NCBI GenBank assembly: GCA_034664845.1
Contig: JAXDGW010000064.1
Span: 21,632-85,631, forward strand
Origin: Thermoanaerobaculia bacterium
GTDB taxonomy: Bacteria; Acidobacteriota; Thermoanaerobaculia; Gp7-AA8
Reading direction: 5' to 3'
DNA length: 64,000 nucleotides
Every line of letters starts with the position of its first letter. Within the stretch, counting starts at the first letter, position 1. The translations under genes were made by a program, and so were the position numbers. Shown one piece after another: positions 1 to 64,000 of this stretch. The notes beneath the pieces are model-generated. The model was not told where the DNA came from. It saw only the letters and a list, made by a program, of their open reading frames with translations, and did not search any database.

Positions 1-498
1 CGGCTCATCGCAGAGGAGCAGCGGCGGAGCGGCGGCCATGGCCCGGGCGATCCCGACGCGTTGCTGTTCTCCTCCGGAAAGCGAGCGCGGAAACCGACCG
101 GCGAAGCGGTCGAACGGCATGTCCAGCCGTTCCAGCAATTCCGCACTCGTTCGGCGGATGCGCTCCTCCGGCCATTCCAGCAAGCGCGGAACCGTAGCCA
201 CATTCTCGAACACCGTCAAATGAGGAAATAGCGCCGGAGCCTGCAGGATCGTTCCGATGCGCCGCCTTCTCGCTGCCAGACCGGACCCGGTCAGCGCAAG
301 GCCATCGATGACCACCGTTCCGCTGGATGGCGTGGCCAACCCGTTAAGAAGCCGGAGCAGCGTGGTCTTGCCGGCCCCGCTCCTGCCGATGACCGCCACC
401 GACTCGCCCGAATCGATTCGCAGCGAGATGCCGCGCACGATGGCATTGCCATTCGACCCCGCCACAGTCGCCCGATCGATGAATACGGAAGAGCCCAC
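1..498 (-). CDS. ABC transporter ATP-binding protein (OpuA/PotA-like), 3'-truncated by window edge
   Basis: Manual translation from GTG 498: Walker A GRSGAGKTT, Q-loop region ILQAPALFPHLTVFENV, signature LSGGEQQRV, Walker B LLLCDEP. Not in the supplied ORF track because there is no stop in the window. Confidence 0.9.
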   Translation of the reverse strand, partial: MGSSVFIDRATVAGSNGNAIVRGISLRIDSGESVAVIGRSGAGKTTLLRLLNGLATPSSGTVVIDGLALTGSGLAARRRRIGTILQAPALFPHLTVFENVATVPRLLEWPEERIRRTSAELLERLDMPFDRFAGRFPRSLSGGEQQRVGIARAMAAAPPLLLCDEP

Positions 499-594
499 AC
501 GGCGATTGTAGTGGTGACATCCGCGGCGGCGTCAGATCGGTCTAACCCCGTGCTAACCGACAACGGACAACGCGGCTGCCGCAGGCAGGCGCAG

Positions 595-1230
595 CTATTT
601 CTCCATCGTCACATTCAACCGCGCGATCTCCAGCTTTGCATCGTCGGCGACCGTCACGACGAACTGCTGGTCCTTGTAGCCGGGGGCGGTGAGATGGATC
701 GTGTAGCTGCCGGGTGCGGGGAAGTCGTAGACCTCGTCCATCGAACTGAACTGCTTGGCCTGGCCGATCACGAGATCGTTGACCGAAACCATCGCGTCTC
801 CCGGAACGACGTTCAACATCATTCCGCGGCGCGCCCAGATCCGCACGGTCGATGTGATGCCGTGGCCGGTGCCACTGATTTCGGCGCGCGCGTTTCCGGC
901 GACCGCTTCGTGAGCGGCTGGCGTGTTGTCGGCGGCATCACCGGGAAAGACGAGCGACGAGCCCGCCTCCGGCTCACCCGGTGCTCCCGATCCGCCATTC
1001 GTCCCGCGAACCGGATGCCGCGTGCGCACTACGTTCGTCAGCGGCGGATTGCGATAACGAATGCCCGTGTAGACCGCAAGGCCAGCCATCGCCACCAGAA
1101 CGACACCGATGACTGCCGGCACCCACGGCGGCATCAGAGAGGGCTCGTCCGATCCGGACCTCTCGTCAGTCTCGTCGTTAGTCTCGCCGGTCGGCGCCGT
1201 CGGACCCGGCGGGTGGGGCTCGTCGGTCAT
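595..1230 (-). CDS. Single-pass membrane protein with C-terminal PEGA-like beta domain
   Basis: Hydrophobic segment WVPAVIGVVLVAMAGLAVY; C-terminal PAPGSYTIHLTAPGYKDQQFVVTV resembles PEGA; overlaps the upstream gene stop (ATGA). Confidence 0.6.
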   Translation of the reverse strand: MTDEPHPPGPTAPTGETNDETDERSGSDEPSLMPPWVPAVIGVVLVAMAGLAVYTGIRYRNPPLTNVVRTRHPVRGTNGGSGAPGEPEAGSSLVFPGDAADNTPAAHEAVAGNARAEISGTGHGITSTVRIWARRGMMLNVVPGDAMVSVNDLVIGQAKQFSSMDEVYDFPAPGSYTIHLTAPGYKDQQFVVTVADDAKLEIARLNVTMEK

Positions 1231-1661
1231 TCCTTCTCCGCCGGATCCGCCGCGATCTCTTCGTCTTCCGTGATTTCGGCGGTGCCTTCGTCGGTCACGA
1301 TCGTGTCGGCGTCATCTTCGAGGCGATCGAAATCGGCCTCGCGCTGACGGAGCAATTCCTGCGCGCGCGCTTCGTCCTGCGCGCCGACGTAGATTCTGAT
1401 GTCGCCCATCGTCCCGAAGTTGATCGGCTCCATGCTGAACTTCACGTTCTCGATCTGCGCCGGGATTCCCTCGGCATCCAGAAATCCTTTGATGATGCGA
1501 GCCCGGTCATCCACGCCTGTGCTGGCGATCTCGACCCACGTCGTTTCCCCGTCGCTTGCAACCGCCTGGAACGGCAGTTCTTCGATGAGCGCGACGTGAT
1601 CGGTTGGGCACTCCGTCTGACCGTCAGTCCACTCCTGCTTGCATGTTGGGCAGTAAGGCAT
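1227..1661 (-). CDS. Zinc-ribbon + DUF2007-like putative signal-transducing protein
   Basis: N-terminal CPTC...CPTDH; central A..IKGFLDAEGIPA...GDIRIYV...A.ELL pattern typical of DUF2007. Confidence 0.65.
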   Translation of the reverse strand: MPYCPTCKQEWTDGQTECPTDHVALIEELPFQAVASDGETTWVEIASTGVDDRARIIKGFLDAEGIPAQIENVKFSMEPINFGTMGDIRIYVGAQDEARAQELLRQREADFDRLEDDADTIVTDEGTAEITEDEEIAADPAEKE

Positions 1662-1683
1662 CGTGTTCTCCTCGGATTTTTTT

Positions 1684-2751
1684 TCAGGGAAGGAGCGTGA
1701 CCTTACCGCTCTGTTCCGTCATCGTTCCAATCGTTGCATAGAACAGGCCGCTTTGACGCATGCGCGCTTCGAGCGCAGCGAGCTTTTCGGGCGCGACTGC
1801 CATGAGCAAACCGCCGCTGGTCTGCGCGTCGCACAGCAGCATAAGCTCCGATTCGGGGACGCGCAGATCGACGCGGCGCCGAAACGTCTCGACATTGCGC
1901 AGCGTCCCGGCCGGACGGAATCCTCGAGCCAGTGACTCGCGGGCGTTCTTCAGGACCGGCACCGCGCCGGCGCGAATGTCCGCACCGACGCCGGAGCCTT
2001 CGCACATCTCCAGCAGATGGCCGATGAGCCCGTAGCCGGTTACATCGGTCGCCGCGTTGACGCCGACGTCGATCATCGCGGCAGCAGCGTCGCGGTTGAG
2101 CATCAACATCCAGTGAATGGCCTCGTCGAGCGAGGGCGCCGCGCGCCGGCGGAAGCGCCGCGTGCTCAGCGCGCGATACGCACTGATCAGAATCCCGTTG
2201 CCGATCGGCTTCGTCAGGATGATCGTGTCGCCGGCCTTCGCCGTCGAATTGCGGACCAGCTTCGGCACGCTGACGATCCCGGTGACCGCCAGCCCGTACT
2301 TCGGCACGTCGTCGATGATCGTGTGGCCTCCGGCGATTGGGAATCCGGCTTCCGCCGCTTTCTCGGATCCGCCGCGAAGAATCTCCTGAAGCACCTCGAG
2401 CGGAAGGACGCCGGTGGGAAAGGCGGCGATGGCCAACCCGAGGATTGGTGTGGCGCCAATGGCGTAGATGTCGGAGACCGAGTTCGCAGCCGCGATCGCG
2501 CCGAAAAGGTAGGGATCGTCGACGATCGGCGTGAAAAAATCGACCGTCTGGGCGATTGCCTGGTCCCCGGAGATGCGCACCACAGCCGCGTCGTCATTGG
2601 TGCCGTAACCGACGACAAGATCCCCCAGCCCTTCCTGGGAAGGGAGTTTCGCGAGCACGGATCGAAGGTCATCCTGACCCAGCTTGCAGGCTCAGCCACC
2701 GGTCGTCGCGAACGACGAAAGTGGCGGATACGACTTGATTTTCCGCTTCAC
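1684..2751 (-). CDS. selD: Selenide, water dikinase (selenophosphate synthetase), selenocysteine-containing form
   Basis: Motifs DDAAV, QTVDFFTPIVDDP, GGHT, DVTGYGL, DAQTSGGLL. The frame continues upstream of the track's start through an in-frame TGA (2692-2694) to GTG 2751: MKRKIKSYPPLSSFATTGG-U-ACKLG, which matches the SelD U/C-x-x-K catalytic motif. Confidence 0.92.
2667..2679 (-). promoter_or_regulatory. Bacterial SECIS-like hairpin in selD
   Basis: GGTCA-GGA-TGACC perfect 5-bp stem with a G-containing apical loop, starting 12 nt 3' of the UGA. Confidence 0.7.
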
Positions 2752-2915
2752 GGGCGAATGGTATCCCCCAAACGCACTAACGGAGCCTTTCGGCTCCGTT
2801 GTGGTACATCGTTGGGCTGGACCGCTGCAACCAGTAGGTGGGATTCAAGGAAGCTAGGTGATTAATCGTCCAAAATCGGTCCAATAGTCAAGGAGGGGGT
2901 ACGCAGCGGCCACTA

Positions 2916-3127
2916 GACGCGGGCAGTCAGGATGGGACCCGCGTGACGGTCTCGTTTCTGTCGAAACCATTTTCATCGTGCCCGTCCTTTTGCACGGCGC
3001 CTGCCAAGACTAATAAATAGTCACTTTTGGGGAGTCCATCAGGAGCGCTTAAGTTCCAGCCAGTTTGTAACTATCAGACTGGCTTGAGTTTATCACCGTA
3101 TCGCAGGGAACAGCCTAATCCCCCGTC
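2916..3127 (+). ncRNA. Putative 6S RNA-like structured ncRNA
   Basis: The ends pair into a long irregular helix (2916-2953 with 3086-3127) that encloses an AU-rich bubble, a central stem and side hairpins. Segments ATTTTCAT, GGCGC, AGCGCTTAAG and AGGGAACAGCCT occur in the order I recall for enterobacterial 6S RNA. Not confirmed by a covariance search; strand uncertain. Confidence 0.4.
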
Positions 3128-3214
3128 GACTCGCAAATGCCAAGTGAAAAATTTGCGCCGCGTCCGATCCGGTTGCAAAGTTTTCCACGGTCCTCGGCAA
3201 ACCATCGATCGATG

Positions 3215-3418
3215 CTAAGCCAGTAGCCCGTTGAGATCGGCAAGTAGGCGATCCAAATCGAGCCGATAGCCCTCGGCGACCTCAGCCAAAGTCTCCTCGG
3301 CAGCCGACGAGCAGCCGTCGCATCCGCCGATCTGGTATGCCGCAAACACCCATCGCGCGGCGGGGTGCAACGCCAGCGCTGCGTCGACGGTCATCTCGGA
3401 GTTGAACTCTGCCTGCAC
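3215..3418 (-). CDS. DUF1858-like small cysteine-containing protein
   Basis: MTV..AL..HP.A..VF.AY.IGGCDGC...EETL.E.A..Y.LD...LL..LN pattern of DUF1858 / hybrid-cluster-associated domains. Confidence 0.7.
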   Translation of the reverse strand: MQAEFNSEMTVDAALALHPAARWVFAAYQIGGCDGCSSAAEETLAEVAEGYRLDLDRLLADLNGLLA

Positions 3419-3453
3419 GTTGGCGCAATTGTACGCAGTTAGAATGCCGGGCG

Positions 3454-3702
3454 ATGCTGCGCGTCCGTCTCCTCTTCTTTGCCGTCCTGCGCGAGATCGC
3501 AGGCAAGGACGAGGAAGTCGTCGAGATCGCCGACGGCACGACCGCCGGCGATGTCTGGCAACGCCTGCGGCGCGAGCACACCGCGCTGCGCGATTACAGC
3601 CAACCGCCGATGATCGCCGTCAATGAAAGCTATGCCCGCGCCGAGGAGATTTTGCGCGACGGCGACGAACTGGTGTTCATCCCGCCAGTGGCCGGCGGTT
3701 GA
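3454..3702 (+). CDS. moaD: MoaD/ThiS family sulfur carrier protein
   Basis: VRLLFFA.LRE start, AVNESY, L.DGDEL.FIPPVAGG with C-terminal di-glycine. Confidence 0.9.
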   Translation: MLRVRLLFFAVLREIAGKDEEVVEIADGTTAGDVWQRLRREHTALRDYSQPPMIAVNESYARAEEILRDGDELVFIPPVAGG

Positions 3703-3711
3703 GCGACTCGT

Positions 3712-4005
3712 CTAGTCCGTCAACTGCTTCATCAGCTCGTTGATCTCGTCGTAGACACGCTTCACCGACGGCCCGACCTCGGTGAGACCGCCGGCATCGC
3801 GGGAACGCTCGTCGCGGAGCATGTCGAGAATCATGTCGCTGGCGAAGAGCATGTCGGCTAGTTTGTCGACGACGCGCTCCTGAAGAGGCATCCTCAGATC
3901 GAGGAAAGGGTCGGAGGTTTGGGTCAACATTTCTCGCACTCTGTCTAGGAGTGATTTATCTACCGATGTCCCTACCCTCTTTTTCGTAACATTCTCAAAT
4001 TTCAT
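3712..4005 (-). CDS. Hypothetical protein, possible ribbon-helix-helix N-terminus
   Basis: 97 aa; KKRVGTSVDKSLLDRVREM resembles an RHH beta-alpha motif. The 5' part is unusually AT-rich, so the start is uncertain. Confidence 0.45.
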   Translation of the reverse strand: MKFENVTKKRVGTSVDKSLLDRVREMLTQTSDPFLDLRMPLQERVVDKLADMLFASDMILDMLRDERSRDAGGLTEVGPSVKRVYDEINELMKQLTD

Positions 4006-4122
4006 GGATAAGACGCCTATCCGCGTCGCTTTTCGCCTTCCGCGTTTGCGATATCGTTACAACGCTGCCGCGCCCCGCCGGGCAAGTCTGGCAACGCCTC
4101 AAATCAAACAAGGAGCTCCCAC

Positions 4123-5826
4123 ATGGTTCGACTGCGTTGGTTTCTCATCCTCGCCGGCCTCGCCGCTCTGCCTGTCATCGCCGCCACCAGCAACGCTGCG
4201 AAAAAGAGCAATCAAAGTGCCGCCCCTGCTCCGGTGGCCAAAGGGATGGCGATGCTGAGCGCGAAAGCGCTCGCGGCACACGACCGCTTCCTCGCCAGCG
4301 ATCTGCTCGAAGGACGCGGCCCAGGCACGCGCGGCGATGAGATCGCGCAGCAATACCTCGCCGCTCAATTCGAGTCGTACGGCCTCCAACCGGGCGGCGA
4401 AAACGGCACCTACTACCAGAACGTCCCGCTCCTCGGCATCGCCACCGATCGCGACAAAACGTCGCTCGCTTTCACCAAGAACGGCGCCCCGATCGGAGGC
4501 TCTCTCAAGTTCGGCGATCAGATCGTCGGCCAGAATCAGTCGCAGACCGAAAGCGGCTCGATCGATTCCGATCTCGTCTTCGTCGGCCATGGCGTCGTCG
4601 CGCCGGAGTATCGGTGGGACGACTACAAAGGCCTCGACACGCGCGGCAAGACGCTCGTGATGCTCGTCGACGATCCGCCGGCAAACCCGCAGGAGCCCGA
4701 TCTCTTCAAAGGAAATGCGCGCACCTACTACGGCCGCTGGACCTACAAGTACGAGATCGGCACGACAAAGAACGCCACCGGCGTCATCCTCATTCACACC
4801 ACCGCGGCTGCGGGCTACGGCTGGAACGTCGTCTCGAACTCGTGGGGCGGCGAGAACTCGTTCATGAAGAACAAGCCCGGCGCTCCGGCCCTCCACTTCG
4901 CAGGCTGGATGACCGAGGAGGTGGCGCGCGAGGTTTTCAAAGCGGCTGGTCAGGATCTCGATTCGCTCACGAAGGCTGCCTCGGCGCGCGACTTCCAACC
5001 GGTTCCGCTCGGCGTCAAGCTCACCGGCAGCGTCGCCAGCAAGCTCCGCTCCTTCAACACCACCAACGTCGTCGCCAAGCTCGCCGGCAGCGATCCGAAA
5101 CTGCGCGACGAGGCCATCCTCTACTCCGCGCATCACGATCACCTCGGCATCGGACCCGCCGACAAAACCGGAGACACGATTTACAACGGAGCGCTGGACA
5201 ACGCCTCGGGTTGCGCGATCCTCCTGGAGATGGCGCGCGTCTGGTCGCGGATGCCGGCGCCGAAACGCTCGATCTACTTCGCCGCCGTTGCCGCCGAAGA
5301 GCAGGGGCTCATTGGTTCCGCCTACCTCGGTCAGAACCCGCCCATCCCCTCCGGCCGCATCGCCCTCGGCATCAACTACGACATGATCCCGGAGCTCGGC
5401 CGCGTACGCGACGTCAACATGAACGGCATCGAGCGAACGACGTTCTACTCGACCGCGCAACGAATCACCAAAGCGCTCGGGCTGACCATCGCTCCCGACC
5501 CCGAGCCCGAACAGGGTCACTACTACCGCTCCGATCACTTCAGTTTCGGCAAGGTCGGGATTCCGGCGTTCTCGATCGATCCAGGCCACGACGTCATCGG
5601 CAAACCGGCAGGCGCCGGCGCAGCGTGGTCGACCGAGTTCCGCGCCAATCACTACCACCAGCCGAGTGACCAGTTCGATCCGAAATGGGACTGGTCGGAA
5701 GCCGTGCAGATGGCGGAGCTGGGGATCTGGATGGGATGGGATGCCGCGAACGCCGCGACGATGCCGAATTGGAAAGAGGGCGACGAGTTTCGTGCCGCGC
5801 GCGACCGCAGTCTGGCAGCCAGGTAG
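4123..5826 (+). CDS. M28 family metallopeptidase with PA domain, exported
   Basis: Signal peptide; Zn ligands in AHHDHLG, GALDNASG, AEEQGLIGS, RSDHFSF, YHQPSD. Confidence 0.9.
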   Translation: MVRLRWFLILAGLAALPVIAATSNAAKKSNQSAAPAPVAKGMAMLSAKALAAHDRFLASDLLEGRGPGTRGDEIAQQYLAAQFESYGLQPGGENGTYYQNVPLLGIATDRDKTSLAFTKNGAPIGGSLKFGDQIVGQNQSQTESGSIDSDLVFVGHGVVAPEYRWDDYKGLDTRGKTLVMLVDDPPANPQEPDLFKGNARTYYGRWTYKYEIGTTKNATGVILIHTTAAAGYGWNVVSNSWGGENSFMKNKPGAPALHFAGWMTEEVAREVFKAAGQDLDSLTKAASARDFQPVPLGVKLTGSVASKLRSFNTTNVVAKLAGSDPKLRDEAILYSAHHDHLGIGPADKTGDTIYNGALDNASGCAILLEMARVWSRMPAPKRSIYFAAVAAEEQGLIGSAYLGQNPPIPSGRIALGINYDMIPELGRVRDVNMNGIERTTFYSTAQRITKALGLTIAPDPEPEQGHYYRSDHFSFGKVGIPAFSIDPGHDVIGKPAGAGAAWSTEFRANHYHQPSDQFDPKWDWSEAVQMAELGIWMGWDAANAATMPNWKEGDEFRAARDRSLAAR

Positions 5827-5869
5827 CGACGGATTCGTGCCGAGCTGCGTATGCTAGAGTCGATTCGTA

Positions 5870-5935
5870 GATCGGTAGATTGGTCCCTCATCCTGATCTA
5901 CTCATCTACTAGTCACTAATCCACTAGCTCACTGG
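5870..5935. repeat. Short imperfect palindrome built from GTAGAT/ATCTAC units
   Basis: GTAGATCGGTAGAT versus ATCTACTCATCTAC in the intergenic gap. Confidence 0.45.
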
Positions 5936-5943
5936 AGTCATCG

Positions 5944-6489
5944 ATGATCAAAACCTCACGTTTGCTCGCGGCCGCGGCGCTCATCGCGCTCATCGCCGCC
6001 GGCTGCGGAAAAGAAAAGAAAAACGAGTCGACCGAGCCCGAAGCGTTCGCGTTCACGATCTATCCCGGTTCGCGTTATCTGGCTCAGGTGACCGACCTCT
6101 GGAAGCAGGCGCGCAAAGTCATGCTGCCTGGAAGCGACGTACCGCCGATCGCGATTTACGACACCGACGCGCCGATCGATAAGGTCGCTGAGTTTTATGC
6201 GCAGTCGTACGGCTACAACAAGGTCGCGCCGGACGCCACGAACAACCTGAGCTCCGCCAAGCCTCCCGCCTACTACCGCACCGGCGAGCTGGCCACGGAC
6301 GTCGCCGGAATCGTTCCGGTCGCGCAGAAGATGAACCTGAAGCTCGATCCAACGAAGGCGGTCGGTTCGTACCGCGCCGCGGAGATCGATCCGACCGCCA
6401 ACCGTCCGCGCGTGACGATCCAGCGCCCGTACTTCGATGTATCGACCTCGCAGACGGTCGACCGCACGCTCATCATGATGTCGCGCTGA
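5944..6489 (+). CDS. Hypothetical lipoprotein
   Basis: Lipobox LIAAGC after a hydrophobic signal peptide. Confidence 0.7.
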   Translation: MIKTSRLLAAAALIALIAAGCGKEKKNESTEPEAFAFTIYPGSRYLAQVTDLWKQARKVMLPGSDVPPIAIYDTDAPIDKVAEFYAQSYGYNKVAPDATNNLSSAKPPAYYRTGELATDVAGIVPVAQKMNLKLDPTKAVGSYRAAEIDPTANRPRVTIQRPYFDVSTSQTVDRTLIMMSR

Positions 6490-7289
6490 TGCCTACCCCG
6501 CGGCGCGCGCTGACCGCCGGACTCGGCCTCATCGGAGGATCGATCGGAATCGCGCTGCGCCGCCGCGGATGGCACGTTACGTACGTTGATCGCGAGCTTG
6601 CGCTTGAGGATGCCATCCGAGCGGAAGCGGCAGACGAGCGCGCCGATTCGTTCGACGGCACGTTTGATGTGACCGTGTTGGCCACTCCGGTCGATGCTGC
6701 TGTCGATGCGGTCAGCCAATGCCGCGCGCTGACGACGTCGGTGTGCAGCGTGATGGCGCCGCTTCGGTCCGCCGCCGATGCGCGCGGTCTCGCGTTCGTA
6801 GCGGGCCACCCGCTCGCGGGCTCGCAAGAGCGCGGCCTCGCTGCCGCGCGCGGGGATCTGTTTGAAGGCGCGACGTGGTTCATCGATCGCGACGATGGCG
6901 TCGTTCAAGAGCTCATCGCCGCCTGCGGCGCACGCGCGGAGCGCGTGGACGCGAGCGAGCACGATCGCGCCCTCGCACTGACGAGCCACCTGCCGCAGAT
7001 CCTCTCGACCGCGCTTGCCGCCTATTTGCACGACCAGAACATCGACCCGCGCTTCGCAGGGTCAGGCCTTCGCACCTTCCTCCGCCTCGCCGGCAGCGCG
7101 GCCTCGGTCTGGTCGCCAATCATCGCCGCGAACCGCGAGAACATCGCGCCGCACGCCGCGGCCGTCGCCCAACTCGTGAAGAAGATCATCGAAGGCAGCG
7201 CTGGGCCGTTCGCGCAAGCGAACGAGTGGAACGCCGGCGTCCCGCCGGCTGGCCCGGCGGCGTCCCGCCGCCGCGACGGCGAAGAGTAG
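6489..7289 (+). CDS. tyrA: Prephenate/arogenate dehydrogenase
   Basis: GLGLIGGSIG Rossmann motif, FVAGHPLAGS, EHDRALALTSHLPQ, GSGLR.F.RLA. Confidence 0.85.
   Translation: MPTPRRALTAGLGLIGGSIGIALRRRGWHVTYVDRELALEDAIRAEAADERADSFDGTFDVTVLATPVDAAVDAVSQCRALTTSVCSVMAPLRSAADARGLAFVAGHPLAGSQERGLAAARGDLFEGATWFIDRDDGVVQELIAACGARAERVDASEHDRALALTSHLPQILSTALAAYLHDQNIDPRFAGSGLRTFLRLAGSAASVWSPIIAANRENIAPHAAAVAQLVKKIIEGSAGPFAQANEWNAGVPPAGPAASRRRDGEE
7228..7275. repeat. REP-like doublet inside the tyrA 3' end
   Basis: GCCGGCGTCCCGCCGGC followed by GCGGCGTCCCGCCGC, two hairpins of the same family. Confidence 0.6.
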
Positions 7290-7309
7290 CGCGCAGTACC
7301 ATCTCTCCG

Positions 7310-9580
7310 TTGAACCCCACCTGGCTCTACGTCGGCGCGCTCTACGCCATCGCAGTCGCGCTCGCGCGCCGCGGCGGCAATCCGCTTCCGAAGCGCATCG
7401 CGGCACTCTTTTACCTGCTTGTCGTCATTTTCTTTTTCAAGGCGATGACGGGGCCGTACGTCAACGTCGCAACCGACATCCCGCGCCTCATCGCTCCCTG
7501 GTCCGCGTCGGCGCCGGGGTTCACCAAATACACGGTGCTGAACATGGAGACGCACGACGTCTCGATGCAGCTCGCGCCGTGGGCGCATCAGGTGCGCGAG
7601 GCCTGGAAGTCCGGCCACGCGCCGCTCTGGAACGCGCTCGCCGGCTGCGGCTATCCGCTTCTGGCCAACGCGCAAAGCGCCGCACTCTCGCCGCTGCGAA
7701 TGCTCGCGCTTCCGCTTCCGCTCGGCTACGCGATGACCGCCGAGGCGGCGATGAAAGTGCTCGTCGCGCTCACGTTCACGTTTCTCTATTGCCGGCGGCG
7801 GTACGACACGCTGCCGAGCAGCATCGCCGCGATTGTTTATGCTTTCGGCCCGTTCGTCATCGCGTGGCTGCACTTCGCGCAAAGCACGGCGGCCTGTTTT
7901 CTCCCCGCGGTGCTCTACCAGATCGACCTTCTCGTCGAGCGCCGCACCGGTGCCCGATTCGCGATGACTGCGGTGATTGGCGCGGCGGTCGTCTTCTGCG
8001 GCCATCCGGAGACAGCGATCCACATTCTCCTTTTCGCCGTCGCCTACGTTGTCTGGCTCGCCCTCGTCGAGAAGCAGCGCCAATTTCTCATTCCGCTGAT
8101 CGGCGCCGGCGTCATCGCCGCCCTCCTGGCGTTGCCGCTGATCGTTCCGTTTGCGGAGAACGTTCGCGATTCGACGCGATTCGAGTCGCAGAAAACGTGG
8201 GGCCGCGACATGCCGTTCTCGGATGGCCTGTCGCTCGCGCTGCTCGTACAGCCGAGGCTTTATGGGACGCGTCCGGGGAACCCGTGGGGCCCGGCGATGG
8301 CCGAAGCCGTCACCGGATTTGCCGGCATCCTCGGCATCGCCGCACTCGTGGCGGTCGCATGCGACACGATCGCGCGTCGGCGTTTCCGCGATCGCGAAGT
8401 CTTCTTCGTCCTTGCCGCGCTCGGCGTTCTCGCGCTGCTGGCAAACATCGGCCCCGCGGTCTCCGTCCTACACGCGATCATCGGGCTCGCTGCCAACGCG
8501 AGGCTGCGATTCCTGTTCGCATGGATCCTGGCGGTGCTCATCGCCGCGGCCTTGGATCGACTGCATCGCGGTGCGGTCGCGCCGTTTGCAATCGGCCTGG
8601 CCGCGGCGGCAACGCTGATGGCCCTCATCGTGATGAGAACGCCGTTTCCGAGCGACACCGCGCGTCACGACGGATTAATATCCGCGATCCCGAGCGCGAT
8701 CGTCCTGATCATCGCGACCGTCATGGCCTTCGCGCCCCGCGCGCGCAATCTCGCCGCGATCGCTCTGGTTGTCGCCGTGATCGCCGAGATGTGGCCGCTG
8801 ACGATCGGTTGGAACTCGGCGTTCCCCAACACAACCTTCTACCCGCGCACGCCGCTGATCGACGCTGTCCTGCGCCATCACCGTCCCGGCTTCGACCGCG
8901 TTGCCGGAATCGGCGGCGTCCTTTTCCCTAACACGAACGCCATGTTCGGCATCGAGGAGGTTCGTGTTCACGATCCAATGGAGCCCGCGCGCTTCGTGCA
9001 TTTCCTCGGGCCCGTCCTCACGACCGACTACTACAAAAAATGGATCGATCCCTCCTCGCCGCTGCTCGATCGATTGAACGCACGCTGGGTGATGGCCGAG
9101 CCGGGCCACGAGCTTATGGACACGGCGCGCTATCAACTTCGCTACTCCGGCGCCGACGGTCTGCTTTACGAGAACATGCACGTGCAGCCACGATTCTTCG
9201 CGAAGGGCGCGCGGGTCGCCATCACGTTGGCGAGCGCCGATGCGTACGTGCTCGACATTGACGCGCCAACCTCCTCGCTCGTCGTCAGCAGCGTCGGCTG
9301 GTCGCGATGGTGGCGCGCGGAAACGGCGAGCGGACGCCTCGCCACCCAACTCGTCGATGGCGCGTTCATTGGCTTCACTATTCCGGCGGGCCACACGAGC
9401 GTTCGTGTCCGCTACGTTCCCGTCTCGTTCTACATCGCCGTCGTCATCGCCCTGCTCACCGCCGCTCTTCTCGTCTGCTTTATGATCCGCGCCCGTGTTC
9501 AACGCTTCCTGGGCTTACGTCGGCGCGCTCTACGCGATCGCAATCTGGTGCGCGCGCCGCTGGAGTCCGGCGGTCCGTGA
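7310..9580 (+). CDS. YfhO family (GT-C fold) polytopic membrane protein 1
   Basis: Multi-TM; PLWN...GCGYPLLAN.QS motif; C-terminal GFTIPAGHTSVRVRYVP typical of YfhO. TTG start inferred from homology with the paralog's N-terminus and a TACCAT -10 box 7 nt upstream. Confidence 0.8.
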   Translation: MNPTWLYVGALYAIAVALARRGGNPLPKRIAALFYLLVVIFFFKAMTGPYVNVATDIPRLIAPWSASAPGFTKYTVLNMETHDVSMQLAPWAHQVREAWKSGHAPLWNALAGCGYPLLANAQSAALSPLRMLALPLPLGYAMTAEAAMKVLVALTFTFLYCRRRYDTLPSSIAAIVYAFGPFVIAWLHFAQSTAACFLPAVLYQIDLLVERRTGARFAMTAVIGAAVVFCGHPETAIHILLFAVAYVVWLALVEKQRQFLIPLIGAGVIAALLALPLIVPFAENVRDSTRFESQKTWGRDMPFSDGLSLALLVQPRLYGTRPGNPWGPAMAEAVTGFAGILGIAALVAVACDTIARRRFRDREVFFVLAALGVLALLANIGPAVSVLHAIIGLAANARLRFLFAWILAVLIAAALDRLHRGAVAPFAIGLAAAATLMALIVMRTPFPSDTARHDGLISAIPSAIVLIIATVMAFAPRARNLAAIALVVAVIAEMWPLTIGWNSAFPNTTFYPRTPLIDAVLRHHRPGFDRVAGIGGVLFPNTNAMFGIEEVRVHDPMEPARFVHFLGPVLTTDYYKKWIDPSSPLLDRLNARWVMAEPGHELMDTARYQLRYSGADGLLYENMHVQPRFFAKGARVAITLASADAYVLDIDAPTSSLVVSSVGWSRWWRAETASGRLATQLVDGAFIGFTIPAGHTSVRVRYVPVSFYIAVVIALLTAALLVCFMIRARVQRFLGLRRRALRDRNLVRAPLESGGP

Positions 9581-11891
9581 CGGGTTGCCGTGGCGCGTGG
9601 CCGCGTTTTTTTACGCGCTCGTTCTGATCTATCTCTTCCGCCCCATGACGGGCCAGTACGTCAACCTCCCGGTCGATTTCATCAACATCCTTCCGCCGTG
9701 GGGAAGCTGGGTCCAGCGCCACGGGGTATCGAACTCCGAGATGAACGATCTGACGATGCAGATCGTCCCGTGGGCGCATCAGGCCCGCGAGGCGTGGCGC
9801 TCGCTGCATTTCCCGATCTGGAATTCGCTCTCCGGTTGCGGTTATCCGCTCCTCGCCAACGGCCAGAGCTCGGCGATGTCGCCGCTGCGGCTGCTGGCGC
9901 TGCCGCTACCGCTCGGCTACGCCATGACGTCCGAGGCGGCGATGAAACTGCTGGTCGCGCTCACGTTCATGTACCTCTTCTGCCGGCGGCGGTACGACGA
10001 GCTGCCTTCCGCGATCGGGGCGATCGCATTCGCCTTCTGCACGTTCGTCAGCACCTGGCTGCACTTCCCGATCGTCACCGTCGCGGTCTGGCTGCCCGCC
10101 GCATTTCTCGCGCTGGAGCTTCTGATCGAACGGCGCACCTATCCGCGCTTCGTCTTCGCCGTCGCCGTCTGGGCCACGATGCTCTACGGCGGCCATCCGG
10201 AGACCGTGACGCATGTGACGTTCTTTGGAGGCCTTTTCGCGCTCTGGATCGCATTCGTCGAGCGGCCCGTGTCCTGGCGCGATGCTGTCCGCACGCTCGC
10301 GCTCGCCGCCGCTGCGATCTTCGTGGCCGCGCTTCTGGCCGCGCCGTTCATCGCCACGTTCGCGGAGACAGTGAAGAAGTCGCGGCGCTTTCAGGAGCTT
10401 CAAGTCCACGCCAACGAAGAGCCGCCCTTCTCCGATTTTCCCTCGGCCATCGCCACCTTCGAGCCGAACTTCTACGGCCACGCGCCGTTCGAGAAACCGT
10501 GGGGACCGGCAACCGCTGAGTCGATCACCGGCTTTGCCGGCATCCTCGGCATCGCCTCCTGGTTCGCGCTTCTGTATCGCGCCATCGCGCAGCGCCGCTT
10601 CCGCAGCCGCGAGATGTTTCTGGTCATCCTCGCGCTCGTCGCTGCCGGAATCGTTTTCAACTGGCCCGTCATCAGCTCGCTCTTCCACTTCGTCTTCAAG
10701 CTGGCGGCGAATGCGCGGCTGCGCCTGCTGCTCTGCTGGATCGCCGCGGCGATGACGGCGGCTGCGATCGATTCCGCCCGCCGCGAGCGCTCCACGCCCT
10801 TCCTCCTCGGCGTGCTCACCGCCGCTGCCCTGCTTCTCCGCACCATGTGGAAGGTCGATTTCCCGAGCGCCGTGGCGAAGGACACGGCGATGATCGCCAT
10901 TTTTCCCAGCATCCTCGTGCTCGTCCTCGCGTCGCTGTTCGTTCTGCAGGCTCGCGCCCGCCACATCGCCACCATGCTGATCGGGGTCGCGCTCGTTGCT
11001 GAGTTGTGGACCGCCTCGGACGGATGGAACCCGGTGCTGCCCGTCGAATCGATGTATCCGAAAACGCCCCTCATTCAGACGCTTCAACGATTGCAGGCGG
11101 CGACGCCGGCGAACGCGCCGTTTCGCGTCGTCGGAATCGGTGCCGCGCTCTTTCCCAACGCCCAGGCCATGTACCGTTTCGCCGACATCCGCACGCACGA
11201 TCCGATGGCCAACGGCCGCTACCTCGGCGTTCTTCGTCTGCTGGCGAATCTCGAGACGAACGACTATTTCTCGAAATGGCAGAACGTCAAAACGCCGCTG
11301 CTGAACTATCTGAATGTGCGCTATCTCGTCGGCGCGCGGGACCTCGAGGCGGGCGATCCGGCGCGTTATCGCCTCGTGTACGACAACCGCGACGGACGGA
11401 TTTTCGAGAATCTCGACGTGAAACCGCGCTTCTTCGCCGCGCACGACCTCGTGCTCGAGTTCCGGCACAACATGTTCGCGCAGACGCTCACCGAGCACGA
11501 TCTGGCGAAGGAGACCGTCGTCAACATCCTTCCTGTCGACAGCGATCGGATGCGCCAGGATCTGCTCGCGCCGAAGAGCGATCCGGCCGTGCAGATCGTC
11601 GAGGCAAACGATCCCGACTTCCGGCTGCGAATCCGCAGCGCGCGGCACGCGCTCATCGTCAGCAGCCAGCCGTTCTGGCCGGGGATGCGCGTTTCGCTGA
11701 ATGGCAAATCCATCCGCGCACTGGCCGTGAACGGCGCGTTCCTCGGCTTCACGATTCCGCCCGGCGACTGGGACGTGCGCGTCCACTATCTACCGGCGAC
11801 GTTCTACGGCGGACTGGCCGCTGCAATTCTCACGCTTCTAGCGATGATCGCCTGGCCATTCGCACGATCACGAATCCTCCGGCGAACATGA
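9495..11891 (+). CDS. YfhO family (GT-C fold) polytopic membrane protein 2
   Basis: Paralog of the upstream gene (PIWNSLSGCGYPLLANGQS; GFTIPPGDWDVRVHYLP). Confidence 0.8.
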   Translation: MFNASWAYVGALYAIAIWCARRWSPAVRDGLPWRVAAFFYALVLIYLFRPMTGQYVNLPVDFINILPPWGSWVQRHGVSNSEMNDLTMQIVPWAHQAREAWRSLHFPIWNSLSGCGYPLLANGQSSAMSPLRLLALPLPLGYAMTSEAAMKLLVALTFMYLFCRRRYDELPSAIGAIAFAFCTFVSTWLHFPIVTVAVWLPAAFLALELLIERRTYPRFVFAVAVWATMLYGGHPETVTHVTFFGGLFALWIAFVERPVSWRDAVRTLALAAAAIFVAALLAAPFIATFAETVKKSRRFQELQVHANEEPPFSDFPSAIATFEPNFYGHAPFEKPWGPATAESITGFAGILGIASWFALLYRAIAQRRFRSREMFLVILALVAAGIVFNWPVISSLFHFVFKLAANARLRLLLCWIAAAMTAAAIDSARRERSTPFLLGVLTAAALLLRTMWKVDFPSAVAKDTAMIAIFPSILVLVLASLFVLQARARHIATMLIGVALVAELWTASDGWNPVLPVESMYPKTPLIQTLQRLQAATPANAPFRVVGIGAALFPNAQAMYRFADIRTHDPMANGRYLGVLRLLANLETNDYFSKWQNVKTPLLNYLNVRYLVGARDLEAGDPARYRLVYDNRDGRIFENLDVKPRFFAAHDLVLEFRHNMFAQTLTEHDLAKETVVNILPVDSDRMRQDLLAPKSDPAVQIVEANDPDFRLRIRSARHALIVSSQPFWPGMRVSLNGKSIRALAVNGAFLGFTIPPGDWDVRVHYLPATFYGGLAAAILTLLAMIAWPFARSRILRRT

Positions 11892-13269
11892 TCAGAACGA
11901 TCGGGATGAGCGAGCGCAAATCGCCCGGTCCCGTCAGAGGTTCGCCGAGGTTGAAGCTGGCCCATTCGGAGGCATCGGAGTCGGGAGCGTGCCGCGAGAA
12001 AACGAGCGCCTCGTCGAACGTCATGCGATTCACGGACGTGTGACCGGTGAATGTCGCCGCCGACCAGGGAGGCGTGATCGGCACGCGATCCGAGAAATGG
12101 CCAGTGATCAGAAGCGGCAGCAGATACTGCGAAACGGGCCGCGGAATCGTGCCCGACGGCTGCGGATCGACCGCTGCCGCGGCGAAGTTGATGACGAGCG
12201 AAACAACGCCGAGTGCGATCATCACCCTCGTCCGCCGCGCGTAGGCGATGGCGATGCCGAATAAAGGAATGAGCGGAACGAGGTAGCGCCCGCCGACACC
12301 GAATCCGGCCTCCCATCCGTTGAAACTGACGTTGAAGGCGAAGAGCGCCACGATCGCCGTGAGCGCGAGCGCGCACTCGATGCGGCGTTCCCGCCACCAT
12401 GCGGCGAAACCGAAGAACGCGACCAGCAGCAGCGGCGCAAAGAAAAAGACCCCTCGGTACGGCGAGAGCGTTACGCCATAGATCGACTCAATCGTCGGCA
12501 GTTGAAAGACGCCGAAGAGCGCTCGCTGGCTAAGGAAATGCGGGTTTTCATGCGGGATGCCGGTCGAAAGAAAACTGCCGAAGCAGACCTGCTGATACGC
12601 GGCAAGCGCGAGCAGCGGCGCAATGGCGCCCGCGACGAACGCGCGGTCGCGCTTCCGCACGAAGACGAACAGAAGTCCAACGGCGCAGAGGTAGTTCATG
12701 GCGGTGGCCACGCCGGCGGCGAATCCGGCCAGCATCCGGCGCTCCCCCACCAGCGCGTACGTCAGCAGCAGAGCGCTCGGTACGTGAAGCATGAACAACG
12801 TCGCGTACGGGAAGAGCTGTGTTCCGAGCGCAGTCGCGAGCGCGGCCAGTGCGGCCTGAAGCGCGGGCACGTTTCGACGGCGCGCCACGGCGTAGAGCAG
12901 AGCCGGAATCAGCGCTCCCGGAATGGCGACGCAGAGGAGCGTGCATAGATAGGCGTTGATCGTGACGACGCGGATGTCGCTCACGTCGATGCCGCGAGCA
13001 CTCTCGACCGCGTTCAACAGCGCGTACGGCGCGGCGGCGATCCACGAGAGCGCCGGTGACTTGTTCGTGTAGACGTGGCCGTTGACGAACGAGAGATCGC
13101 CCGTGTTGCTTGCATACGCGTCGATGGCGAACGTGTGCCGCTCCGCCATGGCGCGCGCGAGGTCGAGTTGAGAGTTCTGGTTCCAGCCGCCCCCGCCGTG
13201 GAAGTACGCGTAGGCCACGAGGGTGAGGAGAAACAGCCACTCGGAGACTCGGCGATCCGCGTGGCTCAT
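11830..13269 (-). CDS. Polytopic membrane protein, GT-C/PMT-like glycosyltransferase
   Basis: Many TM segments; N-terminal WNQNSQLDL...GDLS...GHVYTNKSPALS loop; GGRYLVPLIP. Confidence 0.6.
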   Translation of the reverse strand: MSHADRRVSEWLFLLTLVAYAYFHGGGGWNQNSQLDLARAMAERHTFAIDAYASNTGDLSFVNGHVYTNKSPALSWIAAAPYALLNAVESARGIDVSDIRVVTINAYLCTLLCVAIPGALIPALLYAVARRRNVPALQAALAALATALGTQLFPYATLFMLHVPSALLLTYALVGERRMLAGFAAGVATAMNYLCAVGLLFVFVRKRDRAFVAGAIAPLLALAAYQQVCFGSFLSTGIPHENPHFLSQRALFGVFQLPTIESIYGVTLSPYRGVFFFAPLLLVAFFGFAAWWRERRIECALALTAIVALFAFNVSFNGWEAGFGVGGRYLVPLIPLFGIAIAYARRTRVMIALGVVSLVINFAAAAVDPQPSGTIPRPVSQYLLPLLITGHFSDRVPITPPWSAATFTGHTSVNRMTFDEALVFSRHAPDSDASEWASFNLGEPLTGPGDLRSLIPIVLIMFAGGFVIVRMARRSSLEA

Positions 13270-13302
13270 CGCGCTGGATTGTACGCGTATGATCGGTCAC
13301 TC

Positions 13303-14355
13303 ATGACGGAGCCGCCGCCGAAGGAGAGAGCGCTCGCCGTTCTGACCGAATTGCTCGCCGTCCTGGCGCTTTACGCACTGGCAGTTGCGTTCATCCGCCC
13401 CTCGGGAAACTTCCCGCTTGACGACGACACCTACTTCGGCCTGCCTGCGCTGGAGTTTGCCCGTACCGGCCACTTTCATCTGACCATCGCGCCGCACTCG
13501 CTGCGCGCGCAGATTCTCTGGGGCGCGCTCTTCGTCCGGCTCTTTGGCCCGACGTTCGATGCGTTGCACGTAGCGTCGATGGTCAGCCTGGCCATCGCCA
13601 TCGTCATGTTCCACGCCACGCTTCGCCGCCTTCCGGTCGCGCGCGGCGTGCGTCTCTTCGCCACCTTCGCTTTTGCGTTTCATCCGCTGCTCTTCTGGTC
13701 GAGCTTCACGTTCATGACCGAGGCGCACTTCGTATGCGCGTCGGTGATCGCGATCATCGCCGGCTCGTTGGCCGCGATTCTCGGCGTGAGGCTGCTCTTC
13801 GCAGTTCCCGCCGCGGTCGCCAATCCTCGCCGCGATGCCGCGGTTCTCCTTGCGGCCGGCTATGTCGTCGCCCACACGTCCGCGCTCTGCGCATCGGCGG
13901 CGTACTTCGACCGCTATGCACTGTCGTCGGCGTGGCCCGTCGCTGTCGTCCTGGCGATCATCACGCCGAAACGCCCTCTCTGGAAAGGTGCGATCGCCGT
14001 GCTGCTGCTCGTCGCAGCATTCGATGTCGTCGCCGTCGATGAGTACTTCGCATGGCAGCGCGCGCGTTGGTCGGCGTGGTACGACTTGCAGCGCCAGGGA
14101 GTACCGGTTCGCGAGATCGACGCCGGAAACGAGCCGTTTGATCTGGCGGAGCGAGCCTACGCAGACGACGTCCATTCGAGGCGTCGCATGGCGTTCGGTC
14201 CAGGGCCGCGGCGCTACTCCATCGCATTTCAACCGCAACCGGAAATGCGAATCATCGGCCGCTACCCGTTCCGCGGCTGGCTCGGACTACACCAGGGAAC
14301 GATCTTCGTGCTCGAGCGGATCAGCGGAACTTCTTCGACAGCCGCTCACGACTGA
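13303..14355 (+). CDS. GT39/PMT-like membrane glycosyltransferase
   Basis: NFPLDDDTY acidic loop, multiple TM helices, SFTFMTE, FDRY. Start chosen at ATG 13303 after a TATGAT -10 box. Confidence 0.6.
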
Positions 14356-15109
14356 TCGCATCGACGCGCGCCAGCGTCGGCGCGAGAACCTCGCGCTGCT
14401 TCTCGACGAGCGCCGCGATCCCTTCCTTCGCCAGCCCCAGCATCGCCGTCATTTCCTCATCGCTGAACGTCGCCCCCTCGGCCGTCCCCTGCAATTCGAT
14501 GAAACGCCCTTTGTCCGTTGCGACGATGTTCATATCGACGCCGGCTTTCGAATCCTCTTCGTAGTTCAGGTCGAGCGCGGGCGAGCCGTTGATGATGCCG
14601 ACGGAAACGGCGGCGACGAACGAACTGATCGGCCAGGTCACCAGCTTTCCATCGACATAGAGCCGCCCGAGCGCCAGCACCAGCGCGACGAAGGAGCCGG
14701 TGATCGACGCCGTGCGTGTTCCGCCGTCCGCCTGAATCACATCGCAATCGAGCCAGATGGTCCGTTCGCCAAGCATCTCGCTGTTCACCGCAGCGCGAAG
14801 CGAGCGACCGATCAAACGCTGAATCTCCATCGTCCGCCCGCCCTGCTTTCCGCGCGCCGCCTCGCGGTCCGTCCGTTCCGTCGTCGCCCGCGGCAGCATC
14901 CCGTACTCGGCCGTCACCCACCCCTTGCCGGTGCGATACAAAAACGGCGGGACCTTCTCCTGCACCGAGGCAGTGCAGATGACGCGCGTGTCCCCGATCT
15001 CGATCAACGCGGAGCCCTCCGCATGCTTGCTGAAGTTCGGCGTGATGAGGACGCGGCGCATCTCGTTCGAGGCGCGCCCATCGGTGCGGGGCTTGGTTTG
15101 GGTGACCAT
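14321..15109 (-). CDS. rph: Ribonuclease PH
   Basis: [55 protein letters not shown]. Real start is ATG 15109; the track's extension runs through repeats. Confidence 0.95.
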
Positions 15110-15126
15110 TGGCGGTGGAGAATAGC

Positions 15127-15909
15127 TTATTGCGCGGCCTGGCGGCCGCGCGTTGTCGGTTGTCGGTTGGTTGCGCTTCGCGCGTTGTCTCGTTGATGTG
15201 CGAGGAAGCATCAGGACAACCGGGTGCGGTCGGCGCCGCGTAGCGGCCGGAAGAGGATAGCGAGGGGTGCGAGCGCTTTTGCGAGCACCCCTCGTAACGA
15301 GTGATTACATCTCCATGCCGCGTCAGCGGCACTGGAAATCGCGGCACATCGTCGTTCGCTTATTGCGCGGCCCTGGCGGGCCGCGCGTTGTCGGTTGTCG
15401 GTTGGTTGCGCTTCGCACGTTGTCTGGTTGATGCACGAGGAAGCAACCGGACGGCGACGAGTCCGGTCTGCGCCGCGTAGCGGCTGGAAGAGGAGAGCGA
15501 GGGGTGCGAGCGCTTTTTGCGAGCACCCCTCGTAACGAGTGATTCGTCTCCAGGCACTGGAAATCGCAGCACATCGTCAGTTGAACATCCAATGCCGGCG
15601 AGATTCTCAAATCCGTGATTCCGACGGGTCCAGTGCCGCTGACGCGGCACGATTCTCACAATCGCCCGACTACGAGGGGTGCTCGCAAAAAAGCGCTCGC
15701 ACCCCTCGCTATCCTCTCTTTGCCGCTATCGCGGCACTGCCGAGCAACAAAGCGGACCGACGCGCGAGCGCAACCGACAACGCGAAACGCAATCAACCGA
15801 CAACGCGCGAATCACATTAACCAACAACGCGCGAATCACAATCTACCGACAACGCGCGAAGCGCAACCAACCGACAACCGACAACGCGCGGCCCGCCAGG
15901 GCCGCGCAA
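15127..15909. repeat. Composite REP/BIME-like mosaic: two direct ~233-bp units plus one inverted unit
   Basis: Units start TTATTGCGCGGCC at 15127 and 15360; the inverted copy ends at 15909. Shared modules are GTTGTCGGTTGTCGGTTGGTTGCGCTTCGC, GAGGGGTGCGAGCGC-Tn-GCGAGCACCCCTCG and GCCGCGTCAGCGGCACTGG. Confidence 0.9.
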
Positions 15910-17172
15910 CTAAACAGCCACCCCCTCCGCCACCTCCGCCCCTTTCGGCACAACCACGATCCCGGAATCCGTCACCGTAAAGCGCGCACGATCGGCTTCG
16001 ATGTCGTAGCCGATCGTCGTATTCGCGGGGATCTTCACGCCTTTGTCGATGATCGTGCGGCGGATCTTCGAGTGGCGGCCGATCTCCACACCGTCCATCA
16101 GGATTGACTCGTCGACGTCGGTGTACGAATGGATGCGAACGCGTGGATGGAGGATGCTGCGGTTGATCGTGCCGCCGGAGATGATGACGCCGGCCGAGAC
16201 GAGCGAGTCGGTGGCGATTCCGATGCGCTGCGACTTCGAATCGGCGAACACGAACTTCGCTGGCGGCAGGTTCAGTGGCGCCGAGACCATCGGCCACAGA
16301 GTGTTGTAGAGGTTGAAGAGCGGCGTGACCGCGACCAGATCGAGCGACGCCGCGAAATACGAGTCGATCGTACCGACGTCGCGCCAGTAGCCGCGGTTGA
16401 TCTCCGCTTCGCCGGGTACGTGGTTCTGGCCGAAGTCGTACGCGTAAACCTTCATCCGCGGATACATCGCCGGGATGATCTCCTTGCCGAAATCGTGGGC
16501 CGCATCACGCAACGCGTTCCGCTGCAGCACGTCGATCATCACGTTGGCCTTGAAGATGTAGTTGCCCATCGACGCCAGAACCATATCCGGACGGCCAGGA
16601 ATCGTCTTCGCTCCCTCTTTCGGCTTCTCGACGAAGCCCGTCACGCGCCAGTCGCTATCGACTTCGACGATGCCGAATTGATGCGCTTCCTCCACCGGCA
16701 CCGGGATCGTCGCGATGGTCAGATCGGCGTCGTTCGTCAGGTGCTCCTGCAGCATCTGGTTCACATCCATCTTGTAGATGTGATCGCCGCCGAAGACGCA
16801 GACGAACTCCGGCTGCTCGTCGAAGATCAGCTCGAGATTCTGGAAGACGGCGTCGGCCGTCCCTCGAAACCAGAACGGACCCTTGCGCATCTGCGCCGGA
16901 ACGATGTCGACGTATTGGCCGATCTCCGGGACCAACCTCCACGTCCGCGTGATGTGCTCGATGAGCGAGTTCGACTTGAACTGCGTCATCACCTTGATCT
17001 TGAAGAACCCCGAGTTGATGAAGTTGTTGATGACGAAGTCGATGATCCGGTAGCGGCCGCCGAAGGGCACGGCCGGCTTGGCCCGGTCGCGCGTCAGCGG
17101 ATAAAGGCGCTCGCCCATACCGCCGGCGAGGATCATCGTCAGAATGTTGCGGCGAGCCAGTGATGCGTGCAT
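15910..17172 (-). CDS. glgC: Glucose-1-phosphate adenylyltransferase
   Basis: [62 protein letters not shown]. Confidence 0.95.
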
Positions 17173-17238
17173 GTAGGGCGGATTCTTTCTCCAACCGGCT
17201 CACGAAGCAATTCATGTGCTAAAACGCTTTGTCGCACG

Positions 17239-18189
17239 ATGGCTGAAAAGGACTACTACGACATCCTCGGCGTGAAGAAGTCCGCCTCCCCGGATGAGAT
17301 CAAGAAGGCATACCGCGCCCTGGCGAAGAAGTTCCATCCCGACAAGAACAAAGGGAACAAGGACGCCGAGAACAAGTTCAAGGAGATGTCCGAGGCGTAC
17401 GCGGTGCTCTCGGACACGGAAAAGCGCGAGCAGTACGACCGCCTCGGCAAGGAAGCCTTTCGAAGTGGAGGCGGAGGCGGGAACCCATTCCAGGGCGGCG
17501 GAAGCCCGTTCGGCGGATTCGACTTCTCGCAGTTCACCAACGCCGCAGGCGGGCGCGCACGTGCCGGCAGGCGGCCGGCAGGCGGCACCGGCGGGTTCAC
17601 CGACATCTTCTCCGACCTTTTCGGCGGCGGCGGATTCGAGCAGGGACCGGAGCGCGGCGCCGATCTCGAAGCCGAGCTCACTATCGACTTTCGCGACGCC
17701 ATCCTCGGCACGACGATGGACCTCACCATCAACGGCAGCCGCGTCAAGGTGAAAATCCCCGAGGGGGTTTCGGATGGGCAGAGGATCCGGCTGAGAGGCA
17801 AAGGGAGTCCCGGCGCGGCCGGCGGTCCTGCCGGCGACCTCAACGTGCTCATTCACATCCGCCCGCATCCGTTGTTCGAGCGCCGCGGCGACGACGTTTA
17901 CATCGATCTCCCCATCAAAGTCGGCGAAGCAATGCGCGGCAGTGAAGTGGAAGTGCCGACGATTCACGGGCCGGTCCGCGCGCGCATCCCCGCGGGAACG
18001 CAGGGGGGCCAGACCTTTCGGCTGCGCGGCAAGGGCGTGAAAAAGAAAGCGGGAGCTTTCGGCGATCACTATTACCGCGTCGAGATCACCGTCCCGAAAA
18101 ACGCCTCGGCCGAGGTACTCGAAGCGGCGGAGACGATCGACGGCGCGTACGGCGACGATCCGCGGGCGAAACTGAACACCGCTCTCTAG
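17239..18189 (+). CDS. DnaJ class B chaperone (CbpA/DnaJ2-like)
   Basis: J domain with HPD (KKFHPDKN), G/F-rich linker, C-terminal domain, no zinc finger. Confidence 0.9.
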
Positions 18190-18191
18190 CC

Positions 18192-18635
18192 ATGGACATC
18201 GACCTGCTCCGCGCCGACATCTCTTCCCTCAAAGTCGACGCAATCATCAATCCTGCCTCGGCCAACAAGCCGGTGGCGGACTTCGGCTCCGTCCCGGTCG
18301 GCCACGCCGTCGTGACGAGCGGCGGCAACGTCCTCTGCAAGTTCGTCATCCACGCCATCGTGCCACGCCTCGGTGATGGCGACGAAGACGCAAAACTCCG
18401 CAGCGCGCTCTGGGCGGCGCTCAAACGCGCGGAAGAACTGGCAATTGCGTCTGTGGCCATGCCTCCCATGCCGCTGTCCTTTGGATTCGAGCGCCGGCAC
18501 TGCGCCCGCGTCATGGTCCAGGCCGCGCTGGACTTTCGCGCGCACGCACGCTCGTTGCAGCGCGTGATCTTCTGCGCCTTCGACGAGGTCACACACGCCG
18601 AATTGCGGCGCGCAATCGAGGAGCTTTCCGTTTGA
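18192..18635 (+). CDS. Macro domain protein (degenerate)
   Basis: ADI..LKVDAIINPA, GHAVVTSGGN...KFVIHA, SVAMP. Confidence 0.75.
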   Translation: MDIDLLRADISSLKVDAIINPASANKPVADFGSVPVGHAVVTSGGNVLCKFVIHAIVPRLGDGDEDAKLRSALWAALKRAEELAIASVAMPPMPLSFGFERRHCARVMVQAALDFRAHARSLQRVIFCAFDEVTHAELRRAIEELSV

Positions 18636-19351
18636 TTCCGGCAGGACAAATCTTCGTCATCGGCGACTCACATATCGGGCTTTCGGATGGAAGCGAAAAA
18701 CCGATTGTGGCCTGGCTCGACCGCCTCGCCGCCCTCCAGCCGCGCGCGCTCTACCTCAATGGCGATCTCTTTCACTACCTGATCGCCGATCCCAAGTTCT
18801 ACACGTCGTCCGTCGAGAAAGTCTTTCAGCGCCTGCAGCAGTTGCGCGACAGTGGAGTTCCGATTCACTACGTCGAAGGGAATCGCGACTTCTTCCTCCG
18901 AGGGTCATTTGCCGAGCGCGCGGTGACCGATGTGGGGATGGAGTTTGCGATCGAAGCCAACGACCGGAAATACCTCATCGTCCACGGAGACATGATCAAC
19001 GACCGCGACCTACCCTACCGCTTCTGGCGCTTCGCATCGAAGAATCCGATCTCGCGGCACTCCCTGAAGCTCATCCCGAAAGGCCTGGCGCGCAAGTTCG
19101 TCGACTCGGTCGAAGCGCGTCTCTCCGGCACCAACTTCAAACACAAAACGCGCCTCCCCACCGAGCGGATGGAAGCCTACGCCCGCACTCGCGCCGGCGA
19201 AGGATTCACCCACGTCGTCTTCGGCCACTTTCATCACAAGCTGGTGCTTCCCGGTGCGGCAACAGTCACGGTTTTGCCGGCGTGGTACGAGACCGGCGAA
19301 GCGATGGCGATCGATCCTACTTCCGGTTCGTTCGAGTGGGTGACAGTTTGA
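18632..19351 (+). CDS. UDP-2,3-diacylglucosamine diphosphatase-like metallophosphoesterase (LpxH-like)
   Basis: GDSH, NGDLF, GNRDF, HGD and GHFH calcineurin-like motifs. Confidence 0.8.
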   Translation: MIPAGQIFVIGDSHIGLSDGSEKPIVAWLDRLAALQPRALYLNGDLFHYLIADPKFYTSSVEKVFQRLQQLRDSGVPIHYVEGNRDFFLRGSFAERAVTDVGMEFAIEANDRKYLIVHGDMINDRDLPYRFWRFASKNPISRHSLKLIPKGLARKFVDSVEARLSGTNFKHKTRLPTERMEAYARTRAGEGFTHVVFGHFHHKLVLPGAATVTVLPAWYETGEAMAIDPTSGSFEWVTV

Positions 19352-19420
19352 AAATCGGAATGTTGAGTGTTGACGTGCTCCGAAGTTGAGATTCGACCGA
19401 TGACCTTCTGAAACCCATTT

Positions 19421-19474
19421 ACCACAGAGGCGCAGAGTGCACAGAGACCTCAGTGCACTCTGCGTCTCTGTGGT
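19421..19474. repeat. ACCACAGAGG...CTCTGTGGT palindromic element (copy 1)
   Basis: ACCACAGAGGCGCAGAGTGCAC / GTGCACTCTGCGTCTCTGTGGT arms; same family as 53555-53620. Confidence 0.8.
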
Positions 19475-19505
19475 TGAAAAAAGCAGCACGACAAGAACAC
19501 CACCT

Positions 19506-20273
19506 ATGCGCGTAACTTTCCTCGGCAGCGGCACTTCCACCGGCGTCCCCGTCGTCGGATGTTCCTGCGCTGTTTGCACCTCGGACGATCCGCGCAACAA
19601 GCGGCTGCGGCAGTCGGTGAAGATCGAGGCGAATGGAAAGCACTTTCTCATCGACACGTCGCCCGATCTGCGCCTGCAACTCCTGAAGTACCCGATCCCG
19701 CGGCTCGATTTCGTTCTCTTCACGCACTCGCATTCCGATCACCTCATGGGCCTCGACGACATCCGTCCGTTCAACTTCCGGCAGCGCGAGGCCATCCAGG
19801 CGTTCGCCAATCCAATGACAGCGGCCGCCATCCGCCGCGCCTTCGGATACATCTGGTCGGACTCGCAGATCGGCGGTGGCAAACCACAGCTCGACCTGCG
19901 CGAGATCGACGCGCCGTTCGTTCACGAAGGAATCGCCATCACGCCTCTTCCCGTCGCACACGGCGACTGGACCATCCTCGGATTTCGCATCGGCGACTTC
20001 GCCTACATCACCGACACGAATGGCATCCCTGACGCGACGATGCAGCTTCTGCAGGGCGTACAAATCCTCGCGCTGGACGGACTGCGCATCACCCCGCGGC
20101 ACCCGACGCACTTTGTGATCGACGAAGCCGTCGCAGTCGCCAAGCAGATCAACGCCAGCGAAACCTGGCTGATCCACCTGACGCACGAAGTCGATCACGC
20201 GACAGTCGAAGCGACGCTGCCGGCAGGAATCAGGCTGGCGTATGACGGGCTGGTGCTGGAGTGCGAATCTTGA
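19506..20273 (+). CDS. MBL-fold metallo-hydrolase (PhnP-like)
   Basis: LGSGTSTGVP..GC.C.VC, THSHSDH, Y.TD, HPTH, IHLTH. Confidence 0.9.
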   Translation: MRVTFLGSGTSTGVPVVGCSCAVCTSDDPRNKRLRQSVKIEANGKHFLIDTSPDLRLQLLKYPIPRLDFVLFTHSHSDHLMGLDDIRPFNFRQREAIQAFANPMTAAAIRRAFGYIWSDSQIGGGKPQLDLREIDAPFVHEGIAITPLPVAHGDWTILGFRIGDFAYITDTNGIPDATMQLLQGVQILALDGLRITPRHPTHFVIDEAVAVAKQINASETWLIHLTHEVDHATVEATLPAGIRLAYDGLVLECES

Positions 20274-21538
20274 AACCGATCGCAAAACAGAGTCGCGTCA
20301 ACGCCACAGTCACCGCGCCGCCATCCAAGTCCTACTCCGTTCGCGCGCTGCTTCTCGGCGCGATGTCGGATGGCGCGACGACAATCACCAATTGCCTCGA
20401 CGCTGACGACACGCGCTACGCCCTCGAGGCCCTTCGCACGATCGGGTTCCGCGTCGACGGCACCTTCAAGAGCGGCGTCACGATCGGTCCGCGGCTCAGC
20501 ATGTCAGCGAATGACGTCAACGTTTTCGTCGGCAACGCCGGAACCGCGATGCGCTTTCTCACCGGCTGGCTGGCGTTCACGCCGGGACGGTTCGTGCTGC
20601 AGGGCGAGTCGCGCATGCACGAGCGGCCGATCGGCGATCTCGTCGAGGTACTGCTGTCGATCGGCGCCGAGGTCGAGTATGTGGAGAAAGAGGGCTACCC
20701 GCCGCTGCGAATTCGCGGGAAGAAGATGCGCGGCGGTTTCGACGTCGCCATCGCCGCCGACACCTCGAGCCAGTTTGCGTCGTCGCTGATGATGGCGGGC
20801 GCCACGCTGCCCGACGGCTTGACGCTCCGCCTTACCTCGCTCGCCTCGGCGCCCTATCTCGACATCACCGCTTCGGTTCTCGCCGCGTTCGGCGCGGACG
20901 TGCAGCGCGACGGCAACCTCATTCGCGTTCGCGCGGCGAAACTGCATCGCGACGAATACCGCGTCGAAGGCGACTACTCCTCCGCCTCGTACTGGTTCGC
21001 GGCCGCCGCGGCGACAGGCGCGATTATGCGCGTCCGCGGCCTCGCTCATCCCTCCGCCCAGGGCGACGCGGCGTTTCTCGACATCCTTACAGCGATGGGC
21101 TGCAAGGTCGCGATCGATGCCGACGAGATTACCGTCACTGGCGCCGAGGATTTGCGCGGAGGCCGCTTCGACTGCAACGCCTGTCCCGACATCGTCCCGA
21201 CGCTTGCCGCAATTGCGCCGCTGGCGTCGTCGCCGGTCGAGATCGTGAATGTGGCCAATCTCCGGGTCAAAGAGTCCGACCGCATCGCCACCGTCACCTC
21301 GGAACTGCGGCGCCTCGGCGCCACCGTCGAAGAGCGCGCCGACTCCCTGCTCATTGAACCAGGTTGGTCATCGGAGCCCGTCACGATCGAGACCCACAAC
21401 GATCACCGCATCGCCATGGCCTTCGCGATTGCCGGGCTGGCGCGCGGCAACGTCACGATCGCGAATGAGCAGGTGGTGTCGAAGTCCTACCCACGATTCT
21501 GGAAAACGCTCGACGAAGTGATCGCGCCGGCAAGTTGA
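20261..21538 (+). CDS. aroA: 3-phosphoshikimate 1-carboxyvinyltransferase
   Basis: PPSKS, GNAGTAMRF, RMHERP, SSQFAS, EGDYSSA, NLRVKESDRI, HNDHRIAMA, KSYPRFW. Confidence 0.95.
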   Translation: MRILKPIAKQSRVNATVTAPPSKSYSVRALLLGAMSDGATTITNCLDADDTRYALEALRTIGFRVDGTFKSGVTIGPRLSMSANDVNVFVGNAGTAMRFLTGWLAFTPGRFVLQGESRMHERPIGDLVEVLLSIGAEVEYVEKEGYPPLRIRGKKMRGGFDVAIAADTSSQFASSLMMAGATLPDGLTLRLTSLASAPYLDITASVLAAFGADVQRDGNLIRVRAAKLHRDEYRVEGDYSSASYWFAAAAATGAIMRVRGLAHPSAQGDAAFLDILTAMGCKVAIDADEITVTGAEDLRGGRFDCNACPDIVPTLAAIAPLASSPVEIVNVANLRVKESDRIATVTSELRRLGATVEERADSLLIEPGWSSEPVTIETHNDHRIAMAFAIAGLARGNVTIANEQVVSKSYPRFWKTLDEVIAPAS

Positions 21539-21562
21539 CGCGCAGGAACGTGGCATTACAAT
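21535..21562 (+). promoter_or_regulatory. Sigma70-type promoter
   Basis: TTGACG-N16-TACAAT upstream of the corC-like gene. Confidence 0.6.
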
Positions 21563-21618
21563 ACCCGCCTTCTCATGGACATCGACCCATCTCGTAGCGC
21601 GTTCGCCCTTCGCGCTCG

Positions 21619-22953
21619 GTGAGTATGCCTACCTGGTACTTGCTCCTCGCCTTGCTGTTCATCATCGCGAACGGCTTTTTTGTCGCCGCCGAGTTCTCGA
21701 TCATCAAGGTGCGTCCCACGCAGCTCGCGGAGATGGCCGCCGCGGGCAGCGCGCGCGCCCGGATGACGCGGCGCATCGTCAAGAAACTCGATAGCTACCT
21801 TTCGGCGACACAACTCGGCGTCACGCTGGCGTCGCTCGCACTCGGCTGGGTTGGTGAGCCCGCGTTCGCGCAGCTCGTTCAGCCACGCCTTGCCTTTTTC
21901 GGGGTCTACAGCAACGCGGTAGCGCACACGATCGCTGCCACCATCGCATTCATCGTCATCTCGTCGCTTCACATCATCTTCGGAGAGCTCGGTCCCAAAT
22001 ACATCGCCATCGACAAGACCCTCGGCACCGCGCTCTGGTCGGCGCATCTGCTGCGCGCTTTCTACCTGCTGATGTTTCCGATCATCTGGGCGCTCAACCG
22101 CGCCTCGAACGCCGTGCTCCGGCTGATCGGCGTCAAACCGGCCAGCGGCGCGGAGATGGTGCACTCGCAGGACGAGCTGCGCCTGATTCTGGCGCACTCG
22201 GAAAAAGCCGGCATCCTCTCTGAAGAAAACCGCGAGATCATCGAAGGCGTCTTTCAATTCTCGAAGCGAACGGCGCGGCAGATCATGGTGCCGCGCACCG
22301 ACGTCTCCGTCCTCTCGACGCTGAAATCGATCGAAGAGAATCTCGAGATCATCCGCACGACGCGCCACACGCGCTATCCCCTTTGCGACGGCACACTCGA
22401 CCAGACCATCGGCCTCATTCACGTCAAAGATCTTTTCCTCGCGCAGCTCCGAGGGCCGGGACGGACGATGCTGGAGCTCAAGCGAGACGTTCTCTTCGTG
22501 CCTGAAAACTCGACGGTCGAAGCGCTCCTCTCGCAATTCATCGAGCACAAAACGCACATGGCCATCGTGCTCGACGAGTACGGCGGCGCGTCAGGAATCG
22601 TGTCGCTCGAGAACATCACCGAGGAGCTGTTCGGGCAGATTCAGGACGAGTTTGACCGGGAAAGGCCGGAGATCGAGCCGCTCGGCAACGGACGCTACCG
22701 CGTGCGCGGCGACTACCTCATCGAGGATCTCGCCGACCGGCTGAAAGTCGATGTCGGCGAGCCGGCGGAGGAAACCATCGGCGGCTTTGTCGCGGCGCGC
22801 ATCGGCCACGAGGTCGTGCCCGGCGACCGGACGCAGCTTGGGGATCTGGCCATCGAAGTGCTCGATGCCGAGCGCTTCCGCGTGCGCTGGGTAATTGTCC
22901 AGACCGAAATGCCGGAAACCGAAGAGGCGGAAGAGGGCGAGGCGCAGTCGTAA
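21619..22953 (+). CDS. Hemolysin/CorC-HlyC (CNNM-type) protein: DUF21 + CBS pair + CorC domain
   Basis: NGFFVAAEF, SATQLGVTLASL.LGW, GELGPK, MVPR, TRYP, DEYGG..GIVSLENI.EELFG.I.DEFD. Confidence 0.9.
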   Translation: MSMPTWYLLLALLFIIANGFFVAAEFSIIKVRPTQLAEMAAAGSARARMTRRIVKKLDSYLSATQLGVTLASLALGWVGEPAFAQLVQPRLAFFGVYSNAVAHTIAATIAFIVISSLHIIFGELGPKYIAIDKTLGTALWSAHLLRAFYLLMFPIIWALNRASNAVLRLIGVKPASGAEMVHSQDELRLILAHSEKAGILSEENREIIEGVFQFSKRTARQIMVPRTDVSVLSTLKSIEENLEIIRTTRHTRYPLCDGTLDQTIGLIHVKDLFLAQLRGPGRTMLELKRDVLFVPENSTVEALLSQFIEHKTHMAIVLDEYGGASGIVSLENITEELFGQIQDEFDRERPEIEPLGNGRYRVRGDYLIEDLADRLKVDVGEPAEETIGGFVAARIGHEVVPGDRTQLGDLAIEVLDAERFRVRWVIVQTEMPETEEAEEGEAQS

Positions 22954-22971
22954 CCGGCCCCGCCAGCAAGT

Positions 22972-23109
22972 TTACGAACGCTTGAAGATGCCGGACACGG
23001 TCCGCCAGGCACGCTGCAGAAGGCCTCCGCGGTCGCGCTCGTGCAGCTCGTGGTAGTGCCGGGCGTAGCGCGCTTCCTTGAGGATCTGATCCGTTTCCTG
23101 AATACGCAT
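22972..23109 (-). CDS. Unannotated 45-aa small protein
   Basis: AAGGAG Shine-Dalgarno 8 nt upstream of ATG 23109; MRIQETDQILKEARYARHYHELHERDRGGLLQRAWRTVSGIFKRS; below the ORF-track length cutoff. Confidence 0.6.
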   Translation of the reverse strand: MRIQETDQILKEARYARHYHELHERDRGGLLQRAWRTVSGIFKRS

Positions 23110-23163
23110 TTTGGGCTCTCCTTCACTACGAATAACTGCAAGGAGGGAGCCATTTCGGGGAGA

Positions 23164-23952
23164 TCAATCCTCGCGCGTCACGTGTAACGGCGGCCTCGAC
23201 TCGTCCTCATCCGTATTCGTGACCAGCGCCTGATCGTGAAACGCGCAGACGATGTCGCGAACCCGAACGGGGTCGTCGACGAGGTGGAGGCTGTCCACAT
23301 CCTCTTTCGTGATGTTGTTCGCCGCGAGCACCGACTTGCGTAGCCAGTCGAGAAGGCCACCCCAGTACTCGCTGCCGTAGAGGATCACCGGAAAGTTCGT
23401 GATCTTCTTCGTCTGGATCAGCGTCAGCGCGCCCATCAATTCGTCGAGCGTCCCGAAGCCGCCGGGAAACGCGATGAACGCCTCCGAGTACTTGATGAAC
23501 ATCGTCTTGCGCACAAAGAAGTAGCGGAAGGTCATCGCTTTGTCGACGTACTCGTTGACGTGCTGTTCGAACGGCAGCTCGATGTTGCAGCCGATCGAGA
23601 GCGCTTTCGCCAGCCGCGCTCCCTTGTTGGCCGCTTCCATGATTCCCGGGCCGCCGCCGGTGATCACCGCGAAGCCCGCTTTGCCGATGAGCTCCGCGGT
23701 CTTCACCGCTGCCGCGTAGTAGTCATTCGCGAGTTGCGTCCGCGCCGATCCGAAGATCGAGACCGCGGGATAAACCTCGGCCAGATGATCGAAGCCGGTG
23801 ACGAACTCGCTGGTGATCCGCAGCACGCGCCACGATTCACTCTGCAAGAGTTCATGCCGGCTCGGCCGGTCGAGCAACTTGCGGTCTTCGAGCGCTTCCC
23901 GCGGTTTTGGCGGGATGTGGATTTCGTGTCCTGTTGGTTGATCGACGTCCAT
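23164..23952 (-). CDS. LOG family (TIGR00730) Rossmann-fold nucleotide-binding protein
   Basis: VSIFGSART, ITGGGPGIMEAAN, FFVRK.MF, PGGFGTLDEL; a CATAAT -10 box 7 nt before ATG 23952. Confidence 0.9.
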   Translation of the reverse strand: MDVDQPTGHEIHIPPKPREALEDRKLLDRPSRHELLQSESWRVLRITSEFVTGFDHLAEVYPAVSIFGSARTQLANDYYAAAVKTAELIGKAGFAVITGGGPGIMEAANKGARLAKALSIGCNIELPFEQHVNEYVDKAMTFRYFFVRKTMFIKYSEAFIAFPGGFGTLDELMGALTLIQTKKITNFPVILYGSEYWGGLLDWLRKSVLAANNITKEDVDSLHLVDDPVRVRDIVCAFHDQALVTNTDEDESRPPLHVTRED

Positions 23953-23978
23953 TGCCGACATTATGCGGGTCGCTGCTG

Positions 23979-24452
23979 TTACGGCCGCAGCTTGATCACG
24001 GCCGTCTCGACCAGCTTGTCGCCGGGCAGATCGCGCTGCCACGCCGTGACACTGACGCTGCCCGTCTCCGACATCGTCCCGAACGATGTCCGCACGCTGT
24101 AGTGAATCGTCGAATCCTCGGCCGGCTGCAGGTTGCCCAGCGTGTAGTGATAGTTGTTGGAGCCTGGTTCGTGCGACATCGTCACGCCGCGCTCGTGTGT
24201 CTCGTCGATAACGACAAGCTGCGGCGGAACTTCGATGTCGATCAGGACGTCCTTGACGCTCCGCACTCCGCGATTGCCGATGACGATGTCGAGCTTGCCG
24301 TCCCCACGATCCGGGAGATCGATCGGATGCTGGATGTTGATCTTCAAAAGCTGACCGCGGGTCGTCACCGCCATCCCGCCAGTCTTGCAGCCGGCGAGAG
24401 CGATGGCCAAGAGAGCTGCCGCGGCCAAGGTAACGATGTGTTTCGATTTCAT
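23979..24452 (-). CDS. Lipoprotein with Ig-like (DUF11-like) domain
   Basis: Lipobox ALAGC; beta-rich I.NRG...V.DVLIDIEVP, LGNLQPAE. Confidence 0.6.
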   Translation of the reverse strand: MKSKHIVTLAAAALLAIALAGCKTGGMAVTTRGQLLKINIQHPIDLPDRGDGKLDIVIGNRGVRSVKDVLIDIEVPPQLVVIDETHERGVTMSHEPGSNNYHYTLGNLQPAEDSTIHYSVRTSFGTMSETGSVSVTAWQRDLPGDKLVETAVIKLRP

Positions 24453-24507
24453 GGACTTCTCCTTCGCTGGCAGACTCTGCAAGGAGCGGTCCTGTTGCGG
24501 TTGTCGG

Positions 24508-24621
24508 GTTGCGGGTTACGGGGTTTCGGATCTTTGACCTCCGCCCTGACAGCACTCGGGCGAGGACGCCCGAGTGCCCGCGGTCGAGACGACCGCACTC
24601 CTTGCCCCGTAACCCCGCAAC
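24508..24621. repeat. Nested palindromic element: outer GTTGCGGGTTACGGGG arms around an inner 58-bp double hairpin (24546-24603)
   Basis: Outer arms 24508-24523 and 24605-24621; the inner element matches 56355-56412 at 57/58 positions. Confidence 0.85.
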
Positions 24622-24662
24622 GCAACATCCGGCACCGCACTTGCGGTAAAAGACTCTTTCGC

Positions 24663-25607
24663 ATGGCGTACTACCTTGGCGTCGATGGAGGCGCCTCGAA
24701 AACTGCAGCTCTGGTCACGGATGAAACCGGCCGCCCGCTTGGGGACGGTGTGGCTGGGCCGTCCAACCATCTTCGCGTCGGCATCGAGACCGCCTCCCGC
24801 AACATCGAGCGGGCCGTCAACAAGGCTCTCGTCACCGCCAACGTCGCCAGCCGTGAGATTGCCTGGACCTACTGCGGCATCGCCGGTGCCGATCATCCGG
24901 CCCATCGTCAGGAAGTCGTTGACTCGCTCAGCGTCTTTTTTCCGGGCGGCAACTTCACCGTCGACAACGACGCGCGTATCGCTCTGACCGGCGCGATCGG
25001 ATTTGGTGCTGGCGTCGTCGTCATCGCCGGCACCGGATCGGTTGCGGTTGGCCGCAACGAAGCGGGAGAAGAAGCGCGCGCCGGAGGATGGGGGCCGATC
25101 GTCGGCGATGAAGGGAGTGGCTACTCGATCGCCCGAGGAGGGCTTGCGGCGGTGCTGAGGGCGTTTGACGGGCGTGGACCGGCGACTTCCATGACCGAAG
25201 TGCTGCAGCGTGATTACGAGATGGCCCCTTCCGACCTGCCGCGATTCGTTTACGCGCAGACGACTCACGCCGACGACATTGCACGCCTGAGCAAACTGGT
25301 GATCGACGCCGCGGAGCATGGCGACGCCGTCGCCGGTGACGTCGTCCGGAATGCGGGGGAAGAGTTAGCCAGGATCGTGCTCGCGGTCGCGGCGAGACTC
25401 GGACTCACATCCGCGGTGTTTCCGGTCGCGTACGTCGGCGGTGGATTCAAGGCCGGCGAGACGCTCATCGCGCCGATGCGCAGCGCGATTCTCGCGATCG
25501 CGCCGAACGCCCGCATCGTCCCTCCCGTCCACACGCCCGTCGAGGGCGCCGCCCAGATGGCCATGCGCGCGGCCACGAATCCGCGGCCGACGCGCGCTGG
25601 CGTGTGA
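24663..25607 (+). CDS. BadF/BadG/BcrA/BcrD family N-acetylglucosamine kinase-like protein
   Basis: LGVDGGASKT, GIAG, VDND..IAL.GA, VIAGTGS, GGWG..GDEGSG. Confidence 0.85.
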   Translation: MAYYLGVDGGASKTAALVTDETGRPLGDGVAGPSNHLRVGIETASRNIERAVNKALVTANVASREIAWTYCGIAGADHPAHRQEVVDSLSVFFPGGNFTVDNDARIALTGAIGFGAGVVVIAGTGSVAVGRNEAGEEARAGGWGPIVGDEGSGYSIARGGLAAVLRAFDGRGPATSMTEVLQRDYEMAPSDLPRFVYAQTTHADDIARLSKLVIDAAEHGDAVAGDVVRNAGEELARIVLAVAARLGLTSAVFPVAYVGGGFKAGETLIAPMRSAILAIAPNARIVPPVHTPVEGAAQMAMRAATNPRPTRAGV

Positions 25608-25611
25608 GCAC

Positions 25612-26271
25612 TCAGAAGCGCAGGGTCAGTCCGCCGGAGAAGATCACGGGGTTGATCTTGACGTGCAGGACCACAGGCACGATGGGCAGGACTCCCGGCG
25701 TGCCGACGGCATTGGCGGCCGCCTTCAACGGCACGTACTTGCCGTCCGCCGTGAGCGCCAGCATGCGCGAGAGTCGAAAGGAGACTCCTGCATTCAGCGC
25801 CAGGCCCGCGTCGTCCTTGACGTTGATCTGGCTGAGGGTCGGGCTCTTGAAAACGTTGGTTTTGTCGAACAGTACGTAGGCGACGCCTGCGCCGAGGTAC
25901 GGATCGATGCCGCCGTCAGGAGCGAAGTGCCATTGCACGATTCCCGTGAGTGACGTCATGCGGGTGCCGGTAGTGGGGTAGGCGTTTCCGCCGACAGCAC
26001 GCGAACGGACCGTCGTTCTCGGCCGCACTTGCACGGCGTCGAACGCCGTGGAGAGGTGGCCGCCGAAGTGGATGTTTGCGCCGAGTCCGTACCCGAGCTT
26101 GCCGTTGAATTTGACGTTGAACGATTGATTGGGCGAAGACGAGTTGAACGTGTCGCTGCTGTTGGGATCGACCCACGCAGCCCAGCCAGTCACATCGAGA
26201 ACGTGGTCAGCGGCGAGCGCTGGAACAGCGGCGAGACAAAAAAGAACGAGTGCAATGCGGAACGATTTCAT
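25612..26271 (-). CDS. OmpW family outer membrane beta-barrel protein
   Basis: Signal peptide; QWHF.P.GGIDPYLGAGVAY; terminal LTLRF; start ATG 26271. Confidence 0.8.
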   Translation of the reverse strand: MKSFRIALVLFCLAAVPALAADHVLDVTGWAAWVDPNSSDTFNSSSPNQSFNVKFNGKLGYGLGANIHFGGHLSTAFDAVQVRPRTTVRSRAVGGNAYPTTGTRMTSLTGIVQWHFAPDGGIDPYLGAGVAYVLFDKTNVFKSPTLSQINVKDDAGLALNAGVSFRLSRMLALTADGKYVPLKAAANAVGTPGVLPIVPVVLHVKINPVIFSGGLTLRF

Positions 26272-26327
26272 CGGCGTCAAACCTCCGGTGCGGAGGCGAA
26301 GCAAGATCCGTGACGGGTGGCGGTTTT

Positions 26328-26475
26328 GGTTGCCGGTGAGCTGGTTGCTGGGTTGCTGGGTTGCTGGGTTGCCAGGCTGCAGAGTTCCAGAACTGACTCT
26401 CGACGCAGCAAACCCTGTAACTCAGCAACCCTGCAACCCGGGCAGACAACCCGGCAACTCGCCAACCCGGCAACC
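26328..26475. repeat. Octamer-built inverted repeat (GGTTGCTG)n / (CAACCCGG)n
   Basis: GGTTGCTGGGTTGCTGGGTTGCTGGGTTGCC on the left; CAGCAACCCTGCAACCCGG...CAACCCGGCAACC on the right. Confidence 0.75.
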
Positions 26476-26807
26476 TAGTGATCGTACTGCTCCTCCAGCC
26501 CCAGAAACGTGCTGAGCGAGATTCCGACGACCTCTTCGAAACGCTGGGTGTAGGACTTGATCGCGCCGGATGGCTCGTCGAGAAAAATCCGCTCGACGCG
26601 AAAGAGCGGCACGAACATCGTGATCAGATCGAGGTCGAGGTCATCGTTGCGCGCGATCTGGTGAATCCAGTCCTCGTACGAATCGAGATTGATGCCTTTG
26701 ATCGTCACGCCGGCGGGGGAAAGCGCTCGCAACACTCCGAAGAATTTCTCTTTCGGATTGACGAGGTTGACGATGACCACCGAGGCTGGCGCAAATCCTT
26801 CGATCAT
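26475..26807 (-). CDS. Conserved hypothetical protein
   Basis: 110 aa, GC-typical codon use, translationally coupled to mce; no motif recognised. Confidence 0.6.
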   Translation of the reverse strand: MIEGFAPASVVIVNLVNPKEKFFGVLRALSPAGVTIKGINLDSYEDWIHQIARNDDLDLDLITMFVPLFRVERIFLDEPSGAIKSYTQRFEEVVGISLSTFLGLEEQYDH

Positions 26808-27202
26808 AGTTTTTCGCTCAGCTCGATCAGCACCCCGTTCCCCGCCGCGGGATGGAGGAAGGCCACGCGGCAACCGTGCGCTCCAGGCACCGGAACCTCG
26901 TTGATGAGCCGGTAGCCACTCTGCTTCAGGCGTGCCAGATGCGACTCGATGTCGTCGACGCGGAAACAGATGTGGTGAATCCCTTCGCCGCGCTTCTCGA
27001 TGAACTTGGCGATCGTTGATTGCGGCCCGCTCGGCTCGAGCAGCTCGATCATCGCGTCGCCCGCCGCCAGAAACGCGGTCCTCACGCCCTGCGTCTCGAC
27101 GGTCTCGATGTGTTCGACCGTCAGCCCCAGCGCTTCGTAGATCTTTGCCGCATCGAGCGACTTCACGGCGATTCCGATGTGGTCGAGCGTAGGTTTCGTC
27201 AT
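26804..27202 (-). CDS. mce: Methylmalonyl-CoA epimerase (VOC family)
   Basis: LDHIGIAVKS, IELLEP, KFIEKRGEGIHHICFRVDDI, AFLHP...NGVLIEL. Confidence 0.9.
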   Translation of the reverse strand: MTKPTLDHIGIAVKSLDAAKIYEALGLTVEHIETVETQGVRTAFLAAGDAMIELLEPSGPQSTIAKFIEKRGEGIHHICFRVDDIESHLARLKQSGYRLINEVPVPGAHGCRVAFLHPAAGNGVLIELSEKL

Positions 27203-27837
27203 CACACTCCCTTCACGTCCGCGCCCCAGATGTGTTTGTGCAGTTGCGTCTGCAGCCGCGCCGGAACGTGGTCGGCGAGCATCCATTCTGCCAGCGGTTT
27301 CAATTCCAACTCTCCCCACACCGGCGAAAAAAGGATCGTGCGCCCGGCCAGGTTCCGCTCCTCGATCACGCCTCGCGCCCATTCGTAGTCCGCGCGATCG
27401 GCGATGACGAACTTGATCTCGTCGTGCGGCCGCAGCTTCTCGATGTTCGGCCAATGATTCTTTTCGACTTCTCCCGAGCCGGGACACTTGATGTCGAGAA
27501 TGATCTTCGCGCGGCGGTCGACCGGCTCGATGTCGATCGACCCCGAGGTCTCGATCAGAACTTCGAAACCGGCGTCGCAGAGCGTCTCGATCAGCGTGAA
27601 CGCTTCCTTCTGCGCCAACGGCTCGCCGCCGGTCACCTCGACGAGATTGCAGTCGTAGCTCCGTACGCGCTCGATCACGTCATCGATCGAAATCTTGTCG
27701 CCGCCCGTGAATGTGTACTCGGAGTCGCACCAGCGGCAGCGCAGATTGCACCCGGCCAGCCGCACGAAAACGCAGGGGCGCCCCACGTGAGACGACTCGC
27801 CCTGGATGGAATGGAAAATCTCGGTGACGCGGAGCAT
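27202..27837 (-). CDS. queE: 7-carboxy-7-deazaguanine synthase (radical SAM)
   Basis: EIFHSIQGE, FVRLAGCNLRCRWCDS (CxxxCxxC), TGGEPL, IETSG, QTQLHKHIW. Confidence 0.92.
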   Translation of the reverse strand: MLRVTEIFHSIQGESSHVGRPCVFVRLAGCNLRCRWCDSEYTFTGGDKISIDDVIERVRSYDCNLVEVTGGEPLAQKEAFTLIETLCDAGFEVLIETSGSIDIEPVDRRAKIILDIKCPGSGEVEKNHWPNIEKLRPHDEIKFVIADRADYEWARGVIEERNLAGRTILFSPVWGELELKPLAEWMLADHVPARLQTQLHKHIWGADVKGV

Positions 27838-27998
27838 GAGCCGGAATCATGAGCGATCCGCCCCAGCCGTGTAAAAATTTGTGGCGATTTCCCCGGTGAT
27901 TTGACGGGTTGCCCCGTGCTCGCGACGCGCAACTGATTGCAGCACAATCACTTCGCGAACATCACCCCTCGGCCCGCCGTTTGATCTCTACCGTTCCC

Positions 27999-28118
27999 AT
28001 GGACAACATCGAATTCATCATTCAGGAACAGCAGGAAGAGAGCTTCAGGAGAGCGGGTGTGTTGACCGGGTGGGAAACGGTCGTGTTTCAGGTGGAGGAT
28101 GTGCCGCCGGAGGATTGA
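27999..28118 (+). CDS. Putative 39-aa acidic small protein
   Basis: MDNIEFIIQEQQEESFRRAGVLTGWETVVFQVEDVPPED fills the gap between queE and the CDGSH gene; no clear SD. Confidence 0.4.
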   Translation: MDNIEFIIQEQQEESFRRAGVLTGWETVVFQVEDVPPED

Positions 28119-28330
28119 GGTCCCGGATCGGTTTCCTGCACCGCTTCGTTGGCACCTTTGAAGCCGATCTTCGAGTGGGTGCCGTCGCAGAACGGCTTCA
28201 TCGTCGAACCGCCGCAGCGGCAGAGCGCCGCCTTCTTCACCTCGACCGGATTGCCCTGCGCATCGGTAAGGGTGAACTCGCCCTCGACGAGGTAGGGCCC
28301 GTTGTCGCGGATCTTGATGTTGATGGTCAT
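28088..28330 (-). CDS. CDGSH iron-sulfur domain protein
   Basis: NGPYLVEG, ALCRCGGSTMKPFCDGTH. Confidence 0.9.
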   Translation of the reverse strand: MTINIKIRDNGPYLVEGEFTLTDAQGNPVEVKKAALCRCGGSTMKPFCDGTHSKIGFKGANEAVQETDPGPQSSGGTSST

Positions 28331-28340
28331 TACGGTCTCC

Positions 28341-28703
28341 TCAGAAGATCGGGTTTTGGGCGACGTGCTCGAGATGCCAGTTGTAGGTGTAGCCGGGAAA
28401 GACGATCGGGATCGTGTAGGTGACGGTGACGGTGATCTCGCCTGCGGCCCGCTTGATCGTGATGTTGTCTTCGGTGACGGGCAGATTGTCTTCACGCGCC
28501 TTGGCCATGATCGCGGCTCGAATACGGTCATCGTTGTGCGTGCCAGCCGACTTGGCTTCGTCGACGACGGTCTGCCGCAACTCCGCTGCCTTCACCTTCA
28601 CCGGAATCATTTTCCAGGCCACGAAAATGGCGATGCCGAGAAGGATGAGCCCGAGCAAGCAACCGAATTGATTCTCACCGCGCTCGTAGCGACTCTTGCG
28701 CAT
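28341..28703 (-). CDS. DUF4845-like pilin-fold membrane-anchored protein
   Basis: RGENQFGCLLGLILL prepilin-like N-terminal TM followed by an alpha/beta body. Confidence 0.55.
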   Translation of the reverse strand: MRKSRYERGENQFGCLLGLILLGIAIFVAWKMIPVKVKAAELRQTVVDEAKSAGTHNDDRIRAAIMAKAREDNLPVTEDNITIKRAAGEITVTVTYTIPIVFPGYTYNWHLEHVAQNPIF

Positions 28704-28730
28704 AAAAACCTCCGTCGGCGGTGAGTATAC

Positions 28731-29480
28731 CTATTGGATGAGCTTGAAGAAGCGATTGCTGCGCGATCCTCCGCTTGCCTCTCCTCGGCCTTGCGATGCC
28801 GGAGAAGAAGTGGCGCCTGCGACTCCTGGCTCCAGGCTCGCGACCGGCGCTGCGGACGACCAGAGGATCATTCGCGCACGGCCGACGACGGATGCGCGCG
28901 GAAGGAGACCCCAGCTGCGGCTGTCGAGAGAGTCGCTGCGGTTGTCACCGAGGACGTAGTAACAGTCCGCGGGGATGATCTGGGGAGCGATGGCGCCGGT
29001 GCTCGCTTGCGCGGCGATGTAGCTCTCCGCGATGGCGTGGCCTCGAACCATCACACGCCCTTCGCGCGTTTCCACGAGATCGCCGGGAGTGCCGATGACG
29101 CGCTTGACCATCAGCTCATCGCTGGCATGCGGCGATCGGAAGACGATCACGTCGCCGTTCTGCGGCTTGTTGCTGAAACGATAAGGCGTGACGACGATGT
29201 GATCGCCGGCGATCAGCGTCGGAGCCATCGACGAGGAAGGAATCACGTAGAGCTGCAGCGCCGCGCGCACGAAAAACGCCAGCACGATGGCAATCGCCAA
29301 CGGCTCGACGATGAGACGGATCGCGGATTTGTGTCGCACCGGGTTGCGCAACGAAGGACAGGACGCGGTCATTTCGCGGAGGTGATTGAGCCGATATTGG
29401 ACTGAGAAATGTTGAATGTTCACGTTCTCCACTCCCTGGCTCCCGAACTCAGCCATTGCCCGCAACCTTCTTGACGCCAC
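28731..29480 (-). CDS. lepB: Signal peptidase I (start uncertain, probably 29372 or 29423)
   Basis: IPSSSMAPTL..GD, GDVIVF, VKRVIG.PGD, LGDNR..SLDSR.WG. Confidence 0.88.
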   Translation of the reverse strand: MASRRLRAMAEFGSQGVENVNIQHFSVQYRLNHLREMTASCPSLRNPVRHKSAIRLIVEPLAIAIVLAFFVRAALQLYVIPSSSMAPTLIAGDHIVVTPYRFSNKPQNGDVIVFRSPHASDELMVKRVIGTPGDLVETREGRVMVRGHAIAESYIAAQASTGAIAPQIIPADCYYVLGDNRSDSLDSRSWGLLPRASVVGRARMILWSSAAPVASLEPGVAGATSSPASQGRGEASGGSRSNRFFKLIQ

Positions 29481-29499
29481 TCCTCCGCGCGGCTACTGT
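29471..29499 (+). promoter_or_regulatory. Sigma70-type promoter of gvpJ-gvpA (leaderless)
   Basis: TTGACG-N17-TACTGT, then 8 nt to ATG 29508. Confidence 0.65.
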
Positions 29500-29507
29500 T
29501 CGCGGGC

Positions 29508-29846
29508 ATGCCGATCGAGCCGCGACAGCCGCAAGGGCTTGTCGACATTCTCGACAAGATCCTGGACAAGGGTCTCGTCGTCGCGGGAGACATCAAAGTC
29601 TCGCTCGCCAACGTCGAGCTCCTGACGATTCAGCTTCGTCTCGTCATCTGCTCGATCGACAAGGCCGAGGCGATCGGCATCAACTGGTGGCGGTCGGACC
29701 GGTTCTACTCCGCCGCTCCCAACGTCGCCGGCAGTGAGGAGTACGACGCTTTGAAGGCCCGGGTCCATGAGCTCGAACAGAAGCTCGAGGCACGGGAGCT
29801 TCCGCAGTCTTCCCAGAAAAAAGCAGACGAGAGGAAAGGCAGGTAA
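29508..29846 (+). CDS. gvpJ: Gas vesicle protein GvpJ-like
   Basis: LVDILDKILDKGLVVAGDIKVSLANVELLTIQLRLVICSIDKAEAIGINWW, with a C-terminal coiled coil. Confidence 0.8.
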   Translation: MPIEPRQPQGLVDILDKILDKGLVVAGDIKVSLANVELLTIQLRLVICSIDKAEAIGINWWRSDRFYSAAPNVAGSEEYDALKARVHELEQKLEARELPQSSQKKADERKGR

Positions 29847-29849
29847 GTC

Positions 29850-30137
29850 ATGGCAGTCGAACGGGCACCAGGCGGCACCAGTCTCATCGACGTACTCGAC
29901 CGAATTCTCGATAAAGGTATCGTCGTCGATGCCTGGGTCCGAATCTCGCTCGTCGGCATCGACCTGATCACGGTTGAAGCGCGCGTCGTCATCGCGTCAA
30001 TCGATACCTACCTCAAGTACGCCGAGGCGGTCGGTATCACCTCCACGGTCGCACGTCCGGCCCTCGGGCCCGGCGAAGGCGGCACGGGCGGCGGAACCGG
30101 CAGCGCAACGCCGGCATCAGGCGTCGGCCGCGCGTAA
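29850..30137 (+). CDS. gvpA: Gas vesicle structural protein GvpA
   Basis: [52 protein letters not shown]. Confidence 0.92.
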
Positions 30138-30160
30138 ACGGGTTCGTCCGGTTGAGCAAG

Positions 30161-30200
30161 AACGCCTGCCGCGCAGAGCGCACGGCAGGCGTTTGTATTT
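30161..30200 (+). terminator. Intrinsic terminator after gvpA
   Basis: AACGCCTGCCG / CGGCAGGCGTT 11-bp stem followed by TGTATTT. Confidence 0.7.
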
Positions 30201-30224
30201 CGCGCTCAGTCTGGATTCGTCACA

Positions 30225-32270
30225 TCACTTCAGCCACTGATCAAACCAATCGCCAACCGTCTGGTACCAGAGCTTCGAATTCTGCGGCTTCAGAACCCAG
30301 TGGCCTTCGTCCGGGAAGTAGACCATCTTCGACGGCACGCCCCGCCGCTGCAGCGCGGTGAATAGCTCGAGGCCCTGGTTGATCGGAACGCGGAAATCGA
30401 GCTCGCCGTGCGTCACCAGCGTGGGCGTCTTGAAGTTCTTCACGAAGTTGTCGGGCGACCAGCGCTCATACTGCTCGGGGTTGTCCCACGGGTTGCCCTT
30501 GAATTCCCATTCCGGGAACCACAGCTCCTCGGTCACGCCGTACTCCGATTTCAGATCGTAAACGCCAGCGTGCGAAACGAGGGCTTTGAAGCGGTCGGTG
30601 TGGCCGAGGATCCAGTCGATCATGTAGCCGCCGTAGGATCCGCCGGCCGCGCCGACGCGCGTGCCATCGACATAGGGCAACGCCGCGAGCATGTCGACGC
30701 CGTTCATGACATCGATGTAGGCCTTGCCGCCCCAGTCGCCGGAAATCTCTTCAACGAACTTCTGTCCGAAACCGCTCGATCCGCGCGGATTCGGCATCAG
30801 GACGACGTAGCCGCGCGCGGCGAACATCTGCGGATTCCAGCGATACGACCAGGCATCGCCCCAGGCTCCCTGCGGACCGCCGTGAATGAGGACGATGGCA
30901 GGATACTTTTTGGTCGCGTCGAAGCCCGGCGGCGTCATCAGATGGCCCTGAATTCGAGCGTTTTCGGCGCCGGTCCAGAAGACGTCTTTGGTCGCGCCCA
31001 TTTTCAAGTTTGTAAGAAGCGCATCGTTCTCGTGCGTCAGACGCTGCGCGGCGGCGGCGCGTTTGTTCACGGCGTAGATTTCGGTCGGTCCCGTCAGCGA
31101 CGAGCGTGCGCAATAGAGCGTCTGCCCGTTGGGAGAGACGGCGACGGCGCCCGTCGAGGCGGACGCTTCGATCGGTGAGAACTTGCCGTCGAGCGTGACC
31201 TCGTACACCAGGTCGCGTCCTTCGTGCGGCGCGATGACGTACATCGATTTCGAATCGGGCGCCCATGTGACCGACTCGACCCAGTTGGAAAATTCTGCGC
31301 CGACGCGATGCGATGTCCCGGCCTTCCGGTCGTAGAGCCACAGCTCCCATAAGTCGGATTCATAGCCGGCACGCGCCTGCGATCGGTAGGCGATCCAGCG
31401 GCCGTCGGGCGAGTAGTGCGGCGACGTGTCCGCGCCGGTGCGTGGTGTGATCCGCTTCGCCACCGCAGGTGTCACAGGCGCAGGCGCGCTGGCATTCGGG
31501 ATGACGAAGAGAAAGAGATCGGCGTCCGTAGAGAGCTCCGGATGATCCGCCGTGTCGCGAGCGTAGACCACTTCTTTGCCGTCGGGCGAGATATCGAACT
31601 CGTCGCCGCCTCCAACCGAAAACGGCGGCGCGTCGTAGGCGCCCGGCGTGAGGTCCTGCACGTTCCCACCGTTGAGCGGCAGCAGCAGAATGTGACTGCG
31701 CGCCGGCTCCTGCCACGCTTTCCAGTGGCGATAGAGAAGGCTGGTGAGCACGCGCGCCTTCGTCGGTGCCGCCGCCTCGGCAGTCGTTTTGTCTTTGATG
31801 CAGCCCGGGTCGACGCCGCAGTCGGGATAGATATCGGAGACGACGACGAGCCCCGATCCGTCCGGCAGCCACTTCATGCTTCCGGCACCGCCGGGGAGGT
31901 TGCTCGACTTCCGCGCCATCCCGGTCGCAACGTCATAAATCCAGACCTGATGTGCCCCGCCGTCGCGGTTGGAGGCGAACGCAATCTTCTTCCCGTCCGG
32001 CGACCAGACCGGCCCGTTGTCCTGATGCGCCGCGTCACTGATCAGCTTCGGCACACCGCCCGCCGAGGGCATGATGTAGACCGCGCTGAAGCTCTTGTTC
32101 GCCTTGAGATCGGGCGTGGAAACGTCGTAGGCAAGCCACTTCCCATCCGGCGAGAGCTGCGGACCGCCGATGCGATGGATGGAAACGAGTTCCTGAAACG
32201 TCATGGCGTGTTGCGCCATGGCCGTCGTTGCCAATCCGAGTAACGCGAGTGTGAAGATGATGCGCTTCAT
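30225..32270 (-). CDS. S9 family peptidase (dipeptidyl aminopeptidase/acylaminoacyl-peptidase)
   Basis: Signal peptide, WD40/PD40 propeller repeats (SPDG), IHGGPQG, GGSYGGY, HGELDFRVP, FPDEGHWV. Confidence 0.92.
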   Translation of the reverse strand: MKRIIFTLALLGLATTAMAQHAMTFQELVSIHRIGGPQLSPDGKWLAYDVSTPDLKANKSFSAVYIMPSAGGVPKLISDAAHQDNGPVWSPDGKKIAFASNRDGGAHQVWIYDVATGMARKSSNLPGGAGSMKWLPDGSGLVVVSDIYPDCGVDPGCIKDKTTAEAAAPTKARVLTSLLYRHWKAWQEPARSHILLLPLNGGNVQDLTPGAYDAPPFSVGGGDEFDISPDGKEVVYARDTADHPELSTDADLFLFVIPNASAPAPVTPAVAKRITPRTGADTSPHYSPDGRWIAYRSQARAGYESDLWELWLYDRKAGTSHRVGAEFSNWVESVTWAPDSKSMYVIAPHEGRDLVYEVTLDGKFSPIEASASTGAVAVSPNGQTLYCARSSLTGPTEIYAVNKRAAAAQRLTHENDALLTNLKMGATKDVFWTGAENARIQGHLMTPPGFDATKKYPAIVLIHGGPQGAWGDAWSYRWNPQMFAARGYVVLMPNPRGSSGFGQKFVEEISGDWGGKAYIDVMNGVDMLAALPYVDGTRVGAAGGSYGGYMIDWILGHTDRFKALVSHAGVYDLKSEYGVTEELWFPEWEFKGNPWDNPEQYERWSPDNFVKNFKTPTLVTHGELDFRVPINQGLELFTALQRRGVPSKMVYFPDEGHWVLKPQNSKLWYQTVGDWFDQWLK

Positions 32271-32283
32271 GAAACCTCCGTTT

Positions 32284-32348
32284 TGAAGAGTGCAGAGTGA
32301 AGAAGAAACTCGGTGTCTTTCACACTTCACTCTTCACACTCAAACTTC
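32284..32348. repeat. TGAAG/CTTCA short-unit palindrome
   Basis: TGAAGAGTGCAGAGTGAAG versus CTTCACTCTTCACACTCAAACTTCA. Confidence 0.55.
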
Positions 32349-33996
32349 ATCGTATGTATCCCAGCGACTTTAGATTTTCGTAATACTCCTCATTCATTTT
32401 CGTCGCTTGCGATTTTGAGATCCGGGAGCCGTAAGTGGCGATGCGAGGCAGTTCGTTGCCGCTCAGCGTGCGGCCTGACATCTCGTTCGACGGAGGAAAG
32501 CCGGTGAGCGAACAGAGCGTCGGCGCGATGTCGAACGGCGTCGTTGTCGGCGCCAGCGTGATCGTCGATGCGAGCACGGCCTGGCCGCCCTGATTGTCGC
32601 CCGGCATCCCTGCGACGATCACATCGAAGCCGCGTCCGCGAAGCGCCTCGACCGCGGCGACAACGCCGTCGAGTGCGCGAACGGACGCCGTCAGCCGCGC
32701 CGAGGGATCGATCGGCAGGCGGTTGAGAATCACGTCGAGCGCCGGGAGATAGACCGTGGCCACGTGCGGATTTTCTGCATCGACCGCATGGAGCAGGCGC
32801 TTCACAGAGGTCTCGTCGACACGGAGGGCGACAGAATCGGGCGTGCCGCGGCCGGATGCGGCCGTAGCGAAGATCGACATCTGGCCGATCGAGTCGAGCG
32901 CGCCGGCGTGCGCATCGGCCGACGTCCACCAGTTCACGGCGACGCTCGGCACCCCGCGGGCCGCAAAGATCTCCCAGACAAAATCGCGGCGCCTCACGGT
33001 CGGCGGCAACGGCTCGCGCTTGGTCAATCCCACTGCGTCGCCAAGACCATGCAGCACGACGTCCCGATGCGACACGGACTGCAGAAGATGGCGTCCATTC
33101 CAGAGCCGTACGCCTTCGACCGCGCGGACGCCGTGCAGGTACGTCTTCACGCCGGTGCCGAGGGAGGCCCAGCGCTCCGTCGTGGAACCGCCGCGAAGTG
33201 AAGCGACGGCGTACGCGGAAGGAAGTGCCTTACCGAGGTCGGGGCGGGAGCGAAGGATGTCCCAGGTCAGGCCGTCGACAGCGATCAGCGCGACCCTGCG
33301 CGTGCTCGGCGTCGTCACGACTTGCAACGGCGGCTCGGCGGCGCTCCGCTCCTGAGTCGCGTACGCCGGAAGGAAGAGCACCGCGATGAGAAAGGCGGCC
33401 GCCATCGTCATCGGCATCGTGCGTGGCTTCTGATGAATGGCCGGAACGCGTTGCAGCTCGTAGATCGAGAACGACAACAGCGCAGCAGAGACGGCGACGC
33501 TGCTGAACAGGAAGAGCGCCACGATCAACCCGAGGCCCATCAGCAGTTCCGGCCAGGACGGCGCCGCGTCGAATCCGTACCACCAGACCGCGATCGCACC
33601 GGACGGAATCGCGCTTGCGGCGAAGGAGATGCCGAGGAGCGCGCGGGGTGTGTCGATGGCCAGGCTCGGACGCAAACGAAGAATCAGCGCGATCACGACG
33701 AGCAAAACGAGAGAAATTACGAAACCTGTCACTCCATAGAGAAGAGACAGCAGCAACGTCTCGCCCGCGGTCAGCGGATGGTTTCGAAACAACATGATGG
33801 CAACGAGCGGAACGATCGCGAAAAGGGCGACCAGGAGCGAAGCTTTGGCCGCGACGGTGGTGAGCTCCAGCCAGAAAGCGCGAGAGGAGCGCCCGGCGGT
33901 AAAGGGGTCGTGCGCGAACCACCGCTCGATGCCATGCGAGAGGTACCCGCGCTCCCGCAACTCGCGACGCAAATCGTCGACGGACGGCACCGGCAC
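32347..33996 (-). CDS. Membrane protein with alkaline-phosphatase/sulfatase-like C-terminal domain
   Basis: About six N-terminal TMs; VALIAVDGLTWD; DIAPTL..L.G.P..EM.GR; C-terminal YENLKSLGYI. Confidence 0.65.
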   Translation of the reverse strand: MPVPSVDDLRRELRERGYLSHGIERWFAHDPFTAGRSSRAFWLELTTVAAKASLLVALFAIVPLVAIMLFRNHPLTAGETLLLSLLYGVTGFVISLVLLVVIALILRLRPSLAIDTPRALLGISFAASAIPSGAIAVWWYGFDAAPSWPELLMGLGLIVALFLFSSVAVSAALLSFSIYELQRVPAIHQKPRTMPMTMAAAFLIAVLFLPAYATQERSAAEPPLQVVTTPSTRRVALIAVDGLTWDILRSRPDLGKALPSAYAVASLRGGSTTERWASLGTGVKTYLHGVRAVEGVRLWNGRHLLQSVSHRDVVLHGLGDAVGLTKREPLPPTVRRRDFVWEIFAARGVPSVAVNWWTSADAHAGALDSIGQMSIFATAASGRGTPDSVALRVDETSVKRLLHAVDAENPHVATVYLPALDVILNRLPIDPSARLTASVRALDGVVAAVEALRGRGFDVIVAGMPGDNQGGQAVLASTITLAPTTTPFDIAPTLCSLTGFPPSNEMSGRTLSGNELPRIATYGSRISKSQATKMNEEYYENLKSLGYIR

Positions 33997-34044
33997 GGCG
34001 CGGAATATAGCACTCAGTGCGGCGTTCTATCGCCCGACTCTTCA

Positions 34045-34944
34045 ATGGATTCCGGCGCGGTTACCCCAGGCAATGCGATCAATCATGAGGCGCTGCCCCA
34101 GCCGCCGAACGACGACCTGCCGAAGCGCCATCCGCTGACGAAATTCCTGTCCGGCGCCGCCATCACCATCGGTTTCGTCCTCCTCAAACTGAAGGCCGTC
34201 GTCCTCGTCGTCTTCGATTTCTTCCGAGGCTACGCCGTCAACCCGTTCGAAGGCTTCGGACTGATGCAGTTTTCCGTGGCCGGCGGATCGATGGCCCTCT
34301 CCATCTGGGCGATGGCGACGAAAGCGCCGCTGCCGCTCGTGGTCGGATTCGTCGGAATCATCCTCGTTCACGAAATCGGTCACGCGGTGGCCATCCGCGC
34401 CAAAGGTCTCCACGCCGGCCTGATGGTGTTCATCCCGTTCATCGGCGGCGCGGTCACGCTCAAGGATCAGCCGCGATCGGCGTACGACGACGCGCAGATC
34501 GGACTGGCAGGGCCGGTAGCGGGGACGTTCGCCTCGCTCGTGGTCCTGCAGGTGTACAAGTGGAACGACCAGCCGCTCTATCTAGCCATCGCCGCGGCAG
34601 GCTTCGCCGTGAACCTCATCAACCTCCTGCCGATCGGAATGCTCGACGGCGGCCGGATCTCCGCCGCGGTGACGAAGTGGATGTGGGTCTTCGGCGGCGG
34701 CGTGCTCGTCTACAAGGTGATCAAGCAGCCGAACCCGCTGATGTTGATCATCCTGGTGCTGGCCACGTTCCAGGTTTATCTGTCGATCGTGCGCGAGCGC
34801 GACGACAAATCGTTCTACGACGTGACGCTCGCGCAACGCGTCTTCATCGCCATCGCCTACTTCGGCCTCGTCCTCTTCCTCGGCCATCAGACGTACATGT
34901 CGCTGAACCGGCTGGCGGCGTTGGCGGGGCCGTTGGTGAAGTAG
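34045..34944 (+). CDS. Site-2 protease (M50) family protein
   Basis: VHEIGH, IGLAGP, NLINLLPIGMLDGGRI. Confidence 0.9.
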   Translation: MDSGAVTPGNAINHEALPQPPNDDLPKRHPLTKFLSGAAITIGFVLLKLKAVVLVVFDFFRGYAVNPFEGFGLMQFSVAGGSMALSIWAMATKAPLPLVVGFVGIILVHEIGHAVAIRAKGLHAGLMVFIPFIGGAVTLKDQPRSAYDDAQIGLAGPVAGTFASLVVLQVYKWNDQPLYLAIAAAGFAVNLINLLPIGMLDGGRISAAVTKWMWVFGGGVLVYKVIKQPNPLMLIILVLATFQVYLSIVRERDDKSFYDVTLAQRVFIAIAYFGLVLFLGHQTYMSLNRLAALAGPLVK

Positions 34945-35013
34945 GGCCCGCTATCGTCAGCAGGCGGAATGCCGTCGCTTTCAATTCGTTTTGATACGCT
35001 TACGCTCGCTGCA

Positions 35014-35277
35014 ATGAACCTTTACCTCCTCTTCGCAATCGCGCTTGGCGCCATCTCCGGAACGACCGAAGTGACGGTCGCGCGGCCGGGCTTTGCCAGC
35101 GTGGCGGCCGAGTGCGGGGTGATGACGAGCGAGCAGTCGATCGCATCGCCGCGAAGCACGCTCCATCACGCCCGTTCCGAGTCGACCGCTCCTCGGGTTA
35201 TCGAGAGCGCTCCCGCCCGCATCGAAGCGCCCCTCTCCGGCGCCGCCACGCCTCGCGCTCCCGCAACCAGCTGCTGA
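35014..35277 (+). CDS. Small exported uORF upstream of secA; candidate SecM-like arrest peptide
   Basis: Hydrophobic N-terminus MNLYLLFAIALGAISG, low-complexity linker, C-terminus GAATPRAPATSC; TACGCT -10 box 7 nt before ATG; 48 nt from the secA start. Confidence 0.6.
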   Translation: MNLYLLFAIALGAISGTTEVTVARPGFASVAAECGVMTSEQSIASPRSTLHHARSESTAPRVIESAPARIEAPLSGAATPRAPATSC

Positions 35278-35313
35278 GCCGTTTCTCTCGCTCGCGGTTC
35301 GTTTGTTGCTGGG
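35260..35313 (+). promoter_or_regulatory. Hairpin joining the uORF arrest-motif codons to the secA ribosome-binding region
   Basis: CCCGCAAC(35260-67) pairs with GTTGC-T-GGG(35305-13), AGC with GTT, and GAGCCG(35276-81) with CGGTTC(35295-300); the stem ends directly at AAGGA. Confidence 0.6.
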
Positions 35314-35325
35314 AAGGAAAGCACC

Positions 35326-38070
<2,745 letters not shown>

Positions 38071-38116
38071 GCGGCACGGCCGGCGACGTTCGTCGCCCAA
38101 GGCTCCTTCAAGACGC

Positions 38117-38144
38117 TTGATCGAACGGTTGCGCGGCGTACACT
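38117..38144 (+). promoter_or_regulatory. Sigma70-type promoter of the MNT-HEPN pair (leaderless)
   Basis: TTGATC-N16-TACACT, then 7 nt to ATG 38152. Confidence 0.55.
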
Positions 38145-38151
38145 GACTTCG

Positions 38152-38463
38152 ATGCCCAACATCGCCATCGACTATGACAAGGAGAAACTCCGCGACTTCT
38201 GCCGCCGGTGGAAGATCACGGAGTTTTCTCTTTTCGGCAGCGTGGTGCGCGACGACTTCGGGCCGGAGAGTGATGTGGATGTGATGGTCCGGTTCGCTGA
38301 CGATGCGGGCTGGTCGCTGTTTGATGAAGTTCATATGGAAGACGAGCTGGTGGCGATCTTTGGCCGTGATGTCGACCTGCTGACGCGTCGTGCGGTCGAA
38401 CGAAGCCGCAATCCGATTCGACGTGATTCGATCCTGACAAATGCGGTGGCGCTTGATCTCTGA
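38152..38463 (+). CDS. Minimal nucleotidyltransferase (MntA-type antitoxin)
   Basis: FGSVVRDDFGPESDVDV = GS-x10-DxD; E.ELVAIFGRDVDL. Confidence 0.9.
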   Translation: MPNIAIDYDKEKLRDFCRRWKITEFSLFGSVVRDDFGPESDVDVMVRFADDAGWSLFDEVHMEDELVAIFGRDVDLLTRRAVERSRNPIRRDSILTNAVALDL

Positions 38464-38785
38464 AGACATCGCTATCCTGCAGGACATGATCGAGTCCGCA
38501 GGGCTTGCGCGGACGTATGTTGACGGCGTGACTGCTCGGGAATTCGAGTCGAGTCAACTGGTTCAGGACGCGGTCTCTTATCGGATCGGCATTATCGGGG
38601 AAGCAGCGCGCGACATCTCGTCCGCGACGGCGGAAATGATCCCGCTCGATTGGCGCGCCATCCGCGGAATGCGCAACCGTTTGTTTCACGGCTATCGGGA
38701 AGTCGATCTCGGGGACCTGTGGAGAACCGCGACGACCGATCTCCCTGACCTTATCGACGCAATCCAGTCGATTCTCAAGCCCTGA
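38441..38785 (+). CDS. HEPN/DUF86 ribonuclease toxin (HepT-like)
   Basis: L.DM.ES, IIGEAA, W.AIRGMRNRLFHGY (R-x4-H, followed by the Tyr that MntA adenylylates in characterised pairs). Confidence 0.9.
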   Translation: MRWRLISEDIAILQDMIESAGLARTYVDGVTAREFESSQLVQDAVSYRIGIIGEAARDISSATAEMIPLDWRAIRGMRNRLFHGYREVDLGDLWRTATTDLPDLIDAIQSILKP

Positions 38786-38799
38786 CATATCATCCCTTC

Positions 38800-39615
38800 A
38801 TGCTTCCTGACAAAACATTCGAAGGCCGTGTCGGCATCATCACCGGCGGCGGGACCGGGATCGGTTTCGCCATCGCTCGCGAGTTGGCGAAGCTCGGAGC
38901 TACCGTCGTTCTCGCCAGCCGCAGCGCGGACCACCTCGGGCCGGCTGTCGAACAGTTGCGGAGCGAGACGGGACGCGCCAATGCTGCGGACTTCATCGCG
39001 CTCGACGTACGCGACGCCGAGGCCGTCGAAGCGATGGCTGCGAAGGTCCACGGGGATTACGGGCGCATCGACTTCCTCGTCAACAACGCCGCCGGGAACT
39101 TCATCGCACCTGCCGATCAGCTCACCGTCAACGGCTGGAACTCGGTCATCGGCATCGTGCTCAACGGCACGTTCTATTGCACGAGCGCCGTCGGCAAGCG
39201 GATGATCGCGGCGAAGAAAGGCGTGATCCTCAACGTCATCGCCAACTACGCCTGGACCGGCGCGCCGGGTGTCGTCCACTCCGCAAGCGCCAAGGCCGGC
39301 GTACTGGCCATGACGCAGACGCTGGCCGTGGAGTGGGCCCGTCACAAGATTCGCGTCAACGCCATCGCCCCGGGTCCGGTTCACACGGAAGGCGCGTCGA
39401 AGCGGCTCTTCCCGAACGAGATGATCGAGGAAGGGATCCGCAAGACCATTCCCCTGCGCCGCTTCGCCAATCTCGAGGAAGTCGCCAACGCCGCCTCCTA
39501 CCTGCTCTCCGACTACGCCTCCTATGTCACCGGCGAAGCGATGGTGATCGACGGCGGCCAATGGCTCAGCGGCGCCGACTACTGGACGCGCGTGCAGCAG
39601 ATGGCGCCGAAGTGA
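38800..39615 (+). CDS. SDR family oxidoreductase, 2,4-dienoyl-CoA reductase-like
   Basis: ITGGGTGIG, LVNNAAGNF, HSASAKAGV, IRVNAIAPGP, DGGQWL. Confidence 0.88.
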   Translation: MLPDKTFEGRVGIITGGGTGIGFAIARELAKLGATVVLASRSADHLGPAVEQLRSETGRANAADFIALDVRDAEAVEAMAAKVHGDYGRIDFLVNNAAGNFIAPADQLTVNGWNSVIGIVLNGTFYCTSAVGKRMIAAKKGVILNVIANYAWTGAPGVVHSASAKAGVLAMTQTLAVEWARHKIRVNAIAPGPVHTEGASKRLFPNEMIEEGIRKTIPLRRFANLEEVANAASYLLSDYASYVTGEAMVIDGGQWLSGADYWTRVQQMAPK

Positions 39616-39880
39616 CTCCGCCGCAACGGATCGTATAGGGCCGCCGAATGGTCACGAAGCGCGGCGATCAGTTAATCGCCGCTTTTTGATTACGCGATCA
39701 AGCCGCTGCGAGCGAGAAACGTCCGTCAGTTGCAGTTGGCGGGTGCCACCAGACGCTCGACGCCCGCTTGGACGTATTATTGTCGCCTTACACACAACCA
39801 CACCAAGCGAGATACGCGCAAAGAATGCGTCCGCGGTCGAGATGAAGCTAGAGGGGCAATGGCCTAGAACAGAGAAGCTA

Positions 39881-40420
39881 ATGAAGTGTTTTGTCATCAT
39901 GCCAATAGGCGACCCAAGGAAGGACGCCGAGTCTGCGAGGCGCTTTGAGCACATCTATACGCACTGGATCAAGACCGCCGTCGAAGAGCTTCGTTTGGCT
40001 CCGGAGCTCGGACAGATTCCCTGTCATCGGGCAGACAAAGAGAATCGGCCCGGTGACATCATTTCGCAGGTCATCGAAGCGGTCGCCGAAGCTGACTTCG
40101 TCATTGCTGATCTAACCGGTAGAAACTCAAACGTGTTCTATGAGTTAGGTGTGCGGCATGCACTTCGAAATAACACGATTCTCATTGCACAAGACATTGA
40201 TGACATTCCATTCGACCTCAGAGGGCAACGGACGATTTGCTATCGCTACGATCCAGAGAGCCTTGTTGGTTTGAAACGGTCGATTCAATCGAGCCTTTCG
40301 GACATGATTTCAACGACGACGCAGATTGATAACCCAGTTAGGAGGTTTCTCTATGAGCGAGAAGTCGCGAAAATCGTCTCAGCTCCGGTCCCGCTGGGTA
40401 CGATGCGCTGCGACAGCTGA
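39881..40420 (+). CDS. Nucleoside 2-deoxyribosyltransferase/TIR-like Rossmann domain protein (N-terminal part of a probably frameshifted gene)
   Basis: CFVIMPIG, CHRAD...GDII.QVIEAVAEADFVIADLTGRNSNVFYELGVRHA, IPFDL; lower GC than its neighbours. Confidence 0.75.
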   Translation: MKCFVIMPIGDPRKDAESARRFEHIYTHWIKTAVEELRLAPELGQIPCHRADKENRPGDIISQVIEAVAEADFVIADLTGRNSNVFYELGVRHALRNNTILIAQDIDDIPFDLRGQRTICYRYDPESLVGLKRSIQSSLSDMISTTTQIDNPVRRFLYEREVAKIVSAPVPLGTMRCDS

Positions 40421-40428
40421 TCGACGAG

Positions 40429-40944
40429 ATGCACGCGGTGCGGCACGACCTTGCCGAGCGTGTCACGGAGATACGCGATCTAGTCCAGCACACAACGTCG
40501 ACGCCGGAACCAGCGGTTGTAGTGACGACCGATGCGCTTTCACCCTTTGAGGGAGCCTGGACCTCAACCGAGCATGGCGGGTTATATCTGGTCAAACGCT
40601 GTGGCTCCGAGTTGCGCGGACCGTATTGTTTTGGCTCTGATAGCGAACTGAGCTCTCACTTTTACAACGTTCAAATCGTGGGCGAGCAACTCCTCTGTCG
40701 CTTCAAATGGTTCAAACACCCTGTTGAGGGCTGCATTATTCTGAGGTTGGTCAGCAAGGACCGGCTTGCCGGAGGGTGGTGGTACATCGAGCAACTCCCC
40801 AAGCGCGCCCGAGCTGATCTGCGTCAGGTTCACGAGAGGCTCCCGGCAATGAATCCTTTGCATCTTGTGAGGATTGCAACTCCGGAGCCTTTGCCTGGAT
40901 GGGCAATCGACTACTTTGAGCGGGCGCTGGCAGGAGACGTCTGA
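40429..40944 (+). CDS. Beta-rich hypothetical domain, probable C-terminal half of the upstream gene
   Basis: The frame is open back to 40357 and reads GYDALRQLIDEMHAVR; FEGAW.S...LRGPY...RFKW...G.IILRL...LAGGWW beta-barrel-like pattern. Confidence 0.55.
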   Translation: MHAVRHDLAERVTEIRDLVQHTTSTPEPAVVVTTDALSPFEGAWTSTEHGGLYLVKRCGSELRGPYCFGSDSELSSHFYNVQIVGEQLLCRFKWFKHPVEGCIILRLVSKDRLAGGWWYIEQLPKRARADLRQVHERLPAMNPLHLVRIATPEPLPGWAIDYFERALAGDV

Positions 40945-40965
40945 AGCTCGGCCAGGCGCGAAGTT

Positions 40966-41319
40966 CTACGAATCGAGGATCCGCAGAATCGCGGTCAGCT
41001 CGCGCTTTACATCGCCGAGGGCTTTGTCTTTCGCTGGTGTGGACGGTTGAGTGTCCGCAGCCGTCGCCGGCGACGCAATCTCGACGTCAAGCTTCTTCTT
41101 CGCGCCGGCGATGGTGAAGCCCTCCGAGTAGAGGAGCTGTTTGATGCGGAGGATGATGTCGATCTCGCGGCGGTTGTAGAGGCGCTGGCCGCCGCCGCTC
41201 TTGTTCGGCGCGAGCGGCGGAAACTCCGTCTCCCAGTATCGCAGCACGTACGGCTGCACCTCGGCGATCTTGCAGACCTCGCCGATCTTGTACAGCCGGT
41301 CTTCGTCGTCGGCAGCCAT
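40966..41319 (-). CDS. MerR family transcriptional regulator
   Basis: YKIGEV......[21 protein letters not shown]...[14 protein letters not shown]. Confidence 0.9.
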
Positions 41320-41338
41320 CCAGCGTGATTATAGGCGG

Positions 41339-42388
41339 CTACTCGGTGCCGAAGGCCACCGCGCCGGCGCCGTCGCTCTCGATCTTTCCATCGAGCTCGT
41401 TGAAGAGTCCCACCGCGGCCGCGAAAACGTCGTCGACGCTGATCTCGTTCATGCAGCCGTGGTGCATCAGCGGGCAGTCGCGTTTGTAGCAGGGCTGGCA
41501 GGCGAAGGGTTTGCGCACGACGCGGGATGCGCCGGGAATCACGGTGCGGTCGGGATCAGTCGGACCAAAGATCGACACCGAGGGGACGGCCAAAGCCGTG
41601 GCGAGATGTAGCGGTCCGCTGTCATTAGTGACGACGACGGAACAGTGCGAGATCGCGGCAGCGAGCTGCAACACATCGCCTTCGCCGCCGATGATCGGCA
41701 GACCGTGGCGGGTGGTCGCGGAAATCGTCTCCGCCTGATGCCGTTCGCCGGGGCTGGTCAGCAGAACGACGGAGAAGCCGGCATCGCGCAGGCGCTCCGC
41801 AAGCTGGCCGTAACGATCGTCGCCCCAGTGCTTGGCGCGGCCGAAGAGCCCTCCCGCGTGCAGTCCGAAGAGCGGCTCATCGAGACGTACCCCTGCATCG
41901 CGCAGCAGACGCCCGGCCCGTTCGCGCATGTGCAGCGGAATCGACATCGTCGGGATCTCATCGACGACGCGCGGGGCATTCATCGCCGCTAGAAGCTTTG
42001 TGTAATCGTCGAGCTGATGCCCGCGGTCAGGATCGCGGCGCACGCCGTGAGTCAGCAGCATCCCTCGTGCGTCGGTCGAGTAGCCCCAACGCTCGCCGAT
42101 GCCGGCGGCGAAGGCCACGATCGCAGCGCGGAAGGAGTTCGGAAGGATCACGGCGCGGCGGAAGCGGCCCGCCTTCAGCATGCGGATGCGCTCACGCGTG
42201 TCGCCGTTCCAGGCGATCACGTTGCGGAAGATGCCGGCCGTCGCCAGGAGCGGCGCGATGTGCTGCGGCGCCGCCACCGTAATGCCCCCCTCGGCGCGAA
42301 AGCGGTGATGCAGCGCGCGGTACGTCGGCAGAGCAAGGACGTTGTCCCCGACCCAGTTGAGGCCTACTACGACTGTCTCACTCACCAT
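41339..42388 (-). CDS. waaF: LPS heptosyltransferase II (GT9)
   Basis: NWVGD.VLALP, LPNSF, AKHW, VVTNDSGPLHLA.AL.VP.V.IFGPT. Confidence 0.85.
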   Translation of the reverse strand: MVSETVVVGLNWVGDNVLALPTYRALHHRFRAEGGITVAAPQHIAPLLATAGIFRNVIAWNGDTRERIRMLKAGRFRRAVILPNSFRAAIVAFAAGIGERWGYSTDARGMLLTHGVRRDPDRGHQLDDYTKLLAAMNAPRVVDEIPTMSIPLHMRERAGRLLRDAGVRLDEPLFGLHAGGLFGRAKHWGDDRYGQLAERLRDAGFSVVLLTSPGERHQAETISATTRHGLPIIGGEGDVLQLAAAISHCSVVVTNDSGPLHLATALAVPSVSIFGPTDPDRTVIPGASRVVRKPFACQPCYKRDCPLMHHGCMNEISVDDVFAAAVGLFNELDGKIESDGAGAVAFGTE

Positions 42389-43310
42389 CTGTCGTTTTGC
42401 CTTCGATCTCACCCGACGCGTTCCCCTTCCAGCGGTCGTGCATCCACAACCATAACTCCGGGCGAGCCGCAATGCGGCGAGAAATCGCATCGTTGATGCG
42501 CCTGGTCAGCGCCTCAACGCCCTTTTCCTCTTCGCGAAGTTGATCGATTCGAATCGCTTCCTCGAAATCGAGCCGGTGCCCGGATTCCACCGGAATGCAA
42601 AAAGCGATCACAATCGTAGACTCGGTACGTAACGCCAGTTTTGCGGGGGCATCGGTGGTCCATGCCGGGCGGCCCAGAAACGGCACGAGAATCCCTTCCC
42701 GAGGCTGCACCGCCTGGTCCGGAAGAAGGATGACTGCGGCGTTTTGCGACAGCGCCTTGAGCAACGATCGCGCGGCGCGTTTGCGGTCGACGACCTGAAC
42801 GCCGGTGCCTGCGCGAATGCGGGCCACGTCGCGCTCGAGATACTCATTGTCGAGCGGACGGGCCACCGTATACACGCTCTTGACGAGCGACATGATGGCC
42901 AGCCCTCCGATCTCCCAGGAACCGAAATGCGCGCTGAGAAAAAGGATTCCCCGCCCCACTGCGAGGGCCTCTTCGAGGATGTGCGTATCGACGAACTGGA
43001 CCAGCGGCGCAATCTCGTCGATCGGCTGGTTCTGCGTCCGGAGGGTTGCAAGCGCCTGACGCCCGAAGTGACGCCAACACTCGTCGAGGATGTGCCTGCA
43101 CTCGGCGCTCGATTTCTCCGGAAACGTCTCCGTGAGATTGCGCATCGCCAGCCGGTCGCGGCTGCGCAGGACGTGGCGCGCCAGCATGCCGAGGCGCGAG
43201 CCCCAGCGGCGAAGTCCCTGATCCGACGCCAGGCGGACGGCGCCGGCGGCGGCCCGGTAAAGCAGATACTCGACGCGCTGCATCAGCGCGTTTTTGCGGC
43301 GGCGGCTCAT
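42378..43310 (-). CDS. Lipid A late acyltransferase (LpxL/HtrB family)
   Basis: LSAHFGSWE (HxxxxE), ARPLDN, LPDQ, VPFLGRPA, WLWMH.RWK. Confidence 0.85.
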   Translation of the reverse strand: MSRRRKNALMQRVEYLLYRAAAGAVRLASDQGLRRWGSRLGMLARHVLRSRDRLAMRNLTETFPEKSSAECRHILDECWRHFGRQALATLRTQNQPIDEIAPLVQFVDTHILEEALAVGRGILFLSAHFGSWEIGGLAIMSLVKSVYTVARPLDNEYLERDVARIRAGTGVQVVDRKRAARSLLKALSQNAAVILLPDQAVQPREGILVPFLGRPAWTTDAPAKLALRTESTIVIAFCIPVESGHRLDFEEAIRIDQLREEEKGVEALTRRINDAISRRIAARPELWLWMHDRWKGNASGEIEGKTTDGE

Positions 43311-43329
43311 GGGTTTATAGGCAGCGATC

Positions 43330-43420
43330 GGAGACAAGAGATCGGAGATCAGGGAGGGGACGGTCGGGTGGCGTCTCAGGTCACGGCTTCTGATCTCTCG
43401 TCTCTGATCTCTTGTCTCTG
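43330..43420. repeat. GAGATCAG-unit inverted repeat overlapping the lpxK 3' end
   Basis: GGAGACAAGAGATCGGAGA versus TCTCTGATCTCTTGTCTCTG. Confidence 0.7.
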
Positions 43421-44262
43421 ATTCCACCGATTTTCGCGATCGCGTCCAGCACTTCGGGCTCGATGATCATCTCGGCGGCGATGGCGATGATGTCACGGTC
43501 GTCGATCTTCACCGCGTCTTTTTCGGTCGTCACAATGGCCTCGGCTCCGGCAGCGGAAGCCCGTTTCCCGATCGCTGCGATGTCCTCCGCCGTGTAGCGA
43601 TGATGATCGCCAAACGATCGGGTGGCCACGACATTCAGATTGTTCGCGCGGAGCGAGGAAAAGAACTGTTCGTTGTCCGCCAGACCGGCAAACGCGAAAA
43701 CGCGGCGGGAGGTCAACGCCGAGGGTACGAAGAGCCGGAGATTGCGCTGGATGACGATGCCGGCATCGGCGAGCGCAGAGCGTCCCTCGCGCATGACGCC
43801 ACGTCCAGCATCGATCACCACGTCGAGATCGCGGGCCAGCTGGAGATGCTGGAATCCATCGTCGAGGATGAATAAATCGCAATCGTTCTGAGCCAGAAAC
43901 TGCATTGCGGTGTCATAGCGTTTTGACCCTACGAGTACGTGTATGTTTTCGAGCTTGCGTTTGATCAGCACCGGCTCGTCACCGAAGCGGCTGGCGTCGA
44001 GCGACGTCACAAGCCCGGCCTCGTCACCCGCGCGCCCATGACCGCGCGTGAGCACGGCGACTGCGAATCCTCGCTGGGTGAGGTCGCGCGCAATCGCGAT
44101 CACCGCTGGCGTTTTCCCCGATCCTCCCGCGGCGAGGTTACCCACGGAGATCACGGGACGCGGCAATCGCTTGCTCTTCAGGATGCCGCGACGGTAGAGC
44201 GCGCGGCGCAGCCGGTTCACGCCGCGCCATAGAAGCTCGACTGGTTTGAGGAGGGTGGTCAC
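43381..44262 (-). CDS. lpxK: Tetraacyldisaccharide 4'-kinase
   Basis: VISVGNL..GGSGKTP, LTRGHG, GDEP, ILDDGFQHLQL.RDLD, F.DHH.Y, TTEKDAVK. Confidence 0.92.
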   Translation of the reverse strand: MTTLLKPVELLWRGVNRLRRALYRRGILKSKRLPRPVISVGNLAAGGSGKTPAVIAIARDLTQRGFAVAVLTRGHGRAGDEAGLVTSLDASRFGDEPVLIKRKLENIHVLVGSKRYDTAMQFLAQNDCDLFILDDGFQHLQLARDLDVVIDAGRGVMREGRSALADAGIVIQRNLRLFVPSALTSRRVFAFAGLADNEQFFSSLRANNLNVVATRSFGDHHRYTAEDIAAIGKRASAAGAEAIVTTEKDAVKIDDRDIIAIAAEMIIEPEVLDAIAKIGGIRDKRSETRDQKP

Positions 44263-45506
44263 GCCAGCAACTCGATGATGGCCGATGCTGTGCGGGCGGC
44301 GGCTCCGCGATTCTGTCCCACGGTGCGCCGCGCGCGCTCACCGACGGAGTGCCGTTCGGCGTCGTCATCGAACATCCGGCCGGCGAAGGCGAAAACGTCG
44401 CTCGCGGAAAACGACTCAACCGCGCCGCCTTCGCGCAGAAAGATCTCCGCGATCTCGCGGAAGTTGGACATATGCGGACCGAAGGTCACCGGCACACCCG
44501 CCGCCGCCGCTTCGATCGGATTGTGTCCGCCGGTGGGCACCATGCTGCCTCCGATGAAGGCTGCAGTTGCATAGCGATAGATCCTGGCCAACTCGCCGAA
44601 GGTGTCGAGTAGCAGAACGTCCGCGGAGCCGGCAATCCCGGCGCTGCGCCGCACGAAGCGAATCTTCGACGTTCCGAGCAGTCCCGCCACGACATTGAAT
44701 CGTTCCGGCTTTCGCGGAGCGATGACCACAAAGGCGTTGTGCGCCGCGATGAAACGCTCCAACTCGGGCAGGAGCGCCTCATCCTCCCCTTCCATCGTTG
44801 AGCCAAGCACGAGTACCTTGCGTCCGGCGATGAGCGCTTCGATTTGCGGCGCAATCTCGAGCGGCCGCTCGTCGGGCACGTAGTCGAACTTCACGTTGCC
44901 GCTCGTTTCAACGATCCGCGCCGGCGCCCCGATGGCGATGAAGCGCTCGCGATCCGTTTCCTCACGCGCCAGGATGCGGCTGTACTGCCGCAGGACCGCG
45001 CCAACGAACGGCTTCATCAGGCGATAGCGCGGCAGCGAACGGTCGGAGATCCGGCCGTTGGCCAGCAGCAGTTTCAGTCCGCGAGCCCGCGAGAGCCTCG
45101 TCACATTCGGCCAGATCTCCGTCTCCATCGTGGCGAACACCCGCGGACGGTGCTGGTTCAGAAAGCGCTTCACGCTCGATGCGAAGTCGAACGGAAAGTA
45201 CGTCACGGTGGCGTTCGGAAAAAGCGTGCGCGCCTGCGCCTGACCCGTGATCGTCGTCGTCGTGAAAACGATCGTAGTCGCAGGACGGCGCCGCAGGATC
45301 TCTTCGACCACAGGCCGCGCCGCCAGCGTCTCGCCGACCGACACCGCGTGGATCCACAAGTCGTGCGCCGCCGCCGGCGTCCGATAGAAACCCATCCGCG
45401 CCGGAAAGTTGGCGAAGTACTTTCCGCGCAAGGCGCCGGTCAGCAGAAAGTACGGCAGGGCGAGAAGAAGAACGAGGTACAGCAGCACCTCGTACAGAGC
45501 GAACAT
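44259..45506 (-). CDS. waaA: 3-deoxy-D-manno-octulosonic acid (Kdo) transferase
   Basis: WIHAVSVGE, ETEIWPN, NGRIS, GNVKFD, GST..GE, APRKPERF, DTFGEL, GGS..PTGGHNPIEAA. Confidence 0.93.
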   Translation of the reverse strand: MFALYEVLLYLVLLLALPYFLLTGALRGKYFANFPARMGFYRTPAAAHDLWIHAVSVGETLAARPVVEEILRRRPATTIVFTTTTITGQAQARTLFPNATVTYFPFDFASSVKRFLNQHRPRVFATMETEIWPNVTRLSRARGLKLLLANGRISDRSLPRYRLMKPFVGAVLRQYSRILAREETDRERFIAIGAPARIVETSGNVKFDYVPDERPLEIAPQIEALIAGRKVLVLGSTMEGEDEALLPELERFIAAHNAFVVIAPRKPERFNVVAGLLGTSKIRFVRRSAGIAGSADVLLLDTFGELARIYRYATAAFIGGSMVPTGGHNPIEAAAAGVPVTFGPHMSNFREIAEIFLREGGAVESFSASDVFAFAGRMFDDDAERHSVGERARRTVGQNRGAAARTASAIIELLA

Positions 45507-45539
45507 GCTGCGAATCATAGGGTGTGTTGGGTGGAACGG

Positions 45540-45568
45540 TTGACGAAGCCCGGGGCCTGAAGTATCTT
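45540..45568 (+). promoter_or_regulatory. Sigma70-type promoter (leaderless) for the 45575 gene
   Basis: TTGACG-N17-TATCTT, then 6 nt to ATG. Confidence 0.65.
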
Positions 45569-45574
45569 TATTGA

Positions 45575-46078
45575 ATGCCGGAAGAGATTGTCTTTGGTCC
45601 AAACGCTAAGTCATCCGATGTGACGGCGTACTCCCTCAGCGTGTTGCGGGACATCATGGGCGTCGCGAATGTCGCGAAGCTGGTCATTTCCAGCACGCAA
45701 AGGCTTCCCGCTGATCAGGCCCGGGTAATGTTCAACAACCTCGAGACTCAGGGCGTCGAGGCGCAGCGAAAGCTCTACAAGCCGCCCGGGCAAGCGGTCA
45801 TCGACGTCTTCGTTGCCGGGAAGGCTGCGAAAAAGTCAGCCGATGCGATCAAGGCCGAGATGACGGCGAAGATCATCGCGCTCGGACCGACGAACGTGTC
45901 GCATCACGCGGCCGATCCGAAGATTCTCAATGTCTTCGATGTCGCCCCATCGTCGGTTGCGAACGTGGACGCGTTCCAGACCGCTGCAAAGTCTGATGCG
46001 CGGGTGTCGAAGTTTCTGACCCCGCCGAACGATCCCGGCCTGCACCTCGAAATCCCGCAGCCACAGATCGTCGGGTAG
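45575..46078 (+). CDS. Putative M15-like (Hedgehog/DD-peptidase fold) Zn peptidase
   Basis: ISSTQR.PADQAR, VSHH...D and HLE motifs in LAS-enzyme order; no signal peptide. Confidence 0.5.
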   Translation: MPEEIVFGPNAKSSDVTAYSLSVLRDIMGVANVAKLVISSTQRLPADQARVMFNNLETQGVEAQRKLYKPPGQAVIDVFVAGKAAKKSADAIKAEMTAKIIALGPTNVSHHAADPKILNVFDVAPSSVANVDAFQTAAKSDARVSKFLTPPNDPGLHLEIPQPQIVG

Positions 46079-46083
46079 CCGCT

Positions 46084-47145
46084 TCAGGCGCGGTAAAGCG
46101 CCGCGCCCCAGTGCAAACCCGAGCCGAGGGCCGTGAAGCAAACCAGCATTCCCGGCTTGATCCGGCCTTCGGTCACGCACTCGTGATACAGAATCGGCAG
46201 CGTGCCGGCAGTCGTGTTCGCGTAGCGCTCGATGTTGTGCGGGACGCGATCGGGGCTGAGTCCGACTTGTTTCGCCACGCCTTCGACGATGCGAAGGTTC
46301 GCCTGGTGAACGAGCAGGATGTCGATGTCCTGTACGCTCATCCCCGCCGAGGCGCAGACGTCGCGCACCGCCTCGGGCATCTTCGACAGCGCCTGGCGGA
46401 AGACCTCGCGGCCGTCCATGTCCGGGATGATGTCGCTGTCGTCGATCTGCTTGTGCGTGACGAACGGACGAAGTCGGAAGCCAACGCCGCGCGTGTAAAG
46501 CGCCTCGATGTTCGAGCCGTTCGTGTAGAGCTTTGAGGCCAGGAATCCGCGGTTGTCATCCTCCATCGCCTCGACGACGACCGCTCCCGCGCCATCGCCG
46601 AACAGCACGACGCGATCGCGAATACGCGTGTTCGCTTCGCGCTCCTCAGCGGTCACCTCGCGATCCTCTAAACCGATCGTCGTCGCCCAGCCGTTCTGCC
46701 ACGGCATGAACGGCGTATGCACGTCGGCGCCGATCAGGAGAATGCGTTTGTATTTGCCGCTGAGGATGAGCGAGTCGGCGAGGTCGAGGCCGTAGAGGAA
46801 CCCGGAGCACTGCTGGCGGATGTCGAACGCCGGCAGCGATTCGCGGAAGCCCATCTTCGCCTGCACGACCGGCCCGTTGCCAGGAAAGAAGTGGTCCGGC
46901 GTCATCGTCGCGAAGATCAGGGCGTCGATATCGTCGCGGGTCCGCCCCGCCGTTTGCAGCGCACCTTCGGCTGCCATCATGCCGAGGTCCGCGGAGGACT
47001 GGCCGGGATCAGCGTAGTAGCGCTGCTCGATGCCGCTGCGTGTCCTGATCCACTCGTCGGTCGTGTCCATGATCCGGGCGAGCTTGTCGTTGGTGACGAG
47101 GTTCTTCGGGATGCCAATTCCGCTGCCGGTAATCACGCTTTTCAT
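46084..47145 (-). CDS. fabH: 3-oxoacyl-ACP synthase III family protein
   Basis: DEWIRTRSGI, FDIRQQCSGF, LFGDGAGA, HQANLRI, YANT, GSGL.WG. Confidence 0.9.
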   Translation of the reverse strand: MKSVITGSGIGIPKNLVTNDKLARIMDTTDEWIRTRSGIEQRYYADPGQSSADLGMMAAEGALQTAGRTRDDIDALIFATMTPDHFFPGNGPVVQAKMGFRESLPAFDIRQQCSGFLYGLDLADSLILSGKYKRILLIGADVHTPFMPWQNGWATTIGLEDREVTAEEREANTRIRDRVVLFGDGAGAVVVEAMEDDNRGFLASKLYTNGSNIEALYTRGVGFRLRPFVTHKQIDDSDIIPDMDGREVFRQALSKMPEAVRDVCASAGMSVQDIDILLVHQANLRIVEGVAKQVGLSPDRVPHNIERYANTTAGTLPILYHECVTEGRIKPGMLVCFTALGSGLHWGAALYRA

Positions 47146-47214
47146 CGAGAGAGAGCATACACAGACCCCACCAGCGGCGCGAGGATTGCTTCGCTCATCG
47201 GTATCGGAGGCTTT

Positions 47215-47553
47215 ATGAAGAGAGTACTTTGCTGCGCAATTGCGATCCTGGCGTTCGCCTGCATGCAGAAGCAGGCTGACGGAACCTATCGCGCCACCAC
47301 CAGCACCGCCATGTCAGATGCCGCGAAAAAGGCCCACGACAACGCCGTGCAATCGGGCGAACAGATCAAGAAAACGTCGAACGACATCGGCAAGTCCGAC
47401 GCGGTCCAGAAGATCAAGAGCGGCTCCGTCGAGCTCGGCCGCGGCGTGAAGGAAGGCCTCGGCCAGGTCGCGCAGAAAGCGGGCGCAGAACTGCAGGAAG
47501 CGGGGAAGAAGGCCGAGGACGACGTCAAGAAGAAGGATTCGGCGAAGCACTGA
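47215..47553 (+). CDS. Small lipoprotein with helical LEA/apolipophorin-like repeats
   Basis: GGAGG SD, lipobox LAFAC, K/A/G-rich helical body. Confidence 0.65.
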   Translation: MKRVLCCAIAILAFACMQKQADGTYRATTSTAMSDAAKKAHDNAVQSGEQIKKTSNDIGKSDAVQKIKSGSVELGRGVKEGLGQVAQKAGAELQEAGKKAEDDVKKKDSAKH

Positions 47554-47568
47554 GCGGCGTTCATCCGC

Positions 47569-47735
47569 GCTGTCATCCTGAGCCGCCGAAGGACACGAAG
47601 TGCCGAAGGACGGTCGAAGGACCCCCCGCGCTTTTGCAAGGGTCGGGTGGTGGCAAACAAACCAGGCAAAAAGCGCAGGGGGTCCTTCGACGTCCTCCGG
47701 CACTTCGTGTCCTACGGCAGTCTCAGGATGACAGC
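47569..47735. repeat. GCTGTCATCCTGAG...CTCAGGATGACAGC long palindromic element
   Basis: Near-perfect arms of about 55 bp (CCGAAGGACACGAAGTGCCG / CGGCACTTCGTGTCCTACGG) around a spacer. Confidence 0.85.
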
Positions 47736-47833
47736 GTGGATGACAGCGGCGCGAAGGCCCATGCGTCATTGCGCATTCGCTGACGACGATTGCGCAATAC
47801 AGCGCGACCCGCGATGTTCTATCCTTCCGCGCA

Positions 47834-49774
47834 ATGGAAGCGAAGCCCGAACAATTTGAGGAGCAGCCGCCGTGGACGGCCGACGATTCGTCGTCGCTGT
47901 ACATGATCGACCGCTGGGGTACGGGGTATTTCGATGTGAACCCGGCCGGCGATCTCACCGTTTCCCCGCTGCAGGAAGGCGGCATCGCGGTCCCCATCAT
48001 CGATGTCTTGCGCGAGGCGCAGGCGCTGAACCTGAACACCCCGCTGCTCATCCGTTTTCAGGATCTGCTCCGGCATCGCGTCGAGACTCTCAACAACGCG
48101 TTCAACGGGGCGATCACGGAGCACAACTACCGCGGCAGCTACCGCGGGGTTTTCCCGATCAAGGTCAACCAGCTGCGCGAGGTGGTCGAAGAGATTCTCG
48201 ACGCTGGACGCCCCTTCAACTACGGCCTCGAAGTCGGCTCCAAGCCCGAGATGTTCGCCGGACTGGCCATCCACAACGACCCCGAGGCGCTGCTCGTCTG
48301 CAACGGCTACAAAGACACGACCTTCATCCGCATGGCCCTGCTAGGCCGCAAGCTCGGGAAGAAAGTCATCCTCATCGCCGAGAAGCTTTCCGAAGTGCGG
48401 GCGATCACGACTATCGCCGCGGAGATGAACGTCGAGCCGTGGATCGGCATGCGTGTCCGGTTGCTTTCCAAGGGCAAAGGCAAGTGGGCCACCTCGGGCG
48501 GCGAGCATGCGAAGTTCGGTCTATCCACCGCGGAGATCCTCGAAGCGATCGACATCCTGCGCGAAGCGAAAATGGAGTCGGCCTTCAAGCTGCTCCACTT
48601 CCATATCGGCTCGCAGATCCCCGACATTCTGACGATCAAACGGGCCGTGCGAGAAGCGGCCATGTACTACGCCAAGCTCCACAAGCTCGGCCACCCTCTC
48701 GAGTATCTCGACGTTGGCGGCGGTCTGGCCATCGATTACGACGGCTCGCGCTCGGAGTTCCACTCGTCGATGAACTACACGCTCGAGGAGTACGCCAGCG
48801 ACATCGTCTACAACATCATGGATGTCTGCGACGACGAGAAAGTGCCGCATCCAAACATCGTTTCGGAGTCGGGGCGAGCCATCGTCGCACATCACTCCGT
48901 GCTCGTCGTGCAGGCGTTCGGCGCGATCGAGAAGACGCCGATCGAGCCCCGAACCGTGCAGGCCAGCGATCACAAATTAACGCGCGAGATTCTCGACATC
49001 GATCAGGGTCTGAACGACGAGAACATCAACGAAGCGTGGCACGACCTGCAGCAGATCAAGGAGCAGTCGCAGCAGATGTTCGAGCTCGGCCTGCTGCCGC
49101 TCGATGTCAAGGCGCGCATCGAGACGCTCTATTGGGAGATCGCCGAGAAGCTGCAGAGCATCATCCTGCACATGGATCCCGAAGAGGTGCCGGAAGATTT
49201 GCGCACGCTCAACATCGAGCTGGCCGATCAGCACATCTGCAACTTCTCCGTCTTCCAGTCGCTGCTCGATCACTGGGCCCTCGGGCAGCTCTTTCCGATC
49301 GTGCCGATTCACCGACTCAACGAAAAGCCACAACTGGAGTCGACGCTGGTCGACATCACCTGCGACTCGGATGGCAAGGTGTCGAAGTACATCGACCGCA
49401 ACGACGTGCGCGAAACGCTCCCTCTCCACGAGCTGCGCGACGGCGCTCCCTACTACCTCGGCATCTTCCTCACCGGCGCCTACCAGGACATCATGGGCGA
49501 CATCCACAACCTCTTCGGCCGCGTCAACGAAGTCCACGTCTTTCTCGATGCGGACGAGGAAAGCGGCTTCTACATCGAGGAAGAAATCCCCGGGAACACG
49601 ATCGGCGAAGTACTGGCCATGACGCAGTACGACTGGCGCGATCTGGAGAAGCGGATGAAGGCGCAGATCGATGCCGCCATCAAGCAGGACATCGTCCGCC
49701 CCAACGAAGGAATGCGCCTGCTCCAGGAGTTCGAGAGAGGGCTCAAGGACCAGACGTATCTCACGATCGAGTGA
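47834..49774 (+). CDS. speA: Biosynthetic arginine decarboxylase
   Basis: YMIDRWG.GYF, FPIKVNQ, GLEVGSKPE, CNGYKD, KFGL, HFHIGSQI, DVGGGL..DYDG, ESGRA..AHHS, CDSDG, GAYQ...G..HNLFG. Confidence 0.96.
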   Translation: MEAKPEQFEEQPPWTADDSSSLYMIDRWGTGYFDVNPAGDLTVSPLQEGGIAVPIIDVLREAQALNLNTPLLIRFQDLLRHRVETLNNAFNGAITEHNYRGSYRGVFPIKVNQLREVVEEILDAGRPFNYGLEVGSKPEMFAGLAIHNDPEALLVCNGYKDTTFIRMALLGRKLGKKVILIAEKLSEVRAITTIAAEMNVEPWIGMRVRLLSKGKGKWATSGGEHAKFGLSTAEILEAIDILREAKMESAFKLLHFHIGSQIPDILTIKRAVREAAMYYAKLHKLGHPLEYLDVGGGLAIDYDGSRSEFHSSMNYTLEEYASDIVYNIMDVCDDEKVPHPNIVSESGRAIVAHHSVLVVQAFGAIEKTPIEPRTVQASDHKLTREILDIDQGLNDENINEAWHDLQQIKEQSQQMFELGLLPLDVKARIETLYWEIAEKLQSIILHMDPEEVPEDLRTLNIELADQHICNFSVFQSLLDHWALGQLFPIVPIHRLNEKPQLESTLVDITCDSDGKVSKYIDRNDVRETLPLHELRDGAPYYLGIFLTGAYQDIMGDIHNLFGRVNEVHVFLDADEESGFYIEEEIPGNTIGEVLAMTQYDWRDLEKRMKAQIDAAIKQDIVRPNEGMRLLQEFERGLKDQTYLTIE

Positions 49775-49947
49775 AGCATGCGTCACGTTCAGGCGCCAGC
49801 GAACGAGATGAGAATACGCCGCACAATCCACGCTGACTCTCACGGCAGGATGACGCGGCGATCGATGGAATAACCGTCCACGGAGCAGCCGGAATCGGTA
49901 GCGGAGACCGGGCGTTCACTTCGACGAACATCAATTCGATAGGAGAG

Positions 49948-50886
49948 ATGCAGATGCGTAAGACATTCGCGCTGTGCGCGCTGGCGCTCTTAGTCGTGGC
50001 TGGCAACGCCTTCGCCCTCGGCGAAGCGCGCGTTCAGGGGAAAATCACTGACGCGGCGACTCACACCCCGATCGCCAATGCCGTGATCGCCCTGGAAGCC
50101 ACGACCGGTCACAGCTTCCACGCCCAGTACAAATCGGACAAAGATGGGAACTACCGGTTCATCGTGCTCGACGGCACCCTTCTCTACAAGGTCACGTACT
50201 CGGCGCCCGGCTACGCGCCGGTCGAGCAACAGCAGGTCAAGTTCACTCTGGGCGATATCAATACCCGCGATGTGACGATGGCGCCCGCTGGCGCCGCCGT
50301 GTCCGGCAGCAAAGAGGCGCCCGCTAGCGCAAAAGCCGATCCGGCTGTTGCCGCCTACAACGAAGGGGCGGAGCTAGCCAACGCCGGAAAGCTCCCCGAG
50401 GCAATCGCAAAGATGGAAGAGGCTGTAACCGCCAAGCCGGATCTCACGGCAGGTTATGAGGCGCTCGCCAAGCTCTACGTGCGAACCAAGAATTACGACA
50501 AGGCCATCGATCGCGCGAACAAGGCGCTCGAAGTCGACAACGACAACCAGGATCTGTTCGCCGTGCTGGCCCAGTCGTATACGGCAAAAGGCGACAAGAC
50601 GAAAGCCGCTGAGTACCGCAAGAAGCTGCCCGCGGACGCCACGTCGATGTTCAACGATGCCGCCAAGCTGATCAACAGCGGCAAGGACTCCGAAGCCGAG
50701 CCCTTGCTCAAGAGCGCAATCGCGGCGAACGACAAGTTTGGGCAGGCCTACTACGAGCTCGGCATGATCTACGTTCGCACCGGCAAGAACGCGGACGCCA
50801 AGACCAACCTCCAGAAGTACCTGGAGCTGGAGCCGAACGGCAAAGACGCCGCCACGGCCAAAGAGATGCTGAATTACGTGAAGTGA
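49948..50886 (+). CDS. Exported carboxypeptidase-regulatory-like + TPR protein
   Basis: Signal peptide, VQGKITD...PIANA...SDKDGNY beta domain, several TPRs (AYYELGMIY). Confidence 0.8.
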   Translation: MQMRKTFALCALALLVVAGNAFALGEARVQGKITDAATHTPIANAVIALEATTGHSFHAQYKSDKDGNYRFIVLDGTLLYKVTYSAPGYAPVEQQQVKFTLGDINTRDVTMAPAGAAVSGSKEAPASAKADPAVAAYNEGAELANAGKLPEAIAKMEEAVTAKPDLTAGYEALAKLYVRTKNYDKAIDRANKALEVDNDNQDLFAVLAQSYTAKGDKTKAAEYRKKLPADATSMFNDAAKLINSGKDSEAEPLLKSAIAANDKFGQAYYELGMIYVRTGKNADAKTNLQKYLELEPNGKDAATAKEMLNYVK

Positions 50887-50959
50887 AACAACTTCAAGAC
50901 TCGATTGTTAGAGGATGACGGGGGGCGGAAACGCTCCCCGTCAGCTTTTGGAGACCATC

Positions 50960-51433
50960 ATGCGAAACGTTCTGATGATGACCGCGCTCCTCCTGACACT
51001 CGGTTGCGCAACGTCCGACGACTCAATATCGACAATGAGCAGTCCGGCATCGGCGAACGAGCCGGAAGTCACTCTCGTGCAGCTTTCCCACGTCGCCGCT
51101 GGAACCGAATACGACGCCGGGCCGGTATCGGTACACTTTCGTGTCGATGTGCGGAACCCAGCGGATGCACCGATTCACCTCGCCCGCGTTAGCGTGCAAT
51201 CGATCGGCGGCGGAGCCTACGACCTTCCCGCGTACTCGCAGGGATTCGATAAGACGATCACTTCCAAAGGAACTGAGTCCGTCGAGTTCTGGGCACCGGC
51301 GTATGTCTCCAATCCGGCGGTTTCCGGCGCGAACGGCCCGGTGACGCTCCGCGCGACGCTCGAGTTCGATGCCGCCGGAGCGAAGTTCCAGAAGATCGTG
51401 ATGCAGAACATCAGCTCAGCGACTGGCCACTGA
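50960..51433 (+). CDS. Hypothetical lipoprotein
   Basis: Lipobox LTLGC; Ig-like beta composition. Confidence 0.65.
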   Translation: MRNVLMMTALLLTLGCATSDDSISTMSSPASANEPEVTLVQLSHVAAGTEYDAGPVSVHFRVDVRNPADAPIHLARVSVQSIGGGAYDLPAYSQGFDKTITSKGTESVEFWAPAYVSNPAVSGANGPVTLRATLEFDAAGAKFQKIVMQNISSATGH

Positions 51434-51436
51434 AAG

Positions 51437-53302
51437 CTACGAGCTAACCGCGCGCGTCTCCACCAATCCTTCAAACACCTGCAACGCCAGATCCACGCGC
51501 CCGAGCGGCGCGGAGACCTGCACGCCGGCCACGCGATCGCGTACGCGCTCGAGCGTCTCGCGCGCGATGGCGATCCCCTCACGCAGTCCGTGCTCTTTGC
51601 TCTTCTCGCTGGCGATGCGCATCCGTTCCATCACCTCGTCGGTAACGGAGACGCCGGGCACTTCGTTGTTCATGAACTGGGCGTTGCGGTACGAGAGCAG
51701 CGGCCAGATCCCGGCCACCACGGGAAGATGCATATCGGTAATCCGAGACAGGAACTTCTCGAGCACGACGACATCGAACACCGGCTGGGTGATGGCGTAT
51801 TCGGCGCCCGCCTTCACTTTCCAGTCGAGGCGGCGAAGCTCGTAATCGAGATCGAGATGGCCGGGATTGACGCCGACGCCGATCGTGAACTTCGTCGGCT
51901 CGCCGAATGGATTCCCGCCGAGGTCGAGGCCGTGATTCATCAGGTTGGCCATGTTCGTTAGCCCGATCGAATCGATGTCGAACACGGCAGTCGCGTCCGG
52001 GTACGGGCCCATCTTCGGAGGATCGCCAGTGATGAGCAGCAGATTGCGCAGGCCGAGCGCTGCACAGCCAAGCATGTCGGAATGCATGCCGAGGAGGTTG
52101 CGGTCGCGGCAGCAATAGTGGAGAACCGTCTCGATGCCGACGCGCTGCTGCAGGAGCACGGCGACGGCGATGGCGCCCATCCGGTTCTGTGCGCGAGGAC
52201 CGTCAGGAACGTTGACGGCGTCGACGCCCGCCAGGCGGATCGCCTGCACAGAGTCGATCATCTTGTCGGGATTGGGTCCTTTCGGCGGCGTGATCTCGAT
52301 CGTCGTGACGAATTCGCCGGCGGCAATCTTCCTTCCCCAGTTGGAGCGCTGGGCCAACGGAACCGCGGTCTTCGACTCGTCGCGCTTTCCCTCGGCATCA
52401 TGCTCGATGACGACGAATGAGCGGCGCGGCGAAAGCGGCCGCACGGCATCGGCCATGATCTTGATGTGCTCCGGCGTGGTGCCGCAGCAGCCGCCGAGAA
52501 ACTTCACGCCTTTGTGAATGAGGCGCTTCGCATACTTGGCCATGTAGTCCGGCGAGGCCATGTACATCTGCCGGCCGTTCACTTCGCGCGGAAGGCCGGC
52601 GTTCGGTTGCGCGGAGATCTTCTTCGCCGTGACGGCGGTGATCTCTTCGATGGCATCGAGCATGACGTCTGGGCCGACGGAGCAATTGAGGCCGATGACG
52701 TCGGCGCCGGCGAGGTCGAGCCGCTGCGCGATGGTCCGCGGCAGATCGCCGTAGATCGTACGGCCGTCGTTGCCAATCGTCATCTGCGCCACGATCGGAA
52801 GCGAGCAGACGTCGCGGATGGCCTTGATGCCCTGCTCGATCTCAGCGATGTTCGACATCGTCTCGAGAACGAAGAGATCGACGCCTGCGTCGCGCAACGC
52901 GGCAGCCTGCTCGCGGAAGTACTCGCGAGCCTCGTCGAGCGCAGTCGGTCCATACGGCTCGATGCGGATGCCGAGAGGGCCGATCGCGCCGGCTACGAAA
53001 ACGGAGTCGCCCGCGGCTTCGCGTGCGATGGCCGCGCCGCGCTCGTTGATGGCGCGAAGCTCGTCCTCGATGCCGAAGCTGCGCAGCTTGATGCGGTTCG
53101 CGCCGTACGTGTTGGTCTCGATGATCTCAGCACCGGCGCGGACGTATTGCTTGTGGACCTCGAGCACGATCTCCGGATTACGGAGATTCAGCTCGTCGTA
53201 GCACTTGTTGATGAAGACACCTTTGGCATAGAGCATCGTGCCCATGGCGCCGTCGAAGAGATAAACGTGCTCGTCTGCGATTGCTTGAATGAAGTCGCGC
53301 AT
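51437..53302 (-). CDS. yitJ: Bifunctional homocysteine S-methyltransferase / methylenetetrahydrofolate reductase (YitJ-like)
   Basis: DGAMGTML, GAEIIETNTYG, GLNCSVGP, QPNAGLP, GGCCGTTPEHI; MTHFR part HYCCRDRNLLG, ITGDPP, GAEYAITQPVFD. Confidence 0.93.
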   Translation of the reverse strand: MRDFIQAIADEHVYLFDGAMGTMLYAKGVFINKCYDELNLRNPEIVLEVHKQYVRAGAEIIETNTYGANRIKLRSFGIEDELRAINERGAAIAREAAGDSVFVAGAIGPLGIRIEPYGPTALDEAREYFREQAAALRDAGVDLFVLETMSNIAEIEQGIKAIRDVCSLPIVAQMTIGNDGRTIYGDLPRTIAQRLDLAGADVIGLNCSVGPDVMLDAIEEITAVTAKKISAQPNAGLPREVNGRQMYMASPDYMAKYAKRLIHKGVKFLGGCCGTTPEHIKIMADAVRPLSPRRSFVVIEHDAEGKRDESKTAVPLAQRSNWGRKIAAGEFVTTIEITPPKGPNPDKMIDSVQAIRLAGVDAVNVPDGPRAQNRMGAIAVAVLLQQRVGIETVLHYCCRDRNLLGMHSDMLGCAALGLRNLLLITGDPPKMGPYPDATAVFDIDSIGLTNMANLMNHGLDLGGNPFGEPTKFTIGVGVNPGHLDLDYELRRLDWKVKAGAEYAITQPVFDVVVLEKFLSRITDMHLPVVAGIWPLLSYRNAQFMNNEVPGVSVTDEVMERMRIASEKSKEHGLREGIAIARETLERVRDRVAGVQVSAPLGRVDLALQVFEGLVETRAVSS

Positions 53303-53304
53303 GG

Positions 53305-53384
53305 CGGTCTCGTGGTCTCGAAGTCGCGCGGTTACGCGGCGGGCGGGACCGCGATACCGCGAGCCCCCGCAACCTCGTAACCGC
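53305..53384. repeat. GCGG/CCGC short-unit palindrome in the yitJ leader (similar to 59333-59412)
   Basis: GCGGTTACG(53328-36) / CGTAACCGC(53376-84), with GGTCTCG units. Confidence 0.55.
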
Positions 53385-53417
53385 AAAAAAAGCCCCACGC
53401 CGGAATCGACGTGGGGC
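53385..53417 (-). terminator. Intrinsic terminator (attenuator) in the yitJ leader
   Basis: Minus strand GCCCCACG-TCGATTCCGG-CGTGGGGC followed by a T-run. Confidence 0.85.
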
Positions 53418-53446
53418 CAAATCGAAAAAACGAATTCGAACTTGCC

Positions 53447-53500
53447 GGCTATTTAGCTTTTTTTACCCTGGTTGCAAGCGACCCCAAATCAATCCAGCGA
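53447..53500 (-). promoter_or_regulatory. SAM-II/SAM-V-class riboswitch aptamer
   Basis: Minus strand CTGG-AT-TGATTTG-GGGTCGC-TTGCAA-CCAG-GGTAAAAAA-AGCTAAA-TAGCC has the TGATTT / TTGC / GCTAAA core and a CTGG/CCAG P1 stem, and sits upstream of a methionine-synthesis gene. Confidence 0.75.
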
Positions 53501-53506
53501 GTGGCG

Positions 53507-53535
53507 AATGTAGGCGGCACGCCTTTGTTTGTCAA
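53507..53535 (-). promoter_or_regulatory. Sigma70 promoter of yitJ
   Basis: TTGACA-N17-TACATT. Confidence 0.85.
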
Positions 53536-53554
53536 CTTGGATTAAAACCTTTCG

Positions 53555-53620
53555 ACCACAGAGGCACAGAGGACACAGAGAAAAGCTTTTCAATCTCTGT
53601 GTCCTCGGCGTCTCTGTGGT
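53555..53620. repeat. ACCACAGAGG...CTCTGTGGT palindromic element (copy 2)
   Basis: ACCACAGAGGCACAGAGGACACAGAG / CTCTGTGTCCTCGGCGTCTCTGTGGT. Confidence 0.8.
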
Positions 53621-53628
53621 TCATTGGT

Positions 53629-55791
53629 TTAACGTCCGAAGATCCGGCGCAATCGCCCCCACGCTCCTTCGACCTCCCGCCGGCTGCGATCGACGTCGTT
53701 GGCCCATTTGCGGAACTCCTCGAGCGTGATCGCCGCCGGTTCGTCGAAGTTGTCGCGGTCGAAGAAGACGCGGCGGACGATCCCGCCGAAGAAACCGGCG
53801 GGACACTTGTGCGTCGGCGCGGTGCCGCTGAGAAACACCTCCTGAATCGGAGGCGGACAGCCATCCTGCCAGAGCATGCCGGTCTCCGAATCGATCTCCC
53901 GGAATGTCACGCCCGAGGGAGCTTTCGGCTCGGTGTGGAGATGCGGGATCGAGCTCATGTACGCGCCCCAGATCGGAATGGCGGCCTCGCCGGACGAGAG
54001 CCGCAACGGCGCGCCGTGATCGAAGCCCACCCAGACGCTGGTGACCATGTCGGGAACGTAGCCGACGAACCAGGCGTCGCGGTAATCGCTCGTCGTGCCT
54101 GTTTTGCCGGCGACGTAGTCGAGGCCGTAGCGCTTGAGACGCGAGGCCGTGCCGCGCTGCACGACGCCCCGCAACAGGGTGTGGAGAACGTACGTCGCGT
54201 CGGCATTCGCGACGCGCTTCTGCACGAGGTCATGCGCGTAGAGCGTGTTGCCATCACGACTGCGAACCTCGCGGAGGAGGAACGGCTCGACGCGGATGCC
54301 GAGGTTCGGAAACGGCGTGTACGCCGCCGTCAGCTCGCGCATCGACACCTCGGTCACGCCAAGCGGCAGCGCCGGGATTTTGGCGAACTTCTCTTCGAAT
54401 CCGAACGACTCCGCGGTGCTGACCACGCGCGAAACGCCGATTTCCTCGGTGAGCCGCACCGTCGGAACGTTGAGCGAATGTTCGAAGGCCTCGCGCAGCG
54501 TGACGCGTCCCCGGTACCGGCCATCGTAGTTGTGCGGCTGCCAGCTCTCTTTGTCGCTGACCGCCACCGTCACGGGCGAGTCGAGCAGGAGCGAGGCGGT
54601 CGTCGCTTTCTTCGAGACGATGGCGGCGAGATACGCAAACGTCTTGAACGCCGAGCCGGGCTGGCGATGCATGGCCGAGGTGCGATCGAACGGCGAGACT
54701 GCGTAGTCGCTCCCACCGACGAGCGCACGAACGCCGCCGTTGCGCGGATCGACCGACAGCAGCGCAACTTGCAGCGGCTCGGAGCGAGCCTGCGCGCGAA
54801 GCCAGGAATGCGACGCTTCGAGTTGTGCCGGAGCACGCATGGCGACGCGCTCGGCATTGCGTTGCGCGGCCGGATCCATCTCGCAGACGATCGTCAGACC
54901 GCCCTCGATGATCGGATTCACACCGATCTCTTTCACGATGTCGGCGCGGAGCGCGCGCAGGTAGAACGGATAGGGCGCCCGCGGAATCTGACCGCCCTGA
55001 AAGTCGACGCCGCGGCTCTTCGCGGCCGAGAACTGCGCGTCATTGATCCAGTCGTGATCGTGCATGACGGCGAGAATCGCGTCGCGGCGCGCGCGCACGA
55101 CGTCGGGACGCTTCTCGGGTGTGTCGCGGTTCGGCGCGCGGATCATGCCGGCCAGTACCGCGGCTTCATCGACGCGAAGCTCCGAAGGACGTTTGTTGAA
55201 GTAGAGCCGCGACGCTTCATCGATGCCAAGGATTGGATTGCCGCCGCTGTGGCCGAGGTAGATGTCGTTGAGATAGACCTCGAGGATCTCGTTCTTCGAC
55301 ATCCGCGCGTCGAGCAGCACGGCCAGGATGATCTCGGGGATCTTCCGCCGCCACGTTCGCTCCTGCGAGAGAAAGCGCGCCTTGATGATCTGCTGATCGA
55401 TCGTCGAGCCGCCCGCGGCGATGCCGTGCGCGCGGATGTTCGTGAAGAGAGCGCGGGCCATGCCGATGGGATCGATGCCGAGGTGGTGATGAAAGCGAAC
55501 ATCTTCGGCGGCCAGAAAGGCACGCGAGACGTAGTCGGGCAACGACGCGAGCGTGACGGGTGGGGTTGTGCGCCAGTCGATGCCGTAGAGCGTGGCGACA
55601 CGAACCGGAGCCTGATGCGCCGCGGAGACGATGATGGTCGGCGCGCGCCAGGAATGGTTCACGAGCTGCCGCGTCAGGCGGCGATTGAGGATGAAGAGGT
55701 AGACGCTGAACGCCGCGAATGCGACGAACGCGAGCACGGCGATCGCCGCGATCCATCGCGGAAGCTGTTGCATGCGTGACAATCGCGACAT
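53629..55791 (-). CDS. Class A penicillin-binding protein (transglycosylase + transpeptidase, PBP1B-like)
   Basis: EDVRF..H.G, GGSTI.QQ, RK..E, K.EILE.YLN; QPGSAFK (SxxK), SLN, KTG. Confidence 0.92.
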   Translation of the reverse strand: MSRLSRMQQLPRWIAAIAVLAFVAFAAFSVYLFILNRRLTRQLVNHSWRAPTIIVSAAHQAPVRVATLYGIDWRTTPPVTLASLPDYVSRAFLAAEDVRFHHHLGIDPIGMARALFTNIRAHGIAAGGSTIDQQIIKARFLSQERTWRRKIPEIILAVLLDARMSKNEILEVYLNDIYLGHSGGNPILGIDEASRLYFNKRPSELRVDEAAVLAGMIRAPNRDTPEKRPDVVRARRDAILAVMHDHDWINDAQFSAAKSRGVDFQGGQIPRAPYPFYLRALRADIVKEIGVNPIIEGGLTIVCEMDPAAQRNAERVAMRAPAQLEASHSWLRAQARSEPLQVALLSVDPRNGGVRALVGGSDYAVSPFDRTSAMHRQPGSAFKTFAYLAAIVSKKATTASLLLDSPVTVAVSDKESWQPHNYDGRYRGRVTLREAFEHSLNVPTVRLTEEIGVSRVVSTAESFGFEEKFAKIPALPLGVTEVSMRELTAAYTPFPNLGIRVEPFLLREVRSRDGNTLYAHDLVQKRVANADATYVLHTLLRGVVQRGTASRLKRYGLDYVAGKTGTTSDYRDAWFVGYVPDMVTSVWVGFDHGAPLRLSSGEAAIPIWGAYMSSIPHLHTEPKAPSGVTFREIDSETGMLWQDGCPPPIQEVFLSGTAPTHKCPAGFFGGIVRRVFFDRDNFDEPAAITLEEFRKWANDVDRSRREVEGAWGRLRRIFGR

Positions 55792-55893
55792 CTTCGTCTA
55801 CATTGAAATTTGTGCAACGCTGTTGCCACGCAGCAAGAATTTTCATTCAAACGTACGGCTCCCCACCGACCAGTTTTGAATAGGAGAGAATCC

Positions 55894-56346
55894 ATGGCTG
55901 CCAAGAAGTCTGCAAAGAAGTCCGCGAAGTCGTCCGCGAAGTCGTCGAAGAAGTCCGCGAAGCCCGCGAAGAAGGCCGCAGCAAAGAAGCCGGCCGCGAA
56001 GAAGGCCGCGGCGAAGAAGTCGTCCGGCAAAAAGTCTTCGGCGAAGAAAGCCTCCGCCAAGCGTCCCGCGGCGAAGAGCGCTGCGAAGAAGCCGGCCGCG
56101 AAGAAAGCTGCTCCGAAAAAAGTAGCGGCAAAGAAAGCGGCCCCGAAGAAAGCTGCCCCGAAAAAAGCAGCTCCGAAGAAGTCCGCGAAGAAGAAGCCGG
56201 CAAAGAAGAGCGGCGCGATCGCCAGCGCCAAGAGCGTGATCAGCAAGGTGGTCGAGACCGTGAAGGGAACGGCGACCGACATCGGTCACGCCGTCTCGAA
56301 CGTCATGCCCGGCGGCGACAACGGCGGCGGCCAGAGCAACCCGTAA
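55894..56346 (+). CDS. Histone H1-like Lys/Ala/Pro-rich protein
   Basis: AGGAGA SD; many KKAAPK/KKPAAK repeats. Confidence 0.8.
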   Translation: MAAKKSAKKSAKSSAKSSKKSAKPAKKAAAKKPAAKKAAAKKSSGKKSSAKKASAKRPAAKSAAKKPAAKKAAPKKVAAKKAAPKKAAPKKAAPKKSAKKKPAKKSGAIASAKSVISKVVETVKGTATDIGHAVSNVMPGGDNGGGQSNP

Positions 56347-56354
56347 CGCTCGTT

Positions 56355-56412
56355 CTGACAGCACTCGGGCGGGGACGCCCGAGTGCCCGCGGTCGAGACG
56401 ACCGCACTCCTT
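56355..56412. repeat. 58-bp double-hairpin REP-like element (copy 2)
   Basis: GCACTCGGGCG-GGGA-CGCCCGAGTGC plus GCGGTCG-AGA-CGACCGC; 57/58 identical to 24546-24603. Confidence 0.9.
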
Positions 56413-56452
56413 ATGACCGAAGCGCGAGGAGTGTGGGCGTCTCGATCGGGAT

Positions 56453-57508
56453 TCAGCCCGCGCTCTCGAACACCTTCCGAATCCGCTTCGAAAAGTATTT
56501 CGCTGACAGGCCGCCGCTCCACGTCTTGAGTTTCTTGGCTTTGCGGAACGACTCCAGCGCGTCGCGCTTGTAGCTGTCGTCGGCTTCGAAGGCGTATTGG
56601 GAGTATTGCGAGGCGCCGAGGAAGGCCCAGATCCAGGCGTTCTTGGGCATCTCCTGACTGAGACCCTTGAACTTCGTGGAGGCGTCGTCGAACTCGCCGC
56701 GGAAATAGCTCTCCAGTGCATCGCGCACGCGGCGGGACGGATCGGCGAGAACGGCGGCGCTCGCTTGCGCGGGGCGCGTCGCGATGGCGACCGGCGCCGG
56801 AATCGGCGCGCCTGGAGCGGGCGCGATGTCGGCGAGTTGAGCGGCGTTTCCGGCGGAGGCGATGGCGATGTTCAGATCGTCGTTGGTTCTCGGGTTGGCG
56901 CTTCGTGTCAGAGCCTCAGTCAGGAGTTGCGTGGCCTGCGTGTACTGCGGGGTGTTGTTTGCCTTCCGTTTCTGCGCGGCCGCGAGCCGCGCCTTGGCCT
57001 GATCGATCGCCGTCGCTGCCTTCTGCCGGAGCGCGGGATCGATCGACGGCGCGGTGGGTTGCACCGGCACTGGAACGGGCGGCGGCGCAACACGAGGCTG
57101 CGGTGCAACAGGCTGAGGCTGCGGTTGCGGCTCGGGCGTGCTCGCCGCCTCAAGTTTCGTTTTCGCGCGGCGCATCAATTCGCCGAGAGGTCCGAGATCC
57201 GCTTCGCCAGGCCCGCTCGTTTTCTCGAAATCGGAGACCGCCTGTTCGTACTTGCCCGAATTGAGATACGCCACTCCGCGGTAGTAGTAGGGGTGATAGG
57301 TGATGAAGATCGCGCCGTACGTCCGTTCGTGGTCGCTTTCCTTCGGATGGCCGTTGATGGCCGCCGTCATCTTCTGGATCACAACCCCCCACTGCCCTTT
57401 GTTGGCGGCGGCGATGCCCGCATCGTAATCGTCGTACCACGACGCCAGCGCTGCCGTGGCCAGCAGCAACCCCAGGATTCCGATCGTGAAGGTTCGCGTG
57501 AGTCTCAT
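56453..57508 (-). CDS. Exported TPR-repeat protein with Pro-rich linker
   Basis: Signal peptide; TPR YYYRGVAYLNSGKYEQAVSDF; PQPQPVAP linker; C-terminal TPR-like helices. Confidence 0.8.
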   Translation of the reverse strand: MRLTRTFTIGILGLLLATAALASWYDDYDAGIAAANKGQWGVVIQKMTAAINGHPKESDHERTYGAIFITYHPYYYRGVAYLNSGKYEQAVSDFEKTSGPGEADLGPLGELMRRAKTKLEAASTPEPQPQPQPVAPQPRVAPPPVPVPVQPTAPSIDPALRQKAATAIDQAKARLAAAQKRKANNTPQYTQATQLLTEALTRSANPRTNDDLNIAIASAGNAAQLADIAPAPGAPIPAPVAIATRPAQASAAVLADPSRRVRDALESYFRGEFDDASTKFKGLSQEMPKNAWIWAFLGASQYSQYAFEADDSYKRDALESFRKAKKLKTWSGGLSAKYFSKRIRKVFESAG

Positions 57509-59316
57509 GGTTTCGCGACTTCCTTTTCCAGTTCTTCGAAATTCACATCCTCCGTCTTGATCATCTTCCGGTTCCGCTTTCCCGCTTCGATATCGACCGT
57601 CACGGTTTGCTTCGTTCCGTTTGGCCCGGCCACCGTGACCTTGTAACGGCCCGGCTCGAGATCAATACGCGTTGGCATGTCCCTCCTCTCATCGGTCAGG
57701 TCGATCGACTTGCCCTTGTCGTCGATGATCGTTTCCAGCTCACCCGAGGGCGAGGCCGAAAGGAGGAGCGCACCTTGTCCCGCGGCGATCGGAGCGGTGG
57801 ATGTAGGAGCCGTCGCCGTCACACTCGTCGTGCTTGCAGCGACGGTCGGTGCCGCGCTCTGGCTGTTTTTCCAGATGAGGAAACCGGCGACGCCGAGAAC
57901 GATCACGACGGCCGCGGCGATGCCGATCATCATCCCGCTGTTGCTCTTCTTCGGAGCGAGCGATCCCGGCGTGATCTGGCGCTCGATCATCGTCGCCTCG
58001 GCGCCCGGACCGCCGCTCCACTTCTGCTCCGCCGCGGTCGGTGCGGCCTGCGAGTTGAAGCGCTCCATCACCGTCGCCTCGTCGCTGCCGGTGCGTGTTC
58101 CCGGAGCGCCAGCCAACGACGCGGCGCCGAGGTTGCGCTCCATGACCGTGGCCTCATCGCTGCCGACTCGCGTCCCGGTCGGCCCGACACGCACCTCGGC
58201 CTGCGTCGGCTGGCCGGTCATCGTCTGCTGCGTGGCCTGTTGTCCGCTGTATGTGCCGCCGGGGCCGGTCATGAACTTCGGCAGTTCGGCCAGCGTCTGC
58301 GCGCCGGAGAGGGTGATCATCCGCTCGCCGAGTCCGTACTTGGCGTCGGGCGGAACGGTGTTGCGGATCGCCTCGAGGGCGTGCTCGAAATCAGCCGCGG
58401 TGGCGTAGCGGTTGTCGCGGCTCTTTTCGAGCGAGCGCATGATCACCGACTCCACCTGCGACGGCACTTTCACGGCAGGATTGAGCTCGTGAATCGGCAG
58501 CGGTTTCTCGGTGACGTGCTTGAGGATGTAGCCGTGGGGATTGGTGGCCTGGAACGGCGCGCGGCCCGCCAGCATCTCGTACATGACGATGCCGAACGAG
58601 TAGAGATCGGAGCGCGGGTCGAGGTGCTCTCCTTCTTTGAGGAAGCCGGCCTGCTCGGGCGATGCGTATTTGAGCTTGCCGAGGAACATGCCGGTCTGCG
58701 TGAGCCCCTGGCCGCCTTCCCCTTCTGCCAGCTGCTTGGCGATACCGAAGTCGATGACCTTCACCAGCAGTTTGCCGTGGTGGTCCTGCGACAGCATGAT
58801 GTTTTCCGGCGAGATGTCGCGGTGGATGAGGCCCATGGAGTGGAGATGATCGAGTCCGCTCAACGCCTGAATCGAAATTTCGATGGCTAAACGTGAGGGC
58901 ATCGCTCCGTTCTGCGCGATCCACTTCTGAATGTTCGTGCCGTCGATGAACTCCCACACCATGTAGTAGGAGCCGTCGTCGAGCTGGGCGAAGTCGTAAA
59001 GCATCGCCAGGTTCTTGTGCTTGATCATCGTCGACGTGCGCGCCTCCTGGAGGAAGCGCTGCATGCCCTGATCGTCGGCGGCGACGTTCGGCCGCATGAT
59101 TTTGATGACGCGAAGCTCGTTGAGATGGATGTGGCGGACTTTGAAGATCTCGCCCATGCCGCCGACGCCGAGGCGGTCGAGGATCTGGTACTTGCCGTCG
59201 AGCAGCTTCGATGAGTAGGTCCTCTGGAACATCGTCACGCGCTCACCGCACGCGGGACACTGCTCCAGATTCACATCGATCGGCTGTTTGCAGCGAAGGC
59301 AGTTGATTTGGCTCAT
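57505..59316 (-). CDS. Membrane Ser/Thr protein kinase with N-terminal zinc ribbon and C-terminal extracytoplasmic PEGA-like domain
   Basis: CLRC..CPAC; LGVGGMG, VIK, HRDISPEN, DFGIAK; TM GIAAAVVIVLGVAGFLIW. Confidence 0.92.
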   Translation of the reverse strand: MSQINCLRCKQPIDVNLEQCPACGERVTMFQRTYSSKLLDGKYQILDRLGVGGMGEIFKVRHIHLNELRVIKIMRPNVAADDQGMQRFLQEARTSTMIKHKNLAMLYDFAQLDDGSYYMVWEFIDGTNIQKWIAQNGAMPSRLAIEISIQALSGLDHLHSMGLIHRDISPENIMLSQDHHGKLLVKVIDFGIAKQLAEGEGGQGLTQTGMFLGKLKYASPEQAGFLKEGEHLDPRSDLYSFGIVMYEMLAGRAPFQATNPHGYILKHVTEKPLPIHELNPAVKVPSQVESVIMRSLEKSRDNRYATAADFEHALEAIRNTVPPDAKYGLGERMITLSGAQTLAELPKFMTGPGGTYSGQQATQQTMTGQPTQAEVRVGPTGTRVGSDEATVMERNLGAASLAGAPGTRTGSDEATVMERFNSQAAPTAAEQKWSGGPGAEATMIERQITPGSLAPKKSNSGMMIGIAAAVVIVLGVAGFLIWKNSQSAAPTVAASTTSVTATAPTSTAPIAAGQGALLLSASPSGELETIIDDKGKSIDLTDERRDMPTRIDLEPGRYKVTVAGPNGTKQTVTVDIEAGKRNRKMIKTEDVNFEELEKEVAKP

Positions 59317-59332
59317 GTTTGCTCCGGGGTTC

Positions 59333-59412
59333 GCGGTCGCGGGGTCTCGCGGTTTCGTGGTCTCGCGGGGAACAGGCCGCGCGACGGCGAAACTTCGCGA
59401 CCTCGCTACCGC
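59333..59412. repeat. GGTCTCGCGG-unit palindrome
   Basis: GCGGTCGCGGGGTCTCGCGG versus CGCGACCTCGCTACCGC. Confidence 0.55.
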
Positions 59413-59413
59413 A

Positions 59414-60634
59414 TCACTGATTTCTCAACACATAACTACACGCCGGGTCCGCGCCGAACCGCACGACGTCTCCAGGCTTCAACGCCGTCTTCTCGACACG
59501 CGTGTTGTTCACATACGTTCCGTTGGCGGATTTCAGATCTTCGAGCGTGCACGCTCCGCCGTTCATTGTGATGCGGGCGTGGCGCCGCGAGACTGCCGGA
59601 TGGGTCAGCACCACCGAACAGGTGCGGTCGCGCCCGACCATGATGCTGTCGCCCTGCAGCGCGTGCTTCTCGTTCGCTTCGGGCTTCACGTGGACGAGCT
59701 GCCACTGCTGCTGCGCCGGCGCTTTTGCGGCGGCCTCGGCGACTGCGGCAGGCATCGGCCGCATGGTCGGCGTGTAGCCGGGGCGGAGGTTGTACTCCTC
59801 GAGCGCCTCGAAGAACGCGCGGGCCGATTCGTAGCGCTGCTCCATGCGCGGATGCATGGCGCGCAACACGATCGCCTCCAGCTCAGCGTCGATCTCCGGC
59901 CGAAGAGCGCGCGGCTGCTGTTTCTCGCCGCGGTAGATGGCGTCGATCAGCTTCGGCAGCGAGCGGCTGTTGAACGGCAATGCACCGGTCAGCATCTCGT
60001 ACAGAACGACGCCAGACGAGTAGACATCGCTCTTCGCTCCAGCATCCTTCGGCTCGCGGATCTGCTCGGGAGACATGTAGTGGGGAGTGCCGAGGAGGAA
60101 GCCGGACTTGGTCAGGACGGTCTGGCCGCTGCCGGCGCCCCCTTCTTTGATCTTGGCGATGCCGAAGTCGGTCACTTTGACCACGCCGTTTTTCTCGCGG
60201 ATCAGATTCGCGGGCTTGATGTCGCGGTGAACGATGCCTTTGCCGTGCGCGTAGACCAGCGCCTCGAGCAGACACTGCGCCGTCCCAATGGCGTCGGCGA
60301 TCGGCATCGCGCCGCGTTCGGTCAGCAGCACATCGACGGGAGTGCCCTCGACCAACTCCATGACCAGCACGGCGTGATCGGTTTTGTTGATGAACTCGTA
60401 GAACCGGGTGATGTAGCGGTGGCGCAGCTTCTCGAGAATGTGCGCCTCTTTCACGAAGCGCTTCCGGGCGGTCACTTCACCGGCCAGCTCCTCATTGATC
60501 ACTTTGAGGACGACGACATAGTCCTCCGGAAGGATCTCGCTGCGGGCGACCGTGCGGCCGACATAGACGTGGCTCATCCCACCTTCGCCGAGCTCGCGCT
60601 CGATGCGGTAGTTGCCGACGACGTTGCCGATCAT
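59414..60634 (-). CDS. Cytoplasmic Ser/Thr kinase with C-terminal FHA domain
   Basis: LGEGGM, VLK, HRDIKPAN, DFGIAK, GTPHYMSPEQ; FHA GRDRTC...VSRRHA...DLKSANGTYVN. Confidence 0.93.
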   Translation of the reverse strand: MIGNVVGNYRIERELGEGGMSHVYVGRTVARSEILPEDYVVVLKVINEELAGEVTARKRFVKEAHILEKLRHRYITRFYEFINKTDHAVLVMELVEGTPVDVLLTERGAMPIADAIGTAQCLLEALVYAHGKGIVHRDIKPANLIREKNGVVKVTDFGIAKIKEGGAGSGQTVLTKSGFLLGTPHYMSPEQIREPKDAGAKSDVYSSGVVLYEMLTGALPFNSRSLPKLIDAIYRGEKQQPRALRPEIDAELEAIVLRAMHPRMEQRYESARAFFEALEEYNLRPGYTPTMRPMPAAVAEAAAKAPAQQQWQLVHVKPEANEKHALQGDSIMVGRDRTCSVVLTHPAVSRRHARITMNGGACTLEDLKSANGTYVNNTRVEKTALKPGDVVRFGADPACSYVLRNQ

Positions 60635-61293
60635 TTCAGAACGCCCTCTTCATCCCAGTAGAACCCTTCTTCGCAGAGAGGCACGAAGATGTATTTGTGG
60701 GAGCCGACGCGGACGATGTCTTTCGTGGCGAGATCGCGCCGCGGCTCGATCTCGGTCTCGTTGACATAGGTTCCGTTCGTGGAGTTGTGGTCCATCAGAA
60801 TGAATCGCCGCTCTTCGGGGCGGAAAACGAGATCGGCATGATGCGAGGAGGCCTGGTCGTCGTTGACGACGATGTCGGAGCGCCGGTCGCGGCCGAGGAC
60901 GTTGCGGCCGATGCGCACGGGAAAGGATTCGCCGCGTGCTGTGCCATTCAAGCCGACCAGCCAGGCGACGACGTACCGTTTGGGCTGGGCATTGGGATCG
61001 AGTTTCTGCACCGCGACCGTGCGGTCGGCCGCCTCCGGCTCAACGCCAACCGCGGCAGCGGCGTCGACACGGGCCATCGTTTTGGGCGGCGGAACCGCGG
61101 TCGGCCTACGCACCGGCTCGCCCGGAACGGGCGCGGGCCGCTGCGCTTCCGGCAGACCGAAACGCGTCGGGCGTACGACCGGGACATCGGGCTCGGAGGT
61201 TTCCACAGGGCAGTACGGACAGAGATCCCAGCTCTCATCGATAAAGTGCCCGTTCTCACACCGCTTATCAGCCACGTTCAGCGCCTCACGCAT
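60631..61293 (-). CDS. Zinc-ribbon + FHA domain protein
   Basis: CENGH...CPYC; Pro-rich linker; GRDRRSDI...SSHHA...DHNSTNGTYVN. Confidence 0.88.
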   Translation of the reverse strand: MREALNVADKRCENGHFIDESWDLCPYCPVETSEPDVPVVRPTRFGLPEAQRPAPVPGEPVRRPTAVPPPKTMARVDAAAAVGVEPEAADRTVAVQKLDPNAQPKRYVVAWLVGLNGTARGESFPVRIGRNVLGRDRRSDIVVNDDQASSHHADLVFRPEERRFILMDHNSTNGTYVNETEIEPRRDLATKDIVRVGSHKYIFVPLCEEGFYWDEEGVLK

Positions 61294-62914
61294 GGAAGGC
61301 GATCGCAACCGCGTTGCGTCCGCCGAAATAGATGATGTCGCCGTCCTTCAGGAACCGTTTGTCGATCTTCTGGTCGTTGACGTATGTCCCATTTGACGAG
61401 TTCCTGTCGATCAGCAGCACCTTGCCGTCGATCGACACCACTTCCGCATGCAGCCGGGAGACCTTGGGATTCTCCAATACGATCTCACACATCGCCGATT
61501 CCCGTCCGATGCGAATGCCCGAACCACCGAGTCCGAGCCGCTCGCCGGCTCGCGATCCGTTGAGAATCGTGAGCTTGCCGAGCATCTGCGGCGCGCCGGG
61601 CGGCACGCTGGCCGGCGAGACGACGCGCTCGGTCGTGACTTTGAGCATGTCGGCGGCGATGCGCGGGCGGCGAACGTGCGGGAGAGTCAGCACGAGCGCC
61701 AGCGCTGCGATCGCGCCGCCGGCGCCGGCAGTCGCCACCGGATGCTTGCGCCAGAGCGGCATCGATTGCAGCGCGCGCTCGGTGTCGTGACGAAAGCGAA
61801 TGAGGTCGGGCGAGTTAGGGAAAAGAGCGTTCGCGCTGGCCAGCTCGGTCGAAGCAACCGTCCACTTGCCCTCCTGCGCCGCATCGAGCGAAGCCCGGTA
61901 GTGCCGGTCGAACTCACCCTGTTCGTTGATGGGAACCTTCGTCTCCGCGAGGAAGCTCCTGGCCACGTTGACCGGAACGAGAAACTTGATCGATTCGGCG
62001 TCGCTGCGGCCCCAGGTGGAGATGCCGATCACATCGCCGTTCCGGTTCACGGCCGGCCCGCCTGAGTTGCCGCGATAAATGGCGACGTTCGACTGGAACA
62101 CCGGCGTGTTCGCCACGTTGCGCTTGATGGCCGTGATGATGCCGGGACTGAACGTCGCCTCGAGGTCGCTGTCGCGCGACAGCCAGCCGCCGATGACGTC
62201 GTCGGTGCTGCTGGCGACCGCCGGATAGCCGTACGCCCAGATCGGTTCGCCGACGCGCGTGGAATCGGAATCGCCGAGGGTCAGGACCGGGAGGTTTTTC
62301 CGCTTCACGCGAAGGAGGGCGAGATCGGTGCCGTGCTGCGCCAACGCCGGAGAAAAGCGCTCGATCGTGAAGGGCAGCTTCTCGCCGTTGGAGAGATCGA
62401 TCTCGTTCGTGACGACGCGCGCCACGAGATGTCCGTTGGAAACGAGAGTGCCGATGTAGCGATCGAGTGCATCGCTGCGATAGAGCTTGCGAAGCTCGTC
62501 GACCGGAAAGTGCTTCAACAACGCCGAGATGGCTCCGTTGCGCAGCAGCTCGCGGTCGAGCGCAGCCGCGTCGCGCGTCGGTTCGACGACGTGTCCGCTC
62601 GTGAGGATCAAGCCATCGGGATTGATGATGAAGCCGCTGCCGGAGCCGCCGGCGCCGGTCGGCACTTCCATCTCAATCTGGGCAACCCGCTGCGCGGCAA
62701 CGTCGTAGCCGTCGCTCTTTAGTGCGGCGGCGATCCCCGCGATCGCGGCGGGCGAGTAGCGAAATTGCGCCGTCGCAAATGCGCTGATGCGGACGACCGC
62801 CGGCTTCACTTCGTAGGCCATCTTGCCGACGTCGTCGAGGTGCGCCACGTCACCGCGGCAGCCGAGCGCCGTCAGAAGCAGCAGGATGAAAACGAGCCGG
62901 GACAGGGAGGCCAT
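61286..62914 (-). CDS. Trypsin-like (S1) serine protease - TM - FHA fusion
   Basis: Lipobox LTALGC; triad in TSGHVV, TDLALL and GNSGGP; TM AGAGGAIAALALVLTL; FHA GRES...VSRLHA...DRNSSNGTYVN; a GATAAT -10 box 6 nt before ATG 62914. Confidence 0.88.
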   Translation of the reverse strand: MASLSRLVFILLLLTALGCRGDVAHLDDVGKMAYEVKPAVVRISAFATAQFRYSPAAIAGIAAALKSDGYDVAAQRVAQIEMEVPTGAGGSGSGFIINPDGLILTSGHVVEPTRDAAALDRELLRNGAISALLKHFPVDELRKLYRSDALDRYIGTLVSNGHLVARVVTNEIDLSNGEKLPFTIERFSPALAQHGTDLALLRVKRKNLPVLTLGDSDSTRVGEPIWAYGYPAVASSTDDVIGGWLSRDSDLEATFSPGIITAIKRNVANTPVFQSNVAIYRGNSGGPAVNRNGDVIGISTWGRSDAESIKFLVPVNVARSFLAETKVPINEQGEFDRHYRASLDAAQEGKWTVASTELASANALFPNSPDLIRFRHDTERALQSMPLWRKHPVATAGAGGAIAALALVLTLPHVRRPRIAADMLKVTTERVVSPASVPPGAPQMLGKLTILNGSRAGERLGLGGSGIRIGRESAMCEIVLENPKVSRLHAEVVSIDGKVLLIDRNSSNGTYVNDQKIDKRFLKDGDIIYFGGRNAVAIAFHA

Positions 62915-62921
62915 TGCGCGA

Positions 62922-64000
62922 TTATCGGTGGGAGGGAGCGGTAGTTCTGGCGGTTCCTTGTTGATACCAGTAGACCCACGCGCCGGCAGTGCTGAGCAAG
63001 AGGACGAGAGCGAGCACGCAACCGAGCATGGAGCGCTTCGGTGCCGGCTTCGGAACGGCACGGACCGGCGTCTCGACCGTCTTGTCCATCGGGTCTTCGA
63101 TCTCCAGCGTGACATCGGAGACCGCTGCTCCTGCATGTTCGACAGGCTTGTCGCCCGGTGCCGTTACAGCGTCTGCCGCTGGATTTGCCGCCGCTGCCTG
63201 CTCCGCTTCGAGCGCCTCGAGCAACGCCGCCATCGGCGCGGTGTCGCGCTGGGTCTCATCGAGCGGATGATCGGCCAGCGTCTCGTCGGCATCGACGAGT
63301 GTGGCGTCACCAACATCGTCAACCGGGACGATCTTCGCCACGATCACGGTGACGTTGTCGGGCGCGCCGCGAGCCAGCGCCCGCTTCACGTACTCGGTCG
63401 CGGCCTGATCGATGGGGAGCGCGGCGATCTCTTTCAGCTCGGGCTCTTTGACGAGTCCGTGCAAGCCGTCGCTGCAGAGGATGAAGACGTCATCCTTCTG
63501 TACGTCGAACGGACCAAAGACATCGATCTCGACATCCTCAGCAACTCCCATGGAGCGCTGCAGGACGTTGCGGCGCGGATGCGTCTCGGCCTCTTTCGCC
63601 GTCAGCAGCCCCTCCCGCACCATCGAGGCGACGAGCGAGTGATCCTCGGTGATCTGGCGAATGTCATCGCCGCGTACGACGTAGATGCGCGAGTCGCCGA
63701 CGTGTGCGAACCAGGCCTGATTGTTCTTGACGACGAGCGCGGAGGTCGTCGTCCCCATCCCTCTCAAATCAGGATTCGCCTGGGCTTCCGAAAAGATCCT
63801 CGCGTTGGCCCGCGCCAGCGCCTCGCGCAAGGCTTGGGAGATGTCGTAGGTCTCGCTGCCGAGGTATTGGGCCTTGACCGTCTCGCCGGCGAGCCTCGAT
63901 GCGGTGGCCCCGCCACGATGCCCGCCCATGCCGTCCGCAACGACGAGCAACCGTCCGCCGGGATGACTGTGGCTCTCTTCGCGCGGCGTGGTGTAGGTGC
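62922..64000 (-). CDS. PP2C/PPM family Ser/Thr phosphatase with C-terminal TM (5'-truncated by window edge)
   Basis: VADGMGGH.GG..AS, GMGTT, HVGDSR.Y, TEDHSLV, RNVLQRSMG, CSDGL, GAPDNVTV; the frame is open to the window edge. Confidence 0.93.
   Translation of the reverse strand, partial: TYTTPREESHSHPGGRLLVVADGMGGHRGGATASRLAGETVKAQYLGSETYDISQALREALARANARIFSEAQANPDLRGMGTTTSALVVKNNQAWFAHVGDSRIYVVRGDDIRQITEDHSLVASMVREGLLTAKEAETHPRRNVLQRSMGVAEDVEIDVFGPFDVQKDDVFILCSDGLHGLVKEPELKEIAALPIDQAATEYVKRALARGAPDNVTVIVAKIVPVDDVGDATLVDADETLADHPLDETQRDTAPMAALLEALEAEQAAAANPAADAVTAPGDKPVEHAGAAVSDVTLEIEDPMDKTVETPVRAVPKPAPKRSMLGCVLALVLLLSTAGAWVYWYQQGTARTTAPSHR

Follow-up and report, generated by a model that had tools for sequence, protein, structure and literature searches.

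An acidobacterial Ser/Thr phospho-signalling operon encodes an HtrA-like protease predicted to span the membrane and end in a cytoplasmic FHA domain

The M. tuberculosis operon Rv0014c-Rv0020c (fhaA-fhaB(fipA)-pstP-rodA-pbpA-pknA-pknB) encodes two Hanks kinases, one of them receptor-type, and a TM-anchored PP2C phosphatase, with several FHA proteins as readers of kinase-written phospho-Thr and a peptidoglycan synthase gene nearby. Rv1747 of the same organism is a PknF-regulated ABC transporter that bears an N-terminal tandem FHA and is encoded beside the kinase, and is thus a precedent for FHA control of a transmembrane effector. DegS is the precedent for a membrane-anchored HtrA protease as a regulated signalling switch. 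FHA domains, such as Rad53 FHA1, often choose pT-x-x-D/E-type ligands. Kinase/PP2C/FHA trios also regulate T6SS, where the PpkA-PppA-Fha system with TagR/RtkS combines a receptor Hanks kinase with a small periplasmic beta-domain, an exported partner, an opposing PP2C and an FHA protein; when this FHA protein binds in a phospho-dependent way, it switches a machine associated with the membrane (PMC6082577).

Here we analyzed a minus-strand block at 56453-64000 of a 64,000-nucleotide stretch of DNA (the window). The host belongs to the soil Acidobacteria (Thermoanaerobaculia). Domain calls were made with Pfam (E-values) and NCBIfam (bits against the cutoff). The six co-oriented, mostly overlapping genes reported in the initial annotation were all found in place, in the order PP2C, protease-TM-FHA, Zn-ribbon-FHA, kinase-FHA, membrane kinase and TPR (5' to 3' on the minus strand). 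The protease/Zn-ribbon-FHA junction overlaps by 8 nt, and the Zn-ribbon-FHA/kinase-FHA junction and the receptor-kinase stop/TPR start junction by 4 nt each; gaps of 7 nt and 97 nt separate the PP2C from the protease gene and the kinase-FHA gene from the membrane kinase gene. The features are as follows.

62922..64000, minus strand: PP2C Ser/Thr phosphatase, Stp1/IreP type, 396 aa (NF033484, 245.2 bits, cutoff 230)
63240..63311, minus strand: post-catalytic linker of the PP2C with acidic Thr motifs ATLVD, ETLAD and ETQRD (TxxD), candidate phospho-acceptor and FHA-docking sites
61286..62914, minus strand: protease-TM-FHA protein, 542 aa (Trypsin_2 1.9e-28, FHA 5.3e-19)
61946..62833, minus strand: its periplasmic chymotrypsin-fold protease domain, residues 28-323, triad His108/Asp197/Ser284 (GNSGGP)
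61679..61741, minus strand: its TM helix, residues 392-412, with an RRPR positive-inside signal just after
61289..61591, minus strand: its cytoplasmic FHA domain, residues 442-542, with G470-R471, S486, H489 and N508-G509 (Pfam FHA 5.3e-19)
60631..61293, minus strand: Zn-ribbon-FHA protein, 220 aa (FHA 2.2e-17; alternative TTG start at 61308)
59414..60634, minus strand: soluble Hanks-type Ser/Thr kinase with C-terminal FHA, 406 aa (Pkinase 1.3e-48, FHA 1.1e-22)
57505..59316, minus strand: receptor-type Hanks kinase, 603 aa (Pkinase 1.8e-45)
57979..58155, minus strand: its juxtamembrane repeats EATVMER / EATVMER / EATMIER, residues 388-446, candidate autophosphorylation and FHA-docking sites
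56453..57508, minus strand: exported TPR-containing protein, 351 aa (TPR_1 1.3e-06)
53629..55773, minus strand: PBP1A-family bifunctional peptidoglycan synthase (TIGR02074, 512.7 bits, cutoff 508.75)

What sets the operon apart is its proposed effector, an HtrA-like protease that lacks PDZ, is predicted to be bitopic and ends in a cytoplasmic FHA domain. Its gene starts at 62914, not at 63136 of the long ORF. In the product a lipoprotein-type signal (Cys19) precedes an S1C protease and a helical bundle, and a single TM helix and a disordered linker then lead to the FHA domain. The structure model (pLDDT 82) shows the parts from protease to FHA, and no PDZ domain. Its best matches were HtrA1/HtrA2/DegP/MucD (E about 2e-14), DegQ being also among the best sequence or fold matches; all HtrA-family NCBIfam models scored far under their cutoffs. 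In the model, a helical insert of ~50 residues follows His108, and loop 234-248 is flexible yet 91% conserved. The triad was invariant across 59 sequences, four distant ones included, and the triad and the FHA GR/SxxH/NG residues showed no variation in 59-64 orthologues. The FHA tail was the most conserved segment of the protein, with 90% mean identity among orthologues. The proposed trypsin protease-TM-FHA fusion was recovered in all three parts, and its label as a lipoprotein is plausible from the sequence, given a PROSITE-like lipobox in 56 of 64 orthologues and at least 90% conservation of Cys19.

The remaining genes supply the kinases, phosphatase and further FHA domains; the count of three FHA domains, two intact kinases and one phosphatase agreed with Pfam and with the motif check, in which GR/SxxH/NG was intact in all three FHA domains and K, HRD, DFG and SPE were present in both kinases. 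The PP2C has a cytoplasmic catalytic domain (81% conserved, 59 orthologues), an acidic linker and, in line with the TM first described, a predicted C-terminal TM anchor (residues 360-383); its first 37 codons (112 nt) lie outside the window edge, which would place the gene start at 64112. In 58 of 59 orthologues one or more T[LIVMQ]x[DE] motifs occurred within 70 aa past the catalytic domain, and the rest of the linker was 23% conserved. The Zn-ribbon-FHA protein carries a C-x2-GH...SW-x2-CP-x-C ribbon (the C-x2-H...C-x2-C pattern), a Pro-rich linker, a [DE]RTVAVQK motif, the FHA domain and an acidic/aromatic tail; ribbon, motif and tail were all conserved. No TM helix was predicted in the kinase-FHA protein.

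The receptor kinase consists of an N-terminal CxxC...CxxC Zn ribbon, a kinase domain (91% conserved among orthologues), a Thr-rich juxtamembrane linker, a TM helix (458-485) and a periplasmic beta-sandwich. The ribbon, kinase and TM parts of the original description stood, but the PEGA match was non-significant, the top match being CarboxypepD_reg (E 0.011). Weak PEGA matches were found in 21 of 52 orthologous ectodomains (best 3.7e-4), and the ectodomain model was a beta-sandwich of medium confidence (pLDDT 65) with weak fold matches, so that a PEGA/CarboxypepD_reg-like ectodomain is weakly supported. One to three EATVMER-type repeats were present in 51 of 54 orthologues, with Thr415 and Glu418 invariant though the linker was 51% conserved; among kinases of distant cassettes, a small sample, 5 of 10 carried T-V-x-[DE]. 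FHA domains may dock on EATVMER in this linker and on the DETxxD motif that follows the PP2C domain, both of which have an acidic residue at +3 from the Thr, and the role assigned to these short conserved Thr motifs is a conjecture. The TPR protein, exported as proposed, has a signal peptide ending ALA|SWYDDYD, an N-terminal TPR-like domain, Pro-rich linkers and a conserved C-terminal helical domain, and its gene was found in all 51 loci long enough to include it.

Like Rv0014c-Rv0020c, the operon combines a receptor-type and a second Hanks kinase, a TM-anchored PP2C and several FHA proteins, with a peptidoglycan synthase gene nearby, but PASTA sensors, RodA and a class B PBP are missing, the FHA proteins fall under the FhaB/FipA cutoff, an HtrA-like protease has one of the FHA domains fused to it across the bilayer, another FHA sits on a kinase, and the operon also includes an exported TPR protein. 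As in DegS and membrane-anchored HtrA proteases (MEROPS S1C), a periplasmic chymotrypsin-fold protease with a His-Asp-Ser triad and GNSGGP is tethered to the inner membrane; here it is PDZ-less and has the helical insert after the catalytic His, it is anchored by a C-terminal TM helix and probably also by an N-terminal lipid, and regulation would fall to a cytoplasmic FHA instead of a periplasmic PDZ. The receptor kinase with its periplasmic beta-domain, the exported partner, the opposing PP2C and the FHA proteins resemble PpkA-PppA-Fha, but T6SS genes are not nearby, the FHA proteins are outside the TagH/Fha family, and the output here would be a protease. Rv1747 is likewise a membrane effector with its own cytoplasmic FHA and an adjacent kinase gene, but it is an exporter with N-terminal FHA domains, whereas here the FHA is C-terminal and the effector would be a serine protease in the periplasm.

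The order and strand of the six genes were kept in all ~70 Thermoanaerobaculia/Acidobacteriota MAG species with enough sequence, at 58-92% identity among orthologues, and genes upstream of the operon differed. Flanking sequence was read from a contig that shares 14.6 kb with the window at 100% identity. Beyond the window's right edge, where a T6SS or other known machine might have continued the block, it carried metabolic genes: the upstream flank encodes a methylmalonate-semialdehyde dehydrogenase and an amino-acid permease, with a small exported protein besides. The downstream flank has a histone-like gene, PBP1A and homocysteine methyltransferase/MTHFR. Genes of a T6SS or of another machine were absent from both flanks. 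PBP1A is a clade-wide neighbour, at a median of 740 nt 3' of the TPR gene (39 loci), but it is a separate transcription unit, part of the context of the operon and not a demonstrated member. No compositional anomaly was seen across the locus, and no RNA runs containing it were found. We read the operon as a Hanks-type Ser/Thr phospho-signalling system that resides on the chromosome and is inherited vertically.

The signature of triad, TM helix and FHA was kept in 76 of 96 full-length representatives of the wider family (50% identity), nearly all of which had a TM helix between protease and FHA. Members at 25-38% identity again lay inside protease-FHA / Zn-ribbon-FHA / PP2C / membrane-kinase cassettes, a setting that held for four of the seven distant members looked up and for essentially all of ~17 informative metagenome loci. 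Orthology to the distant cassettes held for each role separately: the receptor kinase was nearest to the membrane kinases of cassettes L084 and L087, the kinase domain of the kinase-FHA protein to the soluble kinase of L080, and the standalone FHA proteins of L080, L084 and L087 matched the Zn-ribbon-FHA protein in the ribbon and in the best-scoring FHA. This recurrence in distant lineages is consistent with a phospho-signalling circuit that is self-contained and tied to proteolysis in the periplasm, and together with synteny it supports the earlier suggestion that proteolysis is an input or output. The circuit is not entirely closed, as deeper-clade relatives carry an extra divergent FHA-GAF-cyclase gene. 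The other three of the seven had no kinase neighbours and lay beside an ECF sigma/anti-sigma pair, an FHA-sigma54 activator or a TPR gene. The protease-FHA protein can therefore also serve other circuits. In some members the FHA tail was doubled or replaced by rhodanese or by rhodanese plus a cNMP-binding tail; since all of these are input or reader domains, control from cytoplasm to periplasm is favoured.

We give an even chance to a reading in which phospho-Thr written by the kinases and erased by the PP2C is read by the FHA tail of the protease and sets periplasmic proteolysis; the phosphorylation partners, the pairing of FHA domains with sites, the signalling direction and the substrates are what we infer. 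The receptor kinase would sense a periplasmic cue, possibly jointly with the co-translated TPR protein, and would autophosphorylate on the juxtamembrane EATVMER threonines. Together with the soluble kinase-FHA it would phosphorylate acidic Thr motifs of its partners (DETxxD of the PP2C, RTVAVQK of the Zn-ribbon-FHA protein), and the three FHA domains would read these marks. Docking of the FHA tail could recruit, cluster or allosterically switch the protease domain, so that periplasmic proteolysis would follow the cytoplasmic phosphorylation state (inside-out signalling), and the membrane-anchored PP2C would remove the marks and reset the system. Candidate substrates are the receptor-kinase ectodomain, the TPR protein and wall enzymes, e.g. 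the neighbouring PBP1A.

Signalling might instead run outside-in, and we regard it as unlikely that the HtrA-like domain is a sensor of unfolded or specific envelope proteins with proteolysis as secondary quality control; an oligomeric change that clusters the FHA tails with bound kinases and leads to trans-autophosphorylation also seems rather improbable. Substrate binding does switch the oligomeric state of HtrA proteases and dimerisation activates Hanks kinases, the single TM helix, the conserved membrane-adjacent helical bundle and the FHA tail fit this route as well, and loop 234-248 recalls HtrA sensor loops. However, a dedicated receptor kinase, complete with an ectodomain, is already present in the operon, the cNMP-binding or rhodanese tails of relatives are ligand-reading inputs rather than outputs, an FHA can bind only an already phosphorylated partner, and the strict conservation of the triad argues for selection on proteolysis itself. 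The position of PBP1A, the TM-anchored, PstP-like PP2C and sub-threshold matches of the three FHA domains to FhaB/FipA and of both kinases to PknB-type models could point to a cell-wall growth module, an acidobacterial counterpart of FhaA-FhaB-PstP-RodA-PbpA-PknA-PknB in which FHA proteins scaffold peptidoglycan synthesis. We find this quite doubtful, and equally so that the FHA tail puts the protease beside PBP1A for processing of cell-wall enzymes: an opposite-strand gene often lies between PBP1A and the operon, every distant cassette lacks PBP1A, PASTA domains, RodA and a class B PBP are all absent, the FhaB/FipA scores were 48-66 bits against a cutoff of 125, and the PBP1A cytoplasmic tail has ~6-12 residues with zero Thr.

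An anti-phage or conflict system, with the kinases sensing infection and the protease as effector, is very unlikely. Both kinases matched PADLOC PD-T4-6 and MADS kinase models strongly, the protease matched RT-protease models weakly, and conflict systems contain FHA and trypsin-like domains (PMC7159879), but the PADLOC matches were confined to generic kinase and trypsin domains, the Zn-ribbon-FHA and TPR proteins had none, and zero defence architectures were matched; vertical inheritance at a fixed chromosomal site amid housekeeping genes, normal composition and a protease on the periplasmic side also argue against it. Disfavoured to the point of near-exclusion is an accessory threonine-phosphorylation pathway for a T6SS or another secretion machine whose genes lie elsewhere in the genome. 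The kinase/PP2C/FHA trio is as in T6SS regulation (PMC6082577), an exported TPR partner is coupled to the kinase, and the ectodomain model weakly resembled the PpkA periplasmic domain with the periplasmic regulator RtkS (9k1u, E 0.015). That fold match is weak and generic, however, TagH model scores were 25-39 bits against a cutoff of 120, and T6SS or other secretion genes were absent within ~10 kb on each side and among the conserved neighbours in ~70 relatives.

We found no paper on this widespread cassette. If the operon is read as proposed, with the FHA-tailed protease as the effector of inside-out control, cytoplasmic phosphorylation may govern proteolysis on the far side of the membrane.

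The interval 56453–64000 contains six ORFs, which are co-oriented on the minus strand. The initial annotation had described these genes as mostly overlapping, and this held: three of the five junctions overlap (by 8, 4 and 4 nt), whereas at the other two the genes are 7 and 97 nt apart.

Genes of the operon at 56453–64000 in their order, with domain matches
PP2C phosphatase, 396 aa, minus strand: PP2C_2 (2.9e-16)
Protease-TM-FHA protein, 542 aa, minus strand: Trypsin_2 (1.9e-28), FHA (5.3e-19)
Zn-ribbon-FHA protein, 220 aa, minus strand: FHA (2.2e-17)
Kinase-FHA protein, soluble, 406 aa, minus strand: Pkinase (1.3e-48), FHA (1.1e-22)
Membrane kinase, receptor-type, 603 aa, minus strand: Pkinase (1.8e-45)
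TPR protein, 351 aa, minus strand: TPR_1 (1.3e-06)

The protease gene starts at 62914 and the PP2C gene starts 112 nt past the window edge. The sequence beyond that edge was read from L001, a 122.7-kb (122,743 bp) JGI soil-metagenome contig with 100% identity across its full 14,587-bp overlap with the window. By its coordinates the far end of the window runs past the end of L001, so the window stems from a different, longer assembly of the same population. The sequencing runs containing the locus were soil DNA metagenomes, with no RNA run among them. No promoter was found by a sigma-70 promoter scan inside the operon. On L001, outside the window, a hairpin lies 3' of a methylmalonate-semialdehyde dehydrogenase gene and is followed by a TATAAT sequence, identified by eye, ~20 nt upstream of the PP2C start, so the transcription unit probably starts at the PP2C gene.

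The proposed complement of three FHA domains, two kinases with intact motifs and one phosphatase was confirmed by Pfam and NCBIfam searches and by motif conservation. The PP2C protein is predicted to be cytoplasmic with a C-terminal TM anchor (residues 360–383). At full length it passed the Stp1/IreP equivalog NF033484 (245.2 bits, cutoff 230), and its metal-binding motifs DGMGG, SDG and DN were invariant among orthologues. All three FHA domains match PF00498, conserve the Gly-Arg, Ser-x-x-His and Asn-Gly motifs and are predicted to bind phospho-Thr, while their scores against the FhaB/FipA equivalog NF049868 (47.8, 64.6 and 66 bits) were below the cutoff of 125. Both kinases have the conserved motifs of Hanks-type kinases (VVLK/VIKI, HRDIKPAN/HRDISPEN, DFG and SPE). 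Against the PknB/Stk1 model NF033483 they scored 281.8 and 251.5 bits (cutoff 450), with only the kinase domain matched. The TPR protein has a predicted cleavable signal peptide (ALA|SWYDDYD).

The membrane kinase is predicted to consist of an N-terminal CxxC...CxxC ribbon, the kinase domain, a TM helix at 458–485 and ~118 periplasmic residues. It had been annotated as a kinase-TM-PEGA protein, of which the kinase and TM parts stood. PEGA (PF08308) gave no match on this protein even at E ≤ 10, and was weakly matched in 21 of 52 orthologous ectodomains (best 3.7e-4). CarboxypepD_reg, a member of the same beta-sandwich clan, was matched in 30 of the 52. No PASTA repeats were found; the ectodomain is predicted to be a single beta-sandwich, modelled at medium confidence (pLDDT 65), for which Foldseek returned only weak, generic beta-sandwich matches; PpkA-RtkS was among them and is given no weight here.

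The protease-TM-FHA protein joins an apparently intact protease to a reader domain across the membrane. Hydropathy and motifs predict an N-terminal signal with Cys19, a periplasmic protease, a TM helix at 392–412 followed by RRPR, and a cytoplasmic FHA domain; a PROSITE-type lipobox was present in 56 of 64 orthologues. The AlphaFold model of the monomer (59-sequence alignment, pLDDT 82) showed a signal helix and then a chymotrypsin-fold domain spanning 28–323 with four additional helices (107–159) immediately after His108, a helical bundle at 334–390, the TM helix, a disordered linker (414–441) and the FHA domain at 446–541. The triad H108/D197/S284 was invariant in the orthologue alignment and, together with the fold and a GNSGGP-type serine motif, is typical of the HtrA/S1C family. 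Consistent with this, Foldseek matched the protease domain to HtrA1, HtrA2, DegP and MucD (E ~2e-14, target TM up to 0.84), and Foldseek and sequence searches together grouped it with HtrA1, HtrA2, HtrA3, DegP, DegQ and MucD. The domain is thus HtrA-like, but unlike DegS and other HtrA proteases the protein has no PDZ match in Pfam or NCBIfam and no PDZ domain in the AlphaFold model, and it is therefore not a canonical HtrA. Every HtrA-family NCBIfam score was far under its cutoff (Do-family TIGR02037, 103.7 bits vs 416). Across orthologues, conservation within the protein was highest in the FHA tail, with a mean identity of 90%, compared to 70% for the protease domain. Separately, the protease loop 234–248 (ASSTDDVIGGWLSRD; window 62171–62215) was modelled at pLDDT <50 yet was 91% identical across 64 orthologues; this conserved flexible segment may serve in regulation or in substrate binding.

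To compare the operon with related loci, genomes were scanned with the protease protein, which recovered 71 full-length loci, all from Thermoanaerobaculia/Acidobacteriota MAGs and at 58–92% identity. In tblastn searches with the six proteins and flanking genes, the six genes had an identical order and strand in every locus of sufficient length, so the expectation of synteny in relatives was upheld. On L001, the genes upstream of PP2C encode the dehydrogenase, a 178-aa exported protein, an amino-acid permease and an Xre-type antitoxin-like protein; this upstream context was not conserved and differed even in the closest relatives of the window. Because order and strand are kept while the upstream context varies, the six genes form the conserved core. 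On the downstream side are a Lys/Ala-rich HC2-like gene on the opposite strand, a PBP1A-family peptidoglycan synthase gene (512.7 bits, cutoff 508.75) and a bifunctional homocysteine methyltransferase/MTHFR gene. The PBP1A gene followed the operon at a median of 740 nt in 39 loci, usually with the methyltransferase gene next. No secretion-system genes were found beside the operon on L001.

Several flanking genes were also recorded. The Lys/Ala-rich gene between the TPR and PBP1A genes (55894–56346, plus strand) encodes a 150-aa protein with AKKAAAKK repeats and a weak Pfam match to the histone-H1-like HC2 family (E 4.9e-05), and 22 of 39 related loci had a comparable Lys-rich ORF in the same gap. 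At 138–2279 of L001, past the right edge of the window and on the strand opposite to the operon, a 70-aa Xre/MbcA/ParS C-terminal antitoxin-like gene adjoins a 612-aa gene that had no Pfam match, and the two may be a toxin-antitoxin-like pair. In one sub-clade (L004, L005, L009, L010, L014, L063, L065), the 0.1–4.5 kb upstream of PP2C carried genes for a membrane protein with a CHASE2 domain, for a sigma54 response regulator of NtrC type and for an exported FecR-like protein, preceded by menaquinone biosynthesis genes; this group looks like a second signalling module placed beside the operon. Throughout the deeper clade, a ~558-aa FHA-GAF-class III nucleotidyl cyclase was encoded divergently from PP2C, with a match of >300 aa in 39 loci (L015, L023–L056, L066, L069, L071, L072) and lying ~100–300 nt upstream on the opposite strand. 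It was missing at the corresponding position here (window >64000; L001 4849–6522) and in the close clade of the window. With this cyclase, the ancestral locus would have had a fourth FHA reader and, in addition, an output through cyclic nucleotides.

Within linkers of otherwise poor conservation, short acidic Thr motifs were conserved. The juxtamembrane linker of the membrane kinase carries EATVMER in 51 of 54 orthologues, which have between one and three copies, and its Thr415 and Glu418 are invariant; DET[QLV]x[DE] follows the PP2C domain in 58 of 59 orthologues; and [DE]RTVAVQK is conserved ahead of the FHA domain in the Zn-ribbon-FHA protein. T-V-x-[DE] also occurred in this linker in five of ten membrane kinases from distant cassettes, a small sample in which fewer than one in ten were estimated to match by chance. 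FHA domains classically prefer ligands with an acidic residue at +3, and judged from their sequences these motifs are candidate docking sites for the FHA domains.

Clustered at 90% identity, the close protease family falls into at least 1,252 groups. When 1.84 billion cluster representatives were searched exhaustively, 149 matched below 1e-30, of which ~100 (clusters at 50% identity) were full-length (520–600 aa) and 27–38% identical to the window protease. Among 96 full-length representatives, 76 keep the His/Asp/Ser triad, the GR/SxxH motifs of the FHA domain and a TM helix separating the two domains, and an unusually long His-to-Asp spacing (median ~90 residues) was found family-wide. In some relatives the single FHA of the cytoplasmic tail was replaced by rhodanese, by rhodanese together with cNMP-binding, or by tandem FHA-FHA (representatives P0214, P0256, P0165, P0260). 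The genomic contexts of seven distant representatives placed four in operons with FHA, PP2C and Ser/Thr kinase genes (L080, L081, L084, L087). A metagenome scan seeded solely with distant members yielded 79 further loci, ~22 of them with an FHA-tailed protease; where enough downstream sequence was available, the order was protease-FHA and then FHA, PP2C and kinase, or part of this set where the contig ended. The cassette, defined by a bitopic S1 protease (~90 residues from His to Asp, a single TM helix and an FHA domain at the C terminus) beside FHA, PP2C and kinase genes, is abundant in soil and sediment metagenomes. Role by role, the best matches of the window proteins fell within these cassettes: the protease FHA matched distant protease FHAs, the Zn-ribbon-FHA protein matched standalone distant FHA proteins (sharing the C-x2-GH...SW-x2-CP-x-C ribbon), the membrane kinase matched distant membrane kinases, and the kinase-FHA matched the extra soluble kinase of L080. 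By these sequence matches, the window operon is therefore the four-gene cassette, rearranged and expanded by a second kinase with its own FHA domain and by the TPR protein.

Three distant protease-TM-FHA genes were without kinase neighbours. That in L086 (281–4010) is followed by genes for an ECF sigma factor and a zf-HC2 anti-sigma factor, that on the contig of P0211 adjoins an FHA-sigma54 activator gene, and that in L088 (9001–12425) is overlapped by a 550-aa TPR gene. These contexts suggest that other regulatory circuits make use of the protease module as well.

The operon had been read as a self-contained envelope circuit coupled to periplasmic proteolysis, and the synteny, the absence of nearby machine genes and the recurrence of the cassette support that view. 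We give about an even chance to a more specific mechanism, in which phospho-Thr marks written by the kinases and erased by PP2C are read by the protease FHA tail and thereby control periplasmic proteolysis. A periplasmic cue would be sensed by the receptor kinase, possibly together with its exported TPR partner, and this kinase would write the marks; the soluble kinase-FHA would be recruited to primed sites and extend the signal, with the Zn-ribbon-FHA protein as an adaptor; docking of the protease FHA tail onto the marks would localise, cluster or switch the periplasmic protease; and the membrane PP2C would reset the system. The observations behind this mechanism are the gene composition, the intact active sites, the predicted topology and fold, the strict co-inheritance, the cassette recurrence, the Thr motifs and the interchangeable reader tails. 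More tentatively, and with the balance somewhat against it, the protein may represent a widespread class of PDZ-less, bitopic HtrA-like proteases whose cytoplasmic reader tails (FHA here, cNMP-binding or rhodanese in relatives) gate periplasmic activity. Here, the kinase would write T-V-x-E on its own juxtamembrane linker, and up to three marks would recruit and cluster the presumably trimeric protease beside the kinase ectodomain and the TPR partner.

Signalling could also run inwards, with the HtrA-like domain as the sensor that clusters FHA tails and kinases. We consider this unlikely and prefer control of the protease from the cytoplasm, because the cNMP-binding and rhodanese tails of homologous proteases are input domains and the operon already has a dedicated receptor kinase. 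A role in the cell wall centred on the PBP1A neighbour is quite unlikely, although it could be a special case of the same circuit: PBP1A is a separate transcription unit and is absent from the distant cassettes. PBP1A is also thought an improbable kinase substrate, its cytoplasmic tail being very short and without Thr.

The T6SS PpkA/PppA/Fha pathway has the same writer, eraser and reader logic (PMC6082577). However, no genes of a T6SS or other known machine were found within ~10 kb of the operon or among the conserved neighbours in relatives, and the FHA proteins scored only 24.9–38.8 bits against the TagH/Fha family TIGR03354 (cutoff 120), so an accessory T6SS role was rejected as extremely improbable. 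An anti-phage defence system is also very improbable. PADLOC gave generic kinase-domain (PD-T4-6, mad6) and trypsin-domain matches only, with none for the Zn-ribbon-FHA or TPR proteins, and the operon is vertically inherited; with no defence-system architecture among these matches, the defence reading was likewise rejected.

Hanks kinase/PP2C/FHA modules regulate cell-wall growth, secretion and metabolism. Like the actinobacterial FhaA/FhaB/PstP/PknA/PknB cluster, the operon combines a writer, an eraser and readers, but it has no PASTA repeats and no RodA/PbpA, and its FHA proteins are below the FhaB cutoff. The closest precedent for a membrane effector bearing an FHA domain is Rv1747-PknF; to our knowledge, the FHA-bearing effectors known so far are scaffolds, transporters or enzyme inhibitors. 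Neither a trypsin/HtrA-TM-FHA protein nor the cassette was described in the literature searched; the sole related item was a 2008 domain survey, which listed one FHA-FHA-Trypsin protein, from Bacteroides thetaiotaomicron, without studying it (PMC2605481).

What sets the operon apart is an apparently intact protease that is predicted to be joined, across the membrane, to a reader domain. If the preferred mechanism is true, cytoplasmic phosphorylation would directly control periplasmic proteolysis, the reverse of DegS logic, in which a periplasmic cue leads to inward signalling. We know of no account of such phosphorylation-controlled, inside-out extracytoplasmic proteolysis in bacteria, and none was found in the searched literature. 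With three FHA domains, two kinases, one phosphatase and short candidate docking motifs, the operon provides a defined and tractable test system, and the finding would help with the annotation of many genes that at present carry no more than the label 'serine protease Do' or 'trypsin-like peptidase domain-containing protein'.
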